The notes below the pieces were generated by a model. It did no database searches. It worked only from the letters and a program-made list of their open reading frames with translations, and was not told the DNA's origin. A program made the position numbers and the translations under genes. A stretch of DNA of 60,768 nucleotides, the filler included, from Dugesia japonica (lineage: Eukaryota): NCBI GenBank assembly GCA_001938525.1. It is 6 parts of 6 records of this genome, joined end to end, with 100 filler letters (N's around TTAATTAATTAA, not from the genome) between each part and the next. Parts side by side here need not be neighbours in the genome. Positions count along the whole stretch, not along the records: positions 32,848 to 43,073 come from MQRL01523693.1; 5 more parts are not named here. The stretch is one strand, 5' to 3'. Of this stretch, positions 1-60,768 are shown piece after piece. Each line of letters begins with the position of its first letter. The stretch's first letter is position 1.

Positions 1-50
1 ATAATAATAATGATAATAATAATGATAATAATAATGATAATAATAATTAC

Positions 51-3000
51 CTTTTATTTTACTTTCTTTCATTTTTTTCTTCTCATATATGAATTCTACT
101 TGAAACGAATCACTGATTTGTTTAAAACTGTCACATTTTAAAATGCATTCAAGTTTTCCAGTCATTTTGATAATGTCTTTTGGGATATCAAAGGAATATG
201 AATTAAATTGCAATTTACCATTTTCCTAGGGTTTTTATTTGAAATTTAATAAATAATATGAAATAAATTAAATGGAAAAGTTTCATTTTCGATTAATTAA
301 NAAATGATTTTTATATAAATTAGAATTATAACTCTAATTAAATAATTTAATTAAGATTTAATAATGAGTTATTTTAATTGTATACTTACTTGTTTGTTCG
401 AAAATATTCTTGTCTCATTAATTATGATGCTTACTTCTTCAGGATAATCTGAAGATTATATTGATAAATCTCAAATATATTGACTACTAACAAGGAACGT
501 TTTCTTTCAAATTTACAACCAACGTTTTCCAAGGAAATTCACCTACTGGCCTTCCCCAAGATGAAATAAGAAATTTATCACTGATATGTTCACCTTTTAA
601 ACATATAAATTAACTTATTCATTATTTATTTATTAAATTATTTACCTTTATTACGAATAACTGGTGAATAAAAATAAGCCCGTTCGTAAGTGTTTGGATT
701 TTCAATATAAACCTTTATCCGACAATTAACCTTTAATATTTTACAGTCTAAAATTATCCAAAACGTTTTAGAGTAAAATAAAATTAATAAAACCAAAAGA
801 AAAAAAACAAAGCAATACCAAATTCATATTTTTTGTACTTATTATTTTGTAGCTTAACAATTTCGATAAAATCCAATCTGTAATTATTAACCAATCAAAT
901 TCTATTTTTTTAGAATTTTAGTAAAATATTTTTTATTGAAATTCTCTAAAAGAAATTAAACCAATTAATGTGTTTTTATATTAATTTTTAAGTAATTTTA
1001 TTTTAAAAAGTTAGAAACTAATATTAAAGTTATTTTTTTTAAATGATAATTAAAAAAAAATAAAAAGTATAATGTTATTTTATAAAGTTTTTTAAATCAG
1101 TTGTGTAAGTATAGTTTTAGACAGTTAAATTTTTTGATAATTCAACTGAAGTTGTTAACGAAAATAGTTTGATAAATAAAGAAATTAACTTCATGTAATA
1201 CAATTGAAAGATTTTATTGAAAATATTTTGTTAAATATAAAATGTTATAAAATGATTAATTTTTTAAATTTATCATTTTTTGAATATTTTAAAATAATTT
1301 CGGTCAGAATTAAATAAAAAGGTTAGCTAGTTTTAAAAATTTGTTTTAGAAACAAGTTGAAAGTTTGTTTTTATTTTGGTTGTGAAATATCTTAGAATGA
1401 AAAGTGTTCCCTTTTTCAATGCAAAGATGAATGTTACAGATTCATCTAACAAGTTATATATTGTAAATGGTTTGTTTAATAAAATAGAAGTACATTTTTA
1501 TTCATCTCAAAATTATTGATTTCATTTTATGTTATTTATTAATATCGAAAATACAGCAATTAAAATCATTCCGTTAATTATTTTATAAGAATTATAAACA
1601 TTTATGATTTGACTACTGATTAAAATCCTCTAACCCTTAAATAGATAGTGTAGTACAGTTCTGCACAACCAGTAGATTGTGAAACGAGTTTTAATCGATC
1701 TTCTACTACAAACTGAAAATTTTAACTTCTATAAAAAAATGACGTCTTGTTTCGGTTCCACATATTTTGCAGAATCCGCTTTTTGGGCGTGAATATTATT
1801 ATATCGGAAATCAGAAAATTTTTAACTGATATTCATTTCGATCAATGTTTCAAAGTATCTTTGTCTTCATGTAAACCGGATTTTGAAAAAATTGCTAAAT
1901 CAAACAAATGCCAAAGATCATATTTCTTAAATTTTCTTTTTAAAATAATAATTAATTATTAAATTAATTTTTTTTAATTGTTATGTTTTTTATTTTAAAC
2001 TGAAATTAAACTAATTGAAAATCTAAACCCTTTGTATATGACTAGATCTCGAGGTAGTTGAATTTAAAAAGTCCATATTTAATACAAAAAGGTTGGGCAG
2101 GCCTTGTGTAGCATATATACTAGATGGCTATTAAAAATTATTTCAGATCATCTAGTGGGAGTTACCTAAATTAAACTTTGGAGAGAATGTGTAACAACAC
2201 GTGTGCAATATTCATTTCTAATAGATGGCATAGGAAATCCAAAAGTATTGTTTTTTTAATATTCAATTTCTTTTTGAATGATTTTTTCATAGAAAAAATC
2301 TGTCAATGGGATAAACGTTTATTCTTGATATATTTGTATAAAGATTTTATATAAATTTGAAAAGTGATCTATCAATACAGATTCCATTTCCAAATGATAG
2401 TGAAGATCAGTGTTTCTCAACGAAAAACGCACCGCTTACCAATAAATTGTAAAACTACTAAAATTATACCTAGTGGTATTATTTTAAATCTTAGCTACGA
2501 ATACGTTATTTTCGAAACCAAATTTTACATGCGTTACTTGGTAGGGATGCACGAAAGAAACCTACTCTCAGGCAAAGAAATACTTTATAATTTGAGAATT
2601 TGAATAAGTACTTAGCATAAGAATTTACAATTTAATAAGACGTTGAGAATTCGACCTTGAAATTTTCCACTAATCAGAATCGAGTATACTAGTTCACTGA
2701 CCTTGAAATTTGATTAATAAAATTTATTTTAGCAACATGTACGAAATATTCGGATTATGCTTCTAAAATATAAATTTTGTCTATAAAATAGTACCCGAAA
2801 TATAAATTATTTACATAAAAACCAACTACAAAAACACATAATAATATTTAAAAAATCAAGTACAACAAGTTCCTTAGTTTTAACCTTTTTGTTTATTAAC
2901 AAAAGTAAAGTAATTAAATTTTTCCACAGACCACCGGTTGAGAAACAATGGTGGAGATTACGGAAAATTAAAATGTCAAATATCTTTACAACTTAACTAC

Positions 3001-4036
3001 TTTTCGTAATGTAAAATCTATTTTTATGCAAAACGTATGACTATTTAGAATCTATGTATAATTTTTACTTTATAGTTAATATTTATTGGTTTATTTTCTC
3101 TTTTTTATAAAGAAAAAATCATTATTTTTTTAAAGAATAGCCAGATTTAAATTGAGAATTTAATTTTAATTCGATAGATTTCAGAGGTAAATTAAAGCTG
3201 ATTTATTCAAATACGAATATATCAAATTTACAGGGGTTATCTTTATCGTTATTTTTTTATCGCTGTTTTGTTAAAGCGGTCAAAATATTTGGTTAATTCA
3301 CACTTCATTGGAGAATTTATGTAAAAAAGTTATCTGAACTTTCAAAGGTCTAGTTCGATAAAACGATGGGTTATAATTATAATTATTAATTATAATTGGA
3401 ATTGTTTAAGAAAAATAGAAAAATATCTATTTTATGCAATTTTTTTTTGAATTTTAATTTTTTTTCTAATTATATTTATAAGAATTCTATTTGGTCAAAA
3501 TGTGTTTTATTCTTATAATTTGCCCTAATAACTAAAACATTTAGAAGGACTGGAACCCCATAATTTACTACAAATAGTGTTTCTATTAACACTATTTTAA
3601 AAATGCATCGTGAGCGCTAAACGAGGTATGCTTGTATTGATATTCTTTTATTTTGCTTACAAAGTTGTTTGGCAGTTTCAGATATAAAAAATTAATTATT
3701 AAAATTCTTAAATAAATTACGTTATTAAGTCATTATTAATGATTCCTTTGAGTTCTCCATCGTTATTTTGAAGAATATAATCTCTTGATGAATATAATTG
3801 AAGATATTTGTGTTTGTCTTCATCTCGGAAGTTAATAAGAGATAACCTAATTATCCATCCATAATAATCATTGAGTTTCTTAATTAAAAATAATTATTTA
3901 TTTAGGTTTTACAAATGAAAATGATTAAGTATTTACATAAAATCCAAAATCTCTTAAATTGAAAAATGAATGCTTATTATCGAGGATCTCTTTAAAGTAT
4001 CTATATCTTACTAACTGATAAAACATAGAAATGAAC
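51..4036 (-). CDS. Partial multi-exon gene, protein of unknown function (5' and 3' ends not defined)
   Basis: Seven stop-free, phase-compatible exons with GT..AG introns: 4036-3937, 3878-3721, 877-819, 747-646, 593-492, 448-390, 225-51 (short introns 58, 71, 52, 43 nt). Peptide: FISMFYQLVRYRYFKEILDNKHSFF...KFLISSWGRPVGEFPWKTLVVNL...KLECILKCDSFKQ. The join across the 2.8-kb intron (878-3720) is inferred from phase only. Confidence 0.7.
2408..2950. mobile_element. hAT-type MITE
   Basis: TIRs CAGTGTTTCTCAAC / GTTGAGAAACAATG with an 8-bp TSD GTGAAGAT / GTGGAGAT (7/8 match). Confidence 0.8.
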
Positions 4037-5206
4037 CTTAATAAAATAATATATTAATTAACGAAATCTGTATTAAATAATCAGAGAAATAATAAATAAA
4101 CATGATAATAATAATGATAATAATATACAGTAATAACAATATTAATCATAATAATTTAATTAATTTAATTAATTAATTAATTATTATTAATAATTATTTA
4201 TAATGGATTCTACTTTAAAGTTTAAAATGAAAAATTTTAAACAAGTGAATTCGATATATAAAAACAAGTAGAAATCATAATCATTACTGGAGAATTGTCT
4301 TTTATAGAATTTATTTAAAATGAACTTTTTTATTAGTGGGCTTCTGTTAATTTAATTTAGTAAAATATTTAAATTGATCTTTAATATTCTTAAAAAATGG
4401 AATAAAATAATTTTCAAAAATTTTAATTAATTTCGGATATCGTAGAGATTATGTAAAGTGTTTTTATTTTTGTTTTTTTTAAATTTTTTTAGTTCTATAT
4501 TGAACATATTTATTGTTAATTCCGAGTTTAATAAAATTTCTATAATAATAATAATACAAGAGATAGAATAATTCATTACTGGATTCTTTGTTGATTTCTC
4601 TTGATAATTTACGTTTCTACCAGTTACTAAAAACATTCAAATCTATTTAAATCTTATAGAAAATACAAAATTCTATGGTTTCCGCTATTAAAACAGGGCA
4701 TAGAAACTTAATTGAATGCTTTATGAATTCTCCTAATCCAGTTATGCATCAAATGTTTCAAAATATTTAATTATAAATTAATAAAAATAATAATAAAATA
4801 AAAGCCCACTGAAGACATCGTAAAATGTTGTTTTTTTTAATTCTAATAAGTTTCACATATTTCTTTGAATTTCTAATCTTTTTTTTAAGATTTAAATAAT
4901 TTTTACAAATACAAATATTAATTATCGCATTTTTTTATTATTTTAATTAATTAAAAAAGCGTAAATCAAAAAAAGATTTTATTTAATTTCTTTTTAGAAA
5001 TTCTATTCTTTGAAGACAACTATTGTGGAAAATTAAGATATCTCTAACAAGAAATTAGGGAAAATCCATTTTGGATATACGGTTTTTAAATTATAGAAAT
5101 AACATGAGTATTTTTTAAAAATTTATTAAAATTTTATTGGTTTATTTAAATAAAATATAAACAGTTCTGTAACAATATTCAAATTTCTGAATCTATCAAA
5201 GTCATC

Positions 5207-5244
5207 ATATTTCTGAAGATAACAATTGTCGAAAATTTAAATAT
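5207..5244 (+). ncRNA. Minimal type I hammerhead ribozyme motif (Penelope-associated), stem II mutated
   Basis: atattt-CTGAAGA-T-AAC-AATT-GTC-GAA-AATT-T-aaatat; 6-bp stem I, palindromic stem III; followed by the family motif TTTGATCGAAGCT. Confidence 0.55.
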
Positions 5245-5764
5245 CTGTTAAACAACAATTTAATTTGATCGAAGCTATTACTTTATTTTAATGGAATCTC
5301 AAATGCGATAAATTGTTATGTCCAAGAATTATTCTTGCAATAATTGAAATCATACAAAATATTTTCCGAGAAGAATTTTTATGGTTTCTAAGAACTTATA
5401 AATTAATTTTATTGCAAGAATAATTGCAAGGCATAACCATTGATCGTTTTACAAATTCGATCAAACATGTTTTTTTGTTTTATATAGTATTTCAAATTTT
5501 TGACTTTGTCTTAGTCAGGAATTTGCTTTTTTGTGTTGTTTTTGATTTTCATTTAAAAAAATAATTAAAAGAATAAATGTAGGAATATATTAATTGTACA
5601 GTNNNNNNNNNNNNNNNNNNNNNNNNNNNNNNNNNNNNNNNNNNNNNNNNNNTTTTATGGTTTCTAAGAACTTATAAATTAATTTTATTGCAAGAATAAT
5701 TGCAAGGCATAACCATTGATCGTTTTTCAAATTCGATCAAACATGTTTTTTTGTTTATATAGTA

Positions 5765-5900
5765 TTTCAAATTTTCGACTTTGTCTTAGTCAGGAATTCG
5801 CTTTTTCCTGGAATTGACTCAGTTCCTGACAAAGACAAAGTCGAAAATTTAAAATTCTAACAAAAATAAAAAAATCTATTTGATCGAAGCTTTTACTTTA
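5765..5900. repeat. Inverted pair of degenerate hammerhead motifs (Penelope-like termini)
   Basis: TTTCGACTTTGTCTTAGTCAGG (minus) and CCTGACAAAGACAAAGTCGAAA (plus) about 30 bp apart; both have G8 mutated. Confidence 0.6.
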
Positions 5901-6128
5901 ATGAAAATATAAATTAGTTTATACTTCATGGTATTATTTTGTGTTGTTTTTGATTTTCATTTAAAAAAATAATTAAAAGAATAAATGTAGGAATATATTA
6001 ATTGTACAGTTAAATCTAATGAGGTTTGACCTTAAATTTCTAAAATATTAAAAATAAATTAAAATAAATATAGAAGGTATGATAAAACATTTGTAATATT
6101 TGTTTTAATTGTATTTATTTTTGTGTTA

Positions 6129-6802
6129 CCCTAAAGTCTCCACACACCAGTGTATAAGTCACACTACTATATTTATAAACTTTCTCTTCTTATTCTGAAC
6201 ATAACCCGATTGTCATGGTAATAAACTACGTATTACATAATAAGTCTTTTTTTTAAAAAATAGATTTTAGAATTTATAAATCGTTCAAAAATAAATTAAG
6301 AAATCTTTGGGAAGATTGGATGATTGCTGGATATCATTCTTATTCGAAAGGTGGCAACGTATATTAAGGGTTTTCAATGGATTAAGCAAGTGTGTGATTG
6401 TATAACTTCAGAGTGTATAAAAATGGTTTCAGAAAAACAATTGTTGAATTTTATGGTGAAGTTACAAGTTAGGCTTTCTAAAGTATTGAAAGTATTGATG
6501 AAAGTAATTTAAATCAATCTGAAGTTCTCGAAGATTTGATTGAAATTTAAATTATATTGATATAGAAACGGATGAAAATATTAGCGGATTTAATTGAATA
6601 AACCTTTTTATTGACTATATTTTACAATTATACATGAAATCTCAATACGACCGTTATTGATGTCCTTTTGCGCAATAAATTATTGACTACGTTAACGTTT
6701 TTGATTGCATAACCCGCCTCTCATGAATAACCCGCACAATACTTTTTCAGATGAAAAGAGTTTTTGTTATAAAGACCGCGGGTTATCTTGGAGAATTTAG
6801 GG
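6129..6802 (+). mobile_element. Internally deleted pogo/Tc2-like DNA transposon
   Basis: TIRs CCCTAAAGTCTCCA / TGGAGAATTTAGGG with TA on the left. Internal remnant (with frameshifts) EDWMIAGYHSYSKGGN...WIKQVCDCITSECIK..GFRK resembles a pogo transposase C-terminus. Confidence 0.65.
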
Positions 6803-8589
6803 TGAATTTATAGACGTTTTAAAAAATAAAATCAGAAATCTTTTAATCTGATAATTACAAAAGTTTGTATTGAAAATTGATAAATTTTTTTAATCTATTT
6901 AATTTCTTTAAAAAAGCAAAATTATTTTTATTTAATTGATTTTAATAAATTTATGGAGTTTAAATGTATTTTAAATCGTACTATGAGCCATTCAGACTCA
7001 CATAACAATAATGATTATTTTCTTATTAATAAAGTCAACAGAAATCATAAAAAACTTTTTAAAAAAATCGGTTAAAAAATGTCTGTCTCTGTTTTGAGTG
7101 GTTACCGTTCCAACATTGTTCAAATAAGTGCAACAAACGTTAATTAATGCATTCTTGAAAGAAGAATTCTTTTAAAACCAAATATAGTAAAATATTAAAA
7201 CATTCAACTACTTAAATTCAAATTATTAGTTAAATTTAAAGTCTCACAAGTCTCCATAAATTGTTTATTGATTATTATTAGTCTTTTCTTGAAAATAAAA
7301 ATATGAAATAACAATTCACAAATTTCTAACAAATACTCTGAGAAATCTTAATAAAATACTTTTCAAAAATATTGGTTTTTTAAATTCCAAAATAAATATT
7401 TTTAAACCTCATTTTAGAAAATAATTTTATAATTTTAACACCATGTAAAATTTTAACTTTAATTTAAAATATTTTTGTTTTACATATATATTTATTTTTT
7501 TTTCAACCTTATAATTTTTAAAATTTTATATTTTAAAAATTTCAAAAAANNNNNNNNNNNNNNNNNNNNNNNNNNNNNNNNNNNNNNNNACATCCGAAAT
7601 TCATGAATCGATACTCACATAAATAATAATTTATATTATTAATTTATGTTTAATTTATATATAATTAATATGTATAAAGTAGACAGGCATTTTAAGGTTT
7701 GATAAATAAAATTTTCTTTTCAAAAATAAGAGTGTGTAAAAACAGTTTAATTAGGGTGAAGTAAAATATTTGAATTTGTTTTGTTTTAATGTTAAACATA
7801 AAAGTTGTTTGAGTTTTATTTTCAGTTTTGATTAATGATAAAATATCTTATTATTAATTCAGTGATCAAAATCGTAAAATAATAATCTGTCGCATTATGT
7901 ATTATAACTGAAAAGTTTAAAAATTCCATAACAGTCTGTAAAGTACACAAAACTTAAAAAAATTTTATTTATTTATTTTAAATTATTTTGGAGATATAGA
8001 TAATTTGTATTTGAATTTTTCAAATTTTTAAAAATTAAAATTTATATTAATTTTTATCACTCGCGTGTTCCGACAAAATTGCATACATACGTTGGAAATT
8101 ATGTATTTAGATTTTTTTATTCTCCTCTTTCAATACTTCTGAAATGCTCAAAGTTTCAAATATTCATAACTCTTACATATTTATAAGAGATTAATCTTAA
8201 ATTCCATCTAATTTCTATTTAAAAGAAATTCGAATTTAATTTTTCTACATTGACAATAATATAAATTTGAAATTATTAGTAATTTATGTGGTTAAGTAAA
8301 CAACATTTTTCATTGATTTTTAATGAAATAATTAAACAATTAATTTTTCAAAGTTTTTTTCAGAAATTACCAGAATGTATTTAAATTCTAAAATAAACAA
8401 AATGGTGAAAAAACAAAAGTTGAATTTTGTTTACAAAAGTTTTGTCTAAATGGAAAGAAATTCAGAATTTAACCATAGAAATATATAACTGATTTTAAAA
8501 GTAAAATATCATCAGGAATATTTTTATAAATTCTACAGAACAAATTATTTAATATTAAAATGTAAACCCATTATTGCCTAAAATAAAAT

Positions 8590-8950
8590 TTTACATTTAG
8601 TCTTCGTCAGGGATTGACTATTTTGATTTAGACAAGTATTTTTTTGAATTAATTTAATTTACTGAATTTCGTTATTTTTTTTAATTATTTAATTATAAAT
8701 TACACTGTTTTATATTTACCTTTAAATAGTAATTCGTCATGTTTTTCCCTATAAAGTTTGAAAATGTAGTGTGTTTCTAGTGTTTTCCATGTTATATGAT
8801 GATGTTCTGTTGAAATATTATGTGTGCTAAAAGTATTTGAAGACTTCACTTTCTTTTTGCTTGAGATGTTCTTTAATCATTGTTTAGAATTTTTTATTAT
8901 ATATTGCATAATTTGACTACATTTTTCATTACAAGAAGGTAATTTAAAAA
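8590..8950 (-). mobile_element. Penelope-like element 3' remnant
   Basis: Minus-strand IKEHLKQKESEVFKYF matches the GIY-YIG tail at 53720-53890; truncated CTGACGAAGAC hammerhead half near 8600-8612. Confidence 0.6.
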
Positions 8951-10559
8951 CTGTTTGATTTTGGTTAGATTTTATTATATTTTGTTTTCAAAGAAAAATA
9001 TTTTGTATAATTTTCATTTGGATAGCCGTTATTTAGGAATTTATTTTTTAAAAACAGGAAAAAATTCATTTTATTTATTCATTTAAAGATATTCTCTTAG
9101 CTCAAATTCATTCACCTTTAATTATACAAATTTCTTGCCTGATGGTAGTATATGTCAGTAGATAGATAGTGGCAGTCAACCTCAGCACACATTCAGTAGA
9201 ACCCCCCCCCGCCCCTTTAAGTAATCGGATTATTACATAACTGAGGTTGTATTTTTCTAATGTAAATAGGCGGTGGCACACATTTGTGTGGGTTACATAA
9301 TGTTATTAATCTTGTCGTGAGATTATTACGTAAGAAAGGTTACTTTTTTCTTGTGTATTTAGTTGGGAAAATATTTTGCACACAAATTATGTCTTGAGAT
9401 TAATTTCATCGTCGAGATTTTTACGTAATAGGATTAAGAGAGGTTACTTTTTTCCTGTGTATTTAGTTGGNNNNNNNNNNNNNNNNNNNNNNNNNNNNNN
9501 NNNNNNNNNNNNNNNNNNNNNNNNNNNNNNNNNNNNNNNNNNNNNNNNNNNNNNNNNNNNNNNNNNNNNNNNNNNNNNNNNNNNNNNNNNNNNNNNNNNN
9601 NNNNNNNNNNNNNNNNNNNNNNNNNNNNNNNNNNNNNNNNNNNNNNNNNNNNNNNNNNNNNNNNNNNNNNNNNNNNNNNNNNNNNNNNTATCGAGATTTT
9701 TACATGAATCGATGGAGAATTCGATGAAGATTATTTTTCACAAATAAAAATTTTTCGAAAAAGTTATTTCTCATCTTTACATAAAATAATTATATCTATG
9801 AGATAGAGGAATTTTTGCTGATTCCAAATATGTTAATCTAAAGTCGTCAAAGTTAATACTTGATGAATTGAATAGGGTTTTGTGGTGAAAATTCTCAAAA
9901 CTCAGAGTTTAGATCTCAGACCTCTGTGCACAGAGAACTGCTATCGATTCAAATTTNNNNNCATTTTACTCATGATGAAAAAGTCACTATGCAAAGTTAA
10001 AATATCGTCTCGATAAAAATGCTTCCTAACGAAGATATTCAGCTGTCCTTTCGGATTAGGTAATTTTTTTCGAAATTTAAAAATGTATCTCAAAATTGGT
10101 CAACAAGGTATGTATTCAATAGAGAATCTTTCACTGGTTCCAAATATGTAAATATATACTCACCAAACCGTATAGATAAAACGTTATGTGGAAAAACATG
10201 TACTTAATTTTGGGAGTCCGGGATGGAATTATGAATTTTGGAAAGGGTAACTCAAATTCGAACATCAAGGTATCAATTAGATAGAGAATTTAAAGTTGGG
10301 TAGGAAAAACGTTGTTAGAAATCAAGAAATCTTATGCATAAAAAGTTATAGAGAAACAAATACTTTATTTGGTAGTCTCCGAGGAACTTATTAAATAATA
10401 AAAACACCCTGTAAAAAACTAAATAATTAGATAAAGTCATTTTCAAAGTAACGATTTATTTAATAAAAATCTGATCAATTCATTTGAGTTTGATTATTGA
10501 ACTGTTTGAAAATACTGAAAAAATTAANNNNNNNNNNNNNNNNNNNNAAATTTAATAAA

Positions 10560-11260
10560 TAAAAAACTCGGGAATGGTTAAAATGTTTAATTTTTTGGAA
10601 GATTTAGTATATTATATACTCTGTTTGTGTAATTTTGACCAATTATTTACTTGGTTTATTAATAAAGGTCAATTATATTCATGGTTTGGGTAATGTTAGT
10701 AAATTATTTACCCACACGGATTATTTTTAGGCGAATTTGGTCAATTATTTACTTGATAATAGTTAGTTTGGGTAATTTTAGGGTAAATCGGTAAATTATT
10801 TTCTCGGAATGGTTAACTTGGTTATTTTTTAAAAGATTTAGTGTATTATATACTCGGTTTAAGTGATATTGATCAATTATATTCACGGTTTGTGTATTGT
10901 TGGTCAATTATTTACTCAGTATGGGTAAAATTGATAATTTATTTGCTTACAAGGATATTTTATTAGTAAATTTGGTCAATTATTTCCTTAGTAATGGTCA
11001 ATTTGAGTAATTTTAGGATAAATCGGTCAATTATTTACNNNNNNNNNNNNNNNNNNNNNNNNNNNNNNNNNNNNNNNNNNNNNNNNNNTAGTTTTGAACG
11101 ATTTGGAAAAACTTTACTTACAGTGGTCATAATTTAGTTGACAGTGGTAAGACCCTTATGGTTTGGTCAATTATATATTCACAAGGGTAATTTTTCGATG
11201 ATTTGGGGTAATAATTTTCTTGGTAAGGGTAATTTGGTCAATTATGTTATTTAAATTGGT
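10560..11260. repeat. Degenerate tandem repeat, unit about 30 bp (core GGTCAATTATTTAC)
   Basis: Core recurs many times at roughly regular spacing. Confidence 0.6.
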
Positions 11261-11633
11261 TAGTCTCATATGATAGAAATACAAGTTGCTCCCAGGTATA
11301 ATAAACATTAGTTGAACTTAAATAATAAAATGATAATAAATTTTATGTTTTAGAAAACTTTAATTTCAATTAGATATTTCATCAACAAATTTGATTATAG
11401 TTAATTAGGGGCAATTATTGCTTATTTTTAGTATATTCAGTTAGTTTTAAATGATTTTAGTTGAAAACGTTTCTCACTGATATCAATTTTCAGTCNNNNN
11501 NNNNNNNNNNNNTAAGACATTTCCTAGTAATAATCTATTTTGATAAGGAAATTTCATTGAAAAGGGTCAAATTAAAATTTCAACATTAGTCGCTCCCATT
11601 GAATTTTAACACTTATAGTTATAAGATGATAAA

Positions 11634-11733
11634 NNNNNNNNNNNNNNNNNNNNNNNNNNNNNNNNNNNNNNNNNNNNTTAATTAATTAANNNNNNNNNNN
11701 NNNNNNNNNNNNNNNNNNNNNNNNNNNNNNNNN
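11634..11733. other. Artificial scaffold-joining spacer
   Basis: 44 N + TTAATTAATTAA (stop in all six frames) + 44 N. Confidence 0.95.
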
Positions 11734-11786
11734 GGTAATTTTTTGTTAACGAAAAAGAAAACTGCAACGGTTTCCGGCTTAATTAG

Positions 11787-12226
11787 AATATGAAATATTA
11801 TGGAGGAACTCTCGAGTCACTGCTGAACACGGAGGAAATGAACATTATGACATTGTGCTTGTTCCGGATCGGTATTCAAATTACGTTAGTTTTATTGATT
11901 GTGCTAATTACTAAATTAATGTAACACAAGTGAAATTTAACTAGTATAATATATTTTTCACTCTTTAAGTTCTTTTAATTTTTTTGATTAATTGAATTAA
12001 CTATAACTTAATAGCGAATTATAATTAATTCACTAGATAATGCGACTCACCAAGTAGAAACTGGTAAATTAAGAATTAATAATAAAAGAACTAATAAGCA
12101 TGTCTCAAAAAATCGAGCTAGTATGATGGAAGACGAACCCAAACCAAAGGAGTGCGAGTCTGTACTCGAGTTTTGAGTCAACGGCTCTATTCCGAAGATC
12201 TGGACTTTTGGGGACGCCCTAGATAA
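11787..12226 (+). CDS. Possible last two exons of an unknown gene
   Basis: Relatively GC-rich segments 11787-11884 (TAG / GTTAGT borders) and 12122-12226 join in phase 0: YEILWRNSRVTAEHGGNEHYDIVLVPDRYSNY-YDGRRTQTKGVRVCTRVLSQRLYSEDLDFWGRPR*. Confidence 0.35.
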
Positions 12227-12229
12227 AAT

Positions 12230-13190
12230 CCCAACAATATTTTATTAAAATTACTATTTTACACCTATAAAAGTTTTTAATTTTATATTATATTAAAATT
12301 ATTTTCTTTGAAATTGATTCAAAACCTATAAAATAATAAAAATTGAAAATTATTTTAGAAGCTACAATACAAAACCTGTAACAAAAACATGAAAATATAT
12401 TAATGTTTTCTCCAAAAATTGAAAACATATTTTATATCTAAAAGATTTTAAAAGTTTTAATTTATTTAGTCGAAAGAGCTGTCTGTACATTAGTGCTTGG
12501 ATTATGAAATCTAATCATTAATGTTTCATACATAAATCTCTCCCAATAATTCTTAAATTGCTTAGGCAAAATTTTAAAATTTGAAATTTCAACATTCGCG
12601 TTACACTTACTTTTATTTTTGATTTTATTCTCAGCAATATTACCACCACCACCAAAAAGAGTATGCTCTTGAACCCTTGTACAGAAATGCCGGGTAGTCT
12701 CTCCCATGTATGTGGCATCACACCCATTACATTTAAATTGATAAACAAGGTTAGAACACAAACCAATAGGTATATGGAATTTATTAACAGAGCTTTTAAT
12801 AATCTTATGTGAAGTAGAAACAATTTTTAATTAAGGATGATTCTTATCAGCTTTCAGTATCGAATTATTAAACTTTTTGAAACCTTTAGAATAAGGATTT
12901 GTGTTTACCAATTTAAATGTAATGGGTGGGATGTACACACAGCTCTTTCGACTAAATAAATTAAAACTTTTAAAATCTTTTAGATATAAAATTTGTTTTC
13001 AATTTTTGGAGAAAACATTAATATATTTTCATGTTTTTTACAGGTTTTGTATTGTAGTTTCTAAAATAATTTTCAATTTTTATTATTTTATATTTTTTGA
13101 ATCAATTTTAAAGAAAATATTTTTAATATAATATAAAATTAAAAACTTTTATAGGTGTAAAACAGTAATATTAATAAAATATTATTATAG
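12230..13190 (-). mobile_element. Penelope-like retroelement fragment (GIY-YIG endonuclease) with inverted 3' duplication
   Basis: ORF 12462-12761: LVYQFKCNGCDATYMGETTRHFCTRVQEH. 12230-12482 is the reverse complement of 12939-13190; a partial third copy lies at about 13944-14085. Confidence 0.8.
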
Positions 13191-14099
13191 AGAAAAAGAC
13201 TTTTATTAAAGTTTATTTATTTTCTTTATATTTTTAATTTTAAATGAAATTTTTTTTAAGTTAATTTAATGTTAATTTAATATTAATTAAGTTAAAGTTT
13301 CCATTATTATATGGTCTATGATTTTTAATGTCTTAAATGTGCTAAATGATAGTTAAATAATATAAAATATGACATCCATTGAATAAGTAACAGTCGCGTT
13401 GAAATTCCTTATCATATTGCGGATCCATGTCTAGCCAATTGTTAGCGATAATGACTGATTGTATTTTAAAAATTGTAGCTATTAGTTAAATTTAAAGTCT
13501 CAAAAGTCTTCATAAACTGTTTATTGATTATTACAAGTCTTTTCTTAAAAAATAAAAATATGAAATAACAATTCACAAATTTCANNNNNNNNNNNNNNNN
13601 NNNNNNNNNNNNNNNNNNNNNNNNNNNNNNNNNNNNNNNNNNNNNNNNNNNNNNNNNNNNNNNNNNNNNNNNNNNNNNNNNNNNNNNNNNNNNNNNNNNN
13701 NNNNNNNNNNNNNNNNNNNNNNNNNNNNNNNNNNNNNNNNNNNNNNNTTTATTTATTTTTCAACCTTATAATTTTTAAAATTTTATATTTTAAAAATTTC
13801 ATAAAAACCAATCTTAATATTTAATATAAAAATTAAAAAATATCAGACATCCAAAATTCATGAATTGACACAGTAGCAGTGTTCGATTTGTGAACGGTTA
13901 GAATAACTGCTACCAGAAATGCACATGTTGAATTAATGTACAGACAGCTCTTTCGACTAAATAAATTAAAACTTTTAAAATCTTTTAGATATAAAATATG
14001 CTTTCAATTTTTGGCGAAAATTTTTATATATTTTCATGTTTTTTACAGCTTTTGTATTGTAGTTTCTAAAATAATTTTCAATTTAATTTATTGAAGAAG

Positions 14100-14565
14100 A
14101 AGGGATTTTGAGGAAACGAGAGAATATAGAAGAAATTGAAGAAACAACGATGTTGGTAGATCGATTAGAGAAAAACAGAGATCAAGTTTGTACAGTTAGA
14201 AGCTACGCAAAAGTTACAAGTCGAAATAATCAGAAACCTGTAATTCATACAGTGAATAGACATGTAGATCAAAGAAAGGAAAAACAAAATATTGAATCTT
14301 GGTTATGTCATAAGATCGGTAATACTAAAGCAAATTGTCTAACAAAAAAAGTGGAAGAGTGCTGGAGTAGTCATAAAACAGAACATATAAGTTGAGATTA
14401 TCCAAAACAGAAACAATAAATAAAAGTCATGACAGATTTGAAGGACTTTATCGAATAATTGAGAAAATTCATCAAAGGTGGTATGCGGTACAATGAGAAA
14501 ATGGACAGTAAATAGAAAGAAATGTTGAAAAACTTAGAAGTTTCTTTAAAATTGGGATATAAGGA
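14100..14565 (+). mobile_element. Ty3/Gypsy remnant (gag zinc knuckles joined to integrase C-terminus)
   Basis: Two decayed CCHC knuckles (SWLCHKIGNTKANC, CWSSHKTEHIS*DY), then DRFEGLYRIIEK matching the integrase tail at 47564-47827. Confidence 0.6.
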
Positions 14566-16799
14566 AATAATTATTATTTAATAATTTTAGCCAATGATCA
14601 AGTTTCATTTTAATATGTAATCAGTTCTATTTCAAATAAAATTATCTTACTAAGCATAAGTTGTAATAGTGAAATAAATTATGTCTAAAAATATTAATTG
14701 TGATTAGCAAATGAATGTAATCAGTTCTTATAAGGTATTTATACAGTCATTTTATGTTATATGTATAAAATGTTCAAGGCTTCTATTATTTTTAAAAGAA
14801 AAGTTTCGAGCATTTATGATTTTTTAAATAAAAGTTTCACACTTATTATTTTTTATGAAAGGTTCCACGTTTTTTATTATTTTTTAAATATATTGTAAAA
14901 TAAAAATATACAAAGACTCTTTGATTATTTTTTTATTATATTCTATAATAAAACATGTAAATATACATGGACTCCAATCTTTGGTTATTTTTTAAAAGAT
15001 ATATTTTATAATAGAAATATCTCAAAGACTAGCCAGTTGATTATTATCACATAAAAATATACATGGACTCACTTTGGTTATTTTTGATTATATTTTATGC
15101 AAAAACTATCCTCTGTGAAACAATAAACTGTAAATAATACAGGTAAATAATATAAGTAGCTATGTAAATAATACAAACAATTCATCGTAACTATGTAAAT
15201 ATTACACTGTTATTATGTAAATAATACAAAAACATTGTTAAAATTTGTATTATATTATATTAATTTCATGTTACTATAATTACCATAATTATAATTGTGA
15301 TAATATGAAATTAAATAATCAATAAATATATTGATTGCTTAATTTCATATTATCATAATTGTATATAATATTAAAAATGATAATATGAAATTAAAATTTG
15401 TAATTTTTAATTTCAAATACAATTATGGTAATATGGTAATATGAAATTAAAAATGGTGAGTTTATTTATTTTTATATTTTAAATGTTGAATGAAATTTTT
15501 TTTAAAGTTAATTTAATGTTAATTTAATATTAATTGAATTTAAATTTAGGTTAAAGGTTCAACTATTATATGCTTTGATGTTTAAAGATTTCATTAAAGT
15601 CAAAAGTTAAAATGTGGCAAAGATGTCTACTATGTGATAAATGATACAAAAATATAATATTCATTGAATAAGTAACAGTAATGGAATTCCTTACCATTTT
15701 GCGGATCCGTGTCTAGCCAATTATTAGCGATGATGACTGATTGTTTTTTAAACAATTGTAACAGTGTTCGATTTGTGACTAGATGTATTGTGGTTTATAA
15801 TTTGAGACCGGAATAACTGCGGTGCTGTACTTCGTCGGATGATGTAGTGTAATGGTACCGAAGAAAAACAAGATTGTTACTGAGACAAAGCATGGAAATT
15901 ATTAATAATTTATTGATTTAAACTAATTAACATTTAAAGATAAATATAATCTTGCAACAAATATCATTTTTACAACTTAAAAGCTGCATGCATGCAACAT
16001 AAAAATCATAATTTTCAAATATTCATACCCACCTGAAAAATTATTTATTTAACACCATCACCTACTCCAACTTCTCCCCTTTTTAACAAATTCCAATTCA
16101 TCAAAATGTATCAAAAACTTACAACACCGCACCATTTTTAAAATTCAAACGCGATAACTCATCACTGTAACACACAGGAGCATTTTAGCTCATAGTTACA
16201 TTTAGCAACCTATAGACCGATTTTAATGGTCAAGTTAAATCCACCATCGAAACCAACAAGCATTAAAAAAAATACACAAATTTGGTTTTTGTCGTTTGTT
16301 AGAATATGTTTACACACAGAAGCACCATCACATAAAAATATAGAAACACAGCACATCGAAAATCAATAAATCAATTGGCGTGGGCAGTGGAGTTGGATTG
16401 ACTAATCAAACAAGTGACCAATCTACCTACTCTAAGCGTCAATCTGGTGTTTATTTACTAATGTTAGTTCATTTCTTATACCTCTTTTGAAAAAAGGTAT
16501 ACATATCAGTATTAGTCAACAGTTCAATTGGTTCATTTGATGGCATCAATTTAGATGCTTGATTCGAATCCAGAATGCCAAAAAATATTAACGGAATCAA
16601 TTTATTATGTTCTAATAACCTTTTTCTGAACTGTTAAAAGAAATCGGCTAACAGATATTCATCCAGCTTCCGGTACACATTTATATAATCTAATTGATTT
16701 TTACAACCGATTATTGTCCAGATTTCGGAATAAACGGGTTTGAATGTTCCAGACGTTGAATTTTCCAATTTAAAAAAAGACACTTTATTGTATATGATT

Positions 16800-17560
16800 C
16801 AATTCGTGGGAAAGCCAAATCAGTCACTGTAAACGCTGTTAAATCATGGCTTGAGGATGAATGGCTGCGTTTAAGAAAAGGTTATGCCGATAAAGATGTT
16901 TTTAATGTAGATGAAACTGGGATGTTTTATAAAGTCACTCCAAATAAAAATTATAAATTTATAAGCAAAAATGTACCGGCGGAAAGCTATCAAAAGAGAG
17001 AATAACTTTGCTTTTTAAGCAGGTATGACTAGGGAAAAAAGACAGCCTCCAATTATTGGAAAAAGTCAGAATCCGAGATGTTAAAAAAATTAAAATTTGG
17101 CGAGATATAAATACTATTCTAATTCTAAAGCATGAATGATTGCCAGTATCTTTAAAGATGAACTAATTCAATGGGATTAAGAACTTAGAAGAAAGGGAAG
17201 TAGAAAATAATATAATTGCCCCGCTCATCCAAATATAAACGATATGTTGACCCAAATTAAATTGGTGTTTTTGCCATCAAATACAATGAGTATTTTACAA
17301 CCATTCGACCAAGGAGTAATAACAAACTTTAAAGTTTATTATAGAAAATCATTAATATCTAAAATGATCCAAACGGCTGATAAGGGTGAAGAATTTAAAA
17401 TAACTCTAATAGATGCAATCCAACTTGTAGAAAGCTCTTGATTTAAAGTCAATAAAAATACCATCATTAATTGTTTCCACCATTCAAAAATAAAAACCGA
17501 GTTTGAAAGTAAAGATACAAAATTACTTCTAAAAGACAGCAATTTGTCAGAATCTTTAAA
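16800..17560 (+). pseudogene. Tigger/pogo (CENP-B-like DDE_1) transposase pseudogene
   Basis: DVFNVDETGMFYK, GGKLSKERIT, IIGKSQNPRC, NCPAHP, LVFLPSNTMSILQPFDQGVITNFKVYYRK; frameshifts and stops. Confidence 0.9.
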
Positions 17561-17589
17561 AATGATTCAACCATTTTTTCACTGAATAT

Positions 17590-17820
17590 AGTGTTAGTGT
17601 CGTTGACACGTCAGGACAAAACGACGGCGCGGAGAGCAATTTTGGCTAATTGGATTCTTAAGTGGGAATCTCCAAAAGTAAAGAATTGTGGTCAAATAGT
17701 TGAGTCTAAGACCATGAGAAATTTTGCAGTGAATATAGGGACGAAGTTGTTGATTTCGAGCTCATATCATACCATCAAGAACAGGCAAATTGAACGTCGG
17801 TTAGGACGTTACAGAATTGA
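17590..17820 (+). mobile_element. Ty3/Gypsy integrase core fragment
   Basis: SSSYHTIKNRQIERRLG corresponds to the SPYHHKTNGQIERQFR integrase motif at 49573-49761. Confidence 0.65.
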
Positions 17821-17836
17821 ATAATATTAATAAAAG

Positions 17837-17837
<1 letters not shown>

Positions 17838-17900
<63 letters not shown>

Positions 17901-17950
17901 NNNNNNNNNNNNNNNNNNNNNNNNNNNNNNNNNNNNNNNNNNNNNNNNNN

Positions 17951-18017
<67 letters not shown>

Positions 18018-18018
18018 T
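17838..18018. repeat. (TTA)n microsatellite, gapped
   Basis: Direct reading. Confidence 0.95.
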
Positions 18019-18337
18019 GAGAATTTGTATGAAGGATTATTTGTAATTTTTTAAAAATGGTTGTTAGTAAATATTTATTTAAAAATTTATTAGATAACTC
18101 AATGAATTTAATTAAAAGGTAGATTGTTTTAATATTGGTTATTTTGGGTTGCAGAGTTTGAATTTTAAGGTAAAAAAATATAATTTTAAAAAAGAGAATT
18201 CGATTTTAAAATTTAATTGTTGGGTCGATATTTTTCAAGTTCGTAAAAGAAGAATAGATTATCAATTTTTATAAATAAACTGTAGGAAATGAATGTTTGT
18301 CTTTAGTGAAGTTGAACCTAACAATTATTTTTATTAA

Positions 18338-18391
<54 letters not shown>

Positions 18392-18441
18392 NNNNNNNNN
18401 NNNNNNNNNNNNNNNNNNNNNNNNNNNNNNNNNNNNNNNNN

Positions 18442-18501
<60 letters not shown>
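18338..18501. repeat. (TTA)n microsatellite, gapped
   Basis: Direct reading. Confidence 0.95.
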
Positions 18502-18502
<1 letters not shown>

Positions 18503-19499
18503 GTATTATTAAGATTATTATACATCAATGTATGTTTTCAAAAACTAAAATTATTTCATCAGTATTATTTCTACTTTTGAAATAAAATTAATTTTTTTGA
18601 AATTAATTATTTAGGTATTTTTCAATTTTTTCATCAGTTTCATTTTAAATTTTTAATAGATTCATTTTTTAATTCGTTGCGCTTTTTTAATTGAAGTTAG
18701 ACATTTATCATTTCCTACAAGATTAAGTAAAAAGTGTTTCATTTTTGTTTTACTTAATTTTAAAGAAACCGCTTTTAATGAAAAATTAGATTCAAAAAAT
18801 AATTTTATTTTCCCATCTTATATTAAAAGTGTTTATTCGTGAATAAAGTTTTTTTTTATTTGAAAATTTAATTAAAAATAAATTATAAAATATAATTTTA
18901 AAAAAACATTGTCTAAATATTTTAATATCAATTTAATTTGTTCTACAATTTAAATTTTCCTAAATAAATACACAGAAAAAATTAAACNNNNNNNNNNNNN
19001 NNNNNNNNNNNNNNNNNNNNNNNNNNNNNNNNNNNNNNNNNNNNNNNNNNNNNNNNNNNNNNNNNNNNNNNNNNNNNNNNNNNNNNNNNNNNNNNNNNNN
19101 NNNNNNNNNNNNNNNNNNNNNNNNNNNNNNNNNNNNNNNNNNNNNNNNNNNNNNNNNNNNNNNNNNNNNNNNNNNNNNNNNNNNNNNNNNNNNNNNNNNN
19201 NNNNNNNNNNNNNNNNNNNNNNNNNNNNNNNNNNNNNNNNNNNNNNNNNNNNNNNNNNNNNNNNNNNNNNNGGGGGGCCTTTTTAGGGATAAAATCAAGA
19301 GGGGATATGCGCCACTATCTATCATATGAAAAAGAAATTAGTTAACTTGAAAGTATATTAAAACACAAAACGTCTGGCTAGCCTCAAAATTATGTTTTCT
19401 TATTTTGAAAAAAATAATTTCCTTGCAATTTCCTTTTTCTATTTTGAATTATTTAAACTTTTATCTAATTCACCAATTTAATTCTAGATAAATGAGAGT

Positions 19500-20040
19500 A
19501 TCTAAAAAATGAAATACAACAAGGAAAGTCATTACGCTCGAGTGGACAAGGTATTGGGACAGTTAATTGATTGAGAATTAATCCAGAAAAATGTGAATTT
19601 TTAAAACATGAAATTAAATTTTAGGGTCACTCTGTGAGTGCATAGNNNNNNNNNNNNNNNNNNNNNNNNNGTAAAAGCTATGAAAGAATTCAGAAGGCTG
19701 AATTGTGTAAAAACGATGCGCGGTTTTCACTGTAATTATTACAGAAAATGTATTAATGGTTATGCGGTGAAAGCGAAAAAGTTGGAGCAGTTATTTAGTG
19801 TTCCCAGTAACACAAAATTATTATGGAATGACAAATTAGATGGAAGAGTTTGAATATTTAAAAATGGCATTGACTTCAGCATTGACTTTATGCTGGTTTT
19901 GAGACCATAGGGGCAGTATTATCTCAGACGGAAGATAATAATAGAGAAATGATTCTTGCATATGGATAGCACGCAATGAATAACCAAACAAAAGGTTATT
20001 GCACAACAAGGTAGGAATTATTGGCAGTGTATTATCAGTG
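19500..20040 (+). mobile_element. Ty3/Gypsy RT-RNaseH fragment
   Basis: INPEKCEFLKHEIKFLGSL, CNYYRKCINGYA, IGAVLSQ, GYCTTR*ELLAV; homologous to 50408-51090. Confidence 0.8.
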
Positions 20041-20639
20041 TATCATCAAGAAGGAACCGGTAGAAGTTATAGTTAATTAAGATGAACCGGAAGTTATTAC
20101 CATTAGGTAGGAACTGATAGAAGTTATTATAATCGAGAATAATAAAGAAGCAATCAAAATGGAACCAGAAGAAGCTATCAACATAGTACCAGTAGAAACA
20201 ATTAGGAATAATATAAATATAACATCAAAAGATTGAAATAATTTTGAAGTAATTGATGAATTAGACGAAGAAGACATCATATTACAAGAATTCATTGAAG
20301 CAGAAGAAAGTATTCACGTTTGTGGCTCATTAAATTCAGGTGTTACAAATGAAAATTTTGTTATAGAAAGGGCCTTATATAGATGTTACCCAATTATAAA
20401 TATCGACATATATTGGAATACTAATCAAATTATACTACCAGAAAATTTGATTACCCAACTGTTTAAAATAATAGATGAGATGAAAGAATTAAAAATAAAA
20501 TGGCACAGGAATCCAATCAATATGGTGCTCAATTTGTTTAAATGGATTTCGAAATGAAAAAGCTTTTGAGAAGCATCAAGTAATTTGCGAAAAGATTCAA
20601 ACGGGAACAACATTATATACAATGCCCGCAGATAAAAAC

Positions 20640-21015
20640 TTAGAGTTTAGGGATTTCTCTAAGACAATGACACTATCATTCGTTATATACGCTTATTTCA
20701 AATCAGTTTTACCATCAGATGACTTATATTTTTAAAGACATATGCTGGTTTCAGCAGGACCTTTGTTAGTAAATAATTTTACTAACATAACATCATATAA
20801 ACAGTTTATTGGTGTTAACTGTATATATAATTTCTTGAAGGAAATTCAAGAAATAAATAGGATTATAGTGGCTTCATGTTACGAACAGAATGGAAAGAAG
20901 CCAATTGTAATATCTAGAATTCAAGAAATATTGTTTGCTGCAGCCAAAAATAGTTATTTGTGTAAGAAAAAATTGTCTGCGCCAGTTTGTGATCATTATC
21001 ACTTTACTGGTCAGT
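20640..21015 (+). mobile_element. Polinton/Maverick-type protein-primed DNA polymerase B, N-terminal fragment
   Basis: SYLCKKKLSAPVCDHYHFTGQY resembles the CxxC...VRDHCHxTGxYRG motif of Polinton-type PolB. Confidence 0.55.
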
Positions 21016-21029
21016 ACCTGATCAATGGA

Positions 21030-21267
21030 AAAAGTTCTATACTAATTTCATCTTGAAACCGGGTAAAGAAGAGTAATCTTATCTAGTCTCATATTGTAGA
21101 TCTATAGCAATTTTAAATACCTTGTATCGGTTATTTGCAATTGTAATGAACAACAGAATTCTCGGTTGGATTTCCGTAGTAAATTTACTCTCACCAACTC
21201 AAAATGCGGTTAATACATCAAAAAGATGCTCACAGCACAATGCTACAATACAATTAATTAGAGAAAA
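21030..21267 (+). mobile_element. Non-LTR (R2/NeSL-like) RT fragment
   Basis: YCRSIAILNTLYRLFAIVMNNRILGWISVVNLLSPTQN..RCSQHN, i.e. RT domains 1-2. Confidence 0.65.
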
Positions 21268-21367
21268 NNNNNNNNNNNNNNNNNNNNNNNNNNNNNNNNN
21301 NNNNNNNNNNNTTAATTAATTAANNNNNNNNNNNNNNNNNNNNNNNNNNNNNNNNNNNNNNNNNNNN
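21268..21367. other. Artificial scaffold-joining spacer
   Basis: 44 N + TTAATTAATTAA + 44 N. Confidence 0.95.
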
Positions 21368-22546
21368 TTGGTGTTATACTGCATTCGTTTTTGGTGAGAA
21401 AGATACTTTTCAGTTGTAATACTTTAGGCAATGTATAAGAAACTAAAAATTTTGAATCTTTCCTCACAAAATTGGATATCATACAATCACTTTAAGCTGA
21501 GAAAATTATACACTAAATTCGAAGAGATCCCGTGCGCCATTACTTTTATCTCGAAAATGAAGCATTTTTCGCTAAGTCTTTTAGACAATATATAGACACT
21601 TTTTCATTAAGAGATTATTTGACCGAAATTTGAACACTTTTTAACGAAGTAATTTGAAATCAAAATACTGAATTACAGCTTTCTTGAGAAAACCTTTCAC
21701 CAATATAATTCAAATTTGAAATAATCTTTTACGTGAACGTAACGATCAATAAAAATACGAAACTTCTAGATAACTAAACTTTGTTGGAGGGGGAGATGAT
21801 TCCAGTGTGCCAGTATTTACTTACTGATGTATTTTTGGTATACCATAAATTTTATAACTAAAGTTTTCATATTTTCTGAAGTATTGTTGATTTCGTAAAT
21901 ATTTAAAAAGTAATGATAATAATAAATAAAATAAAATCACAGTTTTTATTCATTTATCAGTTTTTGATTNNNNNNNNNNNNNNNNNNNNNNNNNNNNNNN
22001 NNNNNNNNNNNNNNNNNNNNNNNNNNNNNNNNNNNNNNNNNNNNNNNNNNNNNNNNNNNNNNNNNNNNNNNNNNNNNNNNNNNNNNNNNNNNNNNNNNNN
22101 NNNNTTTGTTTTTTTATTGACAGAACCAATTGGAAATTCGTTTCAAAGAGTGTTGATTATTAAATCTGAAATATTATTAATTAATAAATTTTATGAAGTT
22201 TTTATTAAATTTGTCTTTTGATGCTTTCAGTATTTTATCGTTCTTGATTTTGATGTAATACTTTTGTATTAATTAATAATACTATTTTATAAATAGTTTT
22301 ATATTTATATATTTGTAACGAATTTTATTTTATATTAATAATATTATACGGTTTTTTATTGTATGTCATAAAGTTTTTTGTCATAACAAAAATAATAAAA
22401 AATTTGTCCTGCGTAGATTAAATACACAGGAACTTCTAAAAGAAAAGCAGAAAATTTAAAGATAACAAACAAGCTATATTACTTCTCTTTAGAATTCATT
22501 TAAAAAAAAGCTTCGATCAAAGATTTTTTCTAGTTTTTTGAGATTG

Positions 22547-22579
22547 ATTCAATATTTCGACTTTGTCTTCGTCAGGAAT
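22547..22579 (-). ncRNA. Minimal type I hammerhead ribozyme, core intact
   Basis: Minus strand: attc-CTGACGA-A-GAC-AAA-GTC-GAA-ATAT-T-gaat; 4-bp stem I, 3-bp stem II, palindromic ATAT stem III, AUU cleavage triplet. Confidence 0.75.
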
Positions 22580-23196
22580 TGACTTTTTAGGAATTGACTT
22601 CTCTTTAATTTTAGAATAATAAAAAAAATTTGTCTATTAATATATGTCAATTAATATATTTTTTTATTTTAATATTTTTACAATACACACGTATATCTTT
22701 CTGATAAATATTATTGTGATAAAAACAAAATACACATAATGAAATTAGAGCGACAAAATCTTATTGATATTAAGATGTTGAGTTTATAAATGCTAAACTT
22801 CGTAAGTATCATTATATATCAGATAAAACTAATTTCGATTAATATATATATATATATATAAATAAAATTTTTAAAATTTACAATTTATATTTTTTTACGA
22901 TTTATATTTAAAAACTCAATACTTTATTTTATTGCCTCGGTTACCTTATAGATCTACCTTATCAACAACTAGAATAATGATTTTATGGAGGATTAAAATG
23001 AAGAATTGATAAGTATTTATGCCTGAAAAATGGCCAGTAATAATGCTACTAAATATTCATCTAAAATAATAAAACATAAAATTCGCATTCACTACAAATC
23101 TAATTTAGGACAAATTAATTAACCTAAATTTTACTCAGATTTATTTAAAATCTGTCTTTATGTCAAAATTTGTAATAAGAATTTACTGAACAACCG

Positions 23197-23227
23197 TTCC
23201 TGAAGAAGGCTATGTCGAAATATTGAA
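23197..23227 (+). ncRNA. Minimal type I hammerhead ribozyme, core intact
   Basis: ttc-CTGAAGA-A-GGC-TAT-GTC-GAA-ATAT-T-gaa; stem II GGC/GTC with one G-U pair. Confidence 0.7.
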
Positions 23228-25519
23228 AATAAAAGCACAGTAATTTTGATCTTTGCTTGATAAAATATTTTTTTAAATAAAAAATTTTTAGTTAAAAACG
23301 AATTTTTTTAAAATTGGGAATAATTAACAATTAATTAATTAAAATTATAAATTAAAATATAAAAATAATTATATAATGAAAAAACAATCATAAAATCAAT
23401 AAATAAAATCATAATCAATTTCATAACTATTAAAAATGAAATAACCATCAATAATTTCAATAAATGATCCATAATTAATAAATAACAAAATTAAAAATAA
23501 ATTATAGTAAATAATAAATAAAATAGCTACAAGGTACCACATATTTGTCGATTGTGAAACAATTAATTGACTGAATTGGATTGGAGATGGTTTAAGAACA
23601 TATCTGTCACTGTTCAAAACTCGCAATCTTCTCAGAATTTACATAATGAACAATGAGACAAGATCACATGTGGAAATGATATGTAGGATTATTAGGGGTT
23701 GTTTTGTTTGTTAATATTCTGAATTATCCTTCTCTTGAAAACAAAAACTTTATTTATTTATTTATAATTGTGATGCATGTTATGAATGTTTTTGTTAATT
23801 TTCATGAGTGAAATTTTTGTATAGATGAACTGTCTGACATACCTAGATTTCATTTGGAATGATTTTTTTCCTGACGTGTCTAAAAAATTGAGCATTAACA
23901 TAGTGCCACAACACGTGGAGAGTGACTACCTCAGTTTTTATTATTCTGAATATAAATAGAAATAAGTATTAATCAAAATGAGGGGTTTTAAATAAAATTC
24001 CCAGCACTCAATATTCTGTAAATATGATAAATACTTTTGGTTCAGAAAATATTAACTAGTAACATTTTTTTGAACAAGTTATTTTGATTATTACCGCACT
24101 GCGTCGATAATGCGTTTTATACCATCTGTACCATTTCAAATATTAGAGACTTTTAGTATCCATAAAAACGATTTATAAATATATTAAAAAAAGTATTGTT
24201 TCTTGGTTTTATTTCGTCATCTTCAGTTGTTTGTTCATGTTTTTGATACTGATTATCCTTGATTAATATTGATACAACACTAGTTAATATTAAATTAACT
24301 GATCATTGTCTTGTGATTACTAATTCGTTACGTTTTTTCTTAATTTTTTAATGTTTTTTTTCTGATTTTAATTTTATCTTGCATGGATATTATTGCAGTC
24401 GCAATAGCTTTACTATCTTTTAGCTTTGTTTCCTTATTGATTGACTCTTTCTTTTCACAGATTTTTCATATATTTCTGGCCAGTTTTTCAGCTTTAAACT
24501 TGGTAATTGAATCACAATTTTCACTAATTTGTAAAGTAATTACGTTCTGAAAATTTTCGGTTATATCATTTATTACATCACGATTCTTAACTGTCAATTT
24601 TGTAATAATGTCTTCCTTTTCCTTGGTTCATATACTTTCTACATTGTGATTATTTATGCTATTATTGATTATGTCGGTTTTGATTCTAATAATATGGTTT
24701 TTATATACTGTTGTGGGACCCGTTGAGAATATTTATTTTAATGACAAAGTCTTTATAATATTATCGTTTTGTTTTGTCTGTGTTTCTAAGAATTTTAAAG
24801 TTTTCATTCTTGTTTTGCGTATTTACATCTTTAAACGATTGATTTTCATTATTATTGTTTATATAAATTTGTTCGAAAGCTTTTGCAAAGAGTATTTAAG
24901 GAATTATTTAAATCAAAATCAAATTTTAGAACAGTTTTATACTGAATCAATGGATTGGATTTAATGTTGCCTTGTTCAACTAGTCTTCAACTTTTCTGCT
25001 TTTATTATCTTTGCTCATTATTTAAATCTAAACTAATTGTATTTACTTTTTTCTTTGCTTGCTATCTCGTTGCAATCGATTTCTATTTCTTAAATTTTTA
25101 ATCTAAGAGACTTTATTCCATATTGTGTTTTCATCCTTTGAATTTCAGTTTTTAGGAATTCCATTACATTCTTTATATCCAATTCAGTTACATCAAGGAC
25201 ATTCTTTTTAGAAAATATATACTCCTTAGTCCAACAGGACTCAGTAAAATGTTTGTAATATCAATATTTATAACCTTGAGTGTATTAGTTGTTGACTCTA
25301 TTGTTTTNNNNNNNNNNNNNNNNNNNNNNNNNNNNNNNNNNNNNNNNNNNNNNNNNNNNNNNNNNNNNNNNNNNNNNNNNNNNNNNNNNNNNNNNNNNNN
25401 NAAGATTAATATTTTCCATATCGTAACAGTTATTATTATAGTTATCATATGGATTATCCATATTCGTATTATTGTATCTATTATTATTTCCGTGGTTTTT
25501 GTTATTACTATTTTCTTCT

Positions 25520-26085
25520 CAAGTGCTTCATCTATGAAACACAATTTAAAGCGCTTGAGAAGAAAAAGTCCATTTTTATTATACTTGCTGCAGTCAAACT
25601 TCCCAACGGAATATTAAAGTTCTTAACCGCGAACTTGAACATGGAATGAATAAAGGTTCGATACGCGTGGATTTTCTGCCAAGAATACAGAACTGAGTTA
25701 GACATTTTCTTCAGAGCCCTAGCTGCTTTATCAAACATTTTCGTTGGAGTTTGAAAGTGGTGAAGATTAAAATCAGTTTGAGGTAATTTTTGTTGACATC
25801 TGTGGAATTATAAAAGAAACAAGAGGAAGAAAAAAATATATGTCTGACCAATGCACCAAATATGTGAGGCTGATAGCGTTGGCCAGGCAGGACGAAACAA
25901 AAATTCAAGAGAACATATGGATACAATTGATATTGAGATTTGAATACTCAAGAGAAAAGCTACGGAGATGAAATATTTTGCGAAAAGGTTAAAGATGGTC
26001 TGGAATTTTGCGAGTCCTTACCATCACAAAACTAATGAACGACAGTTCCGGACGGTGCGAGACTTTATTAATGCCTAAATTAACG
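25520..26085 (+). mobile_element. Ty3/Gypsy RNaseH-integrase remnant
   Basis: WNFASPYHHKTNERQFRTVRDFINA is nearly identical to the integrase at 49573-49761. Confidence 0.75.
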
Positions 26086-26133
26086 ATAAGATTCCTTATT
26101 AAACAGTTTTGGGATAACTTCTCCCTTAACGGC

Positions 26134-26370
26134 TGTTAGGGGGTTCATATTTACCACTAAAATCTTTCTTCATAATTATAAAACAATAAAAAAATCTAAT
26201 ATTCTTTTAATACTAAAATTTATTAGTATATACAAAATTAATAAATTTACAAACTGAATTTACTAACTTACAACTTTAAAAATAAAAATATTAATTGATG
26301 CAATAAATAATAAAATAATTAGTGCACAATTCAGAAAAACTTACATAAATAAAATCTTCAGTACAAAACA
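26134..26370. repeat. Dispersed repeat of about 230 bp starting TGTTAG (LTR-like); second copy at about 48818-49040
   Basis: Shared TGTTAGxGGGTTCATATTTAC...AATTCAGAAAAACTTACA...AAATCTTCAGTAxAAAACA. Confidence 0.7.
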
Positions 26371-27190
26371 GGGTTTGTTAGAAACCTTATTGCAGATGTA
26401 ATAGCTGGAGCAGTCAGAATACAGAGCTTTTATTAAACCAGTAGCCTTTTCAGTGAAAAACAAACCAAGAATATGCTTGATTATCATACTACCAAAGGCA
26501 TCAGCTATGTCTATAAACGCGATATGCAAGTTAAACTTGACATGTCTATTTGGCTCATCTAGCAGACATTGAAGCAAGAAATTGTGCTCAGAACAGCCTT
26601 CTGAGTCACCAGTACGTTTTGTTAATCATCTAACAATTTCGAATTCTGAGCTCAATTTGAGAGTTGAGATGCAAAACAGGCCATAAAAAGCTTGTATAAA
26701 CAATCAAACAAGGCTATTGGTCTCCAGGCCGAGACAAGATGGTACGAACCAATCTTGCCAAGCTTGGTTATCATTAAAGTCGAATACAATTTCCAACTGT
26801 CTTGAGTAATGCCGGAAATAATAATCTTGTTAAAAAAACTGTGAATTGTTTGACAGTTTGGTTTAACAGACTTAAGATCCTGGTGTTTAATGTTATTGAT
26901 ACCAGGAAAAGAAACAGAAACTGAAAAGAATGTTTATGATTACATTGATCTCAAGACAAACAAATTCTAAACTATCACTTCTAGTTTTCGAAGTAGGACG
27001 TAAATTCCAGTCAGTCAATTGTCCAAACTCGACATTTAAATGAAAGTTTGCTTCAACATCTTTAAGAGACGGATAGCAGTCAGCTGAAGCCTCACTCTTA
27101 ATTAATTCAAAGACTACTTGTTAATAATAGTATAAAAGATTTGTAAAGTTAAGGTCAATTTCTGCGAGGTGGTTGCATTTACGCTCTTCA
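26370..27190 (-). pseudogene. Non-LTR (R2/NeSL-like) reverse transcriptase pseudogene
   Basis: YHLVSAWRPIALFDCLYKLF, EGCSEHNFLLQ, LHIAFIDIADAFGS; related to 57972-59455. Confidence 0.8.
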
Positions 27191-27334
27191 ATTTAAAAGT
27201 TTAGATTTTTTTGTTTAATATTATGATAAATTAACATTATATCGATAAATCAACATTGCAGCTTGAAAACAGCATTATAACAGAAATATTATATTAAATA
27301 AATGTATAAAAAATAAACATGTTTTACGTGATCA

Positions 27335-29470
27335 GAATTTTGAGCACAAGAATTTTGGGCACAGAATATTGCGCACATAGAAAATTGTGCGCCATATGAA
27401 TTTATTATATGATACTATATATCAATTTATTTAATTCATTTAAATTGTTTTATTTATATTTTTTAGTCTTTAAAAGTTCTTATGTAAAAGATAAAACAAA
27501 ATTGAAAACTTGTAAAATTTTCGATTTTCATTTTTTACCTAAATAGTAACAAATTATTTAAAAATTATTAAAATAAATTCATATTTTACATGAAATATTT
27601 TAAAACAACATTTTACATGGAAATAAATCAAAGTGAAGAGCATTTCTTAATGACTATTATTAAATTAAAAATACATTGAATTTTTAAAATTTCTGGATTT
27701 TTCTACGTTTAATAATTTTAAAATTATAATTATAATTAGAAAAAAAAGAATTTAAAAATATAATAAAATTTTCATTTGTTCATTATGCTTAGGGTTTACC
27801 AAAATCTGAGGTTTTTCAAAAACAGGTTTTCGGTTATAAAAATAATCAAAAAACCGAGTTTTGGACGGGAGATATTTTTTATTAATTTAAATTTTAAAAA
27901 CATTTAAAAAACAAATAACATAAACTTAACAATTCATTTTAAAATTGTGAAATAAACAAAAAGGCTTTTAACTATAATAACAACAAAGTCTTTAATTCAA
28001 ATAATTTTTCACGAGTCTTTTCAATATTTAAGGAGCGTTTATTCATTTTCTAAATTAAAATAATTTTTGTGGAATATCAAAAACTTAACGAACAATCACT
28101 AAATCTAGATCGAATTTTTCTAGCGAAATTTGCAGCTGTGGGAAATGAATATTCACTATTTGTAGAAATTAGTTTCAAAGTCATTATAGCATTATAAATT
28201 TTTTTTCTTTCACCTATCGTTTCAAATAAATTAAATTCCTTTTTCAAATTTATTTCAGAAAAGCATCCTTTCCTTCTCGATTCCGCATTTTCATTTAACT
28301 TATCAATAAGTGATTGTAAAATAGTATTCCTAACAGGTAATTTACGAAAACAATTGACTACTATCCGAAAATTTTTAAAACTATAAATTTGTTAAGACTT
28401 AGGCTAAATTTATTTTCATTATATTTTTCATGGAGTATTTTTTGAATAAATTTTGACTCAATTTCTTTGAAGAATGTATGCACTAAATGCATTACATGAC
28501 TTTGATTATTATTAATATAGAACCCTTGATTTGTGAGATAATCTAGAATGAAAGACAAATTTGTAATTCCATTAATTGAGAATTCGCTGCTAATCTAGCA
28601 ATAAATTCATTTAAATTACGTTTATTTTGTGTGTAATCAAATATGCTTTTTTTTACATTTTTTGTAATTTATCTGTTGGTGTTTTTTATAAATCTTCAAG
28701 ACTTTCTCTTAATATTTTCAACAAATTAACTTCATGAACATTTTCAAATGACTACTAAAACTGCTGGTAGATGATCCCTTACATTTCAAATATTTTGCAG
28801 ATTTTTTACATTTCGCTTTCTTTTGGTCATCGCATTTTTCATAATAACACTTCAGAACTTTTCTTCAACATTTGGTAGAAAAAGGTATATTTTAAAAGGT
28901 ATCATTTAAATTTAATTAAATAGTTGAAATGTAATTAATGAATCAAATTTTTTAATATAAATATAAAATTTTTCATTAAATAAAAAGTGTATTATGTAGC
29001 ATGGAAGAATGTGAAAATAAAATAATATCTTTACTAGTTTCAGATATCTTCTTAAAAAAATAAAAATACACTAGTGTTGTAGGGGTTCTAGGAAGTTGTT
29101 GGGCATTATGGTTTTTTTATCTAGATTAGTCAACTTTTGAAATTAGTGATAGAGTTGTCGATTTTTAATATAGAAAGAAAATATTCGGTAGTATTTAGTG
29201 TTTTCACTATTTTCCTGTGCGAATTTAAATTGGAAAGATTAATATTATATTTATTTTATTTGTTCTTTCTTTACTTTTTATTTTTTATAAAAATAAATTT
29301 ATTAAGAAGGAACATTTGATTTTCTATATATATGGTATCATTTAATCAATTCGTATATTAATTTATATAAAAATTCATAATAATTTATATTGTGCGCAAT
29401 TTTCTATGTGAACAATTTTAGTGTGCTAAATTTCCGTGTGTGAAACTTTCTTGGGCTCAATTTCCATAGA
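27335..29470. mobile_element. Element with imperfect long TIRs built of roughly 15-bp subrepeats (MULE-like), enclosing a hAT remnant
   Basis: CACATAGAAAATTGTGCGC near 27375 is inverted as GCGCAATTTTCTATGTG near 29400. Confidence 0.45.
27790..28880 (-). pseudogene. hAT transposase remnant (BED finger and dimerisation domain)
   Basis: KAKCKKSAKYLKCKGSSTSSFSSHL (BED-like); LISTNSEYSFPTAANFARKIRSRFSDCSL (hAT C-terminus); TAGGG terminus at about 27790. Confidence 0.7.
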
Positions 29471-31831
29471 ACCGTTGTTTTGTTATTAACTGTCTGTGTA
29501 ACCAGAACTTTGGGACAGTCAATTATTGATGTTGCCCGCTCCGTCAATACAACCCAGCCCCGGCTCCACTCCATGCTCCAAGGACAGTTTAACAAAAATT
29601 ACACATCCAACAAAGTTGATAGAAAAAGAATCTTTTTATATTATAAATTAAATAAATAAACTTTATTACATATATGAATTCTTTGTAATCCTTTACATAT
29701 ATGAATACTTTATTACATATACTAATTACTAACAAACGATATCAATTTTCGTTATTTATTCTTTGAATTAAAATTGCCGAGATTACGTCTTCTTTCATTA
29801 TTAATTTTCTTTCAATATTAATTTTAGAGCTAAAAATGGTCTCTCGATATATGCTTGAATAGTTGCCATACAGGATGCCACTCGACATGCATCTTGAATT
29901 CATTCCAGATAGCAATAAATTGCCTCGAATACTGATTTAACGTTGAGCTTATCCATGCCCTCCATGATTTCACAATCTTTATAAAAAATTTTCAAACTCT
30001 ATTTCGTTGGAATTATGTATTTCTGAGATTTTTTTTCGTTATTCTGCTTATCTAGCTCTTTCTCAAAATCATCATCTTCTGAAGAATTTATGCCTAGGGC
30101 AAAGGCATGATTATTTCCTTGTCTATTTGATTTGACTGTTAATAATTGTAGTTTTTTACTCGGTTGCAATTTATTGAAACGTCGAAGAATATTCTGTTTC
30201 TCAAGCCTTTAGGCGATATCTAAGAGTCCTTTCTATAGCTTTCAATCTTTGCAATGAACTTAGTAAAATCCTATAGTATGGATCAACNNNNNNNNNNNNN
30301 NNNNNNNNNNNNNNNNNNNNNNNNNNNNNNNNNNNNNNNNNNNNNNNNNNNNNNNNNNNNNNNNNNATTAGATTCGTATTTCCTTGCATAAATTTATTTA
30401 AATAATATAATAAATCAATTTAAATAAATAAATAAGTTGTCAAAATTTTTTATTTTCGGCTTTCCCGACAAAAAATATATTATAATCTCAAATTCCATAA
30501 ACATTCAAAATTAAATGAAACAAAATAACCTCAAAGAAAAAAAATGGAATAGATTTTTAGATATGTACGCAATGTATGTATGTACTAGTTTAGTACATCT
30601 ACTNAAGTACATTTAGTGAATATATTACGTAATGTATTTTTTTAATAAACTGGAGCAGTAGAGCAATCAAAATTACTGTGCCTCAATGTTCGCTCCAGCT
30701 CCGGGAAAAACCTTGTGCTCCGATGTTCCGCGCTCCAGCTCAGAGCTCCGCTCCAATGCTCTATGTGTAACCACGAATTGTGAAAGTTTTGTTATTTTTT
30801 ACAAAAATAAATTAATTAAGAATGAACATTTGAGGTTCTATATATATATGGTATCATATAATCCACTCCAATGCTCTGTGTGTAACCATAAATTGTGAAA
30901 GTTTTGTTATTTTTCCTTGCGAAATTTAATTCTATCATAATATTAATAAAATTCGTGTTTGTTTTATTGCATTAATTTAAATATTTAATTAAAAATCTGC
31001 GTGTATTCATTTCATACATGAACACATTTTATTTCGTCATAATTTCCAAATTCATAAAATAAGTGACTTCTTGAATTTTTCAATAGATTTTTAATTAAAA
31101 TATTTAGAAAATGAAATATCAGGCCAAATGGTACAATTTAATTTTTTTAATCAAAAATATAAAACCTGAAATTAGCAGTGATGTTCAACATTCTGTTATG
31201 ATAGGTGTATTCTAAAAGAATATAGACTATTTTTGTATAGCAACTAGAATGCTGCATTGAATTTAAATCTTAAGCAATTTTCGTCATCATTGTCTCAAGT
31301 TTAATATTTCTATGTTATTCGCAGTTTTTAAAGTGTGACATACTTTAAGTAACAAGTTAAAGATGTCTGACAGATTGTGACGGATTAAGGTAAAAATCGT
31401 CAAAAATAATATGATATACTTTATGGATGGCCACTTAAAAAGTTCCTGAAAATTTTTGGTTTAATTTATGGACAGTCAATATTCTCATAAAATAAAAAAG
31501 ATTTGGAATTGAAATGCGATCTAAGATTTTTAAAACTAAAAACAATTTCTATAGTGTAAAACAATTTAAGGATTGACATAACAAATATTTTATATCAACT
31601 TTATATAAAACTTTAATTAATTAAAGTATAATTATTTATCTAAAATATGGCCGTTAACATAGCATTTGAAAATATAAATTACAAATTAAACTAACAGATG
31701 TGTATTTAATTATTAATTAAATCTAAATAAACCGCCATGAATAATTTCTTATCAAAATTATAAAATGAAAATAATTGAGAATATTTTATCTTAATTAGCT
31801 ACTTTAGAGATTTTTTTTACAAATTAATAAA

Positions 31832-32691
31832 ATGCTAATTACATATTTATTTCTATTATTAATCGGAACGGTATTTGGAGAATGGAAAATTATAAATGGT
31901 AGCACGACAAATATTCATGAATATCCATCAATGGTTTCTCTGAAAATGTTTGGAGATCATTTATGTGGTGGAACTTTAATTAATGGAAATACGGTATTGA
32001 CGGCCGCACATTGTGTTTGGGATTTTTATGAATATCGACAAAGATATTTTGATTTATACGAAATTAAAGTGGTTCTTGGTGAACATGATTTATTTCATGA
32101 AACCGGAAGAGAAAAAGCATTTGTAGTGAAAAAGATATACATTCATCCTGAATACAACAAACAAAAAGCGTATTTACAAGGAAATGATATTGCTTTGATC
32201 AAATTCAATGGTTATATTTCCGATGATGAAGTGCATTATATCAAATATAATTCATTTAAATTATATGAAGAATTGAAACCTGGTGACCGTTGTGAAATTG
32301 TTGGTTGGGGAAGCATGATGTCAGATGGGAAAAAGAAATCACAATTTTTACAAAAAGCTTATTTAGATGTAAAACATGATAGTTAATCGTTAAATATAAT
32401 TAAAAGTTTTTAATTTAGATAATAACTAATGATGAATGCGCTGAAGAATTTTATAATGTTAAAAATAATATGGCTAATTTTTGTGCAGGCAGAGGAGCTT
32501 TATCAATTGCTGCTTGTAAAGGTGATTCTGGTGGACCAATGTTTTGCCGTAATTCAAAAAATGAACTCATTCAAGTTGGGATTGTCAGTTATGGACGAGT
32601 TCCATGTGGATTCTCAAATGTTCCCACAGTTTTCACTAAACTTTCGCATTATTTCAACTGGATTGATAGTATTCTTAATTTGGATGAATAA
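31832..32691 (+). CDS. Secreted S1A (chymotrypsin-family) serine protease, 269 aa
   Basis: Exons 31832-32368 and 32419-32691, with a 50-nt GT-AG phase-0 intron (KAYLD/IITNDEC). Signal peptide, K|IING activation site, TAAHC, NDIAL, GDSGGP. TATAAAA at about 31759 and AATAAA at the stop. Confidence 0.95.
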
Positions 32692-32747
32692 ATAAAGGTT
32701 ACTGTTGAAATTTAACAATTTGAATGTATTAGTTAAATTTAAAGTCT

Positions 32748-32847
32748 NNNNNNNNNNNNNNNNNNNNNNNNNNNNNNNNNNNNNNNNNNNNTTAATTAAT
32801 TAANNNNNNNNNNNNNNNNNNNNNNNNNNNNNNNNNNNNNNNNNNNN
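32748..32847. other. Artificial scaffold-joining spacer
   Basis: 44 N + TTAATTAATTAA + 44 N. Confidence 0.95.
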
Positions 32848-33250
32848 CGGGTGAATTCTATTTGTTATACTGGATGGTAACATGTTTGCTACTTTAGGAA
32901 TCATATCAGTTACTCCACTAGATAACAAAGGCACTACATCACCAAGTTCTGCCAATGCATTAGATTTCAATGATGGTAATATTTTTTCATTATTAGCTAT
33001 TACATCTTGAGCAGTTTTCATACCAAAACTACCAATACGTTTAAGAANNNNNNNNNNNNNNNNNNNNNNNNNNNNNNNNNNNNNNNNNNNNNNNNNNNNN
33101 NNNNNNNNNNNNNNNNNNNNNNNNNNNNNNNNNNNNNNNNNNNNNNNNNNNNNNNNNNNNNNNNNNNNNNNNNNNNNNNNNNNNNNNNNNNNNNNNNNNN
33201 NNNNNNNNNNNNNNNNNNNNNNNNNNNNNNNNNNNNNNNNNNNNNNNNNN

Positions 33251-34146
33251 GTTTATACATGTTGTGGCAATCGGTAAATACATTGGATTATCAACTATTA
33301 TTTGTACTACTTCATCAGTTTCATGCTTTCTATCCATATGAGTTCAACAATACTATTATAGATGAACACTTGTTGATGCAACTTAATTATTTCCGCTTTT
33401 CTAATATCTTGCAATATACCATTAGTCATTTCTGCAGGTGAATATTGTTGTGTTTCCAATCCCAATGTTTTTTGTCAAGACTTTATCGAATGTAACCGTT
33501 TTGATATCATTTTTTAGTGACATTTGAAATAGATTAATTGATTTGAGACTAATTGTACAAAATAGTTCAGAACCACTTTCTGTTAAATATTTACTTAATT
33601 CTTCAATTTCTTTTATGTATAATTCATCTTTCAATTGTATAGTATGATTACTTACTTGAGTATATTCTTTTTTAAATTTTACAAATTCTATTGGAGAATT
33701 TTCTTTAAATGCTGTATACAGAATAGGAAAATATCCGGGTTCCATTTGGTTATTCTTATATGAGAACCCTAATCTATTTGCAATTATTTCATTTTAAAAT
33801 ATGGTAACATATGAATATTCACATTTATTAGTTAAATAACCACTTAACGCTACATAGACATTATTATTTTCATTTTTACTTACACTCAAAAATTGTTGTT
33901 TGGGATTAATTGTACACTTTATTTCATTTTTGATATATTTCTTGTAGACATTTATTGAATTTTAGACTTGCTATATAATGGAAATTTTTGATATACAAAA
34001 GTAAAATCCAACAATGCTACTTCCCAATTACTATCCATATAAATTGGATTTAGAAGCTCAACAATGAATTTACTTGCATTATTATTAGGATCAATAAGAG
34101 AACAGCTATTACTAGGTAAACGTGTATAGAAATGATTTGATGTCAT
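33251..34146 (-). pseudogene. Polinton minor capsid (penton-like) protein
   Basis: N-terminus FYTRLPSNS...NNASKFIVELLNPIYMDSNWEVAL fits the Polinton minor-capsid start (FYxxLPSN...F...L...WEVAL); frameshifted. Confidence 0.7.
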
Positions 34147-35176
34147 TATTTACTAACTGTGATGCTAATATCCAAGTGGGCTTTTGATATCCATGCGATT
34201 TTACATAATATTGTTTATTCTTTTTTGTTCATTATGATTTTATTATTTTTTCGATTCTATATTTAGTACGAGGTGGAATGACTTGTAATTCTTGCTCATA
34301 AAATTTTCCTTGTATAATATTATCTTCATAATCTCTAATTACATACATGACTGGATTTTGTTTAGTATTGATTTTCGTTATTTGAAACCCTTCATTGCTC
34401 CAATTACTATCAAAATTTCTAATGAATGAAGATACACTTATTTTTCAGATTTTAACATGGTCACCAACTTTATATTTTGGTTTCTTATTTGCTTTACTTT
34501 GATCACGTGATAGCTATCATTTTAGTTCATTGTTTGAACTTACATCAACCGGTCTTGCTCCATTTAAACCTTTATGACTAAAATGATTTTAACTATGAAT
34601 CAATTTTGACATTTATTCAGGTTTTATTATTAGTATGCACAAAGTATTTTTTCAAAGAATCTCTTAATGTTCGATTAAATCTCTCAACATGTGGCGCTTT
34701 ATACTGAAATAAACAGTATAATGGTTTATTTTTAGATGTGATAAAAGATTTTTGACTTTAGAGTTGCAAAACTCTTTACCCAAATCAGTTTGCAAATTAT
34801 CAGTTTGTCCATCTTTAAACATTGACTTAATTGCTGGTTCCATTTCATTAGCAGATTTCAATTTAACCGGAATAGCTCTTGCAAATCGACTGAATACATC
34901 AATACATGTTAAAATATACTTCTATCTTTTATTTATTTTTGAATACGAAATCATCTCCATCAAATCCATTTGCCATAAATCATCAATACCAAATATTTTA
35001 TATGCTCTTGTTGGAAATTTATTCAACATTGGTTTGTTTAAACTGTACGCCAATTGACCCGATAACCACCTTTTGGTCTTTGTTTTTGTTTTTTGTGCTG
35101 CTTTCATAAATTTTTCTACGCCATAAAAACCTGCGGGATTTTCTGCATCCGTCCATTTCGTCTTTAGTTTGCCCAT
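34147..35176 (-). pseudogene. Polinton retroviral-like (rve) integrase
   Basis: NPAGFYG, AYSLNKP, DDLWQMDL, LTCIDVFSRFA, LQTDLGKEF; C-terminal IEKIIK..YYVKSHGYQKPTWI; frameshifts. Confidence 0.9.
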
Positions 35177-35244
35177 TACAAAAATTAGATGAAAATTTTA
35201 AATCAAAATTAGGTAATCATTGTAAACCGCCCATTGTTTATTTG

Positions 35245-35530
35245 TAATTAGTTAATCTAAGTGTTGCTAATACAATGGGTAGTAATGCTGCTATTAAACC
35301 ACCTCCTTTTTTATTTTTGTATTTACAAGTGTTAATAGTGTTCTTTTATGTTTTTTCAATACTTACTTTCTAACGTTACTCATATTTACATTTCCGCGAA
35401 CAATATTTATAATAATTTCAATTAAATCATCCATAACAAACGTTGGAAATGATTTCAAAATTTGCATTCTCGTTGATTTTGAAGATTGAATTAATGATGT
35501 AAAAAATGGAATACTTCGTTGTAATTTCAT
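35245..35530 (-). pseudogene. Small basic Polinton protein (core-protein-like, ending KKGGGLIAALLPI)
   Basis: MKLQRSIPFF...DDLIEIIINIVRGNV...GGGLIAALLPIVLA; one internal stop. Confidence 0.55.
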
Positions 35531-35809
35531 TTAATATTTTAATAATATAGCTTACCTGTATTTGTTTATAACGATTTCTATTTTCCGTTTATGTTCGAAA
35601 TTTTCTTACCATACAGTTTTGTAAGTTTCTTAAAAATGTTCAACTGTTTACTTTGTTTTCTATTTCCATCCTTTTTCTTTTTAATAATACGCTATTTTGA
35701 TTGTTTATCTTTCTTCATTTTAGGAATACTTTTGATCTGATCAACTATAATTTTCTTAAATTTGTCATTTTAAAAGTATAATAATAACTTAGTTTGTTTA
35801 TACACACTA

Positions 35810-36400
35810 ACACCGTCAAGATTGAAAATATCAGTTCTCACCCTCAGTTCGTCTGGACATTGTTGTGTAAAATCGACAAAAATATAATCATGTGGATTTA
35901 TTGTTGCATCTTGAAATGATCCAATATGAAAGTGTCTATTATTAGGATAAGCCTGTCTTGCTAAAAAATTGACAGCTGTTTGATCTCATGGATTTTTAAA
36001 TAGAACCAAGTATTGTACATTTAAATTACGTATCCTATGACTTTCTCCTTGATGGAATAAATTTTTTAGTAATTAATATAACAGTAACATTACAATGTTT
36101 GTTTATTTTTGTAAATAACTTATTAAAGTCTTTTTCTTTGTTCGCCTCCTGATACAAATCATCTACTACGATAACATCACCCGGCTTCAATCTCTTGCTA
36201 TAATTTTTATCAAATCCATTAATAATTTTCATTTTAATGTTGCAAAATTTTGATTGTGTTGACCCATGCTCTTCATCTGCACCTCTGTGTCAATATATTT
36301 TGTTAAATTTTGATTTAAATAAATTTTGTTTGAGTAACTTGCATTTTTCCACTACCGCTTGGACCAAAAATTTGATAAACAGCATCTTTTCTCAATCCAT
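35810..36400 (-). pseudogene. Polinton A32/FtsK-like packaging ATPase
   Basis: Walker A IFGPSGSGK, Walker B VIVVDDL, LFTKxxxHCNVTVILIT, LNVQYLVLFKNP, FLARQAYP, YIFVD...ELRVRTDIF; frameshifts. Confidence 0.9.
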
Positions 36401-36525
36401 TTTATACAGATTTAATTTATTATATTGTTTATAATACTATTTGTCTTTGTTTAAATGAATCAATTAATTTTATTTTTAAAATATTTGTATATATATACAC
36501 TCTCATTTATAAAAAATCATTAATA

Positions 36526-37102
36526 ATGTTAATTAATATTAATTACAAAGGTTATTAATTAAGATCATTATGTTAAGCACCTTAACCAGATGTTTGGTTC
36601 ATCACACATCGCCAGTTCTGCTTATCAAAAATGGCCCACTAGACACTTGTATTCGATGTACATCTTTAATGAAGAAAAACGCACTTCGAGCCTATTTAAA
36701 GATTGAGAAAGGTAAAGATGTAACAAGCAAAATGAAATTTCCTATCTGTAAACCTTCTCAATATGATGACAAAAGTGGAAAATATACATTAATATTCTTT
36801 AAATCAGGAAATTGTCGAATAATGCGATGTAAAAGACCGTTGGAAATGGAAAATTACGGTATGATATAAAACATATTCGTTTGCAATCATTAACAATTGT
36901 AATCAATTTATAATAAATTGGCAAAAATGACAAAATGTTTTTTTGAACAAGAATTGTTTCCGCAATACGACTTACAAAGTATGATCCTGTATGTGTAAAC
37001 TTATTTTCATCAGACAAAAATTTAATACTCGGTATAAAAAATTTACACTATCAAGGATATGTAGATAATATTATTTCTGATGTATATAATTTAATTGTTT
37101 AA
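36526..37102 (+). pseudogene. Divergent TATA-binding-protein-like gene (two TBP repeats), disrupted
   Basis: Repeat 1: TLIFFKSGNCRIMRCK. Repeat 2 (one frameshift): FFEQELFP-AIRLTKYDPVCVNLFSSDKNLILGIK, versus canonical TBP YEPELFPGLIYRMxKPxxVLLIFVSGKVVLTGAK. Confidence 0.7.
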
Positions 37103-37137
37103 TTTCACAACACGAATGCACATGGTTGCAATATGCA

Positions 37138-37235
37138 TGCAAGTATAACGAAGCATTTCCTTCTTTGATTATTACTTGTTTTTTATTGGTCGATTTTAAT
37201 TGGTCTATTTGTGTTAAACAGAGAATTGTATATAA
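37138..37235 (+). promoter_or_regulatory. Putative promoter module, copy 1 (TGCAAGTA..AAGCATTT..ATTGG..TTGTGTTA..TGTATATAA)
   Basis: Similar to 38528-38609; TATA element about 50 nt upstream of ATG 37287. Confidence 0.5.
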
Positions 37236-37286
37236 CACATTACATATTTCATTTTAATCAGTTGTTAATTTAATTTTAAAAAAAAT

Positions 37287-37544
37287 ATGTATTCAATTCA
37301 AGTAGAAAATATTCGAAAGACATGTGAGGAATCGGCGGAATCAAATGGCCAGGAGGATATGATTAATGAAAAGAGTAATATTTAATTTTTTAATTATTCA
37401 TTATTTAACTTTTTTTTATTTCTAGATATTTTCGCATTAATTCATTTTCTTCAGAAAATGGTCCTGAAGAAAGAAAACTTTGAGGCTATTCTAGTGAAAT
37501 ATTATAAAGAGATGTATCTTCATGCACATTGCGAGTGTTTATAG
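37287..37544 (+). CDS. Small spliced ORF (68 aa), unknown function
   Basis: Exons 37287-37374 and 37426-37544, 51-nt GT-AG intron, frame conserved: MYSIQVENIRKTCEE...KNIFALIHFLQKMVLKK...HAHCECL*. Confidence 0.5.
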
Positions 37545-37942
37545 ATGCAAATGCATTCTATTAGAGAAGCTCATCATAAATATTTCAAATAAATGTTAAT
37601 TTAAAAATTGTTTTTATTTTGTTATTTACTTTGATTTTTAGTTATTATTTATTTTTTATTATTATTTTTAAATAGAGTTTGCTTTTTAGTTAATTTTATT
37701 ATTACGACTTTTGTTTTTAAAAAAATACTAATAGATAATAAATAATAGCTATTTAATAGAGTTTGTTATTATTTAGAGATAATGTTTTATATAATTAATT
37801 TGTCTGACGAAATATTGCTATTTAAATAGAGTTAATTAAAGAGACAAATAAAAAAAACATTTATTATAATAACAACATTTACAAAATTTATAAAATGTCA
37901 TGAATTTTCCAAATTGCAGAGTTAACTTTTCTATTAAACGAA

Positions 37943-38345
37943 TTAATGTTGTCTCCAATTTTCTTGACTCCTTTCCACCTGGATCATATATTGTTGGGAT
38001 TTTTCGAATACATTCAATTTTGATTGACTGTAATTGATGAAAACTGAATCCTTTATTGTAATTGTCCGTTCAATTCTTTGGAAAAATAAATTCAAAGTAT
38101 TCATGTCTTTGGAGCCGATATCGGATATCAACACACTATACGTAGATTGTTGTATCTTCACAGGTTGCTAAATGAAAATATTAAATAATAAAATAAATAA
38201 ATACATTTACTCGAAACATGTATACTATTAGACTCTTCAAGAATTTTATCTGGTTACCATGAAATATCGTAGGCTTTCCGTAATCCACTGCGATATTCAT
38301 AACATTATCTTTTGTTAAATAATTTTGTTTAATAATTTCTTTCAT
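37943..38345 (-). CDS. Small spliced ORF (119 aa), unknown function
   Basis: Exons 38345-38211 and 38167-37943, 43-nt GT-AG phase-0 intron: MKEIIKQNYLTKDNVMNIAVDYGKPTIF...MFR/QPVKIQQSTY...WRQH*. TATAAAA upstream and CCAAT boxes at about 38435-38480. Confidence 0.6.
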
Positions 38346-38527
38346 ATTTAAATAATGAAAATTTATTGAATGTTTTTGCTTTTATACTCAGTGTTGATAA
38401 GTATTTATTGTAAAGTTTGTGTGTGTTACTTTTTATTGGTTGGAATTGTGTTACTTTGATGATTATTGTGTTTTGATTGGTAATTCTTTGTTAAATCAAT
38501 TTAAGTGCAATACAAATAAAAAACCAT

Positions 38528-38609
38528 TGCAAGTAAACAAAGCATTTTTCAACTTTTTGATTTGTCGAATTTAACTGCACAAGTTGTGTTACATAAAATT
38601 TGTATATAA
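38528..38609 (+). promoter_or_regulatory. Putative promoter module, copy 2
   Basis: Same motif order as 37138-37235; TGTATATAA about 50 nt upstream of ATG 38659, whose reading frame enters a gap. Confidence 0.5.
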
Positions 38610-41600
38610 TGCAGATCATTTTTTTATATTAATATTATTTTAAAAATTATTTTAAAAAATGAAGANNNNNNNNNNNNNNNNNNNNNNNNNNNNNNNNNNN
38701 NNNNNNNNNNNNNNNNNNNNNNNNNNNNNNNNNNNNNNNNNNNNNNNNNNNNNNNNNNNNNNNNNNNNNNNNNNNNNNNNNNNNNNNNNNNNNNNNNNNN
38801 NNNNNNNNNNNNNNNNNNNNNNNNNNNNNNNNNNNNNNNNNNNNNNNNNNNNNNNNNNNNNNNNNNNNNNNNNNNNNNNNNNNNNNNNNNNNNNNNNNNN
38901 GCAAGAAGAATAATAAATGAAATGCATCCAGAATGTGAAAGAAAATCAAAAGTGTTGGAAGAAGACGAATATTGGAAATACGTTTTGGAAAAAGAATTGC
39001 TCGATATTAAGGATGTCTTATTCGTTTTCGAAAACGAATTCGAAATAGCAAACCTATGTGAAAACGATCCGTGTCCATACTAGAAAATGGAGAAAATTAT
39101 TAGGGAAAGATTTCCATGATTTTGTAAGTGGTTGAAAATATTAGTTTGTTATTAAACAAATTTTAGTTTANNNNNNNNNNNNNNNNNNNNNNNNNNNNNN
39201 NNNNNNNNNNNNNNNNNNNNNNNNNNNNNNNNNNNNNNNNNNNNNNNNNNNNNNNNNNNNNNNNNNNNNNNNNNNNNNNNNNNNNNNNNNNNNNNNNNNN
39301 NNNAAACATTATATTTATGGGTAATTACTCAGTTATATAAAAGACATTAAATTTTTGGGTAAATACTCAATTACATAAAACATATTTTTTGGGTAATTAC
39401 TCAGTTATATAGATTATATTATATCATTGAGTATTTAACCAAAAATATAAACTGTTTTATATAATTGAGTATATGATTCAACATTATAAAACAGTTGATA
39501 TTAAGTTGATATTTTTCATTTCAATTAATTATTAATTATTATTATTAATTTTAATTATAATTATAATTTTAATTACAATTATTATTTTGAGGTATTATTT
39601 TAAATATTAAATATACTATTCTTTGTTATCAAAAATAAATTTTTTGTTTTTTAAATTAATCATAAAGCTGATTTTGTGTTTGTCTTAATATTATAATTCT
39701 TAGCTTTTGAGATGTATATTTAAGTCAAGGTTAGTATTCGATTGGTATTTGGTGAATCCTTTGAATCGATTTATAAAATATTTATGTGTAATGTCTATGA
39801 ATCAACAGAATCTTTTGAATAGATAAACCAAATAAAAATGTACGATGTCTAAAAATAGCTTTAAAATATTTTATATTATTACTAGGTCCTTTTTGAACCT
39901 TTGCGGCNCACAGAATATTCTAAAACCCTCTTCGATACCTCCATGTGGAGCATGTACCACAGGTTAGAAATCTTTGGTCTATACATTGCCTAAAAGACTA
40001 CTATCGAATAAAGATTCCTTTCTACCGAAATATGTTGTAGCTTACCAATGTGCCATTTGTGCTGCCTATGCTGTCACCTAATTTTGTAGTGCTATTGTGC
40101 AACTGCACTTATACTACATTATTTTATACTATATAAAAAATATGAATAATTCCTCAGAAATAGTAGCACAAGAACACTACAGTCCTGGGAACACAGAACA
40201 TGATTCACTCCCACATACTTTAAATGTTGAATATATATCAGTATTTATATATAAATCCGTTAGTTTTTGTGAGCAATTTAAATTTTTTTAATTACACCTG
40301 TTTACATTAAAACGATTTACATTAAATAATACTATTGACAAAAAATTAAAATACAATTATAATTGCAAGATTCATTAATAAAACATAAATCATCTTTTAA
40401 TATGTTTTCTTATTAAATTTCAGCTGGTTTGCATTGAAAATCTAAAAATAAATTATTTAGGTTATATTAATAATAAAACTTTGCAATTAGAAGTCAAAAT
40501 TTCTGGACTAGCTTTGTGAAATCTTTAATTCTATACAATCAATTTTCACCACCTTGTTGTTGACCTCCGATAAATTATGGCAAGTCTCAACTCATGTGCG
40601 GATGACTGTACATTGCATGAATAGCTCGATCAATCATATCAACAATGAATATTTACTTGTAATCAAATGGTTTATACATCATATACTTTTCAGAAATGTA
40701 GGGTTAAACATGTTTTTAATTCATATGGAAAATTAATCAACCTTCCCGCATTATCAATTTTCTTTACTTCAATTTTGTATTTAGTCAAAATAAATAAATC
40801 AATTAACTAAATTAAAGAAATTAACAAATCAAATTATTATGAAGGACAGAATTCCGAAAAATTGTAATTAACTAAATAAAATACTAAATTTTATAAAGCC
40901 TTGAATAATGTACTAAAATTGAAATAATAAAATTGAAACAAAATTTTAAAAACTAAATTTTATTGAAAATACACATTTGCATTCATTCATTTAAGCAGAC
41001 GTAGTAAACAATAAAAACCTTTAACCAAATAATTTCTTCAATTATTGCATAAAAATTAGAGCAGCATGCATATTTATCATAGAAATTTCGAGTTTTCTCA
41101 CTCTAGATTGATTGATTTTAACTGCAATTTTCAGCAGTTTATACAGTTCTATTTTTGCGTACGTGTATTGTAATTTTTTTCTGATTAGATAAATTTTTAT
41201 TACGTATTTTCTTCTTTTCAGATTGGTCAATCTTCAATTCTATCTAGTTTTATTCCTAAAGTTTCATTTACGTTCTAACTTGAAATTCGGATTACCGATG
41301 ATTGATTTCAACGAAGTTCTTCGGCTTGCGAATTTTACTAATAATCCTAGCCAGCTAATTCTATATTTATATTTTGTATTTCGTTTGATTTCTTTATCTC
41401 ATATTTTAATCTGGAATTAAGTTTCTTTTCTTAGCCAACTTTGTAGTATTTTTTGACTTGCTTTCTCTCTTTAACTTTTTGTCTTTCGACCCTTGCTGTA
41501 ATTTTTCAATTTAAATGTGTTCTATCCCAAAAGTTACCCTCCATACAGAGAAAAATTCTGTTTTGCTCATTTGTGTTCGATAGCCCAAATGCTTTGAAAG

Positions 41601-43073
41601 TTCTTAAGAGTATGATATCTGATTGGTCATGAAAGCAAACTTTTTATTGTCCAATTACCAAAATTGCATATTAAATACATGTATTAACCCGCACAACATA
41701 TAAATATATAAATCCATATTCACATACCAGATACATATACACAATTTACAATAATACATAAAAATAACATGCATTATATTGCTATACAATCATATTTTGA
41801 TTACTTTGATCTTATGTTAGTATGAAGGTCTGCGAATGTAATATTTAGTTACTCTTTCTATGTATTTAGACGCCACTCATCTTCACCAAATCAATAGAGA
41901 GGTGATTCTTCTCGTCAATTTTTCAATCATTTATTTCATGGATAACAATTATTGTTGTTTTATGGATTGCTAATGATATAATTTTAGATTGACTGATTAT
42001 CGAAGATAAAGACCTAGATGTAATGCATGCTGCTGACATCGATACTTATATCCATATTGTAAGTCGTTCTTGTTTTGTATTTTGTTAACCTTCACCAGGT
42101 GTGTTTGAAAAGTGACTTGTTCTTTCACTGACAATCACCTCGATTTGAACCAATGCAGCTTTTATTTCCCTTTCTCAACTCTCGGAGTCCTTTTCAATTG
42201 GAATTGTTCTGTTTCCCAATGTTTCTTATTCAGTTTAATTAACCTCATCATTTAATCAGTGCCCCTCATTTAACCACTTGAGTTGTTAATTCAATCCTTC
42301 AATTGAGTGCATTTACAGTTCTGATAATACATTTATTGCGTTTGTCTAGTGATATTTTGATAGGTGTTTAATCTTTCTTTCTGAAACTCGTGAGAAATTT
42401 TTTTAATTTGATGTTTCTCTTAGTTAATTTTGTAATTACGCAATTTACTTTTCATTTATTTTTTGTTTGTTCGTCATACTGTTTTCAATTTCTATGGTTT
42501 CCATACAATGCTTGTTTTATCTGTTTTATACAACATCGTTTTGTATTTCTCACACTTTCCCTGGCTCGTAATTAGAGTTTGTTTATAATTGAATACTGCT
42601 TTCTCATAGATTTTTAACTGAGATTGGCTTTCATCCATATTTTTACTGGTCGTTATTTGGTAATTTTTGCATCTTTATCTACGTAGTCATAATTCTTTCT
42701 TTAGATTGCTTATTCTCGTCTCAAGTATCTTGACTACTTGTTGTATCACTTTTTAAATTTTTATTTACCCTTTTTTTGAAAAAAAATATCTTATTTCTGC
42801 TAAAATTACCCAAAAAATCGTAAATTGAATTTTTGACAAAAATATATGTTTACTCGACAAATTATTAATTATTTCAAGACTTAAAATATGGTATTTATTG
42901 ATCTTATTGGATGGTTCATAGATATTCTTTGAAATCTTTATTAACCATCGAGAATATTTTTTGTTTTTATTGACTATTGAGAACATTGAACACCACCTTG
43001 TGTTTGTTTTTACGTTTATTTATTGTATTCAATCTAAATTCTTCTTTTAATAAGACTTCTAAATTAACTTTAT

Positions 43074-43173
43074 NNNNNNNNNNNNNNNNNNNNNNNNNNN
43101 NNNNNNNNNNNNNNNNNTTAATTAATTAANNNNNNNNNNNNNNNNNNNNNNNNNNNNNNNNNNNNNNNNNNNN
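43074..43173. other. Artificial scaffold-joining spacer
   Basis: 44 N + TTAATTAATTAA + 44 N. Confidence 0.95.
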
Positions 43174-43834
43174 ATCAATAAATTCGTCCATCAAATATCC
43201 AATCTGATTCATATGATTATCCCATCGAAACGAATCCTCAATACTTTTCCTCGAACAATAAACACAACAAAACCAAACGCAAAACAATTTCCAAAACGGA
43301 ATCAACATCATTATTTTATCGCTAAATAGAAATTGCAATCAAATGAATAACTTACGTTTCTAACTTCATTGTGCTACGTCGAATTTTTGTTATATGCGAT
43401 CGTTACTTTGTTACGAAACAGTGCTGGAACTCAACTTGGTCTGATAATTACTGTTGAATCTAAATGGATCATTAATAACTCTCAACTGCTACTATTCGGA
43501 CCGGTTTCTTGTTCCTAGTGACAGTGTATCGAAATTATGAATGATACGCCGCTGAAAATTGCTACTTTTAATACACAGCTATAATACATGCTATAATTTT
43601 GCTGGGACATTGACGCGCTGTTGTCTCATTGGTTGATGGTTTGTTTAATAATTTTACTGAAATTTCATTGGATGCTGCCAACTAGCTCATGGAGATAGTA
43701 AAAATCAATATTTTGCTATATACAACTAACTAATATTGAAGGTTTGTTTATTGGTGAACACAGAAAAAATCGATAATGAATTAAAATAATAAATAAAATA
43801 AAATAAAACAGAAAATCGATAAAATAGAATTTAT

Positions 43835-45357
43835 TTATTCTACAACAGGACGAGGTCTTTTCAGCGATTTCTTTATCGATTCAGTTCTTATTGCGGTTTG
43901 AGTGGAACCGAATAACCATTTCTCGGTACTCAGTCGAGCATGCAATGCTTGCTGGAAAATCGCTCGCTCCAACTCGTCCATTCTAATCGCAGAAAACAAT
44001 TAATCAATAGAAACAAAACCAAATCCATCCCAACTTTAATCGGGATTTACTCCAAATATTTTCGTTGGCATAAAGAGCGTTGGAAATGAGAAAATGTAAC
44101 CGTTCCTAGAGAATTCATTTAATTTTATTAAATTGTAATTTTAATTAAAAATAATAATAACAATATGTTGCTACTGACAATTTGTAAGTAACACACAAAT
44201 TCATAATACTCACTACTTACTTGTAACAATTTCGAAACGGACATTGAAATATCATTTACAGTAAGAAATGTAATTCCTTCCGGCATTTTCATTGTCAAAT
44301 AATGCCAACAAACTTTGTAGAAATAAGTAAACCACTTGCGAACGTTATGCTCTTCTGGATCAGCAAGGTAAATATTCCGATATTTCGACTAGAATAAATT
44401 ATTTTACTATCATTCGATTGTTGATATCAATAACATACATATATACACACAACACACACACCAAGAGACACACAAATCATTTACAATTGTTGAGTTGGAT
44501 ATTAATATTTAATGATCACCTCTAATTTCACTATTATGTAACTGATTATGTAATAATAATTAATAAATAATTATTCACTCATTTCTTTATCGAACAGATA
44601 TAAGAAACAAAATTTACCATTTTATATCGAAATTATAGCAAATCTTCATAATAAAATATTCCAATTGACTTTGTAAAATGAAAATAATTAATCGATAATC
44701 GAATTTGTCCAATATTTCAATTACAAACGATTTACTAGTTAATCTTTCATTCAGAAAATTTATTTATATTTAGTTAAAATGGAAAATATATAGAAATAAT
44801 TATCAATCGATAAAAATTGATGTCAAATTTATTAAATTTCAATCAATATTATAATTAAATATTTGTTAATAATTTTTTTTTTGGAAATATTTCTGATTCG
44901 CATTCAATAAATCAAGCAAAATGAATTCAAATATATTCAAATGAAGAAATAACAAAGGTAAGTTAATAATAGTATTTCAGTGCTTACATGATTCTTAAAT
45001 AATGAAATATATAAAATAACAGAAAAATACAAAGTTATTAATTTACGGTAAATGGTTATTCCATGGAAAATTGTTGATGTAAAGAATTAAAATCAAATCT
45101 CAACTAACATTAAAAACTGTAGGCAATTGTGGGATAACCATGCCTTGTTGGGACAGTTTTTCAACAAGCCAAAGTGGTAGTTCTGCGTATGTTTGAGCTA
45201 CCAAATCATCGGTTTTGGTCTTTGCTGAATTTAAGTACCCAACAGAAGGCATGTCTGTATTGATTGTACATGGTACTTTTTCATTCGTTGCTAAAATATC
45301 ATCAATATTGAAATAATCTGCTGCTCGATAGAGACTGAAACCATCATTAACATTCAT
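43835..45357 (-). CDS. GINS3: DNA replication complex GINS subunit PSF3, 211 aa
   Basis: Exons 45357-45109, 44388-44221, 44105-44035, 43982-43835, all GT-AG and in phase. Motifs YFNIDDILATNEKVPC, ELPLWL, LADP, MDELERAIF; AATAAA at the stop. Confidence 0.9.
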
Positions 45358-46190
45358 TATATTTCAGCAATTATAAAAAAATCTAAAAAACGCCAACATG
45401 AAATATAAATTTCAAAATAATTAATTTTTTCAATTCTTTCATTAATAAAATTCCTTTAAAATTAAATAAAATTAAAAATTACATAAAATAAATTTTCTAC
45501 GATGAAATATGCGGCTTTAAAAGGAATATTAAAACAAAATACGCTTAACAATTAGATTGAATGATTAAATTTTGTACAAAATTCTCTATCATTATTAAAT
45601 TAATAACTATAGCAATGGTTTTCTAAATTTATACTTTAAAAGTATTCTTATACTTTTTTATTTTTGTTTTTATTCTTCATGTCTAAATGAATTTATACTT
45701 TGAAAATCGACAAGGATTATAAATTAAAATATTTAATAAATATAAATTAAAATATGATTACTTTTTTTAGTAAAATATAGTTCGAAAATTGACTCTTTTT
45801 AACTAATACAAAATATAAAATTTTGGTCATTTCTATTTTCATAACAAGAAATACGCGTAAAATGTTATTTATTCTTTCGACAATGGTAACAAATGGGAAG
45901 GTTCGCGGTAACAAATGGGTTAACAAGTAAATTAATTAAAATCTTATAGTTGCTGTCCATTAATCGGGTGGGGTTCAAAGACGATATTATGTGAACATTT
46001 TTTTACCATAAATTTAACAAATTAAAAAATATTAGTCAAAATATTGTTAATTTTCATGGAGGGGTAAACATTTGTTTACATAATTTTATTAAGTGTCATT
46101 GACAATTTGACAGCTTTTGACAAAAGGGTTGAAAATGTCTGGAAATTGTTGACATAATTAAACAACAGTACCTTATTGAAAAGTAAATAA

Positions 46191-46535
46191 GGGACTGTGC
46201 ATAAAGTATGTCACACTATTTTGTACTTAATTGTACTTTCTCCTCCTCTGTCACAATCTATCACAAATCTTGAACACCCGACCACATTTAATTTGAGTCA
46301 TTGATTACAAAATTCAATAAAACATTATAAAATTATAATTAATATGCACGTTTAGTGTATATTTTGTAAGATTACATCCATCACAACACAAAGTTAAGCA
46401 TCATAGTTAATATCAGGTTTTACATTTTTGATAAAAATTAAAAAATTTACCTCCCATGATCTTTATCCTCTTGTTACAAACTGTCACACTTTCTTACACT
46501 CGCTTCCGGAGCCTGATATACTTTATAGGCTACCA
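46191..46535. mobile_element. PIF/Harbinger-like MITE
   Basis: Imperfect TIRs GGGACTGTGCATAAAGTATGTCA / TGATATACTTTATAGGCTACCA flanked by TAA-type triplets; a related end lies at about 31411-31437. Confidence 0.5.
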
Positions 46536-46984
46536 TTAAATATATTTTTGACTGTTTAATTAAAAGCTTCATTGACTTAAAATGTTTAGAAATTTATTAC
46601 TGTGTTCATTTTATAAAAATCTTTTAAAAGTTTATAAATTTAAAATTAAACTTATTTCTACAAGTTTGGTATTACTATTAATGGAAATTAACATTTGTTA
46701 ATTTTAATTTTGTTTAAAGGTTGTACAATAGTACAAAGTTTATGTTGTAAAGCAAAGATTATATGGTAAATTTCACAGCCAGAACTTATTACAAGTTAAA
46801 TATTTTTATGCAAACAAATTACATCGAAATGTGATTCAGGTTTATGCGGCGCTTATACAGCATCCCCTCATGTTAATTATTTTATTTTCATAATTATTTC
46901 AATATTCTTATTATTATATACAGAAAATTATACACAATTTTGATTTCATGCTTGAAAAAATTAACAGATGTTGAAATAAATAAT

Positions 46985-47470
46985 TCCTCAAGCTAATTTG
47001 GGATCTCCGCTTCACTTTTTAAAGAAATCCTTGAAAAGAACAGCTGAAGGTTCCAAAAGAGATGATAATCCGATGAAATAAACTTGAAAGAGTATTGCGG
47101 ATGTAGGATAATCTCACAATACACCACCAGAATTTCTATTTTCTTTTGATTTACAGTGTGTGGCCTAGTGTTGTCGTGTAAGAGAACTATTAAATGTTTT
47201 AAACTCGGTAGTTTTAGTTGTATTCCTTCTTTTAGGCGTTGAGGCTGTTGACAGTAGATTTTAGCATTGATTGCCATTTTTTTCTTAAGTATTTCGTAAT
47301 AGATAATCTTATTACATCCCACCAGAGGTACAAAGTTATCTTCTACTGATGAAGATCTGGCTTTGTTTAAGGTTTAGCTTGCTTGTCAGGGCTAAACCAT
47401 TGGTTCCTTTGTTTTAAATTGACCATTAAAACACACCATGTTTTACCATCTGTAATTATGCTAGATAGAA
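46985..47470 (-). pseudogene. mariner transposase fragment
   Basis: IITDGKTWC, LWWD, LLHDNTRPHT, LHPQYSFKFISSDYHLF (HDNARPH and YSPDLAPSD equivalents). Confidence 0.9.
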
Positions 47471-47539
47471 AGGATTAATATTTTTTCATTAATAAATTTA
47501 TGACTTTCGGCTTTTTTAAGAAAACGATTTACAAAAATA

Positions 47540-48817
47540 ATTTCGAACCAAAGCACAACAATTTCAAAACACACTCACATTCCCCCTTTTAAGAATTTTT
47601 TTGATCTTTTCTGCGTTTCTTTCGAGACTTTTTCTGTTTGTATCTACAAGGATATAACGTCTGTCGCGAACCTTTCCTTTCATCCTATAAGGTCCTTCAA
47701 ATCGATCTTGGTTCTTGTTTCTTGTTTGAACTTTCACAAAAACCTCATCATCAACCTTGAATTGTCTTTTGGTCAATATCTTTTTATCTTGTTTTTCTGC
47801 TCTTTTTGAGAATCTGTTTCTTACCATTTTTCTCTGCTTATTCTCTTTCCAAATACGATTTCAGCAGGGTTTATCCTGATAGTCTTCAGTTTTGTAGCAT
47901 TCGAAGTAAATTATATCTCCAGCAATACATCAACCCAATGTGAAGTTTTCCTTTCTTTAAGTGTCGCATTTATTATATCTCATATAGTTCTAAACTGCAT
48001 CTTGATTTGTCCATTTGTGTTATGATATGGATTCGAAAACCTGAGGGTAATTCAATGTTCAGCTGCAAAATCTTTCATTGATTTAGACTTAAAGGCTCTT
48101 CCACAATCAACCCTAACTTCTCTCGACACCCGAACTTTAATATCCACTTCTCCATTATTGCTTTCCGTATAGTATCTTCATCTTATCTTGTCATTGCTAT
48201 ATACTTAATGCATTGGTCTATTATACCGAGAACATATCTTTTTGACCTCTTGTCTCTTGAAAGGGTCTACATATATCTATAAATAACAACTGAAACAGTT
48301 CTGCTGGCTGTCATTTTCATTTTTTCCTTCGTTTTTGTTGTTAACACTTTAGCTTTCTATCATGTTATACAGCTTCGGAAAACCTCTTTTAATTTACTTC
48401 ACAAATGTTTTGCGTTGTATACGTTGCTACTTTTCTACTCCAACATCACACAATAAATATTTCATCATCATTATAATCTCTTCTTCTTTATCATCAGGTA
48501 TCCATGTTCCTTCATTATTTTCTCCAAAATTGTCTTGCTTCTCTTGGATATCTACTGTATTTAACATCCTTGTTTTTAATTTTCCACTCTTGGAATCTTC
48601 ATGTGACATTAGACATTGTACAAATGGATCGCATTGACTCCTTGACAACATATCCGCATTTTTATGAAGCCATCCTTTTCTATATTCCAATTTTATATCT
48701 AAACTGCTGAAATAATTAATCCAAGTTTGAAACTGTGATGTAATCGGCTTCTTGGTATTAAGCATAAAAATGATAGCTTTATGGCCTGTTGTAAAAGTAA
48801 ATCTCTTCCCATATAAG
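47540..48817 (-). mobile_element. Ty3/Gypsy RNaseH end and integrase, PPT and start of 3' LTR
   Basis: LYGKRFTFTTGHKAI, LEYRKGWLHKNADMLSR, DRFEGPY; polypurine tract AAAAGGGGGAA followed by TG at about 47579. Confidence 0.85.
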
Positions 48818-49044
48818 TTGTTAGCGGGTTCATATTTACTACTAAAATCTTCATTCATAATTATAAAATAATAAGAAAATCTGAAATGGTTTTAATACTA
48901 AAATTTATTAATATTTACAAAATTGATAAATTTACAACTAATTTATAACTTCAAAAATAAATTAATAAAATAAATAATAAAACAATTAATGTAGAATTCA
49001 GAAAAACTTACACAAATCAAATCTTCAGTATAAAACAATAACTT

Positions 49045-52000
49045 GCAATGTTTTTCATATAAATTCCTAACAAAATTTTACAGTACGTTTTTTCAAATAA
49101 ACTCAGTCTCCATATTAAAAAAAAATTGTAATCGCTCAATAATTAAAAATTATTTAATTTACATACATATAAAATACTTAAAATATTCAAAAATTTCCTC
49201 ACGTTCCCCATCTCAAGAATTTTTTAAGGTTTTCGACATTCCATGTAAGCTTCTTGCCGTCTTGACCGACTAACATATATTATCTATCGTGAACATTCTC
49301 TTCTATCTTGTAGGCACCTTCATATCTATCTTTCCCTTTATCTCTCGCTTCAATTTCAACCAAGACCTCTTCACCGACCTGAAAGTTTCTTCTTGCTGGA
49401 AACTTGTTAGAATTTTGTGTTTTTGTCTTCTTTGTTCTTTGACTGTCATTTTTCTCGACTTATCTGCAAACCAAAAACCATTTCTGCCGAACTCAATTGC
49501 GCTGTTTTTTGTTTAGTCGCATTTATTACAAATTTATGACAATAATTCCACCCAATTCGATGTCCGCCTCTCTTACATTGTGGCATTCATAAATTCCCGT
49601 ACCGTCCGGAACTGTCGCTCAATCTGTCCATTAGTTTTATGATGGTAAGGACTCGCAAAATTCCAGACGTTCTTTAATTTATTTGCGAAATCTATCATCT
49701 CCCTAGCTTCAAATACTCTGCCGCAATTCGATCTAATTTCTCTAAGGCATCTAAATCTCAATATTCATTGTGTCCATATGTTCACCCGAATCGATAGTTC
49801 GTCCTGCCTGGCCAAAGCTATCAGCCTCACATTTTTGATACATTGGTCAATCATGCCCAGAATATATTGCTTCCTTCCTTTGGCTTCTTTTAAAAGTCCG
49901 CAGATGTCAGTAAACATCACCTCAAACCGTTCAAAATTTTCTGACCAAACCGTAGGTTCCTTAACTCCCACCGTATTAGTTTTCGCTTTTTGACACCATA
50001 TAAAAGTTTGAACCAAATCTTTCGTCATTTCTCTCAAACGGTCTCCAGCATTCTCGCACAAATGTAGTCCTTTGTCTTTTCCACTCCTGCATGGCATAGA
50101 AACCTGTGAATCTCCCAAATTTGTTTATCTAGCTCCTCCGCTGTTATATACGTTTTTCTTCCTTTTCTATAGTTCCTTTCGTATCATTAATCTCAGTTTT
50201 AACGCCTTAAACACAATCTTGAGTCTGAAACAACCTCATCTTAGGCTTCTATCTTTCATCTGGTATTGTGTAGATTTATCACAATTTAAAATACTGAGTG
50301 TATCTGTATTCCCGTGAAAAGTACCTTTTCTATATTCCAACTTGATGTCAAGGCTGCTACAAAAATTAATCCACATTTGGAACTGGCTAGTAATCGGTTT
50401 TTTTTTCTTAACATAAACGTAATTGCTTTGTAATCCGTTCTAAGTGTGAAACTTTTCCCATATAGATAATGTTTAAAATGTAAGCAAAAAAAACTGCTTG
50501 CAATTCTTTCCATGTTATAAAATAACCCATCTCATGATTAGACATCGCGTGTGAACCGTACGCAATCACCCTTTCTTTCTTATATTCGTCTTTTTGTGAC
50601 AAAACTGCACCAACCGTGCTAAAACTGGAGTCCGCGTCTAAGATGAATTATCTCCGTAGATCTGGAAATCCCAACACTGGTGTTGTGGTCAGTGCTATTT
50701 TCAATATTCAAAAATCTCTGACAACTCTGCAGACCAAACTAATTTTGTGTTTCTTTGACCACTGCACAATGGTTCCAGTTTCCTAGCTTTTATTGCGTAA
50801 TTTTTAATAAACTTGTTATAGTAGTTGCAGATATCAAGGAAACTACGTAGTTTCTTCACACATTTTGGTTCTCCAAAAGATTTAATTGCTTTTACTTTTA
50901 CTGGGTCGATCTGAATACCTTTTTCACTTATTATGTGACCTAAAACGTTTATCTCTCGTTTCATGAAAAAACATTTTTTCGGATTGATTCTCAGACCTGC
51001 TTTTAAAATTCTGTCTAAAACCTTTTCTATAATCACATAATGTTCCTCCCTAGATTTTGAAAATACCAATATGTTATCCAGGTATACCATGGCTTCTTGT
51101 ACTCATTTTATTACTTCCATCATCATCTCCTGAAAAGTCCCAGGAGCTGCCGCTATTCCAAACGGCATTTGGTTAAAACAATATTGTCCCTGCTTTGTGG
51201 AAAACGCTGTCTTTCTTAAGAGTCCTGATCCAATTCCACCTAGTAATACGAATTTCCCGGTCTATGAAACTGAAATAGGTATTCTCGCTCAATGCATCCA
51301 GCATTTCTTCAATATTTGGCATTGGAAATGCTTGTCTTTCTGTATTCTCATTCAATCTTCTAAAATCCAGACATAATCTTATGTCTTTTTTCTTCCTCTT
51401 CCACACACATACCAAAGGTGTGTTCCAAGGTGAATTACACTTTCAAATAATGTCATTCTCAAACATATTCTTTATTGCATCATCTATCTTATTTTCAAGG
51501 TGCATCAGCTGGCTATATGGTTTCACATTAATATGTACACTTTTTGTAGTGATTTTATGTTTGATTAGATGAGTCCTGCCCACATCCTATTTATCCGCCA
51601 TGAATACTTCTTCTCTCATTCGGCCTATCTCCTTTAAACTATTGTCACCTCCCCATTCTATAATAACACTCGCCCTTTGACAGCATTCGTCCTTTTTAAT
51701 ATCTGCCAAAATTTGCCTCCAAATTACAGAAATAGCTTTTTCCTTCGTCTTTTAGTCGTCTTTCCTCATTTTGCTTTAATCGAAATCCAAAAATGTTCAA
51801 GAATTCCATTACTCCAATCATATCCGGTAGAACTTGACTTCCCACTATAAAAGCTATTCGTTCCGTCCTGTCACCTACCGTCACATCCAACCTCATTTTT
51901 CCCATCGTTTCTAACATGCTGTCGTTAGTACAGCGTAATTTCAAATCCCATTCCTCTGACTGTTTACACCCCAATTTTTCCAACTGTCCACACTCAACAC

Positions 52001-52221
52001 ATTAATTCCAGCTACCATATACAACAGACAGTGCATCCACACTCCTTCAACATGAACACTAGGTCTACCCTGAAATCTATTATAATCTATCTCCATTTGT
52101 CGACACGTCTCCAACACATTTACTGAATCCATATTACTCTTCTCTTCAAATGAATCTCTGCATATAAATCTAAACACATTTTCTGTCACTACCTCTGCAT
52201 TTTCCCACCCTTCTATACACC
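49045..52221 (-). mobile_element. Ty3/Gypsy pol pseudogene (PR-RT-RH-IN)
   Basis: IRLCLDFRRLN, FPMPNIEE, MPFG, VYLDNIL, IAYGS, LRTDYKA, SPYHHKTNGQIER in gypsy domain order; purine tract at about 49203-49215. Confidence 0.92.
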
Positions 52222-52321
52222 NNNNNNNNNNNNNNNNNNNNNNNNNNNNNNNNNNNNNNNNNNNNTTAATTAATTAANNNNNNNNNNNNNNNNNNNNNNN
52301 NNNNNNNNNNNNNNNNNNNNN
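52222..52321. other. Artificial scaffold-joining spacer
   Basis: 44 N + TTAATTAATTAA + 44 N. Confidence 0.95.
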
Positions 52322-52411
52322 CCGCGGTTTCAGTTTATAAAACTGTGTACTTAGACATACATGGCTTAATCTTTGAGATAAGCATATGACTACTGTCAGG
52401 ATTAACCAGAA
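52322..52411 (-). rRNA. 18S rRNA 5'-end fragment, degenerate and cut by the scaffold end
   Basis: CTGGTTAATCCTGACAGTAGTCATATGCTTATCTCAAAGATTAAGCCATGTATGTCTAAGTAC matches the universal 18S 5' end with 4 substitutions. Confidence 0.85.
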
Positions 52412-52679
52412 ATCAGCAATCAATTCAATAATTTTAATCAATATTTAATATTTTTTCGTTAATTGAGATCAATTGACCAATAATTGTGATACATTTGTTT
52501 GTTTGACTATTATCATTTTCAATAAGAGAGATGAAATTTAATAATTAACAAAAAAATAAAGTAAAACAAAATTTTGAGTTAAACATTCACTTTTATTGAA
52601 CATTTAAAAATTATATTACAATTGCAATTATTGCGAGAACAATTGTTGGACATAAACATTGATAGTTTTTCAGAATTCA

Positions 52680-54125
52680 TTTAAAATAAAAGCTTCGATC
52701 ATAAATTTGTTTTTATTGTTTATTTGACATGTAATCTATTTTTCGACTTTGTCTTCGTCAAGAATTGCCTTTTTTAATTTATTCAAGATTTATATTTATA
52801 ATAGTAATAATTTTTGAATTAATTTATTTTTATTAAATTTTCATTGGTTAATTTTTATTCTTATTTTATATTTAATTATTTAATTTAATTTTGTAAATTA
52901 TATTTATTTTAGGATTGTTTTCTTTGATTAAGATTTCTTCATGTATTTTTCTATGTAGTGTAGAAATGTAGCCTGTTCCTAGTGTTTACCATGCAATGTG
53001 ATGTTCTGGTGAAATTCTATGTTTGTGTTGAAAATGTTTGATGACTTCACTTTCTTTTTGTTTCAAATATTCTTTAATTCTTGTTCGGATGGTTCTGCAT
53101 GTTTCACCTGTATATATTTCTTTACAAATCGTGCATGTTATTTTGTAAGTGATATTTTCTTATTGCATATATTTCAACCATCAAACAAATGCATTTGGAA
53201 CCACAAAAAATTTGTCTTGGTTTCTGTATTTGGATAAAGTATGATTTTTCTCCAATTCTAGCGATAATTTTCATGAACTTCATTGAAAATCAAATAATTC
53301 TTAAATCAAACAAGAAACTTCTAGGATCACAAGGAAAATTCTAGAATTAGCCAAGTGTAATAATGATAACATTAAATTCACTTTAGAGAAATCAATTGAC
53401 TTTTAGTTTCCTTTTCTTGACACTTTGATCGAAAAGAAACCATTTTTACAGTGGACATATATTATCTTGGAGTAGTAATACTACCAACTGCCAAAAAATT
53501 GGTATAATTAAAGGTGAAAGAATTCGAGCTAAGATACTATCTTCAAATGAAGAAATGAAATTGATCTCTCTCAAGTTGATAAAAAATAAATTTTTAAATA
53601 GTGGTTATCCAAATAAAATTATATCGAAATATTTATTTTTAAATGCAAAACAAAATAAAATCAAACCGAAAACAAACACAGTTATTAAATTACCTTTTAT
53701 TAATGAGAAATGAGTTAAGAAACATTTAAAACAAAAAGAAAGTGAAGTATTCAAACATTTTCAACACAAACATAGAATTTCACCAGAACAACATCACATT
53801 ACATGGAAAACACTAGGAACAAGCTACATTTCTACACTACATAGAAAAGAACATGAAGAAATACTAATCAAAGAAAACAATCCTAAAATATATATAATTT
53901 ACAATAATTAAATTAAATAATTAAATATAAAATAATAATTAAAAGTAAACAATTAAAATTTATTAAAAATAAATTAATTCAAAAATTATTACTATTATAA
54001 ACATATAATAATTATAATCTTGAATAAATTAAATAAGACAATTCCTGACGAAGACAAATTCGAAAAATCGATTCAATCTGAAATAAACAATAAAAAATTT
54101 TTTGATCGAAGCTTTTATTTTATTT
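52680..54125. mobile_element. Penelope-like element with inverted termini, each carrying a degenerate hammerhead motif
   Basis: About 52680-53070 is inverted at about 53720-54125. Minus strand: TYKITCTICKEIYTGETCRTIRTRIKEY (GIY-YIG). Plus strand: FPFLD...GERIRAK...FLNSGYP (RT thumb). Hammerhead motifs at about 52741-52761 (-) and 54045-54065 (+). Confidence 0.85.
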
Positions 54126-55950
54126 AAAAATTATATATATATATATATATTAATTATATTTAAAATCTTTAAAAATAACACAATTTAAACTGTATAATTA
54201 AAACGAATTGGTTATTTTACTAATATTTTATTGATTTCCTTGAGTAAATAATTATCATAAAGTGCTATTCAATTACCAATGAACAATTAAACCTTTAGCC
54301 AATTAATTCAGAAATAATTTTTATTTATTCAAAGTACTTCTCATATTGTTCAAATAAATTTAATCGAATAAATCTAATTTTATTTACTTATATTTTCTAT
54401 GAAGGAATTTAGTAAGATTTTATAATCTGTAAAATAAATTGAGAGTAAATTTTACAATTATTATAAGATTTAATACAAATCGACTATTAAAAAACTATTA
54501 AAATTATATCGTTGATAATAATTATCACTAATAATTATCGAGAGAGATTATACTGAAAACAGTTGACCTTATATTCGTAAATATAGGGTGTATTAAGAGA
54601 GTAAACTATTCAATTAATTTTGGATGTTACATAAAATTTTTTATAAATAATTGGAAGATGAATTTCTCTGATTACATAAATGAATAACTATGATGATGAC
54701 TCATAAGAGCCGATAAATGTCTCTATGAGAAATGAGGTGAGTCCACCGGGAGAAGGTAAGGTCCTCAATATTCTGAAATCTTACTAGTAGACATGACACT
54801 ATGTATCTGATTTATGATGAGAAGTAGTTACACGGTATAATTGAGGATCTCTTGATCTAGTACTCAGTTCCTTTTTGTTGTACCACTAGGTAAACTATCA
54901 AATCTGAGTAGGCCTTGGATTGATTACCGATCGTATATGATTTGCGGTTGTTTCCTTAGTGGAGTTTCTTAGCTGAAAGCTCACTTTGGTCAAATCATTT
55001 TACGGGAAGATAGATGCAACAGTCTTGAACAATAGGTTTAAGCATTAAACTTTATGCGGTAAAATCAAGTAGTGACAGATAGATCGTCATTTGGTCATCA
55101 TAGAATTTTCGGTTTAATTCTTAGTGTGATTTCTGAACTCTCTTTGGTCAGATTTTATGATGACATCATCGTTCACTTATACATTTTCTTTAACCGAAAC
55201 TTTAAAAAGCTATCTAAAACTGGGCCAATGCTGGACATTGAAGTCTTTCGAGAATGATAAAGAACACTCCTTAAAAAGGAGTGTGATTTAACTTTGATAG
55301 AATCTGAAAGGTCGCATCTCTGATATGTAATACTTACAAACGTCAATTGAAACTCTGATTAAGAGAATGTTGAACTTGAGTGTGTGGATGGATTGAGGAT
55401 AGAGTTTTTAGCTACCAACCAACAGATTTTTGATGTACCTTAAAATCTTCATAAAAATAGTTTACTTTGTCAAAATCCTCATTAAATTTTAGGCTGGACA
55501 AAAGCTCAAATGACAATTAGTAGATTTTGATACAGAACAGGTTCCAGTTATCTAAAATGTACGGGGCTTTATCTGCTTGCAATGATTTGCCTTTGTCTTG
55601 TTAATAGTGACTACACCTCTAATGTTAGTTAGGTTGCCATGCCTGAATTTTAGTTTTGTTATAAGCAAAATAAATTATTTATTCAGCAATAATTTCAAAA
55701 TAACAAAATAATCTATGAATGTTGACTATCTTGTTTATTTCGCAGCAAAATTATCAAATAATCTTAATTATAAATAAAGTTGTTTATTTAATCTAAATTG
55801 TGAATTTTCTTGTGACATGTTTTCAAAACGATCGTATCAAACAAATGGTTTGGATCATGGTCCATTTGTTTGTGGTTATGTAATTAATATTAGTGAGAAT
55901 ATTGATGTCAACTACAATTGATGCTTTAAAATTAGACACGATGTTATTAA

Positions 55951-56181
55951 CCCTTTGCTGTATAATTTAACATATATGGAACAAACATATTATTTATAAA
56001 TTAGACAGGAAAATGAACAAAATACTTACAGTTTTTATTATAATCACTTTCTTTAGGACATATAAATCATAAATAACTTTTTTGGCCATTCATGCAAGAA
56101 ATTTAGTTTGTTTTAGGTTTAATTGATTTTTGTGAATAATTTAGTATTTGTGCCACATATGACCCACCATGTGGTAATGGG
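55951..56181. mobile_element. piggyBac-like MITE
   Basis: TTAA|CCCTTTGC ... GTAATGGG|TTAC; subterminal inverted CATATATGGAACAAA / TTTGTGCCACATATG. Confidence 0.55.
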
Positions 56182-56869
56182 TTACCATTCTTTAGTTTGA
56201 TAAAATAACTTTAAACAAAGATTATGGAGACACAGACTACTCCGACATTAAAGAAAATTTTTATATATCCAGATTTATTAGTGAAAACTGTTTAAATAAT
56301 AAATCAGTTCTTGTTTTACAAACCAATACAATTTATAATCAAATACAAAATCACAGAAATTTTGTGATTGACAATATTCATTTCAAACTTTTCAAATCTA
56401 TAGAATATGTCATTTGTTGCTTTCAGCTAGATAATCTGAATGATTTTTATTTATTCAAGTAAAAATATGCATAGCTATCTTTGTTATATATTTAATTTCA
56501 AAACACCGCAATACATTATCGAATGTTGCAACGAATTAAATAAATATTTAAATCTTTCCTTTCTTGACAAAAATATATACTTATATAATAATGACAATGT
56601 ATTTCGAAAAATATATTATCGAATTGATTTGAAAAATGATATAGTATATTTATTCAATATATTATCAACTATATCTATAATAAATCTAATAATGAAATCA
56701 CTATATATAACAGTATTGTTAGTTGGGTTTTGAAAACTCATCGAATCATTAACATCAGAATTCAAATTCATTACAACGATTTATTAATATAAAAAAACTA
56801 TGACATAATTAGTTAATTAAACAAACAAATTTAAAAATTCATATTCAAAGACGGAAAAATCAAATATAT

Positions 56870-57310
56870 AATTTTACATTTTATTATATTTAAATTATAT
56901 TTGATTTTAAAAAAATATATTAAATAAACATCTTTTATTCATNNNNNNNNNNNNNNNNNNNNNNNNNNNNNNNNNNNNNNNNNNNNNNNNNNTTTACATT
57001 TTATTATATTTAAATTATATTTGATTTTAAAAAAATATATTAAATAAACATCTTTTATTCATTTCAATTTATTTTTTATTCTTTTTAAATTATATTTAAT
57101 TTTAAAAAAATACGTTACAATATAAATTTAATTTTATATTTTATTCTTTTTAAAATATATTTGATTTATATGATTTTAAAAATATATATGATTTAAAAAA
57201 ATACATTACAATAGAAATTTAATTTAATATTTTATTATATTTAAATTATATTTGATTTTAAAAAAATATATTAAAAAAAATCATTTATTCATTTCATTTT
57301 ATATTTTAAA
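56870..57310. repeat. AT-rich tandem repeat, about 60-70 bp unit
   Basis: TTTTATTATATTTAAATTATATTTGATTTTAAAAAAA recurs; one copy spans a gap. Confidence 0.6.
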
Positions 57311-57971
57311 AAATCCGTAAATTTTAGTTATTTATGTTAAAGTTTATTTTCTTGATATAATTTTAAATATACTTTTGATTTTACTAAATTCCGTTTTTAA
57401 AGATAAAAAAGTTTAAATCTGTTCTTTTAAAAAACTATATTATAAAGTATTAATAATCCTATTTAAAATTTTAACAATAAAACCCGTTATAAAATAGATT
57501 ATATAGTTAAATTCAATAGCAAAATTAAAAGCAATGTTTATAATACCTTTTTTGATCATCTTAAATTACCACAGAACAATTTGTTTCTAGATAATAACAT
57601 TACAACTGCTATTATTCATGAATGCCGGAAATATCTAAATAGCTTTCTTAATGTTAATAGACTCAGTTTAGCTTCAATTATATTTGCTATTTTTACTACA
57701 AACTTTTGAGAACTTCTTCTTATCATTGATATTGAATGTGGTGAACATTACATGTTTCACCCAACTTGTTCAGATTTGAATAAAGATCAAATTAAAATTG
57801 GAAACCTTTTAGTAGATGAAAAATTCAAATGTGCTGGTAGATTTAATCATGCTTCTCAATTTAAATCTTGTCCTTATGATACAAAGAGTTGAGAGTTACC
57901 ATCTAAGCCTTAGATTTGTACTTATATACTTAATTATGCTAATGATTGAACGTTGACTGATTTGAACCTTT

Positions 57972-59455
57972 ATGAAACATGTGATATTATCTCAAAATTG
58001 TTATTTTTATAAACACATCATTCGTATAAAATTAAAACTGATCCAAGAGCAAATATTATTATCAAAGAAAAGGTCTATCTTAAAAGAAAGAATTGCAACT
58101 TGTAGTACTTTAATAGAGGAATTTAGCGAGAGTGTTTCTCATCAAATAATAAATACCATTATTTTAAAGTGTTCGATTGTTCTTGTTAAAAAACGTCTTC
58201 CTTATTTAGAAACAAAAAGCACAAAATCAACTCCATCAAAAGAACAACTTAGAAGTAATTTTAATATTGATATGAAAAGACCTTTTGATAATATAATTCA
58301 TGAAAATGAGATTACCATTAGACCTTCTATTTCTGATATAAGAGATTATTTTTCTCATGAAAACATTGAACTTCATTTCAACTTGAAAGTTTTAAATTTT
58401 GCTAAAAAAGTTGATTGTATCCTTGTTCTTGATGAAATTACTCCAGCTGAAGTTATTAATGTTATTAAACTTGTTGATAATACTTCACCTAGCTACAAAG
58501 ATCTTGCCTTATTAGATTCTGAAGGTAAACTTTTAAGTCTTCTCTATAATAGAATTATTGCTACCAATCAATTTCCTGATTCATGGAAATCATTTAAAAC
58601 TACTTTTATTCCTAAACCAAATGGTCAATATCATCTAATTTCTTCTTGGAGACCAATATCCTTAATTGATATCAGTTTTAAACTTTTTTTCATCCATTTT
58701 AAATGCTAGAATTAGTCAATGGGTTGAGATGAATAATCTTTTACATAGAGGTCAGAAAGATAATTGAAAATTTCAAGGCTGTGTTGAGCACAATAGTGTG
58801 CTAACTCCTTCTCTTAAATATTGTAAATATACAAAGAATCGTTAGCTTTCAATTGTTTGGTTAGACATTTAGAATGCTTTTGCAGTGTTACTCACAATTA
58901 AATTTGGTATTCATTAAACTACCTGGAGATTAATAACTCTTTTGTTAGCTTATTGAAACTTTTATATAAAGATTCATCTTAAAGATTCATTTTATACTGG
59001 TGGTTCAAATACAACTGAAAGAATAAAACTTTGCAAAGGAGTTAGACAAGGCAATGATCCTATTTTCAAATGCTATTAATTTTTACTTGAATAAGTGAAT
59101 TCTTTAGGTGTTGAATATTTTTTGATTGATAACGAAGTAGTTCAAATCTAAGCTTATACTAATATTGCTTTGATAGCAAATAATTTTTAAGATTTTATAA
59201 GTTTGATTAATTAAGCTTGTGTTACATCTGGGCAGATTAAGATGTAATTTAAACCTGAAAAGTGTGCTTTTTATTAATATTACTCAGAAAAAAGAGCAAT
59301 GTGTTATTAAAGTTTATGGCGACAAAATTAAACAAATTTTAAATGTAGATTTTTATAACTATTTAGGGGTACCCGTTGAAATAGACTATGATCAATCTCC
59401 ATATGAAATGTTAAATAAAATAACCTCTAATTTTGATAGAATCACAAAATTAAAA
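57972..59455 (+). pseudogene. Non-LTR (R2/NeSL-like) retrotransposon RT pseudogene
   Basis: FPDSWK..TFIPKP..SSWRPISL, QGCVEHN, VWLDI*NAF, KGVRQG, YNYLGVP. Confidence 0.85.
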
Positions 59456-60680
59456 CTTCTTCATGATTTGGGCATCTGCCTTGATGTCGTTAAATGAGCC
59501 AATAGAACTGTTGAAAGATAATGATATGTACACCTTTTTTGAAGGTGGAATAAGAGCTGGTTTAACTTTTGTTAATAAAAATTATGTGGAGACTGATGAA
59601 AACACTGAGCTCCTATACATTGACATTAACAATCTTTATGGATGGCTTCCTTATAAAAATTTGAATGGGTCTATTCTGGGTTTGATAAAATTTTAGAAGA
59701 ATGTGAGAAATCTGACTGGACTCATTGTCATATGGATATTTATTAGAAGTTGACATAATTATTCACGAGAAAATTCAAGAGCGAATAAATGATTTCCCAG
59801 TTGCGGCAAAGCATCAATGCGCTCCTGGAAGTAACGTTAAGAAATTTATGTTAACTCATTATCCAAAGAAGAACTACATTATTCATTGGAGGATGTTAGA
59901 AATGTATATCCAGTTAAGTGTGGAGGTAACAAAGGTACACAGAGGTGTTAAATCTGTACAGGCATCGATTTTCGAGAATTATATTAACGTCAATACAAAT
60001 TTGAGATCGAAATGTGAAACAGAGTTGGAGAAAAATTTCTACAAGTTATTAAACATCAAAAGCTGGACTTAAAAGATCAATAAAAATCGACAAAGACTTA
60101 ATAGCTATTTGTTGAATAAAAAAGTGGTTTGCTTAGATCGACCAAGTTTTATTGGACAAACGATTCTTGATTTAAGTAAACTATAAAAGAAAATTGTCAA
60201 ATATCTACAGTTTCTGGTGACACTGACAGCTTTTTCCTTGAAGTTAAAAATATTAAGTTAGAAAAACTAACTGGATTAATGGTTGAAGTTGTTAGATACT
60301 TCAAATTATGAAAAAAGTCATCTTCTATTCAATGATTATTTAAATTTGGTTATTGGAAAATTTAAAGAGAAAGTGAAGGCCACAAATATATAGAATGGAC
60401 TTTCTTGAGACCGAAATGTCATAGTCTTCTAAGTGAAAAAGTTTTGATAAAGGCTAAAGGTATTACTTTAAAAAACACTGGTCTCACTCATCAATCGTAT
60501 ATTGAATGTTATGAAGAAGATACATCAGTTTTAGTGGATCAATTTATGATAGCATCAAAAGAACATCAATTATATAATATAAAATGTAGGAAAATGGCTT
60601 TATCAAACAAAGATGATAAAAGAATATGGACTGACAAAAATTTAAGTTATCCATACGGATATAACAAATTATCCAAAAAT
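59456..60680 (+). pseudogene. Polinton/Maverick-type protein-primed DNA polymerase B, polymerase domain
   Basis: FEGGIRAG, LLYIDINNLYG, GYLLEVD, FYKLLN, FIGQTILDLSK, GDTDSF, IGKFK, LRPK, KAKGI, ALSNKDDKR, SYPYGY; many lesions. Confidence 0.9.
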
Positions 60681-60768
60681 CTTGTTTCTGAATATGATGA
60701 AGACAATAGTTACAGTATAAACACAAAAGAAAATTCAGAAAAACAGATATTTTGTTAAATACATCTTG

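Follow-up and report, generated by a model that had tools for sequence, protein, structure and literature searches.

A broken TBP-like gene in a decayed Dugesia japonica Polinton belongs to a family of small Polinton-borne TBPs with a candidate cognate promoter

Introduction

Nucleocytoplasmic large DNA viruses usually bring their own RNA polymerase, and the late box of beta- and gamma-herpesviruses is TATT. The closest working analogy to the locus described here is that of KSHV ORF24 and EBV BcRF1, in which a viral TBP fold serves viral late promoters with host Pol II (PMC7498053, PMC12529657). In the available parts of those papers, the herpesvirus TBP mimics are large, multi-domain proteins that act in a six-protein complex and bind the Pol II CTD directly, and TFIIB binding is stated not to be compatible with the model of ORF24 (PMC12529657). 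For Polintons (Mavericks), the core gene set has been given as int, ppolb, atp, pro, the major and minor capsid genes, pz and pw (Barreat and Katzourakis 2021, PMC8097293). TBP is not among these eight genes, and 'TATA' has 0 occurrences in the text covered here, in agreement with the original prediction, made from the window sequence alone, that TBP lies outside the usual Polinton core. A gene labelled 'TBP' does appear in the legend to Figure 5 of Starrett et al. 2021 (PMC8502044), for MELD viruses with an adintovirus-like PolB. In the available text of that paper this is a label only, placed in a section on non-animal datasets, with no family, residues or promoter described, and one supplementary file contains no 'TBP'. 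No Polinton TBP family or TATAAAC promoter is described in the accessible parts of the literature covered here, including PMC11161782, PMC11131425, PMC10748475, PMC8097293, 10.64898/2026.06.19.733378 and 10.64898/2026.10.13.758929, with supplements and subscription journals outside its scope. Save for the figure-legend label, a Polinton mini-TBP with a candidate cognate promoter is apparently so far undescribed.

Here we analyse a window of Dugesia japonica DNA (assembly GCA_001938525.1), a whole stretch of 60,768 nt joined from six records, with a GC content of 18-36% per 2-kb step and with assembly gaps; the stretch 33251-38665, which holds the gene under study, is free of N gaps. The value of this fossil copy lies in the family of intact mini-TBPs behind it. 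Like cellular TBP (PF00352; 1ytb, 1cdw, 2z8u, 1mp9), mini-TBP is predicted to form a saddle from end to end (Z 13; rmsd 2.5-3.0 A over 143-148 residues) and keeps the repeat-2 stirrup and three of the four intercalating phenylalanines. Unlike it, mini-TBP has about 150 aa, no N-terminal extension, 22-27% identity and a clade of its own, and it lacks the repeat-1 convex helix and the phenylalanine at yeast position 99, with substitutions fixed on the DNA face. The TBPs of nucleocytoplasmic large DNA viruses share the fold (best viral structure matches from E 1.7e-08 onward) but have only 8-19% identity to mini-TBP and are mostly longer, and, whereas those viruses usually have their own polymerase, no RNA polymerase gene was seen in the mini-TBP loci. 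In contrast to the herpesvirus mimics, mini-TBP is a bare core of about 150 aa that keeps the TFIIB stirrup and has no CTD-binding N-terminal domain, and the candidate late box of its Polintons is TATAAAC instead of TATT. By analogy, it is likely that mini-TBP works like the herpesvirus mimics without being a member of that system.

Results

The broken TBP-like gene and its neighbours

Both TBP half-repeat signatures that had been claimed for 36526-37102 are present on the plus strand, split over frames: LIFFKSGNCRIM lies in the frame 36543-36869, ELFP follows in the same frame past a stop, and AIRL..DPVCVNLFSS.K.LILGIK is found in a different plus frame, terminated by the stop at 37100-37102. 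The gene was also correctly described as a disrupted, apparently intronless frame without a long N-terminus. Its frameshifts lie near 36850, 36910 and 36960. The ATPase starts at 36400 on the minus strand and the TBP-like gene at 36526 on the plus strand, which gives a spacer of 125 bp, the distance originally proposed. Decay about equal to that of the Polinton genes, another of the original claims, is reflected in comparable numbers of breaks per 100 codons (2.3-3.7 in the TBP-like gene, 2.0 in the ATPase, 2.1 in the core gene and 2.4-3.0 in the integrase). Three family positions that are invariant or nearly so are substituted in the window copy, which is dead, a fossil.

The broken frames alone gave no Pfam TBP match (0 of 5 reads of the gene). 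One of them retrieved a single intact relative among 5 candidates, P0001 (E 1.7e-21), whose 151 aa align to window positions 36526-37096 with an identity of 69%, the alignment being interrupted by three frameshifts and one insertion. Since P0001 scores PF00352 (E 4.4e-15, 55.7 bits against a cut-off of 22.9) and matches back to the window (E 9e-26 and 7e-22), the TBP-like match of the window is not due to chance.

Table 1. Polinton-related features and promoter-like boxes around the broken TBP-like gene, in window positions.
Feature	Position	Strand	Remarks
Broken mini-TBP gene (~150-aa family)	36526..37102	+	Three frameshifts, one insertion, substitutions at otherwise invariant positions
First nine codons of broken mini-TBP gene	36526..36552	+	7/9 identical to N-terminus of intact relative P0001
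Inserted piece, ~160 bp, of unrelated repeat abundant in RNA	~36553..36715	.	Absent from related copies
Broken A32-like packaging ATPase	35791..36400	-	2 frameshifts, 2 stops; relatives match Pox_A32
Broken small conserved gene, cluster C4, between ATPase and integrase	35244..35530	-	
Broken rve integrase	34151..35173	-	Relatives' version adds chromodomain
Broken gene of cluster C9, minor-capsid position	33251..34146	-	Label from gene order
Fragment of small conserved gene C13	32872..33045	-	In relatives, C13 lies ahead of major capsid gene
Decayed homologue of accessory gene C1	37952..38227	-	E 5e-07
TATAAACA box, 33 nt before ATPase start	36426..36433	-	
TATAAACA box, 40 nt before core-protein-like gene	35563..35570	-	
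TATAAACA in last ATPase codons	35795..35802	-	Ahead of short lysine-rich reading frame
TATAAAC	33257		Directly before assembly gap, near C13 fragment
Candidate host-type core promoter of mini-TBP gene	36488..36521	+	TATATATA at 36488, initiator-like TCATT at 36517, 31 nt apart

The gene extent that had been predicted holds except for a piece at about 36553-36715, which belongs to another repeat. This piece has no counterpart in P0001, it is missing from the DNA contigs of related copies in two sequencing runs, where other letters stand at this point, and RNA run X22 covers it about 430-fold, with loose ends at both sides. Because it is missing from the related contigs and is so deeply covered in RNA with loose ends, we read it as a piece of another, transcribed repeat, and not as an intron, an explanation rejected since related DNA contigs also lack the piece and carry a different sequence at the site. 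The repeat behind it is strongly transcribed from one strand in run X22. The piece has no match elsewhere in the window or in the loci of relatives, and none in Pfam; our impression is that it may be a transposase fragment.

Contigs of organism A are rich in sequences related to the window element. The mini-TBP gene is thinly covered by RNA reads that come from related copies and are mostly less than 95% alike, so that they are uninformative on the expression of the window copy. Most ATPase reads of run X22 share their mate direction with the reads of the oppositely oriented mini-TBP gene, and therefore no clean sense early/late pattern appears in this run. None of the sequencing runs listed contained half of the words of the locus, and no RNA run was listed among the holders.

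An A32-like packaging ATPase together with an rve integrase, as expected of Polintons/Mavericks, is present both in the window and in the relatives, which also share the gene order ATPase, small core gene, integrase, C9, C13 (Table 1). We take the C4 gene to be core-protein-like, the C9 gene, by gene order, to be the minor capsid, and the cluster C21 gene of relatives to be PolB; the latter encodes about 1000 aa, occurs in three loci and in L062, and matches in Pfam only Endonuclease_7, in two of them. In relatives, C1 is often found beside mini-TBP (19 loci). The major capsid and adenovirus-type protease genes, both present in relatives, were not found in the window fragment, and only scattered polymerase-like (C21) fragments lie 16-24 kb away. 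Neither terminal inverted repeats nor a target-site duplication were found flanking the window fragment, an element cut by assembly gaps. Further Polinton fragments, some of them polymerase-like (C21) and one the terminal part of a C9 gene, were seen at 16484-16726, 20487-21050, 40684-40773 and 59463-60674, and these extra copies suggest several decayed Polinton insertions in the region. A trypsin-like protease gene (31808-32691, plus strand, Pfam 4e-30) lies across an assembly gap from the left end of the element and may be either a host gene or cargo, and 46993-51102 holds fragments of other mobile elements (transposase, integrase-like and reverse-transcriptase). The trypsin, transposase and reverse-transcriptase matches point to animal DNA.

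A family of intact mini-TBPs

A search with P0001 yielded 182 proteins among 188 candidates, most of them of 145-165 aa. P0001 matches 35 TBP chains among 39 PDB sequences, and an Atlas search likewise assigns PF00352 to mini-TBP. With a profile built from 92 members, 61 representatives come first (E up to 1e-30), followed by a 'mid' band of longer proteins (about 170-200 aa) and then by cellular TBPs. The structure predicted for P0001 (pLDDT 95.4) is a two-repeat TBP saddle across residues 1-151; its top 38 structure matches are all TBP (Z 11.1-13.3), and the next unrelated entry has Z 6.8; viral structures match less well than cellular ones. The fold expected from the original prediction was thus recovered both in Pfam and in the predicted structure.

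Trees were built with LG+G4 from trimmed rows, 16 of them canonical and none a verified TRF2 sequence, and were left unrooted, so that no donor can be read from them. The mini clade has support of 100/99, and two unjoined pieces of the window gene fall beside P0001 within it (SH-aLRT 99), away from the cellular TBPs, which are grouped at 99 and lie beyond a 100/100 branch; this placement speaks against a recent processed pseudogene of host TBP. The dN/dS of intact mini-TBPs has a median of 0.22 and a maximum of 0.55 (68 non-independent pairs), and that of the relatives' ATPase is 0.07 (6 pairs); judged by these ratios, mini-TBP is under purifying selection in the intact relatives. The co-divergence of mini-TBP and ATPase, calculated over 10 loci without near-copies, is suggestive and not significant (rho 0.43, p 0.087); we prefer this weaker repeat to a first Mantel run that included near-copies (rho 0.45, p 0.029). 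Scans of a viral contig collection with P0001 and with mini-TBP, ATPase or capsid alignments found no relative, and a phage collection had no match to the Polinton capsid.

The 'mid' band comprises TBP-like proteins of about 165-220 aa, intermediate between the mini family and cellular TBP (P0200, P0201, P0202, P0205, P0212, P0219, P0224, P0232, P0236, P0247, P0261 and P0263), which have the P-x-Q and F-R-I-M-G changes in common with the mini family and keep more of repeat 1. Seven matches were longer, among them one 357-aa protein with a C-terminal extension, weak as evidence for or against fused forms; in P0264, mini-TBP is followed by a C-terminal extension of about 200 aa of no Pfam family.

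Protein anatomy

By alignment to yeast TBP, whose numbering is used here with percentages referring to conservation across the mini-TBP family, Asn69, Phe116, Glu186, Glu188, Leu189, Phe190, Pro191 and Phe207 are kept. Three of the four DNA-intercalating phenylalanines (116, 190 and 207) are 100% conserved, and the fourth (99) is lost, being Pro in 99% or, by another register, Lys/Pro. New residues have become fixed at positions 71 (Asn, 97%), 122 (Arg, 99%), 124 (Met, 100%), 159 (Ser, 97%), 194 (Arg, 98%) and 205 (Asn, 99%), position 203 being ambiguous. That the residues of the DNA face are fixed, not drifting, argues that DNA recognition by mini-TBP may have been changed rather than lost. 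The long convex helix of repeat 1, which in TBP binds host regulators, is missing: the alignment has a 13-residue gap and the model contains no helix between strands 45-51 and 65-77. The glutamates of the C-terminal stirrup, which contact TFIIB in TBP according to the available part of PMC10005294, are conserved at 97% and 100%. The altered-specificity mutant TBPm3 is defined by positions 194, 203 and 205, which face the second base pair (available part of PMC1636458); the link is no simple fit, since the TATAAAC motif retains A at position 2.

Genomic context in relatives

A metagenome scan gave 61 loci, all found via mini-TBP; L060 and L061 were rejected as mini-TBP loci, with only 25-residue matches (E 8e-5) and no Polinton genes, and were dropped before all counts. 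Among the remaining 59 loci, many have record prefixes in common and cannot count as independent. When clustered, the neighbours of mini-TBP include a Pox_A32 ATPase, an integrase with rve and chromo domains, an adenovirus-type protease (Peptidase_C5) and unnamed accessory genes, and a double-jelly-roll major capsid protein is also encoded beside it; relatives of the window element thus carry the core module of Polintons. At least one core gene is present in 9 of the 11 loci of at least 4 kb, in 12 of 20 at 2-4 kb and in 2 of 28 below 2 kb, and the two core-less loci of at least 4 kb hold accessory genes that are seen beside core genes elsewhere. The claim that a virus-like element carries its own TBP-like gene is supported by the fold, by the viral clade in the tree and by these Polinton-borne relatives.

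The head-to-head arrangement of the TBP-like gene and the ATPase is real in the window and is not a conserved layout. Among the 15 loci with both genes, mini-TBP lies upstream of the ATPase on the same strand in 12, on the opposite strand with another gene between in 2, and after the capsid module in 1. Linkage, followed in the relatives only, is therefore to Polinton genes and to the element as such, not to the ATPase promoter, and mini-TBP does not always abut the ATPase.

A scan of prokaryote genomes anchored on the ATPase gave four Polinton-like contigs within metagenome bins (L062-L065). These lie within bacterial metagenome-assembled genomes and are most likely mis-binned eukaryotic or viral DNA. 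L062 has both mini-TBP and the motif described below (at four starts within 60 nt, and 96 nt ahead of the ATPase). L063 is of a distant lineage with a PolB_2 gene and encodes at 11568-12122 (minus strand) a 185-aa TBP with both repeats (PF00352, 1.3e-36). This protein holds all four phenylalanine positions and is placed outside the mini clade in the tree. Its union with that clade is rejected by an AU test (p 0.012, though a long-branch warning applies), and it is possibly a second Polinton capture of TBP. L064 is cut short and shows no TBP, and L065 is too short to judge.

Two classes of promoter-like sequence

The presence of TATAAACA 33 nt before the ATPase and 40 nt before the core gene of the window has a probability by chance of about 0.005 in each case. 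The 125-bp spacer of the window holds one promoter-like element of each of the two classes set out below, back to back. In the relatives, motifs were counted after removal of upstream windows at least 75% alike. (T/C)ATAAAC lies at most 60 nt before the start of the ATPase in 11/12 cases, of the core gene in 9/9, of the major capsid gene in 4/6 and of C2 in 9/11 (shuffle means 0.14-0.46), for the most part at 32-42 nt. Pooled, 33 of these 38 starts have the motif, mostly 30-45 nt away, always in forward orientation (33 forward, 0 reverse). It is absent within 60 nt of the mini-TBP start (0/36), rare before the integrase (0/6), C9 (1/5), C13 (1/6) and protease (1/5), and found before some accessory genes (C6 3/7, C1 3/15). 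It also occurs at the 3' end of the ATPase gene in 13 of 15 relatives. Seen from the sites, 66 of 134 TATAAAC lie 28-45 nt before an ORF, against 4/174 TATAAAA, 18/152 TATAAAT and 3/67 TATAAAG, counts that include near-copies and in which the TATAAAC figure is inflated by the ATPase 3'-end sites, which overlap conserved codons.

The starts of mini-TBP have instead a canonical TATA in 18/36 cases (shuffle 8.2) and TCA(T/C)T in 23/36 (shuffle 7.5), and the two are found together 27-33 nt apart at 8/36 mini-TBP, 5/7 C11 and 4/5 C5 starts. On these counts, the upstream sequences show two promoter-like classes, a host-type TATA with an initiator-like element at mini-TBP and some accessory genes, and (T/C)ATAAAC at the ATPase, core, major capsid and C2 genes. 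At the core starts of distant Polintons in which no mini-TBP was seen, the motif is absent (L063 0/7, L064 0/5); these two are the sole outside controls, and their genes abut or overlap and may not each need a promoter. The pattern in L062-L064 fits a coupling of motif and mini-TBP, as far as two elements with tightly packed genes allow. As all 59 loci were found through mini-TBP, the two may also co-occur by shared descent.

Discussion

The mechanism that we find reasonably probable is that intact mini-TBP is made early by the host machinery and then, bound to TATAAAC, brings in TFIIB and Pol II to activate the packaging and capsid genes. Host TBP/TFIID would transcribe the mini-TBP gene early. 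The saddle would then bind TATAAAC, its repeat-2 phenylalanine pair being intact and its repeat-1 half remodelled; given the geometry of TBP, the latter would face the 3'-terminal part of the box with its non-standard C. The conserved E-P-E-L-F stirrup would recruit host TFIIB and hence Pol II, and, as it lacks the repeat-1 convex helix, mini-TBP would escape the regulators of host TBP. Of the two functions originally suggested, driving the promoters of the element is better supported than interference with host TBP, since the TATAAAC box is specific to one gene class.

Among other explanations, TATAAAC could be a weak site for host TBP or a forkhead-type factor that times the late genes, with mini-TBP binding elsewhere (e.g., at the termini or at a replication origin). 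ATAAACA fits what we take to be the forkhead consensus, and replication initiators, too, contain TBP-like folds, with Z no higher than 6.8. The motif is, however, strictly one-stranded and fixed in distance, the sequences at the 38 late starts (ATAAACA 30, ATAAATA 2, GTAAACA 0) are narrower than a forkhead site, and the retained TFIIB stirrup points to transcription, all of which makes this reading unlikely. Quite unlikely, too, is that mini-TBP acts as a decoy or inhibitor that sequesters host TFIIB or occupies host TATA boxes, TATAAAC being read by host TBP or another factor. The TFIIB stirrup is indeed the best-conserved surface and much of repeat 1 is reduced, and host TBP had 27% activity on TATAAACG in one plant assay (available part of PMC10005294), but the DNA-facing positions are fixed at new residues (97-100%) with no free drift, the motif is characteristic of one gene class and does not precede the mini-TBP gene itself, and the two Polintons without a visible mini-TBP also lack the motif. 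Finally, a processed pseudogene, derived from host TBP or from a TBP-related factor and lying beside a Polinton by chance, as the intronless, decayed frame without a long N-terminus might suggest, is largely refuted and barely credible against the 69% identity to intact P0001, the position of both window pieces in the mini clade apart from cellular TBPs (in a tree with no verified TRF2), and relatives that are intact, under selection and placed among Polinton genes.

With mini-TBP as the probable activator of the TATAAAC genes, a broader proposal can be made, to which we give even weight for and against: that a major animal-type Polinton lineage has an autonomous early-to-late switch based on a 150-residue TBP of altered specificity, acting on TATAAAC with host TFIIB and Pol II, and that Polintons captured TBP perhaps at least twice, counting the separate full-length TBP of L063. 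If so, no smaller viral take-over of the pre-initiation complex would be known, and protein and box would form an orthogonal TBP-promoter pair of natural origin. Such a dedicated factor and its late box would amount to a self-contained viral gene programme, which bears on how Polintons express their capsid genes and on whether they depend on a helper virus. They would also indicate to what extent TBP can be reduced and given a new specificity with TFIIB docking retained. One small protein and one seven-base motif also make a directly testable pair.

Some accessory genes of the relatives deserve mention. C2 (e.g., L043:5870-6352), often found directly before mini-TBP, is a conserved gene of about 160 aa with no Pfam match and with an acidic motif presumably like that of DEDD exonucleases. 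AT-rich GT...AG stretches resembling introns lie between accessory ORFs (C5, C1, C10) in L003, L005, L011 and L022, which would be in keeping with transcription by nuclear Pol II. In some mini-TBP Polintons (L024:1918-3327, L026, L021, L031 and L040), the second gene downstream encodes leucine-rich repeats and, apparently, a signal peptide.
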